Shown: in pieces, positions 1 through 32,000 of the stretch
Layout of the letters: the number at the start of each line of letters is the position of its first letter
Position numbering within the stretch: the first letter of the stretch is position 1
From: Caldimicrobium thiodismutans
GTDB taxonomy: Bacteria; Desulfobacterota; Thermodesulfobacteria; Thermodesulfobacteriales; Thermodesulfobacteriaceae
Direction: 5' to 3'
Length of the DNA stretch: 32,000 nt
Assembly (NCBI RefSeq): GCF_001548275.1
Contig: NZ_AP014945.1
Coordinates: forward strand, 150,001 to 182,000
Program-made: the position numbers and the translations under genes
Notes under the pieces: model-generated
The model's input: only the letters and a program-made list of their open reading frames with translations
What the model was told of the DNA's origin: nothing
Databases searched by the model: none

Positions 1-1
1 T

Positions 2-1303
2 GTAGCTGCTGGAATTAATCCCATGGCTATTAAAAGAGGTATTGATAAGGCGGTAGAGGAAGTGGTTAAGGAACTTGAAAAACTTTCCCAGCCTTGCAGA
101 ACCCGTCAGGAAATTGCACAAGTTGCAACCATTTCAGCTAATAATGATGATACCATTGGAAATCTCATTGCTGATGCCATGGATAAGGTTGGAAAAGAAG
201 GGGTTATCACTGTAGAAGAATCCAAAGGTCTTGAGACCTATTTAGATGTGGTTGAGGGAATGCAGTTTGATAGAGGTTATATTTCTCCTTATTTTGTAAC
301 TGATGCAGATAAAATGGAGTGCGTCCTTGAGGATCCTTATATCCTTGTCTATGATAAAAAGATTAGTTCTATGAAGGATTTACTTCCAGTGCTTGAGCAG
401 GTAGCTCGTTCAGGAAAACCTATTCTCATTATTGCTGAAGATGTGGAAGGTGAGGCCCTGGCAACCCTGGTTGTTAACCGTTTGAGAGGAGTGCTCCAGT
501 GCTGTGCAGTTAAGGCTCCTGGGTTTGGTGAGAGAAGAAAGGCTATGTTACAGGACATTGCCATTCTTACTGGCGGAACTTTCATATCTGAAGAGCTTGG
601 AATGAAGCTTGAAAATGCCCAGCTTAAAGACCTTGGAAGGGCAAGAAGAGTTGTTATAGCCAAGGAGACCACCACAATTATTGATGGCGCTGGAAAGAAA
701 GAAGACATTGAGGCCAGAATTAAACAGATCCGTGCCCAGATTGAGGAGACCACCTCTGATTACGATCGTGAGAAACTTCAGGAAAGATTGGCTAAGCTTG
801 TGGGAGGAGTTGCAGTAATTTATGTTGGAGCTGCTACTGAGACTGAAATGAAAGAGAAGAAGGCCCGTGTGGAGGATGCCCTCAATGCTACCAAGGCAGC
901 TGTTGAAGAGGGTATTGTTCCCGGTGGTGGAACCGCTTATATCAGATGCCTACCTGTTCTTGACAATTTAAAGGTTGATGGGGAGGAGCAGCATGGTATT
1001 GAAATAATCAAAAAGGCCCTCGAGGCACCTTTGCGCCAGATTGCTGGTAATGCTGGATATGAGGGCTCTATTATTGTAGAAAAAGTTAAGGCTGAAAAAG
1101 GTCCCGTTGGTTTTGACGCGGCTAATGGTGAGATCAAAGATCTTGTAGCCGCTGGAATTATAGATCCCAAGAAGGTATCTCGCTGCGCCCTTCAGAATGC
1201 TGCTTCTATCTCAGGACTTCTTCTTACTACCGAGTGCATGGTAGCTGAAAAACCCAAGAAGGAAGAAAAAATGCCTCCTATGCCAGGAGGTGGCGAATTT
1301 TAA
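2..1303 (+). CDS. groEL: Chaperonin GroEL (Cpn60), 5'-truncated by the window edge
   Basis: The frame is open from nt 2 ([18 protein letters not shown]...). Typical GroEL blocks are present ([43 protein letters not shown]), with a Met/Pro/Gly C-terminal tail. The 426-aa track ORF is the internal-Met version. Confidence 0.97.
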
Positions 1304-1324
1304 GGAGGTAACCCCTCTTAACTT

Positions 1325-1356
1325 AAGGGGGCTCTTAAGCCCCCTTTTTTATTTTT
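1325..1356 (+). terminator. Rho-independent terminator after groEL
   Basis: AAGGGGGC (1325-1332) pairs with GCCCCCTT (1339-1346) around loop tcttaa. It is followed by TTTTTTATTTTT. The T-tract overlaps the 3' end of the convergent rubredoxin gene. Confidence 0.6.
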
Positions 1357-1555
1357 CCTGTTCCCCTTCAACTTCACTCATGGGTTTAAAAGCCTTTTTG
1401 GAAGCTCCACAGACAGGACATCTCCATTCCTCAGGTAAATCCTCAAAGCGAGTTCCAGCAGGTATCTTCCCTTTACGATCACCCTTGGCTGGATTATAAA
1501 TGTATCCGCAATTAGTAGTTGAGCAGATCCAGGATCCCTCAAATTGATTTGCCAT
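1349..1555 (-). CDS. Rubredoxin with atypical CX4C first metal-binding knuckle
   Basis: 68 aa. [14 protein letters not shown]...[17 protein letters not shown] matches the rubredoxin fold signature. A strong SD (AAGGAGGT) precedes the ATG. Confidence 0.9.
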
Positions 1556-1664
1556 AATTACCTCCTTTTTTAAATTTTTTCTTTTTTTAAAAGTAATTCA
1601 AAAACATAACCTTATAATGTTTTGTGAAAATTTTCTTTTTTAAAGTTTTTTTGTATAAGTTTTC

Positions 1665-1715
1665 CATAAGTTCACATCCTTACAAGAAAAATGAAGGGTG
1701 GAAAAAGGTGAGAGG
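1665..1715. repeat. Copy A of a three-copy purine-rich intergenic element
   Basis: CATAAGTTCACATCCTTACAAGAAAAATGAAGGGTGGAAAAAGGTGAGAGG aligns with 22022-22078 and 29133-29200 in the same orientation. Confidence 0.6.
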
Positions 1716-1735
1716 ATATGGACGCATACAATTTT

Positions 1736-1763
1736 TTGCTTTTCTTTAAAGCAGAGGTATAAT
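1736..1763 (+). promoter_or_regulatory. Sigma70-like promoter candidate upstream of mnmA
   Basis: TTGCTT (1736-1741), 16-nt spacer, TATAAT (1758-1763). It implies a leader of about 120 nt before the mnmA ATG at 1890. Confidence 0.4.
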
Positions 1764-1889
1764 AAAAATAAGGCTCTAATTTATTTTTTGAGTTTGAGTT
1801 TTTATTATAATTGTGAAAAATTTGTCTTATTAAGATGTTTTTAATTTTGCATAAGTAAACGGGCAAAACTGCGCAGTTTTTGAGTAAAA

Positions 1890-2915
1890 ATGAAGGTTGC
1901 AGTGGCTATGAGTGGGGGGGTAGATAGTTCGGTATCTGCCCTTCTTTTGAAGAAAAGGGGATTTGAGGTTATAGGAATTAGTTTTCTTCTCTTTGATAAT
2001 CAAGAAAAGTCCCTTGAAGAGGCAATGAAAGTAGCAGAAGCTCTTGAGATTCCTCATTATTTCTTTGATTTGAGGGAGGTTTTCAAAAGGGAAATTATTG
2101 AGTCCTTTATAAATGAGTATTCCCTCGGGAGAACTCCTAACCCCTGTGCCCTATGTAATAGAAAGATAAAATTTGGATTGGTTTTAGAACTTGTTAAAAG
2201 GGATTTAGGAGTTGATTTTTATGCTACAGGTCATTATGTTGAAAAGGGGTTTTACAAAAGTTATCCCCTTTTAAAAATTTCACGGAATCGTAAAAAAGAC
2301 CAGTCCTATTTCCTTTCTCTTATTCCAGGGGAGCGAATTCCTGAGCTTCTTTTTCCTGTGGGGGAGTTTGAAAGTAAGGATGAGGTCCGCAACCTTGCTG
2401 AAAGGGAAGGACTTAAATTCTGGAAAAAAGAAGAGTCTCAGGAGGTCTGTTTTTTTATGGGAAAAAGTCTTGTGGAGTATTTGGAAGAACATCTTGGTGA
2501 AAGGGAAGGGGAGATAATTTATCAAGGAAGAGTGGTTGGTAAACATAAGGGGATTCATTTTTATACCATTGGTCAGAGAAGGGGTTTTAATCTTCCTTTC
2601 GGGAAGCCTCTATATGTGGTAAAAATTGAGGCTAAAACCAATAGGATCCATCTTGGAGAGGAAAGGGAACTTGAAAGGGAGGAGTTTTATCTTGAGGATA
2701 TAAATTTTCAGCTTCCGCTGGAATACTGGGAAAGCCCAAGAGCTCAAATTAGATATCGCACGGAGAAAGTGCCTGTTAAGGAAATAAAGAGAGAGGGCGA
2801 GTTCTGGAAAATAATTCTTAAAAAACCAGTAAAAAGGGTAACTCCAGGGCAGGTTTGCGCCTTTTATGAGGGAGAGTTTTTGCTTGGGGGAGGGGTTATT
2901 GCAAAAACTGATTAA
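1890..2915 (+). CDS. mnmA: tRNA 2-thiouridine(34) synthase MnmA
   Basis: 341 aa. N-terminal PP-loop VAVAMSGGVDSSVSA. NPCALCNRKIKFG and DQSYFL motifs are typical of MnmA/TrmU. Confidence 0.93.
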   Translation: MKVAVAMSGGVDSSVSALLLKKRGFEVIGISFLLFDNQEKSLEEAMKVAEALEIPHYFFDLREVFKREIIESFINEYSLGRTPNPCALCNRKIKFGLVLELVKRDLGVDFYATGHYVEKGFYKSYPLLKISRNRKKDQSYFLSLIPGERIPELLFPVGEFESKDEVRNLAEREGLKFWKKEESQEVCFFMGKSLVEYLEEHLGEREGEIIYQGRVVGKHKGIHFYTIGQRRGFNLPFGKPLYVVKIEAKTNRIHLGEERELEREEFYLEDINFQLPLEYWESPRAQIRYRTEKVPVKEIKREGEFWKIILKKPVKRVTPGQVCAFYEGEFLLGGGVIAKTD

Positions 2916-3853
2916 ATATATTTGGCAAGGCTCATATCCGAGAAAAGGGCTACTGCCCTTAAGGCTGCATCATAGGCTATACTCAGGCTTTGTAAGCGTG
3001 AGGCAAGTTTAGCAAGATCAGCACTTTCAACCTCTCCAAGATTGCTCTCAAGGGTCTGTTTGAAATCCATATAGAGATTCTTTTTGGTCTCAAAATGAGC
3101 CATTTGAGCCCCAATCTTTCCTCTTTTTTCAGCAAAGTGATTATAAATCCTATCAAGTTTTCCTATTGCCTCTTGGATATTATACTGTTCCTTCTTGTAA
3201 TCAATTTGATTATCTGCAAGAAGGGTTCTTTTTAAAGATAAAAGGGTTTCAAATACCCCTGAGTCCATAAAGATTTTTTGTCCATTTTCTCCAAGGGTCA
3301 TTTTCATATCCTTATCATAGCCCATTTCAAAATCCTCAGTTGAGCCCTGATAGATAACTCTTTCAATGATCTGTCCATCTGGCAGGGTTTCTTTAACCAG
3401 TTTAAAGGGTGCTTCTCCTGGGGGAAAGCCTGTAGTTTTTTGCCCTGCAAAGAGATATTTTTCGCCAATTTGGGAATTAGCAAGGGCAAGAAGACTATGC
3501 ACAATTTTATCTATTTCTTCAGCTGTGGCTTTCCTTGCGTTGAGATCCTGAGTGGCATTTACTCCCTGAAGGGCAAGAACCTTAGCTCTGGCAACAAGGT
3601 CTTCCACACTGGAAAGGGTTGCCTCCTGAGCCTTAAGAAAGGCATAGCCCTCCTCAATGGCTCTCATATAACGCTCAATGCGGGAGATTCCCTGTTTATA
3701 GTTAAGAGAAATAACTGAGGCTGGAGGATCATCTGAAGGTCTCAGGAAATTCTTACCTGAGGAGATTTTTAGCTGATTGAGGGTAATCTCAGAGGAAAGC
3801 CTTTCAAGGTCAGAAAGAACCGCTCCAAATTTGGTATTCATACCAATTCTCAT
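2912..3853 (-). CDS. flgL: Flagellar hook-associated protein 3 (hook-filament junction) FlgL
   Basis: 313 aa. N-terminus ...LNQLKISSGKNFLRPSDDPPAS is flagellin/FlgL-like. It lies immediately downstream of flgK. SD GGGGGGTGA precedes the ATG. Confidence 0.85.
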   Translation of the reverse strand: MRIGMNTKFGAVLSDLERLSSEITLNQLKISSGKNFLRPSDDPPASVISLNYKQGISRIERYMRAIEEGYAFLKAQEATLSSVEDLVARAKVLALQGVNATQDLNARKATAEEIDKIVHSLLALANSQIGEKYLFAGQKTTGFPPGEAPFKLVKETLPDGQIIERVIYQGSTEDFEMGYDKDMKMTLGENGQKIFMDSGVFETLLSLKRTLLADNQIDYKKEQYNIQEAIGKLDRIYNHFAEKRGKIGAQMAHFETKKNLYMDFKQTLESNLGEVESADLAKLASRLQSLSIAYDAALRAVALFSDMSLAKYI

Positions 3854-3875
3854 GGTATCAAATCACCCCCCTTCT

Positions 3876-6800
3876 TTAGCGTTTGGCACTAATTAGAGCA
3901 TCAAACATGTCTTCCACAGTGGAAAGAATTTTGGCAGTTGCGGTAAAGGCCTGCTGATATTTGATAAGATTTGCCATCTCCTCATCAAGAGAAACCCCGG
4001 AAATAGAATCCTTTAAAGTATTAAGCTGTCTTAAGAGGTCATCAAGAAAGCTTTTGTTTTCTTTTACAGCCTTGGTAGTTGTGCCAATTTCACCTACCAT
4101 GCTGGCATAGTAATTTTCAAGGTTTGAAAGATTTAGTGCCTTGCGGGTATCTGTGGCTGAGTCTGCAATAGCCTGAGCAATACGATTATCACCTCTTTTG
4201 AGCTCATAGGGGTTAAGATTGTGAATAAGGCCCTCACCCCTTGTGTCCTTCTGTGAAACCTTGGAAAGTATAAAAGTAGTAAAATCATTACCATCAGTTG
4301 GTGGTGTAGTGGTCTCAATTTTAAAGCCTAAAACTTTTTTAGGTGGAGTTCCGTAAGTAAAATTCTTGAGCTTGATATAGATTTTGCCAGAGGTATCAAG
4401 CCCAGCCTCAAAATAATTTGTTCCACCTATAAGTATGTTATTTATAGCACTAAAGATCACATTCAATGCGGAACCTATTTCTACATCTGCATATGCTCCT
4501 GAGATAGGGTTTCCTTTGTCATCAATCAGTGTAATTCTTATGGTTTGAGTTGAAAAGGAGGCTGAAGCCAGGGCTCTAAAATCGCTCAAATAATAATAGG
4601 AATTAGTCACCGGGTCATATTTGAGATTATTGAGGGTCAGGGTGTTTCCAGCAATAAGGGGTTTTGTGTCTTCAAGGATAAAGCTTTTGGTTTTATAAAG
4701 TCCTGTGGTTTCCACAATGAGTTTTCCTTCCCGATCAAGACGAGAAGATAATGCCCACTTGGCATTTTCCGGGGCATTTATAGTCTGAAGGATCTGAAAG
4801 AGGGGTTTTTCTGTGGTTAGCTCAATTCTAAAGGGATCAACCACATTAAAGGGGTCTTCCACAGTATCAATAGGATTTCCCTTTTCATCAAAAAGATAAG
4901 AAGAGATCTCACCAGCCTTAAGGCCAGAAACCCCTGAAGAGGTTCTTATAAGTCCTAAGGCTCCCTCATAAGGGCTATTTGAATCATCAGCTATCTCAAT
5001 GGTAAAATAGGCTGCATTGGTAGGTGCTCCACTCTCAGAGGGATCAAGCCAGATGTAAAATTTATCCCCAAGGATTCGGGCTTTAAACCCTGGGACTCCA
5101 TCAAAATTGGTTATTAAATCAGAAAGGGTGTCTTCTCCTGAGACTGAAGCTGTTCCAACTATGTCACCATTATTATCAAAAAATTTAACTGTATAAGAAG
5201 CTGATGAGGAGGGGGTAATACCTGCATTTCCCATATAAACTTTTGGCTTAATAATGGGCTCAAGGCCTGAAAGAAAGCGAAATTCAGAGGTGCCATTCCA
5301 TCTAAAGGAGGGAATAAACATATTCTGGTCCCTTAGGTAGCTCAAAAGGCTATCATTTGGAGAAGAGGGGTCAGCTCCAGATACAAGGCTTTCTCCCAGT
5401 TCAAAGCCATAGACCTTGGTCTGATTAGGTTCAAGCCTAAAAACTCCATGCCCGAATTCATCTCTATAAGCCCTTAAAAAGGGAAGCCTGTTTAGTTTAT
5501 TTAGAATTTCCTGAAGGGTATCTGGATCCGTTGATCCTGTGGGATTTATGCTAACTGCAAAGGCTTTGATATTATTGTCCCACTTGATCAAAGGATTTAT
5601 GCCTGAAGACCCTTCTGAAACTTCAAACCAGACTGATCCTGAAGGTGCATTATTTGGAACAAGTTCAAGTCTTAAGATGCCATCCTCAAGAACTGCTCTA
5701 ATACCATTTGAACCATTGAAAAGGGTTGGAAGATCTGAAATCCCTGTTCCTGAGGGGATAATTAAAGGTGATCCAAGGGTATTTCCATTGGCATCTTTAA
5801 AGTAGATAGTAAGATCCCCTGTAAGAGTTGTCCCGCTAAAGGTTCCTTCATAAACTGCCTGAGGCGGATAATTATAAACCCTTCCCTTATCATCATAAGG
5901 GCGCACATAAAGGGTATTAACCTGAAAAGTCTGAGTTGGGTCAATAACATTTTTACTTCTGAAGACTCCGAAAAGGGGGAGCCCTGTTCTTAAAGCGGAG
6001 ACATCCATTTTTCCTGAGGATAAAAGTTCTGGCTTTTGCACAAGAAGGGGATTTACCTGAAAGTCTGCAGGGTCTGTTCCCACAAAAAAGAGATTAATTC
6101 CTGTAGAGAGAAGGATTCCTGAGGTGTCATTGGAAAAGGCAAAGGAGATACCATCCCTTGCTTGAAAGACAAGTTTTCCCCCTCTAACTATAGCGCGAAT
6201 GTCAAAATTGGTAGAAGAGGTAGCATAACCAGCATTTGATAAGGCCTGATTTATTGTAGTTGCAAGGTCATCAAGGGTTGAATCTTCATGGAGATTTAAA
6301 TCTACTCTCACAGGATTGATTTTACCAGTATCCTCTTTCACCCAGAGGTAAAAGGAACCTTTTCTATTTAGCTCAAGATAATAGGGAAGTTCTTTGATAT
6401 ATTGATTTACTGAGTAAGCGCCTTCAAGTTCTTTGGTAAAAAATTCAAGCCCAACTCCCTGGGTATGAAGTTCATTTACTGCCTTAATAAGTTCCTCACC
6501 GAAAAGTTTTAATTTTCCTGCAAGATTTAATTCTTCAACCCTTCTTTGATAGGCAGGATCATCAAAGCGGCCAAAATTAAGGGTTGCTGGAGCTGAAGTT
6601 ATGGAAAATTCAAGTTTTCCTGGACCACGAAAGGCATCTTCCACATAAAGCCTTCCATCCTTTAAATAGGCCTTTACAGTAAAACTATAGGCTCTTTCTA
6701 TGGCCGTTAGAAAATCTCTTAAAGTTTCATCTCCAGTAGTTATGGTAAAGGTTCCTGAGATTTCTTTTCCAAAGTGATCCTTTCCAGTAAAGGTTATAGT

Positions 6801-7763
6801 TCCAGAGGTTATGCCGAGGTCTGAGAATTTATCTGTCTCCCCGAGGGATCTTCCTGCTAAATATATGGGATTTGTGCCTGAGACATATTCATAGTTAAAG
6901 CTATCGGATAGCTGTTCAAGAAGTTTCAGCCAGCCCCCGAGTTCTCCACTTGGCACCTCTTTTCCTGAAAGAGGCACCTTTTCACCATTAGATCCCACCC
7001 AGTAAACCTCTGTTCCAGAGATCTCAAGTTTCCAGTTATAACCAAGATTTACTAAATTAAACCCCTTTCCAAGGATTATGTTATAAGCCCCTTCTTTGGT
7101 TTCAAAATACTGGATACTTGCAAGTTGAGAAAGTTCTCCTACCAGGCGGTCTCTTTGATCTCTCAGGTCATTAGCCGTTTTCCCCCCTGATTCTCTGGCA
7201 ATAATCTGAAGGTTGAGTTCAGCAATCTGTGAGGAGAGGCGATTGATGTTATCAACCATCTCCTTAAGTTTTAAACCAATCTGGGTTTCAAGATCTCTCA
7301 TTCCCTGAAATTTGGCTTTTAAGCCTTCAGTTATGAGTTTTCCATATTCAATCACCTGGGTTCTTGCAGAGAGATTTTCAGGATAATTGGCAAGGTTTTG
7401 CCAGGCATTCCAGAATTCCCTCAAGATTTTGGAAAGCCCGCTATCCTGAGTCTCATTAAAAAGGCTTTCAAGAATATTGAGTCCTGCCTCACTTGCAGAG
7501 ACAAGTCCATAATCTGTTTTTTTTAGATTTATATTTCTTTCAAGGAAGGCATCAAAATAGCGGATAATTTTTTCTATTCTTGAACCTGAACCAATTGAGC
7601 CAACAGGAGAGGGGCTTGGGGGATAGGTGGTTTCAATGGCCTTTTGTCTGGAATAGGCGGGATTATTCACATTGGCAACATTATGAGATATTACAGAGGT
7701 TGCCAGTTGAAAGTTAAGAAGGGCATTTTTGGCAATGTTTAAGGCTGAGCTCAGGCCTGCCAT
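3876..7763 (-). CDS. flgK: Flagellar hook-associated protein 1 FlgK, unusually large (1295 aa)
   Basis: The N-terminus (ISHNVANVNNPAYSRQ) and C-terminus (SLDEEMANLIKYQQAFTATAKILSTVEDMFDALI) are canonical FlgK rod/hook-family terminal helices. The central roughly 830 aa is an expanded repetitive insert. Confidence 0.9.
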   Translation of the reverse strand: MAGLSSALNIAKNALLNFQLATSVISHNVANVNNPAYSRQKAIETTYPPSPSPVGSIGSGSRIEKIIRYFDAFLERNINLKKTDYGLVSASEAGLNILESLFNETQDSGLSKILREFWNAWQNLANYPENLSARTQVIEYGKLITEGLKAKFQGMRDLETQIGLKLKEMVDNINRLSSQIAELNLQIIARESGGKTANDLRDQRDRLVGELSQLASIQYFETKEGAYNIILGKGFNLVNLGYNWKLEISGTEVYWVGSNGEKVPLSGKEVPSGELGGWLKLLEQLSDSFNYEYVSGTNPIYLAGRSLGETDKFSDLGITSGTITFTGKDHFGKEISGTFTITTGDETLRDFLTAIERAYSFTVKAYLKDGRLYVEDAFRGPGKLEFSITSAPATLNFGRFDDPAYQRRVEELNLAGKLKLFGEELIKAVNELHTQGVGLEFFTKELEGAYSVNQYIKELPYYLELNRKGSFYLWVKEDTGKINPVRVDLNLHEDSTLDDLATTINQALSNAGYATSSTNFDIRAIVRGGKLVFQARDGISFAFSNDTSGILLSTGINLFFVGTDPADFQVNPLLVQKPELLSSGKMDVSALRTGLPLFGVFRSKNVIDPTQTFQVNTLYVRPYDDKGRVYNYPPQAVYEGTFSGTTLTGDLTIYFKDANGNTLGSPLIIPSGTGISDLPTLFNGSNGIRAVLEDGILRLELVPNNAPSGSVWFEVSEGSSGINPLIKWDNNIKAFAVSINPTGSTDPDTLQEILNKLNRLPFLRAYRDEFGHGVFRLEPNQTKVYGFELGESLVSGADPSSPNDSLLSYLRDQNMFIPSFRWNGTSEFRFLSGLEPIIKPKVYMGNAGITPSSSASYTVKFFDNNGDIVGTASVSGEDTLSDLITNFDGVPGFKARILGDKFYIWLDPSESGAPTNAAYFTIEIADDSNSPYEGALGLIRTSSGVSGLKAGEISSYLFDEKGNPIDTVEDPFNVVDPFRIELTTEKPLFQILQTINAPENAKWALSSRLDREGKLIVETTGLYKTKSFILEDTKPLIAGNTLTLNNLKYDPVTNSYYYLSDFRALASASFSTQTIRITLIDDKGNPISGAYADVEIGSALNVIFSAINNILIGGTNYFEAGLDTSGKIYIKLKNFTYGTPPKKVLGFKIETTTPPTDGNDFTTFILSKVSQKDTRGEGLIHNLNPYELKRGDNRIAQAIADSATDTRKALNLSNLENYYASMVGEIGTTTKAVKENKSFLDDLLRQLNTLKDSISGVSLDEEMANLIKYQQAFTATAKILSTVEDMFDALISAKR

Positions 7764-7769
7764 ATCTTC

Positions 7770-8099
7770 TTAAGCCCTCTTAGAAATGAGAGAGGGGTTT
7801 TTGGGATTTTTTTTCTGACCATAAATCTGGGTATCCATAAGTAAAGTTGTTAATAGTCTGTAAGCTTCATGGACGAAATTTAAACCTGTTTCTATCAATC
7901 TGCGATTTTTTTCATTTTTTTCATAAATTTCTTTAACTAATTCAACTTCTTCAGGGGTAAGTTTCTTATCCTTCAAAAGCTGAAGAAGACGAATTTTATG
8001 CGTTGACCATTTAAGAATATCGTCTACAGTTCCTTTAATCAGTGCATTTTTTTCCTCCTCAAGGACTTTATTTAGTTCAATTAATTCTTTTGCTAACAT
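7770..8099 (-). CDS. flgN: Probable FlgN-like export chaperone for FlgK/FlgL
   Basis: 109 aa, predicted helical and charged. Its position directly upstream of flgK is as in many flagellar loci. Sequence similarity was judged by eye only. Confidence 0.55.
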   Translation of the reverse strand: MLAKELIELNKVLEEEKNALIKGTVDDILKWSTHKIRLLQLLKDKKLTPEEVELVKEIYEKNEKNRRLIETGLNFVHEAYRLLTTLLMDTQIYGQKKNPKNPSLISKRA

Positions 8100-8102
8100 A
8101 AT

Positions 8103-8438
8103 CTACCCCTCCTTTTTAAAATTTTCGGAATTTTGAGTTTTATCTTTAAAATATGGGCTTTTAATAAGGTTTTTATAGAGATAATCTCCCAGACCTCTTG
8201 GGCGGCCTGAGACTGCCCGTCCCACCTCTTGATAGAGATAATCCTGAAAAATCTTTTTCTCAAGGCTTTCAGGAAAGAAACCACTTTTAAAGGTAGTATT
8301 ATCAAGTCCTTTGAGTATTTCATACCAGAGGAGGGATTCAAACTCCCTTGTTAATTTTTTTAAAGCAAGCTTAGGGTCTTTTTGGGCTATGGCTTTAATA
8401 TTTTGTAAGCTTTGAAAATTTAAGCCATAATTTTCCAT
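8103..8438 (-). CDS. Rod-binding protein (FlgJ N-terminal domain only, no muramidase domain)
   Basis: 111 aa. TREFESLLWYEILKGL resembles the rod-binding domain motif (..FEalflqqmlksm..). It lies between flgI and flgN. SD GAGGGGAAGGGA precedes the ATG. Confidence 0.7.
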   Translation of the reverse strand: MENYGLNFQSLQNIKAIAQKDPKLALKKLTREFESLLWYEILKGLDNTTFKSGFFPESLEKKIFQDYLYQEVGRAVSGRPRGLGDYLYKNLIKSPYFKDKTQNSENFKKEG

Positions 8439-8450
8439 TCCCTTCCCCTC

Positions 8451-9551
8451 TTAAATGATAATCAGATCGGCGTGCAGAGCCCCTGCAGACTTTATAGCCT
8501 GCAAGATGGCAATAAGCTCTCTTGAGGTTGCGCCAACTGCATTCAGAGCCCTTATTAATTCTCCTAAGGTAGCACTTTCTTCAAGGACAACGATCTTAGC
8601 CTTTTCCTCTCTGGCAGTCACTTCAGTTCTCGGAACAATTGCGGTTTCACCTCTCCCAAAGGGGAGGGGTTGAACCACTTCAGGGGCCTCTTTAATAGTT
8701 ACACTTAGATTACCATGTGCTACTGCAACCTTTGATATTCTCACATTCTCTCCCATTATTACGGTTCCTGTCTTTTCATCAATCACCACTCTTGCAGGTA
8801 GATCAGGTCTTACCTCAAGTTTCCCAATTTCTCCCAAAAGGGCTACTACTCTTCCTCTGTATTTTTCAGGCACCTTCAATTCAATATTTTTCAGGTCGGC
8901 TGGTGTAGCAAATTTTCCCCTGAGATAGGAATTTATAGCCTCTGCAACCTCAGAGGTTGTTGAGAAGTCATCTGTTTTCAATGAGATCAAGATGGAACTC
9001 TGAGAATTAATATCTTCCATGGGGACTTCTCTTTCAACAATGGCTCCATTGGGAATTTTGCCAGCAGTTGGATGATTAACCTGAGTTTGTGCTCCGGCCC
9101 CTCCTGCTGCAAAACCTCCGATTGAGACCGGACCCTGAGCAAGGGCATAGACCCTTCCATCTGGCCCAGTTAAGGGAGTCATAAGAAGAGTCCCTCCCTG
9201 AAGATTTTTGGCATCTCCAAGGGCTGAGACCTCTACATCTATCTTTTGACCAGGTTTAGCATAAGGGGGCAGATAGGCGGTAACTAAAACAGCAGCTACA
9301 TTTTTTAGCTTTACCTGTTCCTTTTGAACCCTTATGCCAAATTTTTCAAGCATATTCACCACAGACTGGACGGTAAACTTGGTTTGATCCCCATCTCCTG
9401 TGCCCTTAAGACCTACTACCAACCCATAACCCACAAGATAATTCCCTCTTACACCTTCAACATCCATAATATCCTTCAAGCGCACAGCCTGAGCCTTAAG
9501 GGTAAAAGTGAAAAAAAGAACAATTAAAAAAATCTTTTTTAAACACCGCAT
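8451..9551 (-). CDS. flgI: Flagellar P-ring protein FlgI
   Basis: Strong FlgI similarity (RLKDIxxVEGVRxNxLVGYGLVVGLxGTGD ... GALHAxLIII). The start is placed at ATG 9551 (MRCLKKIFLIVLFFTFTLKAQA signal peptide, GGGGG SD) rather than the track start at 9575. Confidence 0.93.
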   Translation of the reverse strand: MRCLKKIFLIVLFFTFTLKAQAVRLKDIMDVEGVRGNYLVGYGLVVGLKGTGDGDQTKFTVQSVVNMLEKFGIRVQKEQVKLKNVAAVLVTAYLPPYAKPGQKIDVEVSALGDAKNLQGGTLLMTPLTGPDGRVYALAQGPVSIGGFAAGGAGAQTQVNHPTAGKIPNGAIVEREVPMEDINSQSSILISLKTDDFSTTSEVAEAINSYLRGKFATPADLKNIELKVPEKYRGRVVALLGEIGKLEVRPDLPARVVIDEKTGTVIMGENVRISKVAVAHGNLSVTIKEAPEVVQPLPFGRGETAIVPRTEVTAREEKAKIVVLEESATLGELIRALNAVGATSRELIAILQAIKSAGALHADLIII

Positions 9552-9562
9552 CTTTAAACCCC

Positions 9563-10276
9563 CTAAAATAACCAAAAGAGTTGAAGTAGTCTGGTTATAA
9601 TGCCAGGGCCACTGGCAGCCTCGCTGTTTGGTCCTTTCCCGCTATATTCCACATAGAGGTCTGAAAGTTTAGTGGACTCAATAGAATTATCAGAACTTAT
9701 GTCCTGAGGTCTTGCAATACCTGTGATGGTAATGTATTCAAGGTCTCTATTTCTTTTAATGGATCTTACCCCCTGAATAACGAGATTTCCATTGGGTAAG
9801 ACCTCAACCACTCTGGCAGAAATGGTAGCAAGGATTCTACTATCCCTCTGAACCTGTCCCTGACCAGAGGTTGAAGAAGATAAACTTCCATCAACCAGAT
9901 GGGCAGGATCAAAACCAGAAGGAAGCGGTAAGGTTTTTTGAAACTGGTTTTCATAACCAAAAAGTTTATTAATTCCTGCTTTTATGGAACTTGATTTGCT
10001 TGAGCCCTGTTTCACATTATTTGAGCTCTGATAGGTCTCAATAATCTTTATAGTAATGAGGTCTCCAACAAATCTTGCCCGATTATCTGCAAAGGCAAAT
10101 AGAGAGGAGCTTTCTCTAAAAAGGGAGCCTTTGCTCTGATTTAGAGGCATAACTGGTTCAGGAATACTTACCTTTGGAGGCGGAGGTGGAGGAGGCGGGG
10201 TCTTTGGATCAAACTCCCAGCAGGCACTCAATCCAAATAAGAGAAGAATTCCAAAGCTTAATTTAAAAGCCTTCAT
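9563..10276 (-). CDS. flgH: Flagellar L-ring lipoprotein FlgH
   Basis: 237 aa. Lipobox LFGLSAC. FlgH core (GDLITIKIxE..., LVIQGxRxIxxNxxxxxITxxGIxRPxDI). Contains a run of 8 Pro after the lipobox. Confidence 0.9.
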   Translation of the reverse strand: MKAFKLSFGILLLFGLSACWEFDPKTPPPPPPPPKVSIPEPVMPLNQSKGSLFRESSSLFAFADNRARFVGDLITIKIIETYQSSNNVKQGSSKSSSIKAGINKLFGYENQFQKTLPLPSGFDPAHLVDGSLSSSTSGQGQVQRDSRILATISARVVEVLPNGNLVIQGVRSIKRNRDLEYITITGIARPQDISSDNSIESTKLSDLYVEYSGKGPNSEAASGPGIITRLLQLFWLF

Positions 10277-10977
10277 CAGAAGGTCACCTCCACTTGGCCT
10301 TCACTAATTACCTTAGCCTGAATTACTCTGTTGCTACTTTTATTTCTTACCCTTATAAATTCATCAAGTCTCCCATTTTCCAGGGCAATCCCCTTGGCCT
10401 TTATTTCAAAGTTTTGTCCCTTGGCAAGAATTTCAACTTCTTGATTTCTTTTAACCAGAAGGGGCTCTCTGAGGTGAGAGGCCCTTAAGACCGTTCCTGC
10501 ACTAATTCCCATTCTGAGCTCTTTACCCAGAGCTTCTTCTTTATTCAAAATTACATCATGGGGCAGGCGAGATAGTTCCCTTGCTTCAAAGGCCAAATCC
10601 TCATCTTTGAGGATACTTTTACTGGAAAGGTTATTTTTCAAAATCAAAACAGGCATCCTGACCTCAATGAACCCCCAGAGCCTGATAATTTGACTTGTCC
10701 CCCCCTTGGGATTAAAGACAAGAACTGCAGAATTAGAACCAGCCCGAGGAGTCCCTGTCCATTCCACTTTAAAAGGGGAATTTTTAGGGATCTTTATATC
10801 CCGGGGCTCAAATCTAAAGCGTTCAAGGGTAATTTCTCCTCGTAGATACTTAGCCCTGAGCTTAAACTCTTTGAGAAAGAGCTCTCTTAAATCTCCTTCT
10901 TCATAATAGGAAGAAGCCAAACTATTATTTGTAAAAAGGATTAGCCAGAAAGTTAAGAGCCAAAGGAGTTTCCTCAT
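10276..10977 (-). CDS. flgA: Flagellar P-ring assembly chaperone FlgA
   Basis: 233 aa with an N-terminal signal peptide. The C-terminal block GIALENGRLDEFIRVRNKSSNRVIQAKVISEGQVEV is typical of FlgA. It lies between flgG and flgH. Confidence 0.8.
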   Translation of the reverse strand: MRKLLWLLTFWLILFTNNSLASSYYEEGDLRELFLKEFKLRAKYLRGEITLERFRFEPRDIKIPKNSPFKVEWTGTPRAGSNSAVLVFNPKGGTSQIIRLWGFIEVRMPVLILKNNLSSKSILKDEDLAFEARELSRLPHDVILNKEEALGKELRMGISAGTVLRASHLREPLLVKRNQEVEILAKGQNFEIKAKGIALENGRLDEFIRVRNKSSNRVIQAKVISEGQVEVTF

Positions 10978-10980
10978 GGC

Positions 10981-11763
10981 TTACCTCTTAAGATTATTGG
11001 CCATCTCTAAGAGCTGATCTGCAGTTAAAACCCCTTTGGAATTGGACTCATAGGCCCTCTGAGTAATAATCATCTTTACCATCTCCTCAACGATATCCAC
11101 ATTGGACATCTCAAGATACCCTTGAGCAATGGTTCCAAAGCCATTTTGTCCGGGATTTCCCTCAATTACATCTCCAGCAGCAGGGGTTGCTCTGAAAAGA
11201 TTTCTTCCCACTGCATAAAGGCCTGCTGGATTGGGGAAATCGTATATGAGGAGCTGGGCCTGAGCTAAGGTATTACCATTCTGGTCAAGGGCAGTTATTA
11301 CACCATCCTGAGTCACCTCAATACGAGCGGTGCCTGTGGGCACAGCAAACTCAGGCTGAAGCCTTGCTCCATCCGGGGTAACAATATAACCATCTCTATC
11401 CAGTTTGAAATTTCCTGCCCGTGTGTAAAACTCTTCTCCTCCCATAACCACTCTAAAAAAGCCCCTTCCCTCAATGGCAAGGTCAAGCTCTTGATTGGTT
11501 AGCTGATATTCTCCCTGGGTAAAGAGCTTTGAAACCGCAACAGGTCTTACCCCAAGGCCAACCTGCATACCAACTGGCACCTGAACTCCATCTGCTGTCA
11601 GGGCTCCAGCAAGCTTTAAATTCTGATAAAAGAGGTCTTCAAATTCTACCCGGCTTTTTTTAAATCCTGGGGTATTCACATTGGAGAGATTGTTAGCAAT
11701 AGTATCCAGTTGAAGCTGTTGAGCCTGCATGCCTGTTGCTGCACTCCAGAGTCCTCTGATCAT
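10981..11763 (-). CDS. flgG: Flagellar distal rod protein FlgG
   Basis: The start is placed at ATG 11763 (MIRGLWSAATGM), preceded by a perfect SD AAGGAGGT, giving 260 aa. The NNLSNVNTPGFK motif and the C-terminal YLEMSNVDIVEEMVKMIITQRAYE are canonical. Confidence 0.93.
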   Translation of the reverse strand: MIRGLWSAATGMQAQQLQLDTIANNLSNVNTPGFKKSRVEFEDLFYQNLKLAGALTADGVQVPVGMQVGLGVRPVAVSKLFTQGEYQLTNQELDLAIEGRGFFRVVMGGEEFYTRAGNFKLDRDGYIVTPDGARLQPEFAVPTGTARIEVTQDGVITALDQNGNTLAQAQLLIYDFPNPAGLYAVGRNLFRATPAAGDVIEGNPGQNGFGTIAQGYLEMSNVDIVEEMVKMIITQRAYESNSKGVLTADQLLEMANNLKR

Positions 11764-11767
11764 CTTT

Positions 11768-12538
11768 TTACCTCCTTGCAGTTTCAATTAATTTCTCTGA
11801 GGCCTCATCAAGCCCTCTAATTGTTCTTTGCACTGATTCAAAGGTCCTTTGGATCTCAATTAGGTTCACCATCTCTTTAATAGGATTCACATTGGACTTT
11901 TCCACAAAGCCCTGCCTGACCTCATAATTTAGAGGCATCATTTCCTGAGCTCCCTCTGAGATATAGAGGTTTTCTCCAAGCTTTTTCAGTTTGCTGAAAT
12001 CATCAAAGGTAACTACATCAAGCCTTGCAATCTCAGTTCCATCAATAGATAGAAGTCCGTCAGGAGAAACTCTTAATTTCAAATTTTCCATGGTAACAAG
12101 GCCTTCTGCAGCCATTCCAGGATCAATAATCACAGGGGCTCCATTGGCAAGAACTGGATAACCTTGTGGCGTAACAAGTCGTCTCTCTGCATCAAGGGTA
12201 AAGTTTCCAGCTCTTGTGTAAGCTATGCCTTGAGGGGTCTGCACTTTAAAAAAGCCCTCTCCCACTATGGAAAAATGTAAGGGATTGTGAGTGGGTTCAA
12301 GGAAACCCTGCTCTGAGTTCAGATAAGGCACAGTCTCTTTAAAGGCTTTCTGATATTTTGGGCCAATTTTTTTCATCAAAACCTCTCTAAAGGTAAGCCC
12401 ATCCGCCTTAAACCCAGGGGTATCCACATTGGCAAGATTATTGGCAGAGGCAGTAAATTTTCTCTCAAGAAGCTGAGCTGATTCAAGAGCCTCAAGAAGT
12501 CCCACCTGGGGATTAATCCTCAGTCCCGCCATCGCCAT
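11768..12538 (-). CDS. flgF: Flagellar proximal rod protein FlgF (FlgG paralog)
   Basis: ANNLANVDTPGFK and the C-terminal FVEKSNVNPIKEMVNLIEIQRTFE are rod-family motifs. The start is ambiguous between ATG 12538 and ATG 12532. SD AGGAGGT at 12542-12548 fits 12532 better. Confidence 0.8.
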   Translation of the reverse strand: MAMAGLRINPQVGLLEALESAQLLERKFTASANNLANVDTPGFKADGLTFREVLMKKIGPKYQKAFKETVPYLNSEQGFLEPTHNPLHFSIVGEGFFKVQTPQGIAYTRAGNFTLDAERRLVTPQGYPVLANGAPVIIDPGMAAEGLVTMENLKLRVSPDGLLSIDGTEIARLDVVTFDDFSKLKKLGENLYISEGAQEMMPLNYEVRQGFVEKSNVNPIKEMVNLIEIQRTFESVQRTIRGLDEASEKLIETARR

Positions 12539-12558
12539 TACCTCCTGATAAAAATATA

Positions 12559-12574
12559 TCAAAAAGTATGCCAG
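12559..12574 (-). promoter_or_regulatory. Candidate sigma54 (-24/-12) promoter for the flgF operon
   Basis: The minus strand reads TGGCATACTTTTTGAT. The -24 TGGCA box and spacing match TGGCAC-N5-TTGC, but the -12 box is TTGA rather than TTGC. It sits about 20 nt upstream of the flgF SD. Confidence 0.3.
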
Positions 12575-12631
12575 AATCTGTTTCCTGGACCTGGCTTTTA
12601 AAAGGAAGTTCCAGAGGAAAATTCTTCAGAC

Positions 12632-12675
12632 CTTAAAAAGGAGAGGAAATTTTTTCCCATGTCAAAAAATTGACC
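12632..12675 (-). terminator. Possible weak terminator hairpins after the heptosyltransferase gene
   Basis: On the minus strand, GTCAA-tttt-TTGAC comes right after the stop. GGAAA-aaa-TTTCC follows, then CTCCTTTTT. Both stems are short and AT-rich. Confidence 0.3.
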
Positions 12676-12676
12676 T

Positions 12677-13690
12677 TTAGGATAAGAGTTCTTTTAATTT
12701 TGTCCAGACTTTTTCAGGGCTGAGTCCTTGCATGCAGGTAAGGGTAAGGCATCTGCGTTTGAAACAGGGGACACAGGAGAGCTTTTCCTGTATGACAAAG
12801 GAGTTTTTACTCCAGGGACCAGTTCTCTGGGGAGAGGTTGGGCCAAAGAGGGCAAGAATAGGTCTATTTAAAAGACTGGCAAGGTGCATAGTTCCTGTAT
12901 CAACAGAGACAATAAACTCGGCCCTTTTTATTAAAAAAACAACCTCTTTTAAGGAGAGTTTCCCTATTAAGGAGAAGACTCCTGAAAAGGACTTCTCCAT
13001 CTCTTCAGCCCAGATTTTGATTTCCCTTTCTTTTTCACTTCCAATAAAATAGAAATCATATTTTTTCCTGAGCTCGGAGGAAAGTTCAAGGAAGGATTTC
13101 CAATGTGCAAAGGGCCAGAGTTTTGTTTCCCATCTTGCCCCGGGAATGAGAATTAAATAGGGCCTTTTAGTCTCAAGAGTAGGTTTATGCTCTACAAGAG
13201 GATGATGATAAAGGATTTCATCTTCTGGAAATGAAAAGGAGACTTCAGGTGTCAAAAAATTAACAGTATTTTTTACTAATAGGAGATAACGCTTGACAGC
13301 ATGAAGCTCTGGATCAAAGGGTGGAAACTTGACATTATAAAAAAGGGGGCTTCCCTCTCTGTGATTGGAAAAACCTATTTTATATTTGGATTTAGCAAAA
13401 AAGGTAAGTATACCGCTTTTTAAAAGCCCTTGAAAATCAATAATTGCTGTGTATTGGGTTTTTCGAAGATTTCGTATGAAGGAAAAAAACTTGCCTGGGT
13501 TTTTAAAGAAGACCTTTTTAAAAAAGAAGACCCTTCTTAAATAGGGATGGTCAAGGAGAAGTTCTCCATTTCTCTCCTCTACTATCCAGTCAATTTCTGC
13601 CTCTGGGTAGACCCTTTTAAGTAGATTAAGGGCAGGTAAGGTCTGAATAACATCTCCAAGGGCTGAGAGTTTTACAATGAGGAATTGCAA
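12677..13690 (-). CDS. Glycosyltransferase family 9 (ADP-heptose:LPS heptosyltransferase)
   Basis: 337 aa. N-terminal IVKLSALGDVIQTLPAL and C-terminal VSVDTGTMHLASLLNRPILALFGPTSP are GT9 hallmarks. TTG start lies 2 nt after the gmhB stop. Confidence 0.85.
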   Translation of the reverse strand: MQFLIVKLSALGDVIQTLPALNLLKRVYPEAEIDWIVEERNGELLLDHPYLRRVFFFKKVFFKNPGKFFSFIRNLRKTQYTAIIDFQGLLKSGILTFFAKSKYKIGFSNHREGSPLFYNVKFPPFDPELHAVKRYLLLVKNTVNFLTPEVSFSFPEDEILYHHPLVEHKPTLETKRPYLILIPGARWETKLWPFAHWKSFLELSSELRKKYDFYFIGSEKEREIKIWAEEMEKSFSGVFSLIGKLSLKEVVFLIKRAEFIVSVDTGTMHLASLLNRPILALFGPTSPQRTGPWSKNSFVIQEKLSCVPCFKRRCLTLTCMQGLSPEKVWTKLKELLS

Positions 13691-13692
13691 TT

Positions 13693-14253
13693 CTAAATCT
13701 GACTATCCTTCAGAATAAATTCTGCAGCTTCCACAAGGTTTTGGGCAATAAAATAAGGCCTAAAGTCCTTCTTAGGAAGAAGATATTGAGCCTCTCCCCT
13801 TCCATAGCCTGTAAGGACAAGAATACCCTTTAAGCCTGCTCTTAAGGCAAGTTCCACATCAATAAGTCTATCCCCGATTACATAAGATTTTTCTCGCAGG
13901 ATAGGATATTTAGCAAAGGCCTTTTCAAGAAGACCTGTATTGGGTTTTCTGCAGGAACATTTTTCCTCTGGGTGATGAAGGCAGACAAAAAATTCCTCTA
14001 CATTTACACCTGAACGCTGAAGTCTTTTCTGGATCTCGTCATGAATCCTATCCACAAGCTCAGCAGGAAAATATCCTCTGGCAGGACCACTCTGATTGGT
14101 GACAACAAAAAGTTTAAACCCTGCTGACTGCAAAAGCTTTAAGGCCTGAGGAACCCCTTTTAAGATTCTAAGCCTGCTTAAGTGATTAAGATACCCTACC
14201 TCTTCATTAATAGTTCCATCTCGGTCAAGAAAGATAGCTGGATATTTTGTCAA
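13693..14253 (-). CDS. gmhB: D-glycero-D-manno-heptose 1,7-bisphosphate phosphatase (HAD-IIIA)
   Basis: 186 aa. Contains FLDRDGTIN, VVTNQSG and the Zn-binding CLHHPEEKCSCRKP motif. Confidence 0.85.
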   Translation of the reverse strand: MTKYPAIFLDRDGTINEEVGYLNHLSRLRILKGVPQALKLLQSAGFKLFVVTNQSGPARGYFPAELVDRIHDEIQKRLQRSGVNVEEFFVCLHHPEEKCSCRKPNTGLLEKAFAKYPILREKSYVIGDRLIDVELALRAGLKGILVLTGYGRGEAQYLLPKKDFRPYFIAQNLVEAAEFILKDSQI

Positions 14254-14258
14254 TTTCC

Positions 14259-15719
14259 TTAGCTCCCTTGAATATTAAACTTATACTCCCAGGGCCATAA
14301 GTCTCGATTAGATTTTATAATAGATTTAAAATTAAATCTCTTTTCAAGCTCTTCAAGATGGAAGATCTCTTCTCCAATTATTTCTGTAAGGTTTGGATGA
14401 ACCTCAATCACAAGGGTTTTATTTTTTAGATGAATCCCCATCTTTAAAATTCGTCTTAAGAGGTCGTAATAAATGGTGCGTCTGCTTTTGATTCTTCCCT
14501 CTCCTGCGCAGAGGGGACAGGTTTCATAAAAGACCTCGTAAAGAGAGTCTCTTCGGCGTTCTCTGGTCATCTGAAGAAGCCCAAAGTCTGATATGGGAAG
14601 AAAGCTGTGTTTGGCCTTATCCTTTTTAAGGGCATTCTTGAGGGTCTCAAGAACTAATTCCTGATGATCAGGATTGTCCATATCAATAAAGTCAATAACT
14701 ATCAGGCCTCCGATGTTTCTCAATCTAAGCTGGCTGGCAATCTCCTGAGCTGCTTCTAAATTTGTCTTTAAAATAGTCTCCTCAAGTTCAGATTCCCCCA
14801 CAAATCTTCCAGTATTTACATCAATGGCGGTGAAGGCCTCGCAGGGCTCTATCACAATAAATCCCCCTGATTTTAGCCAGACCTTTCTTGCAAGAAGCTT
14901 TTTAACATCTGTCTGAAAACCATAAGTATAAAAGAGATCTTCATTACCCTCAAAAAGTTCAAGCCTTGAAAGAAAATCTGGAAAATATCTTTCCAGAAAG
15001 TCCCGTAGTTTCTGATAAAACTCCAGATCATCCACCAGAATAGTTGAGATCTCTTTAGTAAAAAGATCCCGGATGGAACGAAAGGCAATATTGAGTTCCT
15101 CATAGAGTAAAGCAGGGGCTTTAACTTTCATGGCCCTTTCTTTTATATCTTCCCAGAGGCAGAGCAAAAACTCAATCTCTCTTTTTAAGGAGTTTTCATC
15201 CGCTTCAACAGCTGCAGTGCGTATGATCCACCCTGTGTGGGGAGGTCGTAATCTTTCAACCATCTCCCTGAGATTGCGTCTTAAAACTTCTTCTTTAATC
15301 TTTCTTGAGATACCTATATGATGAAAATAGGGAAGATAGACAAGATAGTGGCCAGGAAGAGTGAGATTTGTAGAAATTCTTGCCCCTTTATGTCCAAGGG
15401 GCTCTTTAATGACTTGAACAAGGATCTCTTTGCCTTCCTTAAGGATTTCCTGGGGACTAATAGGGGTTACTTCCCGATCCCATTCAATATCCTCAGGGGG
15501 GATTAAGTCATCTCCGAAGAGAAAGGCTGTTCTCTCAAGCCCAAGATCAACAAAGGCAGAATTTATCCCCGGGACAACTCTTACAATCTTACCTTTATAA
15601 ATATTGCCTACAAGCCCTTTTTCAGATGGTCGTTCCACATAGTATTCAACTAAGGACTGATCTTCAATCAGCCCAACCCGGATTTCAAAGGGGGTATAAC
15701 TTATGAGAAGTTTTCCCAT
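14259..15719 (-). CDS. rng: Ribonuclease G/E family endoribonuclease
   Basis: 486 aa. N-terminal S1-like domain (GNIYKGKIVRVVPGINSAFVDLG). The catalytic core has AIDVNTGRF and LRNIGGLIVIDFIDM. Confidence 0.9.
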   Translation of the reverse strand: MGKLLISYTPFEIRVGLIEDQSLVEYYVERPSEKGLVGNIYKGKIVRVVPGINSAFVDLGLERTAFLFGDDLIPPEDIEWDREVTPISPQEILKEGKEILVQVIKEPLGHKGARISTNLTLPGHYLVYLPYFHHIGISRKIKEEVLRRNLREMVERLRPPHTGWIIRTAAVEADENSLKREIEFLLCLWEDIKERAMKVKAPALLYEELNIAFRSIRDLFTKEISTILVDDLEFYQKLRDFLERYFPDFLSRLELFEGNEDLFYTYGFQTDVKKLLARKVWLKSGGFIVIEPCEAFTAIDVNTGRFVGESELEETILKTNLEAAQEIASQLRLRNIGGLIVIDFIDMDNPDHQELVLETLKNALKKDKAKHSFLPISDFGLLQMTRERRRDSLYEVFYETCPLCAGEGRIKSRRTIYYDLLRRILKMGIHLKNKTLVIEVHPNLTEIIGEEIFHLEELEKRFNFKSIIKSNRDLWPWEYKFNIQGS

Positions 15720-15721
15720 TT

Positions 15722-16591
15722 TTAAATTCGCTTTAGAAATTCCACGACCAATTTTGTTAGCCTTTTTTCAGCCCTTTGAGCTTCTGCAACAACATCTTCA
15801 AAAAGAATGGGTTGAAAATTATCGGGATTATTTACATTAGCAATAACAGAAACACCAAGAACCTTGAGTCCAGCATGGATTGCAACTATAACCTCAGGCA
15901 CTGTTGACATACCTACTGCATCTGCTCCAATCATTCTCAAAAATTTTGTCTCTGCTGGTGTTTCAAGGCTTGGTCCAGGGACTGCTACATAGACCCCCTC
16001 TTGAAGTTCTTCCCCGAGTGCCCTGGCAGTGTCTTTAAATAAATTCCTGAGATCCTGCGCATAGGGACAGGAAAGGTCTGGAAATCTCGGCCCAAGCTCT
16101 TCATAGTTAATTCCCCTTAAGGGATTATCGGGAATGAGGTTTATATGGTCTTTAATAAGCATTAGATCCCCAGCTCTAAAGGAGAGATTTAGTCCTCCTG
16201 CAGCATTGGAGACAAGGTAGATGGTGGGTTTAAATAGAGTAAGCACTCGCAGTGGAAAGGTAAGCTCCTTAGCGGAGTAGCCTTCATAATAGTGAAATCT
16301 TCCCCTTAAAAGGACTACCTTTTTATTGGAAAGCCTTCCAAAGATAAGTTCTCCCGCATGGGTTTCCACAGTGGATTGGGGAAAGTTAGGAATCTCTGCG
16401 TAGGGCATAATCCATTCTTTTTCAACAGCTTCGGAAAGATTTGATAAGCCTGTCCCAAGGGTGATAACAATTTCAGGATGAAAGGGAACTTGCTCCTTTA
16501 AAAAAGAAAAGGTCTCAAAGAGCCTTTTATAATAGAGGTCCTGCATCTTCTGTTCCCAGAAGGGTGGTAAGCTTAAATCGTCCTGCCTCAT
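15722..16591 (-). CDS. punA: Purine nucleoside phosphorylase (trimeric PNP/PunA type)
   Basis: HAGELIFGRLSNKKVVLLRGRFHYYEGY and GADAVGMSTVPEVIVAIHAGLKVLG match PunA-type PNPs. The start is uncertain, either ATG 16591 or ATG 16546. Both overlap the pnp 3' end. Confidence 0.85.
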   Translation of the reverse strand: MRQDDLSLPPFWEQKMQDLYYKRLFETFSFLKEQVPFHPEIVITLGTGLSNLSEAVEKEWIMPYAEIPNFPQSTVETHAGELIFGRLSNKKVVLLRGRFHYYEGYSAKELTFPLRVLTLFKPTIYLVSNAAGGLNLSFRAGDLMLIKDHINLIPDNPLRGINYEELGPRFPDLSCPYAQDLRNLFKDTARALGEELQEGVYVAVPGPSLETPAETKFLRMIGADAVGMSTVPEVIVAIHAGLKVLGVSVIANVNNPDNFQPILFEDVVAEAQRAEKRLTKLVVEFLKRI

Positions 16592-18611
16592 CTATCTCAA
16601 TGACCCTGACCCGAATTTTATCTCCTATTTTATAGACACTTTTTAGATCTCTGGGAGGATTATCCATTTTGGAGACATGGAGAAGTCCGATCTTTCCCGG
16701 TAAAACCTCAACAAAGAGTCCATAGGGTTCTATGCGGGTGATCTTGCCATCGTAAATCTTTCCTATCTCAACCTCTGCCACAAGATTTAAGATTTCCCTT
16801 TTAGCAGATTCAACTCCTTCCCTATTTGGACCAGATATGGAGACCCTGCCTCCTTCAAGCACCCAGATGGTAGTTCCAGTTCTATCCCGGATATCTTTAA
16901 CGGTCTTTCCTCCGGGGCCTATGATTAAAGATGCCTTATCCTCTGGAACGGTGATAATTTCAATACAGGGGGCAAAGGGGGAAAGTTCAGCCCTGGGTTG
17001 AGGTAAGACTGCATACATTTTATCAAGGATAAAGAGCCTCGCAAGCCTTGCCTGTTCCAGAGCCTTTGAGAGAACCTCCCTTTTTAGACCCTTTATTTTT
17101 ATATCCATCTGCACGCTTGTTATCCCCTCTCGGGTTCCAGCAACCTTAAAGTCCATATCTCCCAGCTGATCCTCATCTCCCAGGATATCTGTAAGAATAA
17201 GATACTTATCTTCAAAGGTTGCAAGTCCCATGGCAATGCCAGCAACATGTTTTTTAACTGGTACTCCTGCATCAAAGAGGGCAAGGGATCCTGCACAAAC
17301 AGTTGCCATAGAGGAAGAACCATTGGATTCAAGCACATTGGCAACAATTCTTATGATATAGGGAAAATCTTCTTCAGATGGGATCAGGGGCTCAAGGGCT
17401 CTTTCAGCAAGGGCACCATGCCCAATTTCTCTTCTCCTTGGAGGTCCCCAGGGACGAGCCTCTCCTGTGCAGAAGGGTGGAAAGTTGTAGTGGAGCATAA
17501 ATCTTTTAAAGGTTTCTCCCTCAAAGATAGTCTCCACAAGCTGAGCAGATTCACTTGACCCAAGGGTAACAGTTGCAAAAACCTGGGTCTGACCCCTTGT
17601 AAATATAGCTGAACCATGGGGTCTTTCAAAGGGGTGAACCTCAATGTTTATAGGTCTTATCTCTTCTGGTTTTCTTCCATCGATGCGTCTACCCTGATAA
17701 AAGAGGCTTTCCCTTAAAAGCCTTTGGAGAAGTTTTTTATAAAAAAAGGCTAATTTTACCCTTTGAGACTCCTCAATTTCAGAGGAGGCCTCTTCAAAAA
17801 TCAAGTCAAGAACCCTGTGCCTCTCAATTTTGTCTTGAATGCCAAGGGCAGACAAAACCTTTGTTTTGGTTTTAAGCTCCACAAAGTTATAAAGCTCTTG
17901 ATCTGCATAGGGTGAGGTAAAGGTGAGTTTTTGAGGTTTGAGTTTTTCAGCTAAACCTTTCTGGGAAAGGATAAGCACTTTTCCTTGTTCTAAGGCAAAG
18001 AAAAGGGCCTGTAAGAGCGTCTCTTCAGGGATTTCTTTGCCTCCTCCTTCCACCATTACAAGAGAGTCCTCTGTAAAGGCAACAACAAGGTCAAGATCAG
18101 AGTTTTGTCTTTCCTCATAGGAGGGATTCAGGATAAATTTCCCATTGCTGCGAGCAACTCTCAACCCCCCGATAGGTCCTTCAAAGGGGGCTGGAGAAAG
18201 GATTAGGGCAGCTGAAGCCCCCAGAAGGGAGAGGACATCAGGGTCATGTTTTTCATCAGCTGAAAGGGTAAGTGCTGTAACCACTACTTCATGGGAAAAA
18301 CCTTCAGGAAAAAGGGGTCTCAAAGAACGATCTATAAGGCGGGAGACCAACACTTCTCTATCTGTAGGTTTTCCCTCTCTTTTTAGAAATCCTCCCGGGA
18401 TCCTACCCCAGGCAGAACTTTGCTCCCGGTAGTCAACTGAGAGGGGAAGAAAGTCAAACCCCTCAAGAGGTTTTTCACTAATACAGGCAGTGACAAGAAC
18501 AGCTGTTCCTCCCTGTTTTACTACAACAGAGGCCCCGGCTAAACGGGCATATGCACCTGTTTCAATAATAATGGGATCTCTTCCATCTAATCTAATCTCA
18601 ACTCTTTCCAT
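16527..18611 (-). CDS. pnp: Polyribonucleotide nucleotidyltransferase (PNPase)
   Basis: 694 aa. Two RNase PH domains, a KH domain (IGPGGKTVKDI) and a C-terminal S1 domain (GKIYDGKITRIEPYGLFVEV). Confidence 0.97.
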   Translation of the reverse strand: MERVEIRLDGRDPIIIETGAYARLAGASVVVKQGGTAVLVTACISEKPLEGFDFLPLSVDYREQSSAWGRIPGGFLKREGKPTDREVLVSRLIDRSLRPLFPEGFSHEVVVTALTLSADEKHDPDVLSLLGASAALILSPAPFEGPIGGLRVARSNGKFILNPSYEERQNSDLDLVVAFTEDSLVMVEGGGKEIPEETLLQALFFALEQGKVLILSQKGLAEKLKPQKLTFTSPYADQELYNFVELKTKTKVLSALGIQDKIERHRVLDLIFEEASSEIEESQRVKLAFFYKKLLQRLLRESLFYQGRRIDGRKPEEIRPINIEVHPFERPHGSAIFTRGQTQVFATVTLGSSESAQLVETIFEGETFKRFMLHYNFPPFCTGEARPWGPPRRREIGHGALAERALEPLIPSEEDFPYIIRIVANVLESNGSSSMATVCAGSLALFDAGVPVKKHVAGIAMGLATFEDKYLILTDILGDEDQLGDMDFKVAGTREGITSVQMDIKIKGLKREVLSKALEQARLARLFILDKMYAVLPQPRAELSPFAPCIEIITVPEDKASLIIGPGGKTVKDIRDRTGTTIWVLEGGRVSISGPNREGVESAKREILNLVAEVEIGKIYDGKITRIEPYGLFVEVLPGKIGLLHVSKMDNPPRDLKSVYKIGDKIRVRVIEIDEAGRFKLTTLLGTEDAGPLL

Positions 18612-18729
18612 TTCCCCTCACCAGATTTAAATTTATTAATAAGTTTAGAGGTAGAAAAAATTTTTTCAAGGGCTTTTCTTTTCAAAAAGGATAATTATTA
18701 TAAAGTTATAAACTTCGTAGGAGGTATTT

Positions 18730-19476
18730 ATGGCCAATCTTTTGGAGGTTAAAGACCTCTGGGTTGAGGTTGAAGGAAAGGAGGTCTTAAAGGGCATAAG
18801 CCTTAATATCCCCCTCGGGGAGACCCACATTATCTTCGGGAGAAATGGATCTGGTAAAACTACCCTACTTATGACCCTTATGGGCTTTCCAAATTACAGA
18901 GTCCGTCATGGGCAGATTATCTTTAAAGGAGAGGATATTACCTATCTTCCGCCATATGAGAGAGCTAAAAGGGGAATTGGCATTATGTTTCAGAGGCCTC
19001 CTACCATTAAGGGAGTTAAATTAAGGGAGATATTAAAACTCTGTGGAAAAGAGAACGGAGTAAAAATTGAAGAGCTTGCCAGAGCTTTTCAGTTTGAGCA
19101 CTTTCTTGAAAGAGAGGTTAACCGGGGTTTTTCAGGTGGAGAAATCAAAAAGAGTGAGCTTTTGCAACTTCTTATGCAGGATCCAGACTTGGTTTTATTA
19201 GATGAGCCTGAATCAGGGGTTGATCTTGAAAATATCCATCTTATTGGCCAGATGATAAAGAAACTTTTGCAAAAGGAGACCCATCGCCCAAGAACAAAAA
19301 GTGGTCTCATTATTACCCATACAGGTTTTATCCTTCAGTATGTGACGGCTGATCTTGGATATGTAATTATGAATGGTGAGATCTACTGTAAGGGTAATCC
19401 TTTGGAGATTTTTGAGGGTATTCAGAAGTTTGGCTATGAAGGGTGCCAGAAGTGTCTAAGAAGGTGTGAATTTTGA
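18730..19476 (+). CDS. sufC: Fe-S cluster assembly ATPase SufC
   Basis: 248 aa ABC ATPase. Walker A GRNGSGKTTL, signature FSGGEIKKSE, Walker B LVLLDEPESGVD. SD AGGAGGT precedes the ATG. Confidence 0.9.
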   Translation: MANLLEVKDLWVEVEGKEVLKGISLNIPLGETHIIFGRNGSGKTTLLMTLMGFPNYRVRHGQIIFKGEDITYLPPYERAKRGIGIMFQRPPTIKGVKLREILKLCGKENGVKIEELARAFQFEHFLEREVNRGFSGGEIKKSELLQLLMQDPDLVLLDEPESGVDLENIHLIGQMIKKLLQKETHRPRTKSGLIITHTGFILQYVTADLGYVIMNGEIYCKGNPLEIFEGIQKFGYEGCQKCLRRCEF

Positions 19477-19489
19477 GAAGGAGGATAGG

Positions 19490-20647
19490 ATGAAAAATAA
19501 TCAAATAGACCCAAAGGCGTATAAATCTGCCAAGGAAGCTAATGTTTTGGAGGATCTTTCTAAGCTTTCTTCTGAGGAAAGAGAAAGGTTGAAACTTCTC
19601 GGATTAGATGAGGCCCTTCCTCATGAAGGGGAGTTCGTGCAGGTTGATGCAAAGCCAGTGCTTTGTAAGAAAAAGGTAGAAGGGCTTGAGATTATGCCTA
19701 TAACCCAGGCCTTAAAGACCTTTGATAAAATTGAAGAATATCTCTGGAAGGCGGTATCACCTGAAAAGGATGAATTCACTAAGGAGGCCGCTGAAGATCT
19801 GGATGATGGTTATTTTATCAGGGTTTTACCTGGTTATAAACTCGTTTATCCTGTGCAGACCTGTCTTTATATAAGAACCAGCCAGATTGCCCAGAAGGTT
19901 CACAATATTGTTATTGTTGAAGAAGGGGCAGAGCTTAATCTCATTACCTCCTGTTCAGTGCATCCTCATATTGATTCTGCTTTACACATTGGTATCTCAG
20001 AGTTCTATATTAAAAAGAGGGGAAAGCTTACCTTTACCATGGTGCACATGTGGGGAGAAAAGACCGCAGTTAGACCAAGAACAGGCATCTTTGTTGAGGA
20101 AGGAGGCACATATATCTCTACTTATGTTAGCCTTTTTCCTGTAAAAAGTATTCAGACCGCACCGATTTGCAGGCTAATTGGAGAGGAAGCACGCGCCTCC
20201 TTTGTAAGTATAATAGCCAATCACCCTGGTTCACATATTGACATTGGTGGAGAGGTGCACCTTGAGGCTGAAAATACAAGAACAGAGATTATTTCAAGAA
20301 ATGTGGTATACGGAGGTGTTAATATCGCCAGAGGAAAAATTATTGCTAAAGCTCCAAAAGTTAAAGGGCATCTTGAGTGTCAGGGCCTTATGCTTAGTGA
20401 TGAAGGACTGATGATGGCCATTCCCGAGCTTGACAGTCATTACTCTGATGTTGAGCTCACCCATGAGGCAGCAGTTGGAAAAATTGCAAGGGAAGAGGTT
20501 GAATATCTTATGGCAAGGGGATTAACAGAAGATGAAGCCACTTCCTTAATTGTTAAGGGATTTCTAAGTGTTAAAATTGAAGGACTTTCTCCTGAACTTC
20601 AAAAGCAGATTGACAAAACCCTTGAGCTTGCTAAACTTGGCTTTTAA
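19490..20647 (+). CDS. Fe-S cluster assembly scaffold, SufB/SufD family
   Basis: 385 aa from ATG 19490, which has SD GAAGGAGGA 5-6 nt upstream. This is preferred over the GTG start at 19466 used by the track. The C-terminal THEAAVGKIAREEVEYLMARGLTEDEATSLIVKGF is the SufBD signature. Confidence 0.85.
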   Translation: MKNNQIDPKAYKSAKEANVLEDLSKLSSEERERLKLLGLDEALPHEGEFVQVDAKPVLCKKKVEGLEIMPITQALKTFDKIEEYLWKAVSPEKDEFTKEAAEDLDDGYFIRVLPGYKLVYPVQTCLYIRTSQIAQKVHNIVIVEEGAELNLITSCSVHPHIDSALHIGISEFYIKKRGKLTFTMVHMWGEKTAVRPRTGIFVEEGGTYISTYVSLFPVKSIQTAPICRLIGEEARASFVSIIANHPGSHIDIGGEVHLEAENTRTEIISRNVVYGGVNIARGKIIAKAPKVKGHLECQGLMLSDEGLMMAIPELDSHYSDVELTHEAAVGKIAREEVEYLMARGLTEDEATSLIVKGFLSVKIEGLSPELQKQIDKTLELAKLGF

Positions 20648-21744
20648 TGAACCCCAAGCCCTGGTTAAAGGACCTTAAGCCCTATCCCCCTGGAAAAACC
20701 TTAGAAGAAATTCAGAGGGAGCTCGGGCTTGAAGGTCCTATTTATAAATTGAATTCCAATGAAAATCCTCTTGGCCCATCTCCGAAGGTAATTTCAGCTC
20801 TTAAAGAAGCCCTAACTGAAATTCATCTCTATCCAGAGGCAAGCTATAAGACCTTACGATCTGCCCTTGCCAAAAGATGGAATTTATCTCCAGAAAATAT
20901 CATCCTTGGAAATGGCTCAAACGAGATTCTTGAATTTGTCTTTAAGGCCTATCTTGAAAGGGATGACGAAATCATCATTAGTGAACCCTCCTTTTTGATG
21001 TATGAAAAATTTGGCGAGATCTATAGTGTTAAAATAAAAAAAATCCCCTTAACTCCAGATTTTAAACATAACTTAAAGGGAATCCTTTCTTCTATAACCA
21101 GTAAAACCAAAGCCATTTTTCTTGATCATCCCCACAATCCCACAGGCTCAACTTTAAAAAGGAGAGAATGGGAAGAATTTTTAGGGGAACTTCCTCAGGA
21201 CATTCTGGTAGTCCTTGATGAGGCTTATGGGGAGTTTATTGAGGATGAAGAGGTGCCTATGGGAGTTGAGTTTTTGAAAAAGGGCTATCCAGTTCTTATA
21301 ACCCGCACTTTTTCCAAAGCATTTGGGCTTGCAGGATTAAGGCTTGGTTATGGCATGGCAGATAGCTCAATCATTGACATCCTAAATCGGGTAAGACAGC
21401 CCTTCAATGTAAATCTTCTTGCAGTAAAAGCAGGTCTTGCAGTTCTTCAGGATGAAGATTACCAGAAAAGAAGTGTAGAACTTGTTTTCAGAGGGAGGAA
21501 ATACTTGAGTTCTGAGCTTTCCAAGCTGGGTTTTAAGGTTTATCCCTCACAAGCCAATTTTATTATGGTTGATTTTGACAAATGGTGTGAATCGCTTTAT
21601 GAATTTTTATTAAAAAGAGGTATATTTGTTCGACCCTTAAAGGCTTATGGATTTATTAATTGTGTAAGAATTACTATTGGGAAAGAAGAAGCCAATAAAG
21701 TTTTGATAGATAAAATCAAAGAATTTTTAATAAATTTTAAATAA
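20647..21744 (+). CDS. hisC: Histidinol-phosphate aminotransferase
   Basis: 365 aa. LNSNENPLGPSP and the PLP-Lys region RTFSKAFGLAGLRLGY are present. The ATG overlaps the sufBD stop (TAATG). Confidence 0.92.
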   Translation: MNPKPWLKDLKPYPPGKTLEEIQRELGLEGPIYKLNSNENPLGPSPKVISALKEALTEIHLYPEASYKTLRSALAKRWNLSPENIILGNGSNEILEFVFKAYLERDDEIIISEPSFLMYEKFGEIYSVKIKKIPLTPDFKHNLKGILSSITSKTKAIFLDHPHNPTGSTLKRREWEEFLGELPQDILVVLDEAYGEFIEDEEVPMGVEFLKKGYPVLITRTFSKAFGLAGLRLGYGMADSSIIDILNRVRQPFNVNLLAVKAGLAVLQDEDYQKRSVELVFRGRKYLSSELSKLGFKVYPSQANFIMVDFDKWCESLYEFLLKRGIFVRPLKAYGFINCVRITIGKEEANKVLIDKIKEFLINFK

Positions 21745-21762
21745 AATTTATAATTTAAAACC

Positions 21763-21790
21763 TTGACAAAAGTTTAAAAGATTATATTAT
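21763..21790 (+). promoter_or_regulatory. Sigma70-like promoter for small peptide gene 1
   Basis: TTGACA (21763-21768), 16-nt spacer, TATTAT (21785-21790). The TTGACAAAA box recurs upstream of peptide gene 2. Confidence 0.45.
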
Positions 21791-21829
21791 AACTCTCTTG
21801 ACGAAAACAAAACTTAGGAGGAGTAGATC

Positions 21830-21985
21830 ATGAGAAGAAAGATATTTTCTATTTTATTAGTTTGTTTTTCTTTATCTTTATTTTCACCTTTTTTAAGTTT
21901 TGGTGAGGAAAAAAAGGATACTAAAGATAATTCTACCCAACAGGAAACTCCTAAGAAAGAAAAAAAGAAAGATATTGGCTGTTAA
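21830..21985 (+). CDS. Small signal-peptide-like Lys/Glu-rich peptide, paralog 1 (51 aa; not in ORF track)
   Basis: MRRKIFSILLVCFSLSLFSPFLSFGEEKKDTKDNSTQQETPKKEKKKDIGC. SD AGGAGG lies 7 nt upstream. About 75% identical to the 22590 paralog, with many silent differences. Confidence 0.6.
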   Translation: MRRKIFSILLVCFSLSLFSPFLSFGEEKKDTKDNSTQQETPKKEKKKDIGC

Positions 21986-22005
21986 AAATATTTTTAATCT
22001 GATTG

Positions 22006-22128
22006 TTTTTACAGTTTAATGCATAAGTTCCCATTTTTACAAGAAAAAGGAAGGATGGTAAAAGGTAAGAGGTGAGAGTAAAAGAACACTTACCAGGTAA
22101 ACACATAGGTTTGTCCCTACTGTAAAAA
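22006..22128 (+). other. Long-range 10-bp perfect inverted repeat enclosing element copy B and a hairpin
   Basis: TTTTTACAGT (22006-22015) pairs with ACTGTAAAAA (22119-22128). Inside are GGTAAG/CTTACC (22064-22069 / 22089-22094) and GGTAAAC/GTTTGTC (22096-22102 / 22109-22115). Confidence 0.4.
22022..22078. repeat. Copy B of the three-copy purine-rich intergenic element
   Basis: CATAAGTTCCCATTTTTACAAGAAAAAGGAAGGATGGTAAAAGGTAAGAGGTGAGAG aligns with copies at 1665 and 29133. Confidence 0.6.
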
Positions 22129-22338
22129 TTGGAATTAGATAAATATTATTCCAAAAGGATTGACCTGGGTTGAATGCATCTCCCTGTTGCAGACAGGGCT
22201 GCCAGTGCATGTAGACAGGGGGTAAATAATTATTTGCCCCTACTAAAGGAGCTACAATAATTACAGGAGAAGCTTTTTAGTTTAAGATAAAAGAATAATC
22301 CAATTTATCTGCTAAAAAGTCAAATTTCTTAGGTGGTT

Positions 22339-22367
22339 TTGAAAGGTCATCTTAGTTAATCTATAAT
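22339..22367 (+). promoter_or_regulatory. Near-consensus sigma70 promoter inside the ORF-free spacer
   Basis: TTGAAA (22339-22344), exactly 17 nt, TATAAT (22362-22367). No ORF of 60 aa or more follows before peptide gene 2. Confidence 0.4.
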
Positions 22368-22490
22368 GTCACTTACTTGCGCAGGAAGGGAGGCCACATA
22401 GTATGTTACAACAGGTATCACTATACAATAATTGTGTTCCATTTAAAAAATCCTATTGACTTTCAAAAGATAATGGCGCAAACATTGATA

Positions 22491-22518
22491 TTGACAAAAA
22501 TGTAAATTGATTTAAAAT
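22491..22518 (+). promoter_or_regulatory. Sigma70-like promoter proximal to small peptide gene 2
   Basis: TTGACA (22491-22496), 16-nt spacer, TAAAAT (22513-22518). The -35 context TTGACAAAA is shared with the gene 1 promoter. Confidence 0.4.
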
Positions 22519-22589
22519 CCATTTTATATTTTATAGAGAGATTAAAAAAAATCTTTAAAGATTTTTTTAGTAAAAACAAGGGGAGAATT

Positions 22590-22763
22590 ATGAGAAGAAA
22601 GGTAATGGCCCTTTTATTAGTTAGCTTTTCATTAGCCCTATTTTCACCCTTTTTAAGTTTAGCAGAAGAAAAAAAGGAAACTAAGGATAATGCTACTCAA
22701 AAGGAAACCCCCCAAAAAGAAAAAAAGAAGAGAGATAGGCTGTTAAATCCCTATAGCTCATAA
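22590..22763 (+). CDS. Small signal-peptide-like Lys/Glu-rich peptide, paralog 2 (57 aa; not in ORF track)
   Basis: MRRKVMALLLVSFSLALFSPFLSLAEEKKETKDNATQKETPQKEKKKRDRLLNPYSS. SD GGGGAG lies 5-6 nt upstream of the ATG. Confidence 0.6.
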   Translation: MRRKVMALLLVSFSLALFSPFLSLAEEKKETKDNATQKETPQKEKKKRDRLLNPYSS

Positions 22764-22772
22764 AATTTTGAG

Positions 22773-22798
22773 TAAATCTTTGCAGATTTAACTTTTTG
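22773..22798 (+). terminator. Weak hairpin plus T-run between peptide gene 2 and the GGDEF-EAL gene
   Basis: TAAATCT-ttgc-AGATTTA (22773-22790) followed by ACTTTTT. The stem is AU-rich, so read-through into the next gene is plausible. Confidence 0.35.
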
Positions 22799-22813
22799 AT
22801 ATAAAATTATCTT

Positions 22814-25285
22814 ATGGAATTTTTATATCTCAGTCTCATATTAGATCAGGAAGCCCGTATCCTTAGCTGTAATAAAAACTTTCTTAAACTTACAGGTTAT
22901 ACTCTGGAAGAAATTAAATTTAAAAGACTTTGTGAAATCCTTTATGATCCCAGATGTTGGGAAAACTCTGAAAAACTGAAGAGAGAATCTAAGTTCCCTT
23001 TAGATATAGAAATCACCCTTTCCCGTAAAAAGGGTGTTCCCCTTTATGTTCACGGGAAAATCAAGAAATTTTTCCACAATGGAAAAGAACTTTTCCTGCT
23101 TTTTGGCTGGAATATAACCGCCCTTAAAACTTATGAAAGACTTTATAGGCTTTTAAGACTTATAAATTCAATAATTACAAAGGCTCAAACTGAAGAGGAG
23201 ATTTATCAAGAAATTTGCAAGGGGCTTGTTAATGAACTTGGGTTAAGATTTGCATGGGTGGGTGTGCCAGACTGGGAGAAAAAAATAGTAAAACCCCTTT
23301 ATCATTATGGTTATGAGGCTGGTTATCTCTCTGAAATTACTATCTCTCTTGATCCTGAGATTCCTGAAGGTAAAGGCCCAACAGCTCAGGCGATAAGGGA
23401 AGGCAAAATTTCCATAAATCCCGATACCCGAACCAATCCCTATTATACCGCTTTTAGAGAGCCTGCCCTTAAGAGAGATTATCTTTCCAGTGTAGCTATC
23501 CCTCTCTTTGTGAAAGGTGAACTCCGGTCAGTTTTAAACCTCTATTCCAAAGAGCCCTATTATTTTAACCAGCTTCAGGAGGGGCTCCTTTATGAATTGA
23601 AAGAGGATCTTGAGTTTGCTATATCTCGGCTTGAGAAAGAACATTTTTTAGAATTAATAAGCACAGCTCTTACTAACTCTGACCTCTGGCTATTAATTAC
23701 TGATGAAAGGGGAAATATTTTATATGCCAATACAGAGGTTATGTTGCTTACTGGTTACACAGAAGAGGAGCTATTGGGAAGGAATCTCTCTCTTTTTGAG
23801 GCTGAAAGGGGCTCCCCTGAGAGCCATCCAGAGATGTGGGATTATCTCTCTGAAGGGAGAAATTTTTCGGCTCTTTTTACCTATAGAAAAAAGAGTGGAG
23901 AAGTCTTTTACCTGGATCAAAAGGCCATACCAGTAGATTTTGGACCGGATAAAAAATATATAGTTTTTGCAGGCAGAGATCTAACCCTTCAAATTGGCCT
24001 TTTTGAAACTATAGAAAACCTCAAAAATTACGATCCTCTAACAGATAGCCTCTCCTTAAGAGGTTTACTGGATAAAGCTAAGACCTCTCTTCCCCACCTC
24101 AAAGGGAATGCCCTTTTTATTGTCCTCGATTTATATCAATTTACATATATAAACGATCACTATGGCTTTCTGATTGGTGATGAGATTTTAAGGTTCTTAG
24201 CACGGAGACTAAAAGGAATTCTCAGGGAATCTGATTATTTAGCAAGAGTGGCCTCGGATGAATTTTGTCTTTTTATTTCCGGAATAAAGAATGAAGAAGA
24301 GATAGCCTCTAAGCTTTATGAAATAGGTAAGCTTATCTCAGGACCCATTGAGATAAAAAGTGAAAAATTGAGCCTTAAGTATAATCTTGGGGTTTCTCTT
24401 TATCCTCTTGATGGAAGTGATCCTGAGGATCTCTATCGCAAGGCTAATTCTGCCTGTTCCTTGGCTAAAAAAGAAGGTCCCAATGTGATAAAATTTTATG
24501 GAAAAGAAGTGGAAGTTCTTATTAAAAAGACCCTGGAGGTAGAAAGGCTCATAGAGGAGGCTTTAAACTTTGGATATTTTCAGTTTTATTTTCAACCTTA
24601 CTTTGATACGCATAACCTTTTATTATCAGGTGCTGAGGCATTAATAAGAATAGTTAAACCAAATGGGGAGGTGATTTCCCCTGGAGTTTTTATTTCTCAC
24701 TTGGAGACCTCTCCTCTGAGAAGGGACTTTGAAGTGTGGGCTATAAAGACCCTTGTTGAAAAGATAAATCTCTGGAAACTACCTATAGGATTAAATCTCT
24801 ATCCCGATACTTTTGGGGATGAGTCTTTTTGGGATGAGGTTACAACTTTTCTGGAAGGACTTGAAGGTCCTCTTGTCCTTGAAATCACTGAAAGGGGGTT
24901 TATAAAAAATCCAGAAGGAATTGTTGAGGTTTTTAGAAGCCTAAAAGAAAAATATCCTTACTTGAGATTTGCCCTTGATGACTTTGGAACAGGTTATAGC
25001 AACATGAGTTATCTCCGTAAATTACCCTTAGATTATTTAAAGATTGATCTAACCTTTGTGCGGGAAATTGAATCTGATGATAGGGTAAGAGGCATTGTGA
25101 AAACCATAATTGATTTAGCCCATATTTTGCAAGCTAAGGCTTTAGCAGAGGGCGTTGAATCTCAAGAACAGATTCAGATTCTTGATATTATGGGATGTGA
25201 CTATCTTCAGGGATTTTATTTTGAAAAACCTATTCCTGAAAAAGATTTTATAAAAAAGTATCTACCTAAGATTAATTTATCTTGA
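22814..25285 (+). CDS. PAS-GAF-PAS-GGDEF(degenerate)-EAL signalling protein, probable c-di-GMP phosphodiesterase
   Basis: 823 aa. The GGDEF position reads ASDEF (nt 24251-24265), with an RxxD I-site (RESD) 5 residues upstream. The EAL domain retains EALIR, EITE, DDFGTGYS, KID, EGVE and QG. Confidence 0.9.
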   Translation: MEFLYLSLILDQEARILSCNKNFLKLTGYTLEEIKFKRLCEILYDPRCWENSEKLKRESKFPLDIEITLSRKKGVPLYVHGKIKKFFHNGKELFLLFGWNITALKTYERLYRLLRLINSIITKAQTEEEIYQEICKGLVNELGLRFAWVGVPDWEKKIVKPLYHYGYEAGYLSEITISLDPEIPEGKGPTAQAIREGKISINPDTRTNPYYTAFREPALKRDYLSSVAIPLFVKGELRSVLNLYSKEPYYFNQLQEGLLYELKEDLEFAISRLEKEHFLELISTALTNSDLWLLITDERGNILYANTEVMLLTGYTEEELLGRNLSLFEAERGSPESHPEMWDYLSEGRNFSALFTYRKKSGEVFYLDQKAIPVDFGPDKKYIVFAGRDLTLQIGLFETIENLKNYDPLTDSLSLRGLLDKAKTSLPHLKGNALFIVLDLYQFTYINDHYGFLIGDEILRFLARRLKGILRESDYLARVASDEFCLFISGIKNEEEIASKLYEIGKLISGPIEIKSEKLSLKYNLGVSLYPLDGSDPEDLYRKANSACSLAKKEGPNVIKFYGKEVEVLIKKTLEVERLIEEALNFGYFQFYFQPYFDTHNLLLSGAEALIRIVKPNGEVISPGVFISHLETSPLRRDFEVWAIKTLVEKINLWKLPIGLNLYPDTFGDESFWDEVTTFLEGLEGPLVLEITERGFIKNPEGIVEVFRSLKEKYPYLRFALDDFGTGYSNMSYLRKLPLDYLKIDLTFVREIESDDRVRGIVKTIIDLAHILQAKALAEGVESQEQIQILDIMGCDYLQGFYFEKPIPEKDFIKKYLPKINLS

Positions 25286-26042
25286 AGATGCCTTCTGCTC
25301 TAAATTCTATCTTGAGAGAGGTTTTTTGATTTACTGGTAGAGGGCTTACGGCACTGAGGCACCTCTCGATTGCCCGATTAAAGGCAGGCTCTGGGGATCT
25401 CTGAATAAAATTAATCTTGGTTATCTCTCCTGAATTACTTACCTCAATCTCCACTAAAGCACTTAAGCCTTTTTTGTTTTTGAGATAAATGGGGACCTCA
25501 AAATGGGTCTGCAGTTTTCTCTTCACTAATAAAAGGTAGTCCTGAGATAATGGGCTTGCGGAAGAAGTAGTAGTAGGGGTAAAGGGTCTTTCTTGAATTC
25601 CCTCTTTGAGAGGGCCTTTTTCTTTTATTCTGTTTTTAAGGGAAGCAAGTTTGTTTTGTAAAAATTCCATTTCATCTTTTTCCTGATGGCTTATTTGATT
25701 TTCCTTAGCTTTGAGTTGAGAAAGCCTCTCTTTCAAAAGGGATTCTTCAGAGGGTTTAGATTCAGGAGTGCTTTTTTTTACCTGGAGTTTAGAGGCCTCT
25801 TTAGGAGGCTTTTCTTGAACCTTTGAGGAAGAGGGGAGAGGGGGAGTCTCTCTGGGAGAACTTATGGGGGGCAAGGCCTGTGGCTTAACCTCTGATTGAG
25901 AGAGAAAGGAGGGACTTTCAAGAAGAGTAATTTTTACTTCCTCTTTCTTTTTTACTGAAAAAGAAAGACCTGTTAAAAGAAGGAAGCTTAAGAAAATATT
26001 TATAAAGAGGGAGAGAAAAACTGCAGAAAGATTAAGGGCCAT
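25272..26042 (-). CDS. TonB/TolA-family energy transducer
   Basis: 256 aa. N-terminal TM helix, Pro/Ser/Lys/Glu-rich linker and coiled segment. The C-terminal domain (LSALVEIEVSNSGEITKINFIQRSPEPAFNRAIERCLSAVSPLP) is TolA/TonB-like. Confidence 0.6.
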   Translation of the reverse strand: MALNLSAVFLSLFINIFLSFLLLTGLSFSVKKKEEVKITLLESPSFLSQSEVKPQALPPISSPRETPPLPSSSKVQEKPPKEASKLQVKKSTPESKPSEESLLKERLSQLKAKENQISHQEKDEMEFLQNKLASLKNRIKEKGPLKEGIQERPFTPTTTSSASPLSQDYLLLVKRKLQTHFEVPIYLKNKKGLSALVEIEVSNSGEITKINFIQRSPEPAFNRAIERCLSAVSPLPVNQKTSLKIEFRAEGIFKIN

Positions 26043-26047
26043 GATGA

Positions 26048-26446
26048 TTAGCTTTCAGGTAAGGTAAGAAGTCCTATCTGATTAAAACCTGCTCTTTTTA
26101 CTTCAGATAGAACCTTTGCAACCACCTCATAGGTAGCTAAGCGGTCTGCCTCAATCTGCACCTCCTCAACGAGCTTATTCTTTCGGGCTTCTTTTAGCCA
26201 GCTTGAAAGCCTCTCAAGGCTAACCTTTTCTCCATAAATTTTTATCTCCCCATTTTGGGTAATGGTTATCTTAAGGGGTTCTCTTTCTTTACGAGAGATA
26301 GGGGTGTCTTTGGTCTTAGGTAGATCTACCTCAAGCCCTGAGGTCATAAGAGGGGCAGTGATCATAAATATGATCAAAATTACTAAAACTATATCCACTA
26401 AGGGAATTATGTTTATCTCGTCTTGCAGTTTTTTTTTAACTTTCAT
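26048..26446 (-). CDS. ExbD/TolR-family biopolymer transport protein
   Basis: 132 aa. INIIPLVDIVLVILIIFMITAP TM segment and EVQIEADRLATYEVVAKVLSEVKRAG periplasmic domain are typical of ExbD/TolR. Confidence 0.85.
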   Translation of the reverse strand: MKVKKKLQDEINIIPLVDIVLVILIIFMITAPLMTSGLEVDLPKTKDTPISRKEREPLKITITQNGEIKIYGEKVSLERLSSWLKEARKNKLVEEVQIEADRLATYEVVAKVLSEVKRAGFNQIGLLTLPES

Positions 26447-26447
26447 C

Positions 26448-27188
26448 TTACCAATTTAGATTTTCTTCCTTTAGCACCTCATCCCGGATTATTTTTAAGG
26501 CCTTCTCAAGGAGAACCTCATCAGGAATGGAGGCCTCCTCTGTGTTAAAATAGGGAACATTACCTTCTTTGATATCAGCCCTTAAGCCCTCAAGGTCATA
26601 AGCAAGGAGATAAATTAGATCTAAGAGGTCTCCTGTAAGGGGGGTATCAGCAAATCTCTGCCTCTTTAAAACTACTTCTCCCCAGAGGTCATTAAAATGA
26701 TGGTAAGGGAGAAGCCCCTGTTCTTTAAGAAAATCCTTTACTTTAATGGGGCGGTTTTCATAGTGCCCTTTACAGTGGGTTTCCCGAATGATCTTATAAA
26801 GTTCTATCTTTTCTCCCTTTTCATTTTCTGCAAAGTAACGGGCTAAAGGATAGGTTCGGCAGGCTGAAGGCCTATCTGGATAGACCTTACAGCCCTCTTT
26901 TTCATCTAAAAAAGGACAGGAATAGTCATAGGGATTCATGTTAATTGAAATAACAGGAAGCTGGGTTACCTCTCCAATAAAAAATTCTCCATACTTTTCA
27001 ATAAGTTCTTCTGTTGAAAGCCCTAAGCTCTTTTTTAACCTCAAAAGATCATAGGGGGAAAGGATAAGTTTTACATCATAACAACACTTATTAAAACAGA
27101 CTATACCTTTGTAACATCTAAAGGGAAACTCATCCTCCAAGGTAAGATCCTTGGGGTCAAAAACTATATTATAATGAGGGATATGCAT
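26448..27188 (-). CDS. YkgJ/UPF0153-like cysteine-cluster (Zn/Fe-chelating) protein
   Basis: 246 aa. Cys cluster FRCYKGIVCFNKCC plus the downstream CPFLDEKEGCKVYPDRPSACRTYP, as in the CxxCxxCC family although the first spacing differs. Confidence 0.65.
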   Translation of the reverse strand: MHIPHYNIVFDPKDLTLEDEFPFRCYKGIVCFNKCCYDVKLILSPYDLLRLKKSLGLSTEELIEKYGEFFIGEVTQLPVISINMNPYDYSCPFLDEKEGCKVYPDRPSACRTYPLARYFAENEKGEKIELYKIIRETHCKGHYENRPIKVKDFLKEQGLLPYHHFNDLWGEVVLKRQRFADTPLTGDLLDLIYLLAYDLEGLRADIKEGNVPYFNTEEASIPDEVLLEKALKIIRDEVLKEENLNW

Positions 27189-28327
27189 TATTCAGCTACC
27201 TCTCCCTCGGTTGTAAATTTAGGTTTTCCTGTATCTACCAGCTGAAATCTATCTTTAAGTTTTTCAAGAACCTTGGGTAGAGTTGTGTATTCCATCTCTT
27301 CAGGGGGTAGTCTGTGAGGTTCAAAGATACCTTGTCTGCGCAAGTAATTAGCCATGTGGCTGGCATCTGTTCTGGCTTGATCAAAGGCTGGGTCATCAAA
27401 GAGATCAACAGGGCCGATTAAGTTGCCATTGCAGATCTGATATCCAGCGGCAATTACTCTGGGAGGACCATCAAAACGGGTGGGTTTGGCCTGGGCAAAG
27501 GAAACCGGCATAAGGGGACCGGTATGGGAGCCTCTCATCCAGCCTTCAACAAACCAGGGTCTTGCAAAGGGCTCTAAGGCTTCACCTACCGCTGGGAAAC
27601 CGCTCTGACACCTGACAATGAGAACTGGATCGTCTTTGCCTACATATCTCCCTGCAGTCAGAGAAAGCTTTTGAGTTGAGGCTGAGGCTCCAATCTCTCC
27701 ATCTTTTTTTCTAAAAACGGATCTTACACAGTATCTACTGGTTGCCCCGATAAAGACCATTAAATCATAAAGCTCTTCAGGTGTGCTTAGCTTTATACTC
27801 ATTCCGCTATAGACATCTAAAACCTCAAAGATAAAGCCATCATGCATAGAGGGATCAATAACAAGCCCTGCTGTATTCATAGGATCTGCAAACATCTCAT
27901 AGAGGGGAAGATTCCAGGCACTTGGAGAGGTCTTGTCAGCAAAAAAGACAATCACAGGTTCACTTTTCCTTTCTTCAAATTCCATTTCTGCAACTCCTGG
28001 ACCCATGCCTTTTACATTTCCGGAAAAGGCATCGGTTAAAAGGTCTTGCCCAGCTCCATACATCTTGAGTTTTTTAGCTACCTCAGTTCCTTCTTTAAAG
28101 GCATTCCAAGCCACTTCATGCACTTCGGAAGAATCAAGCCCTTTGGTATGGGTCATAACTAAGGCTATGTCATCACCACAGACAATAACAGAAACATCTT
28201 TAATAAGACCATTATCCTTGGCCTCTAAGGCCACTTCTTTGACTCTGTTTAACACCTCGGGATGAACAGAAGAATGCCCTACAAAACCACCAATATCAGC
28301 CTTGATAACCGAGAGTGTAATCTTCAT
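27188..28327 (-). CDS. fbp: Bifunctional fructose-1,6-bisphosphate aldolase/phosphatase (class V FBPase)
   Basis: 379 aa. The N-terminal ITLSVIKADIGGFVGHSSVHPE and overall length match the archaeal/deep-branching bacterial FBP aldolase/phosphatase family. Confidence 0.92.
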   Translation of the reverse strand: MKITLSVIKADIGGFVGHSSVHPEVLNRVKEVALEAKDNGLIKDVSVIVCGDDIALVMTHTKGLDSSEVHEVAWNAFKEGTEVAKKLKMYGAGQDLLTDAFSGNVKGMGPGVAEMEFEERKSEPVIVFFADKTSPSAWNLPLYEMFADPMNTAGLVIDPSMHDGFIFEVLDVYSGMSIKLSTPEELYDLMVFIGATSRYCVRSVFRKKDGEIGASASTQKLSLTAGRYVGKDDPVLIVRCQSGFPAVGEALEPFARPWFVEGWMRGSHTGPLMPVSFAQAKPTRFDGPPRVIAAGYQICNGNLIGPVDLFDDPAFDQARTDASHMANYLRRQGIFEPHRLPPEEMEYTTLPKVLEKLKDRFQLVDTGKPKFTTEGEVAE

Positions 28328-28421
28328 AAGCCCCTCCTTTCTAAGGAATTTTTGGTCTTTTTCCGATTATAATTTCAAAGTATAATCTATTATAGCATAA
28401 AGCAACCTAAAGTAAACTGAA

Positions 28422-28712
28422 ATGGAAGATGAAAAGGTAGCAGTTGCCCTAAGATACGAACCTGAAGAGGGTAGCCCTGAGGTAATTGCCAAGGGAAAAG
28501 GCTACCTTGCAGAGCTCATTTTAAAGATTGCTAAGGAGAAAGGGATTCCCATAAAGGAGGACTCAAAACTTGTAAAGGAACTTTACAGGCTTGAGCTGAA
28601 CAAACCCATTCCCCCTGAACTTTATCAAGCAGTAGCGGTGGTCTTAGCCTGGGCCTTTCGTCTCAACGAAAGACTAAGGGAGAGAGTCTTAAAATCTCTT
28701 AAAGGCAGTTAA
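28422..28712 (+). CDS. Stand-alone FlhB C-terminal-domain protein (EscU/YscU/HrcU family; YlqH/FlhX-like)
   Basis: 96 aa. VAVALRYEPEEGSPEVIAKGKGYLAELILKIAKEKGIPIKEDSKLVKELY...IPPELYQAVAVVLAW corresponds to the post-cleavage FlhB-CC subdomain. No NPTH site or TM region is present. Confidence 0.8.
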   Translation: MEDEKVAVALRYEPEEGSPEVIAKGKGYLAELILKIAKEKGIPIKEDSKLVKELYRLELNKPIPPELYQAVAVVLAWAFRLNERLRERVLKSLKGS

Positions 28713-29026
28713 TCCATGCTAATCATGGGCTGACCACAACATACAGGGGTTGGCCTGTCTTCTGGATATTCCTCCATATGATTACAAATCATGCAAACAT
28801 AACGGATCTTTCTTACGCTCTCTCTGGCATCTGCACTGGCTTGAATCCCTTCTACATAAAACTGTGCGTATGAAGAGCTCCCAGGTATATACATACCTAA
28901 GGGGAGAAGCTTTTTGTTTTCTTCCTCACATCTTGCTACAAGCTCCCACATCTTGTTCAATCCTTCCACCTCTTGCTTATTTTCAGGGATCAATCTAATA
29001 ATGGCACCCTCCACTTCAATTTTCAT
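28709..29026 (-). CDS. Small protein with a C-terminal desulforedoxin-like Cys4 motif
   Basis: 105 aa from ATG 29026 (SD GAAGG). The C-terminus YVCMICNHMEEYPEDRPTPVCCGQPM has CxxC-x14-CC-G-x-P-M, resembling the desulforedoxin / Dfx N-domain motif. The N-terminal 70 aa are unrecognised. Confidence 0.6.
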   Translation of the reverse strand: MKIEVEGAIIRLIPENKQEVEGLNKMWELVARCEEENKKLLPLGMYIPGSSSYAQFYVEGIQASADARESVRKIRYVCMICNHMEEYPEDRPTPVCCGQPMISMD

Positions 29027-29132
29027 TAAGACCTTCTTTTTATAAGAATTTCTCTTTTTTAAGAAAAAGAAAAACATGAAAAAAATTTTTTCAAGTATTT
29101 GTGATAGCTATTTTAATATTTTTTTCCTTTTG

Positions 29133-29200
29133 CATAAATTCATAGGCTTATAAGAAAAAGGGTGGTAAAAGGTGAGAGGTGAGAGGTGAAAGGTGAAAGG
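29133..29200. repeat. Copy C of the purine-rich intergenic element, with a 4x tandem octamer tail
   Basis: CATAAATTCATAGGCTTATAAGAAAAAGGGTGGTAAAAGG followed by TGAGAGG TGAGAGG TGAAAGG TGAAAGG, which is (GGTGARAG)x4. Confidence 0.6.
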
Positions 29201-29370
29201 TAGAAATAGGGATAAAAAATTTATACAGTGAAGGTTTTAAAATTCGTGATAAAAGGATAGGGATATCCAAATTATTTGCCAAAAGAGGCAAAGAGGCAGA
29301 TAAAGTCTCAAAAGATATGGAGGTATATATTTTTCTTGAAGTAGAAAGGGAAAGTGCTAAAATATTGAAT

Positions 29371-29856
29371 ATGGAAAAAAGGCTTTCCTTTGCCCTGAGT
29401 TTTGATATACACCCCTTGGTTGAGGGAAGAAGGTTTATTCTGGGAGGAGTGGAGATTCCCTTTGCCCTTGGTCTTCTTGGGCATTCAGATGGGGATGTTC
29501 TCTTACATGCCCTTACGGATGCTATACTTTCAGCAGGAGGCTTTCCGGACATAGGAAGCCTTTTTCCAGACCAGGACCCTCAATATAAAAATAAAGAAAG
29601 TTCTTTTTTTGTAGAAAAGGCCCTTGAGCTCATTCATGAAAAGGGTTTAAGGGTCTATCAGGCTGATTTGACTGTTATTTTGGATAAACCTAAGATAGCT
29701 CCCTATTACGGGGAGATAAAGCAAAAAATAGCTCAGATTTTGAGGATTTCAGAGGAATCTATCAGTCTTAAGGCTCGCACCACAGAAGGATTAATCTTTC
29801 AATCTGAGAGGCCTGGTGTGATAGCCTTGGCTCTGGTTGTTCTTGAAAAATTTTAA
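29371..29856 (+). CDS. ispF: 2-C-methyl-D-erythritol 2,4-cyclodiphosphate synthase
   Basis: 161 aa from ATG 29371. FDIHPLVEGRRFILGGVEIPF...GHSDGDVLLHALTDAIL matches IspF. The track start at 29317 would add an atypical 18-aa extension. Confidence 0.9.
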   Translation: MEKRLSFALSFDIHPLVEGRRFILGGVEIPFALGLLGHSDGDVLLHALTDAILSAGGFPDIGSLFPDQDPQYKNKESSFFVEKALELIHEKGLRVYQADLTVILDKPKIAPYYGEIKQKIAQILRISEESISLKARTTEGLIFQSERPGVIALALVVLEKF

Positions 29857-29981
29857 AGTTATTTAAAAAACTTGTATTTTTAAATTTTGATGTTATTTTT
29901 TGAGAAGGTAGAGGTTTGAGTTCTTAGAGTCCCATTCTCTAAGGTCTCATCTTCTATCAAATAAGTTAAAGGGGTTTGGAT

Positions 29982-30446
29982 ATGCGTAAAGTGCAGGTTG
30001 GAGATGTAGTAAGCATTCATTGTGTGGGAAGGCTTGGTTCTGGTGAGGTCTTTGAAGATACCTCTCAGGGTGATCCCTTTGTTTTTGAGGTAGGATCTCC
30101 TGAGATTATTCCTGGACTTTCTGAGGCAGTGCTGGGAATGAGCGAGGGAGAAGAAAGAGAGGTTGTTATTCCAAAGGAAAAGGCCTTTGGTGAGAGAGAT
30201 GAAAATCTCATTAGGAATATTCCAAGGGAGGGTCTAAGTCTTGATGTTGAGCCTACTCCGGGGTTAATGCTGAATCTTATTGTAGATACCCCTCAAGGGG
30301 AGATGACCTTTCCTGCCATGGTGATTGATGTAAGTCCAGAAGAAATCCTTCTGGATCTAAATCCTCCTCTGGCAGGAGAAGACCTCTATTTCCACATTAA
30401 ACTCGTAAAGATTTTGAATGAGTCAGAATCAAACATAATCCTTTGA
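29982..30446 (+). CDS. FKBP-type peptidyl-prolyl cis-trans isomerase (SlyD-like, with IF-type insert)
   Basis: 154 aa from ATG 29982 (SD AAAGGGG). VQVGDVVSIHCVGRL...DPFVFEVGSPEIIPGLSEAVLGMSEGEE...DLNPPLAGEDLYFHIKLV is typical of short FKBP/SlyD proteins. Confidence 0.85.
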   Translation: MRKVQVGDVVSIHCVGRLGSGEVFEDTSQGDPFVFEVGSPEIIPGLSEAVLGMSEGEEREVVIPKEKAFGERDENLIRNIPREGLSLDVEPTPGLMLNLIVDTPQGEMTFPAMVIDVSPEEILLDLNPPLAGEDLYFHIKLVKILNESESNIIL

Positions 30447-30451
30447 GATAA

Positions 30452-30472
30452 AAGGGGGCCTTGGCCCCCCTT
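30452..30472. terminator. GC-rich hairpin shared by the convergent FKBP and COG1900 genes
   Basis: AAGGGGGCC-TT-GGCCCCCCTT lies between the two stop codons (30446 and 30476). It is flanked by TTTT(A) on the minus strand and TTATCTTATC on the plus strand. Confidence 0.6.
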
Positions 30473-30475
30473 ATC

Positions 30476-31666
30476 TTATCTCATGGGAAATAGTTCTGCA
30501 CCCTGAAGAGGTGCTACTGGTTCAGTAAGAAGCATCTCGCCCCTTTGAATCCATCCCTTTAGGATTTCAGCGACTTCCTTGGATTTGATAAAGCTTGTTA
30601 TAGGAACTGTAGAAACCTCTTTGCCCAGAATATTAATTTTTCCACTTTTAAGCTCTGCATAACTAACAATACCATAATTGCGCTTTATACCATTGGGATA
30701 GTCCTGGGAGTAGTCAACTACCTGGGCGAGAAGGTCTTCATCTGAGAGACCAGCCCATTCGGCAACCTGTTCATTAAGAATAGGAATGGGTATTCCTAAA
30801 CCCACAGCTAAGGAACAGCCATATCCTAAATGACTTGTGCCAATTAACCACTCAGGTTTCATCTCCTTTAGATTGCCAAGGACCATAAGGGTTGCAGCTG
30901 GTTGAATGGGAACCCCTTTGGGACTTCGCTTGACCTCCATTTTGTGCTGGGTCCCTGCCCAGACTACATATCCCTTTGTGCCACCAAGAAAAATGCGCGT
31001 TCCAATTCCAATAGTCTTAAGATAGGGGTCTTTAAAAAGAGGTGAGAGACAACCAGCTGTAGCATAATTGGCATTACCTACATTAGGACGAAGAATTCCC
31101 ATATAAGTATAAAGTATCTTATCCGAAAGGTTGATGGCTACATTGTAATTCTGGTAACTGTTCCTTGGATTACAAAGGACTGCATTGACAAGATCATGAA
31201 TAGTAATCTCCATTTCTAAGGATTTCCTTGGGTAGCAGTGGGTTCCATAGGCTGTAGCCCTGAGTAAAAGCTTTTTTCCAGCTACAAGATCGTGGATGAC
31301 ATGGCCTCCTCCATAAAGGAATTGCCCGGGAAAGACCTTATTTAAGGGGTCATCTTCCTTGGTTTCCGTTGCCCCTATGTAAATATCAACTGCAGCAAGC
31401 CCAGCATAGGCTGGAACATCGTTTAACCAGACCCGATAGGCCTTAATGGTGGGGATGGAATGTCCAAAGTTAATAAAGGCCCCGGATGAGCACATCGGGG
31501 AAAAGGTCCCTGTAGTCACCACATCCACTTCCTTAGCTGCCTTAACCGGGCCAATCTCTTTAACAAGAACTGAAAACTCTTCAGCAGTTAAAACAACAAC
31601 CTGCCCCTTTTCTATCCTTTTATTGATCTCTTCAATACTTCTTTTCACCTTGAAATCTTCAGCCAT
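30476..31666 (-). CDS. COG1900/DUF39 homocysteine biosynthesis protein
   Basis: 396 aa. N-terminal SIEEINKRIEKGQVVVLTAEEF and overall length match the family implicated in sulfide-dependent homocysteine formation. SD TAGGAGGT precedes the ATG. Confidence 0.85.
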   Translation of the reverse strand: MAEDFKVKRSIEEINKRIEKGQVVVLTAEEFSVLVKEIGPVKAAKEVDVVTTGTFSPMCSSGAFINFGHSIPTIKAYRVWLNDVPAYAGLAAVDIYIGATETKEDDPLNKVFPGQFLYGGGHVIHDLVAGKKLLLRATAYGTHCYPRKSLEMEITIHDLVNAVLCNPRNSYQNYNVAINLSDKILYTYMGILRPNVGNANYATAGCLSPLFKDPYLKTIGIGTRIFLGGTKGYVVWAGTQHKMEVKRSPKGVPIQPAATLMVLGNLKEMKPEWLIGTSHLGYGCSLAVGLGIPIPILNEQVAEWAGLSDEDLLAQVVDYSQDYPNGIKRNYGIVSYAELKSGKINILGKEVSTVPITSFIKSKEVAEILKGWIQRGEMLLTEPVAPLQGAELFPMR

Positions 31667-31741
31667 TTTTGACCTCCTATAAAATAGAGTTAACTTATAA
31701 AAATATAAACTTTATCCGAAAGATAAAAAAAATCAAGGGCC

Positions 31742-32000
31742 CTATTCAATAAAGGCCAAAACTTTATGACCCTTGGATTCCAGGGTTGAGGCTAAACTTT
31801 CAAGGGGCATCTGTTCTAAGCGAATAAAATAAACCTTCTCTCCATTAAGACTAACATCCATCCCGATAGAGATGATTTTTCCTCCTCTTTTTTTAATCTC
31901 TTCAAGGACATCTTCTAAATGATCATCTAAGGGGACGACATCAATTCTTGAGGAGGCCTTGAGAATTCCCATAAGTTCAATGAAGGCCTCTAAAATATCT
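31742..32000 (-). CDS. 3' part of an unidentified gene, 5'-truncated by the window edge
   Basis: The frame stays open upstream of the track Met (..DILEAFIELMGILKA..) to the window end. The C-terminal roughly 75 aa look like a small regulatory alpha/beta (ACT- or CBS-associated-type) module, but this is not a confident assignment. Confidence 0.4.
   Translation of the reverse strand, partial: DILEAFIELMGILKASSRIDVVPLDDHLEDVLEEIKKRGGKIISIGMDVSLNGEKVYFIRLEQMPLESLASTLESKGHKVLAFIE

Follow-up and report, generated by a model that had tools for sequence, protein, structure and literature searches.

We have found that two short genes in a 32-kb window of the Caldimicrobium thiodismutans chromosome (the window being the whole 32,000-nucleotide stretch of DNA that was analysed) are genuine protein-coding genes and belong to an unannotated mini-protein family of thermophilic Thermodesulfobacteriota, sulfur bacteria of hot springs, which occurs in Caldimicrobium and its relatives. 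We are highly confident that this is a real family of exported peptides. The best explanation overall, and in our judgement a probable one, is that its members act as exported, flexible arms with a Cys tail that work together with a small cytochrome.

Two short genes under purifying selection

Both sORFs are present at the positions listed in Table 1, with the translations proposed in an earlier, sequence-only reading of the window. That reading described them as missed by the ORF track, which is accurate only with respect to its 60-aa cut-off, as NCBI annotates THC_0166 and THC_0167 as hypothetical proteins. The two copies form a direct 143-nt repeat (21827-21969 and 22587-22729) with 81% identity, 760 nt apart, and the DNA similarity between them is limited to the ORF and ends at the ORF borders. 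The pair is a lineage-specific tandem duplication within the type B branch of the family (described below). As had been noted, each copy has its own Shine-Dalgarno sequence, read directly from the sequence, and a promoter-like site with TTGACA that matches the consensus at 11 of 12 positions. Between species, the sequences upstream of type B genes could be aligned only in their generic promoter and Shine-Dalgarno features.

The earlier codon tally was exact (21 of the first 47 codons differ, nine silently and 12 with a replacement), and the conclusion drawn from it, that the frame is translated and under purifying selection, is borne out by the comparison of the two copies. A total of 16 synonymous and 16 non-synonymous changes fall on 29.7 and 123.3 sites, respectively, giving a dN/dS of 0.15 and a synonymous excess at P = 1e-4. 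Among orthologues, dN/dS ranges from 0.015 to 0.3, and orthologues of type A, the sister branch, show up to 13 synonymous changes versus one non-synonymous change (P = 2e-8). The peptide sequence of sORF 1 is identical in two of the close relatives compared (L002 and L003).

Table 1. Positions of the features discussed, numbered from the first nucleotide of the window
Feature	Position	Strand	Remarks
Copy 1 promoter-like site, TTGACA-16-TATTAT	21763..21790	+	Consensus match only, 11/12
Copy 1 Shine-Dalgarno sequence, AGGAGGAG	21816..21823	+	Read from sequence; ATG 6 nt further on
sORF 1 (THC_0166)	21830..21985	+	51-aa type B precursor
sORF 1 predicted signal peptide	21830-21904		MRRK…LSFG
sORF 1 predicted mature 26-mer	21905-21982		EEKKDTKDNSTQQETPKKEKKKDIGC
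Spacer between copies	21986..22589	.	604 nt
Intergenic motif in spacer	22020..22078	+	~55 nt; recurs at 1665-1715 and 29131-29185
Copy 2 promoter-like site, TTGACA-16-TAAAAT	22491..22518	+	Consensus match only, 11/12; kept in L001, L002 and L003
Perfect A/T palindrome (repeat I12)	22545..22568	.	24 nt; between copy 2 promoter and Shine-Dalgarno
Copy 2 Shine-Dalgarno sequence, GGGGAG	22580-85		Read from sequence
sORF 2 (THC_0167)	22590..22763	+	Type B precursor; 57 aa as assembled, frameshifted tail
C6 homopolymer in sORF 2	22708..22713	+	One C more than the C5 of L001, L002 and L003; comparison with three close relatives
PDE gene, PAS-GAF-PAS-GGDEF(degenerate ASDEF)-EAL protein	22814..25285	+	823 aa; neighbour only
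CxxCxxCC (PF03692) protein	26448..27188	-	Three genes from the peptide genes

A frameshift in the second copy

The C-termini of the two products differ. This had been attributed to a 2-nt indel near the stop codon; the cause is instead a 1-nt C insertion further upstream, in a homopolymer that is one C shorter in the three close relatives. The extra C shifts the frame of copy 2, and the C-terminal Ile-Gly-Cys is lost. When one C is deleted, copy 2 reads MRRKVMALLLVSFSLALFSPFLSLAEEKKETKDNATQKETPKKKKRREIGC followed by a stop codon (22744-22746 in the ancestral frame), which is identical to protein P0003 and, at 51 aa, ends in EIGC where copy 1 ends in DIGC. A Lys-rich A/G tract masks the frameshift, and the apparently conserved codons 42-47 of copy 2 are therefore actually out of frame. 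Copy 2 may have been inactivated in this strain by the loss of its terminal Cys, or the loss may be a sequencing error in the homopolymer; THC_0167 should carry a flag in the reference genome as frameshifted relative to its relatives.

The spacer between the copies

The final ~147 nt of the spacer are part of the copy 2 unit and are retained in L001. Apart from the copy 2 promoter region, the spacer (21986-22589) has no homologue at any other locus, and its ORFs are not conserved, a 42-aa ORF on the plus strand being shortened in L002. Fold z-scores of -2.5 and -3.1 were obtained for the two strands; these are modest, and no relative diverged enough for a covariation analysis was found. Rfam returned no match for the whole window at gathering thresholds and, at permissive thresholds, only chance matches to eukaryotic families between 21600 and 22900, while ARAGORN predicted no tRNA or tmRNA. 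The intergenic motif that recurs twice elsewhere in the window has a chance expectation of 0.02 matches. A palindrome at 22774-22789, related to the perfect one upstream of copy 2, is not significant. The idea of an operator, in which the palindrome AAATCT-N4-AGATTT flanks copy 2, was rejected after at least two matches occurred in 17 of 100 shuffled sequences.

A family of small peptides predicted to be exported

The sequence-only reading did not recognise the peptides, and they have no match in Pfam, NCBIfam or PDB, with nothing above threshold in the first two; matches to Spy and Asr proved to be signal-peptide or composition artefacts. An exhaustive HMMER search together with two profile searches found ~65 clusters of 43-75 aa, whose named sources are all Caldimicrobium, Thermodesulfobacteriaceae or Thermodesulfobacteriota. 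A genome scan from the peptide alignment settled on low-complexity patterns and gave no confirmed match; the metagenome scan was run with an alignment of the mini-cytochrome described below.

Members share a layout in which a Sec-type signal peptide is followed by a hydrophilic, disordered linker rich in E and K (EEKK or AEKK) that varies in length and composition, and then by zero to four N-A-T motifs (usually one to four), a Pro, four to six Lys or Arg residues and a C-terminal Gly-Cys. The last four residues read [DE]-I-G-C or x-E-G-C, and the chain terminates in Cys. Among 31 aligned members, the Pro, the Gly and the C-terminal Cys are invariant, and N, T, E and two K are nearly so; all of these columns belong to the hydrophilic tail. 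The hydrophobic segment contains none of them and is the least conserved part of the peptides. There are two branches, type B, to which the window genes belong, and its sister type A (…KKKKVEGC). Type B has been lost, truncated or frameshifted in several lineages, in addition to copy 2 here, and is therefore dispensable.

Of the two models that had been offered for the window peptides, Sec-exported mini-peptides and single-pass membrane peptides of the type I toxin kind, the first fits the whole family. Rule-based prediction places a signal-peptidase I site in 64 of 66 full-length members, with a median signal peptide of 24 aa, an n-region net charge of +2 in 50 of the 64 and Ala at position -1 in 53 of the 64. 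In the window peptides, the n-region MRRK precedes 20 uncharged residues, and cleavage is predicted by the same rules after Gly in S-F-G-E (copy 1) and after Ala in S-L-A-E (copy 2), with Pro at -6. AlphaFold2 predicts a confident N-terminal helix (pLDDT 85, residues 1-20) and a tail with pLDDT below 50.

In the second model, the hydrophobic N-terminus would form a single-pass inner-membrane helix of a toxin or membrane-damaging peptide that is restrained by an antisense RNA. The family does resemble Hok, TisB, Fst and TxpA in its ~50-codon sORFs, in a hydrophobic N-terminal stretch of ~20 residues and, in the window, in the tandem duplication sometimes seen in those systems, and the spacer has somewhat more predicted structure than its shuffled versions. 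Unlike type I toxins, however, the family conserves its hydrophilic tail and an Ala-x-Ala-type cleavage site rather than its hydrophobic segment, and in different genera its genes occur on the chromosome in single copy, as partners of a cytochrome gene. In a natural fusion (L032), the tail is joined to the secreted cytochrome without any hydrophobic segment of its own. Searches of the sequence gave no RNA family match and no sign of an antisense or overlapping RNA, the complementary stretches of only 12-14 nt being at chance level. A toxin is very unlikely.

A Sec-dependent cationic bacteriocin or antimicrobial peptide would also be small, secreted and Lys-rich, and across the family the net charge of the mature peptide is mostly +4 to +5. 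The net charge of copy 1 is only +1, though, and the tail, which is predicted to be disordered, has neither an amphipathic nor a hydrophobic face. Genes for immunity or export are not found nearby, and it is a cytochrome gene with which the peptide genes are strictly paired; we regard this reading as highly improbable. Two further precursor types were considered. The sequence L-L-V-C at residues 9-12 of copy 1 has Val at -1, and a lipoprotein was rejected because there is no lipobox ([LVI][ASTVI][GAS]C); Cys12 is Ser in copy 2 and is not present in the family. A RiPP precursor finds no support either: no known RiPP enzyme occurs among the neighbours, which vary (HisC, PDE, TonB, KARI, PhoH and a LuxR-type regulator), and the precursors carry a Sec signal, not a RiPP leader peptide.

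Gram-negative bacteria have very small periplasmic proteins that are exported by Sec, such as Lpp and the entericidins; these are made as precursors of ~40-80 residues, and the reactive residue of Lpp is its C-terminal one, a Lys. The new family is like them in its short precursor, its classical n-h-c signal peptide and the placement of function in a short mature chain. It differs from them in that it has no lipobox, its reactive C-terminal residue would be Cys and its mature chain is predicted to be disordered and is highly charged.

Gene partnership with a mini-cytochrome

Type A genes always lie directly 3' of the gene for a secreted, ~60-residue, mono-haem CxxCH cytochrome c. In all 24 mini-cytochrome loci, recovered via either partner, the peptide gene follows at a distance of 20-50 nt where sequence for it is available. 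Many of the loci in support belong to MAGs that are closely related, and these are not independent. In one lineage (L032), a single 149-aa protein consists of the cytochrome, a linker and …APKKKKVEGC at its C-terminus. Type B genes adjoin the module of cytochrome and type A in five loci (L004, L015, L018, L023 and L027). The 32-kb window contains no cytochrome gene, its type B pair being at a PDE/TonB locus; the window genes are tied to the cytochrome through paralogy and through synteny in other genomes. Based on these arrangements, it is quite likely that the family works functionally with the mini-cytochrome, whereas for type B specifically we consider the chances even.

The mini-cytochrome has a signal peptide, one CxxCH, a mature chain of ~60 residues, a conserved His and a conserved Met, and is without a free Cys. 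Given the conserved His and Met, its haem ligation could be completed without any Cys. It scores below every Pfam gathering threshold, with weak sub-threshold matches to Cytochrome_CBB3 (PF13442), and a profile sequence search found no PDB relative. The signal peptide, the single CxxCH and the ~60-residue mature chain are shared with small, soluble, mono-haem class I c-type cytochromes. Unlike these, the mini-cytochrome always precedes, or is fused to, a Cys-tailed peptide.

The order of the L032 fusion (cargo, long linker, Lys run, Gly-Cys) also bears on a different role, in which the polybasic stretch and the terminal Cys would serve for attachment, electrostatically or covalently via the thiol, with no catalytic part for the latter. 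The peptide would then hold the mini-cytochrome, or itself alone, on the membrane, on the outer membrane or on a particle of sulfur or mineral. Such an anchor or tether would be in keeping with the Lys run and terminal Cys as the most conserved parts of the family and with a linker that differs in length and composition. It is nonetheless unlikely, as the stand-alone peptides have no cargo, the cytochrome offers no free Cys for a disulfide with them, and no conserved candidate transferase adjoins the peptide genes.

A proposed role in extracytoplasmic sulfur chemistry

For the preferred reading, an exported arm that works with the cytochrome, we propose that signal peptidase I would free a ~26-residue peptide into the periplasm. 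There it would form a flexible arm with the terminal thiol as its sole reactive group. The arm could act with the small c-type cytochrome in the chemistry of thiols, disulfides or sulfane sulfur, by a logic analogous to that of SoxY and SoxAX, and its polybasic stretch may draw anionic sulfur species or a negatively charged surface. Because the cytochrome is also basic, it is not obvious that a basic peptide would dock on it electrostatically. Thiol-carrier or redox-arm chemistry of this kind is suggested only tentatively. In its most specific form, the proposal is that of a ribosomally made, Sec-exported, disordered "thiol arm" of ~26-30 residues, with a terminal Cys that acts as a diffusible covalent sulfur carrier or as a periplasmic redox co-substrate for the ~60-residue cytochrome c, so that the two genes would be an analogue of SoxYZ/SoxAX in sulfur-disproportionating thermophiles; this we put forward as speculation, and as doubtful in full.

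SoxY is a folded protein of ~110 residues with the motif GGCGG, in which Cys is not the last residue. It also pairs with SoxZ, whereas the whole mature product of the present family would be ~26 disordered residues with a Lys run and the end …[IE]-G-C-COOH. The peptides showed no similarity to SoxY in Pfam or NCBIfam, no SoxZ, SoxB or SoxA was seen near their genes, and no SoxA or SoxX homology was found for the coupled mono-haem cytochrome. SoxY holds pathway intermediates on a swinging-arm cysteine, to which the cytochrome SoxAX conjugates thiosulfate (PMC5336275). As in SoxY, the predicted location is the periplasm and the single, putatively reactive Cys follows a Gly at the tip of a flexible C-terminal stretch (PMC5336275). 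A further likeness, in sulfur-metabolising bacteria, is the genetic coupling to a c-type cytochrome, which in the new family is strict for type A and may act on the Cys. If the thiol-arm reading is true, the type B paralogues of the window would be specialised or spare carriers, and the N-A-T repeats and the Lys run would be sites of modification or of substrate steering.

To our knowledge, it is still unresolved biochemically how the disproportionation of elemental sulfur and thiosulfate begins. The mini-cytochrome and peptide genes are conserved and probably highly expressed, and their products are predicted to be periplasmic. A minimal cytochrome c and a peptide with a terminal thiol as its sole chemistry, both restricted to this clade, make a concrete and testable candidate for extracytoplasmic sulfur handling, and both products are small enough for chemical synthesis. 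More generally, genes of 50 codons that are called "hypothetical" or are lost to length cut-offs can make up coherent families whose gene partnerships are strict.

Gene neighbourhoods

Copy 2 ends 50 nt before the start of the PDE gene, as the sequence-only reading had described, and no terminator is predicted between them. This arrangement would suit a leader peptide, or an upstream ORF, with a regulatory effect on the c-di-GMP phosphodiesterase gene that follows. Yet two other Caldimicrobium species (L009 and L010) have just one peptide gene, which is found 3' of the PDE gene, with HisC abutting the latter, and in other lineages the peptide gene sits beside the small cytochrome c with no PDE gene nearby. 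Selection has moreover acted on the amino-acid sequence, including the signal peptide. The comparative data contradict and largely refute the leader reading, which we consider extremely unlikely. The functional tie to the phosphodiesterase suggested earlier is likewise weak, given that the relative gene positions vary among species, and the link between peptide and PDE genes is local to the genus Caldimicrobium.

Distant relatives of the window's CxxCxxCC protein are found directly 3' of the peptide module in two other lineages, which is suggestive of this protein as a possible partner of the peptide. It may be relevant to a role of the peptide as a modification acceptor, compatible with the arm model preferred here, in which N-A-T would serve as a sequon for N-glycosylation, the Lys run as a substrate for lysine methylation, or both, and the modified peptide would be the active form. 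N-x-S/T occurs in 59 of 64 members, in one to four copies, the number being variable. In L012, the peptide gene is followed by a gene for Methyltransf_16, which Pfam classes as a lysine methyltransferase family. Peptide genes of three lineages have three different CxxCxxCC (PF03692) proteins encoded near them, and the window copy weakly matches the model for the lysine methylase FliB, a [4Fe-4S] flagellin lysine methyltransferase (PMC8598068), but at 15 bits versus a cut-off of 85. The Campylobacter-type extended sequon D/E-x-N-x-S/T is also absent, as position -2 is K, T or A; the window peptides, with T-K-D-N-S-T and T-K-D-N-A-T, have Lys there and contain the plain N-x-T. The most distant members (P0031, P0069-72 and P0078) are without any N-x-T. 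Modification as the role of the peptide is improbable. Among the papers searched, none connects PglB with Thermodesulfobacteria.

Several of the other loci have a thiol or sulfur flavour in their contexts. A TlpA-like WCPPC thioredoxin, CcsA and HemA are present in L012, ResB is present in L021, a YeeE/YedE sulfur-transport protein is encoded upstream in L022 and L034, and a DsbC-like ORF lies 3' of the cytochrome gene in L024.

Two conserved peptide genes in tandem

We have identified an undescribed, clade-restricted two-gene module that joins a mini-cytochrome to a Cys-tailed peptide. In the window, which is from Caldimicrobium thiodismutans, the peptide family is represented by two sORFs (copy 1, or B1, and copy 2, or B2), whose coordinates and translations are as the sequence-only reading gave them; that observation is confirmed with one detail corrected. 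The copies form a 143-nt direct repeat of 81% identity, 760 nt apart, and their DNA similarity ends where the ORFs end. They were said to have been missed by the ORF track. They are absent there, because of its 60-aa cut-off only, but NCBI already has them as hypothetical proteins THC_0166 and THC_0167. The earlier count of 21 different codons among the first 47, nine of them silent, was reproduced exactly, and each copy has the Shine-Dalgarno sequence claimed for it and a promoter-like match (table). Copy 2 does end 50 nt before the start of an 823-aa PAS-GAF-PAS-GGDEF-EAL protein. Its translation has a degenerate GGDEF motif (ASDEF) but keeps EAL unchanged, consistent with a phosphodiesterase (PDE).

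A 2-nt indel near the stop codon had been proposed for the differing C-termini. This is an artefact of misreading a shift-tolerant Lys tract, and the real change is one extra C. In three near-identical relatives (L001, a MAG; L002, a JGI metagenome contig; L003, a Logan assembly), copy 2 is a 51-aa gene ending ...KKKKRREIGC. DNA alignment places a single difference behind the changed tail, CCCCCC in the window versus CCCCC in all three relatives, and deletion of one C from copy 2 yields a peptide identical to protein P0003. The restored tails of copies 1 and 2 match codon for codon (K/K, K/K, E/K, K/K, K/R, K/R, D/E, I/I, G, C, stop), so the ancestral form of both copies is a precursor of 51 aa with [D/E]-I-G-C at its end. 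The tail of copy 2 in the window, RDRLLNPYSS, is a derived frameshift, and the C6 run is either genuine or an error made in sequencing a homopolymer.

Once the frame is restored, the copies are separated by 16 synonymous changes on 29.7 sites and 16 non-synonymous changes on 123.3 sites (dN/dS 0.15), distributed 10/3/19 over codon positions 1/2/3, with a synonymous excess (binomial P = 1e-4). Orthologs in other species give dN/dS values of 0.015-0.3, and one pair has 13 synonymous versus 1 non-synonymous change (P = 2e-8). This substitution pattern is a protein-coding signal; the sORFs are real and under purifying selection, as had been suggested.

Positions of features in the window and in related genome and metagenome loci (L numbers)
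Source	Position	Strand	Feature
Window	21763-21790		promoter-like site, copy 1 (11/12 sigma-70-like match)
Window	21830-21985		copy 1 (THC_0166)
Window	22491-22518		promoter-like site, copy 2 (11/12 sigma-70-like match)
Window	22590-22763		copy 2 (THC_0167)
Window	22708-22713		C run in copy 2
Window	22545-22568		A/T palindrome
Window	22774-22789		related palindrome
Window	22020-22078	+	~55-nt motif (in spacer)
Window	1665-1715	+	~55-nt motif
Window	29131-29185	+	~55-nt motif
Window	26448-27188	-	CxxCxxCC (PF03692) protein
L004	8510-9322		CxxCxxCC (PF03692) protein
L032	4769-5545		CxxCxxCC-motif protein, next gene after fusion
L032	4001-4450		mini-cytochrome-peptide fusion
L024	1514-1783		mini-cytochrome variant
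L024	1823 onward		DsbC-like ORF
L018	5493-5681		frameshifted type B
L030	615-674		type B remnant
L001	4644-5766		IS256-type (Transposase_mut) fragments
L022	6001-6228		distant family member
L034	6001-6183		distant family member
Window	1349-1555	-	rubredoxin-like ORF
Window	3876-7763	-	FlgK-like protein

A family of Cys-tailed peptides

The initial search of 5.8 billion proteins returned four sequences only, and five more distant peptides emerged when HMMER was run exhaustively over 1.84 billion representatives. After two profile iterations, the family held ~65 clusters of 43-75 aa. All members have a signal peptide followed by an E/K/D/A-rich linker that begins EEKK or AEKK, usually with 1-4 copies of an N-A-T motif. 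The C-terminal part consists of Pro, 4-6 Lys/Arg and x-[E/I/V]-G-C immediately before the stop codon. Type A members end ...PKKKK[V/I/A]EGC, and type B members, among them the window's two genes, end ...KKK[R/K][E/D]IGC. In a 31-sequence alignment, Pro and the terminal Gly-Cys are invariant and N, T, E and two K nearly so, while no column of the hydrophobic segment is conserved. The conserved core is an invariant Pro, a Lys run and Gly-Cys-COOH.

Features of a Sec signal peptide can be read in the sequences. A rule-based scan placed a signal-peptidase I site in 64/66 full-length members, 53 of them with Ala at position -1, and gave median lengths of 24 aa for the signal peptide and 29 aa for the mature peptide. 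AlphaFold2 predicted the N-terminal helix with confidence and gave the tail a pLDDT below 50. Of the two models offered earlier, the exported mini-peptide is supported by these sites and from a natural tail that carries no hydrophobic segment (L032, below). The type I toxin model is not supported, given the unconserved hydrophobic segment; like the PDE-leader, bacteriocin, lipoprotein and RiPP readings, it fails at least one tested feature.

Neither the peptides nor the mini-cytochrome matched Pfam, NCBIfam or PDB. All organism-named sources are Caldimicrobium, Thermodesulfobacteriaceae or Thermodesulfobacteriota, and contigs of higher GC content with no assigned taxon supplied a few distant members. 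One distant member differs between two assemblies, L022 and L034, by one additional 15-residue repeat, DAAPAKAEEKKDAKK, and each contig ends just past the peptide gene. Protein P0060 has a second Cys within the linker (...GEKKGGCPKK...). Another protein, P0037 (935 aa, Logan), falls in one 90%-identity cluster with 52-aa type A peptides and may be a read-through or mis-assembly.

The mini-cytochrome partner

In genomic look-ups, a gene of 82-83 aa always lies 20-50 nt upstream of type A. Its product, made up of a signal peptide and ~60 further residues that include one CxxCH motif (CVKCHKSMDKVAE...), is a mini c-type cytochrome, and the mature part is ~90% conserved across lineages with diverged signal peptides. 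The reverse search, with the mini-cytochrome as query, recovered 6 genome and 10 metagenome loci. Type A follows the mini-cytochrome wherever downstream sequence exists, with two exceptions, L032 and L024; type A is strictly paired with the mini-cytochrome and once fused to it.

The fusion, in L032 (metagenome contig ERZ1669249 NODE-254), is a single 149-aa secreted protein in which a mini-cytochrome c domain is followed by a ~70-residue S/T/K/E-rich linker and an ...APKKKKVEGC tail. This arrangement argues that the hydrophilic tail acts in the compartment of the mini-cytochrome, probably on the mini-cytochrome itself, and that the hydrophobic segment of the stand-alone peptides would be a targeting signal only. 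In L024, the mini-cytochrome variant itself ends ...TKNTEKCCSL and the peptide gene behind it is absent; the next ORF, judged by eye, resembles the N-terminal part of a disulfide isomerase of the DsbC type.

The MAG of the closest relative (L014) has the mini-cytochrome-type A pair elsewhere in its genome. In MAGs of C. thiodismutans, L016 carries the mini-cytochrome gene and P0025 is a type A peptide, so the organism probably has three family members.

History of the type B loci

In one Caldimicrobium lineage (L004, L015, L018, L027), the gene order is LuxR-type regulator, mini-cytochrome, A, B and CxxCxxCC protein, and in L023 it is B, mini-cytochrome, A and KARI. Two other Caldimicrobium species (L009, L010) have a single B between PDE and a convergent TonB gene, with HisC abutting PDE. 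In C. thiodismutans, the PDE-TonB position has no B gene because PDE and TonB overlap, and the HisC-PDE gap holds a 1,069-nt insert of B1, a 604-nt spacer and B2. The dN between B1 and B2 (0.14) is below that to the L009/L010 genes (0.29-0.40), which dates the duplication to after the species split. The emphasis placed earlier on PDE is therefore not supported: with B downstream of PDE in L009/L010, adjacency reflects this genus's locus history and is not a family feature.

Type B is unstable and decaying in several lineages. An insertion of 2 nt in the signal-peptide region shifts its frame in L018, L030 has just a remnant ending ...KKKKREMDC, and in L025, L026, L028 and L031 the gene is gone from the interval separating type A from the CxxCxxCC gene. 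If the C6 run is genuine, copy 2 of the window is in keeping with this decay. In L001, a close relative, fragments of IS256-type genes take the place of copy 1, the spacer and HisC and reach up to the promoter region of copy 2; window homology resumes near 22443.

Neighboring genes and a proposed role

Removal of the signal peptide would release a ~26-residue periplasmic peptide whose functional group would be the terminal thiol. We propose that the peptide could serve as a flexible arm in mini-cytochrome-coupled thiol, disulfide or sulfane-sulfur chemistry, with the Lys run perhaps steering anionic sulfur species or binding an anionic surface. Among known systems, Sox comes closest in logic, with a cytochrome plus an arm cysteine: SoxAX attaches thiosulfate to a cysteine on the swinging arm of SoxY (PMC5336275). 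The peptides are not members of that family; they lack the GGCGG motif and the SoxY fold, and SoxZ is missing as well. The leading alternative to the flexible arm is a tether, in which the polybasic stretch and Cys would have a purely structural role.

The peptide may also be a modification substrate, carrying an N-glycan on N-A-T or methyl-lysine, which is compatible with either the arm or the tether. CxxCxxCC (PF03692) proteins are encoded directly after the peptide genes in two lineages (L004, L032) and, in the window, at a distance of three genes; the three proteins are only distantly related to one another. That of the window has a sub-threshold match to the model of FliB lysine methylase, a [4Fe-4S] lysine methyltransferase (PMC8598068). 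The Lys-rich peptide tails make the CxxCxxCC protein a candidate for a modification enzyme.

In L012, the peptide gene lies between genes for a TlpA-like WCPPC thioredoxin and a Methyltransf_16 protein, with sirohaem-synthase-like, CcsA and HemA genes further along. ResB is close to the module in L021, and a YeeE/YedE sulfur-transport gene lies upstream of the distant member in L022 and L034. The common theme of periplasmic haem, thiol and sulfur chemistry provides leads, not proof; adjacency is weak evidence, since the peptide genes often have their own putative promoter and terminator.

Spacer and other features of the window

Apart from its last 147 nt, the 604-nt spacer has no homolog outside C. 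thiodismutans. It matched no RNA family, and either strand is predicted to be only modestly more structured than shuffled sequence. The 32 kb contain three copies of an intergenic motif of ~55 nt, GCATAAGTTCnCAT..TTACAAGAAAAAnGAAGGnTGGnAAAAGGTnAGAGG, with no match in Rfam. Copy 2 has a perfect A/T palindrome of 24 nt between its promoter and its ribosome-binding site, and a related one (AAATCT-N4-AGATTT) lies in the gap that separates it from the PDE gene; their shared motif was not significant against shuffles (17/100).

The window also contains a rubredoxin-like 68-aa ORF, under the 100-aa listing cut-off, which is divergent from mnmA with one ~55-nt motif copy in between. An unusually long FlgK-like hook-associated protein (1295 aa) is encoded inside a flagellar gene cluster at roughly 2.9-12.6 kb.
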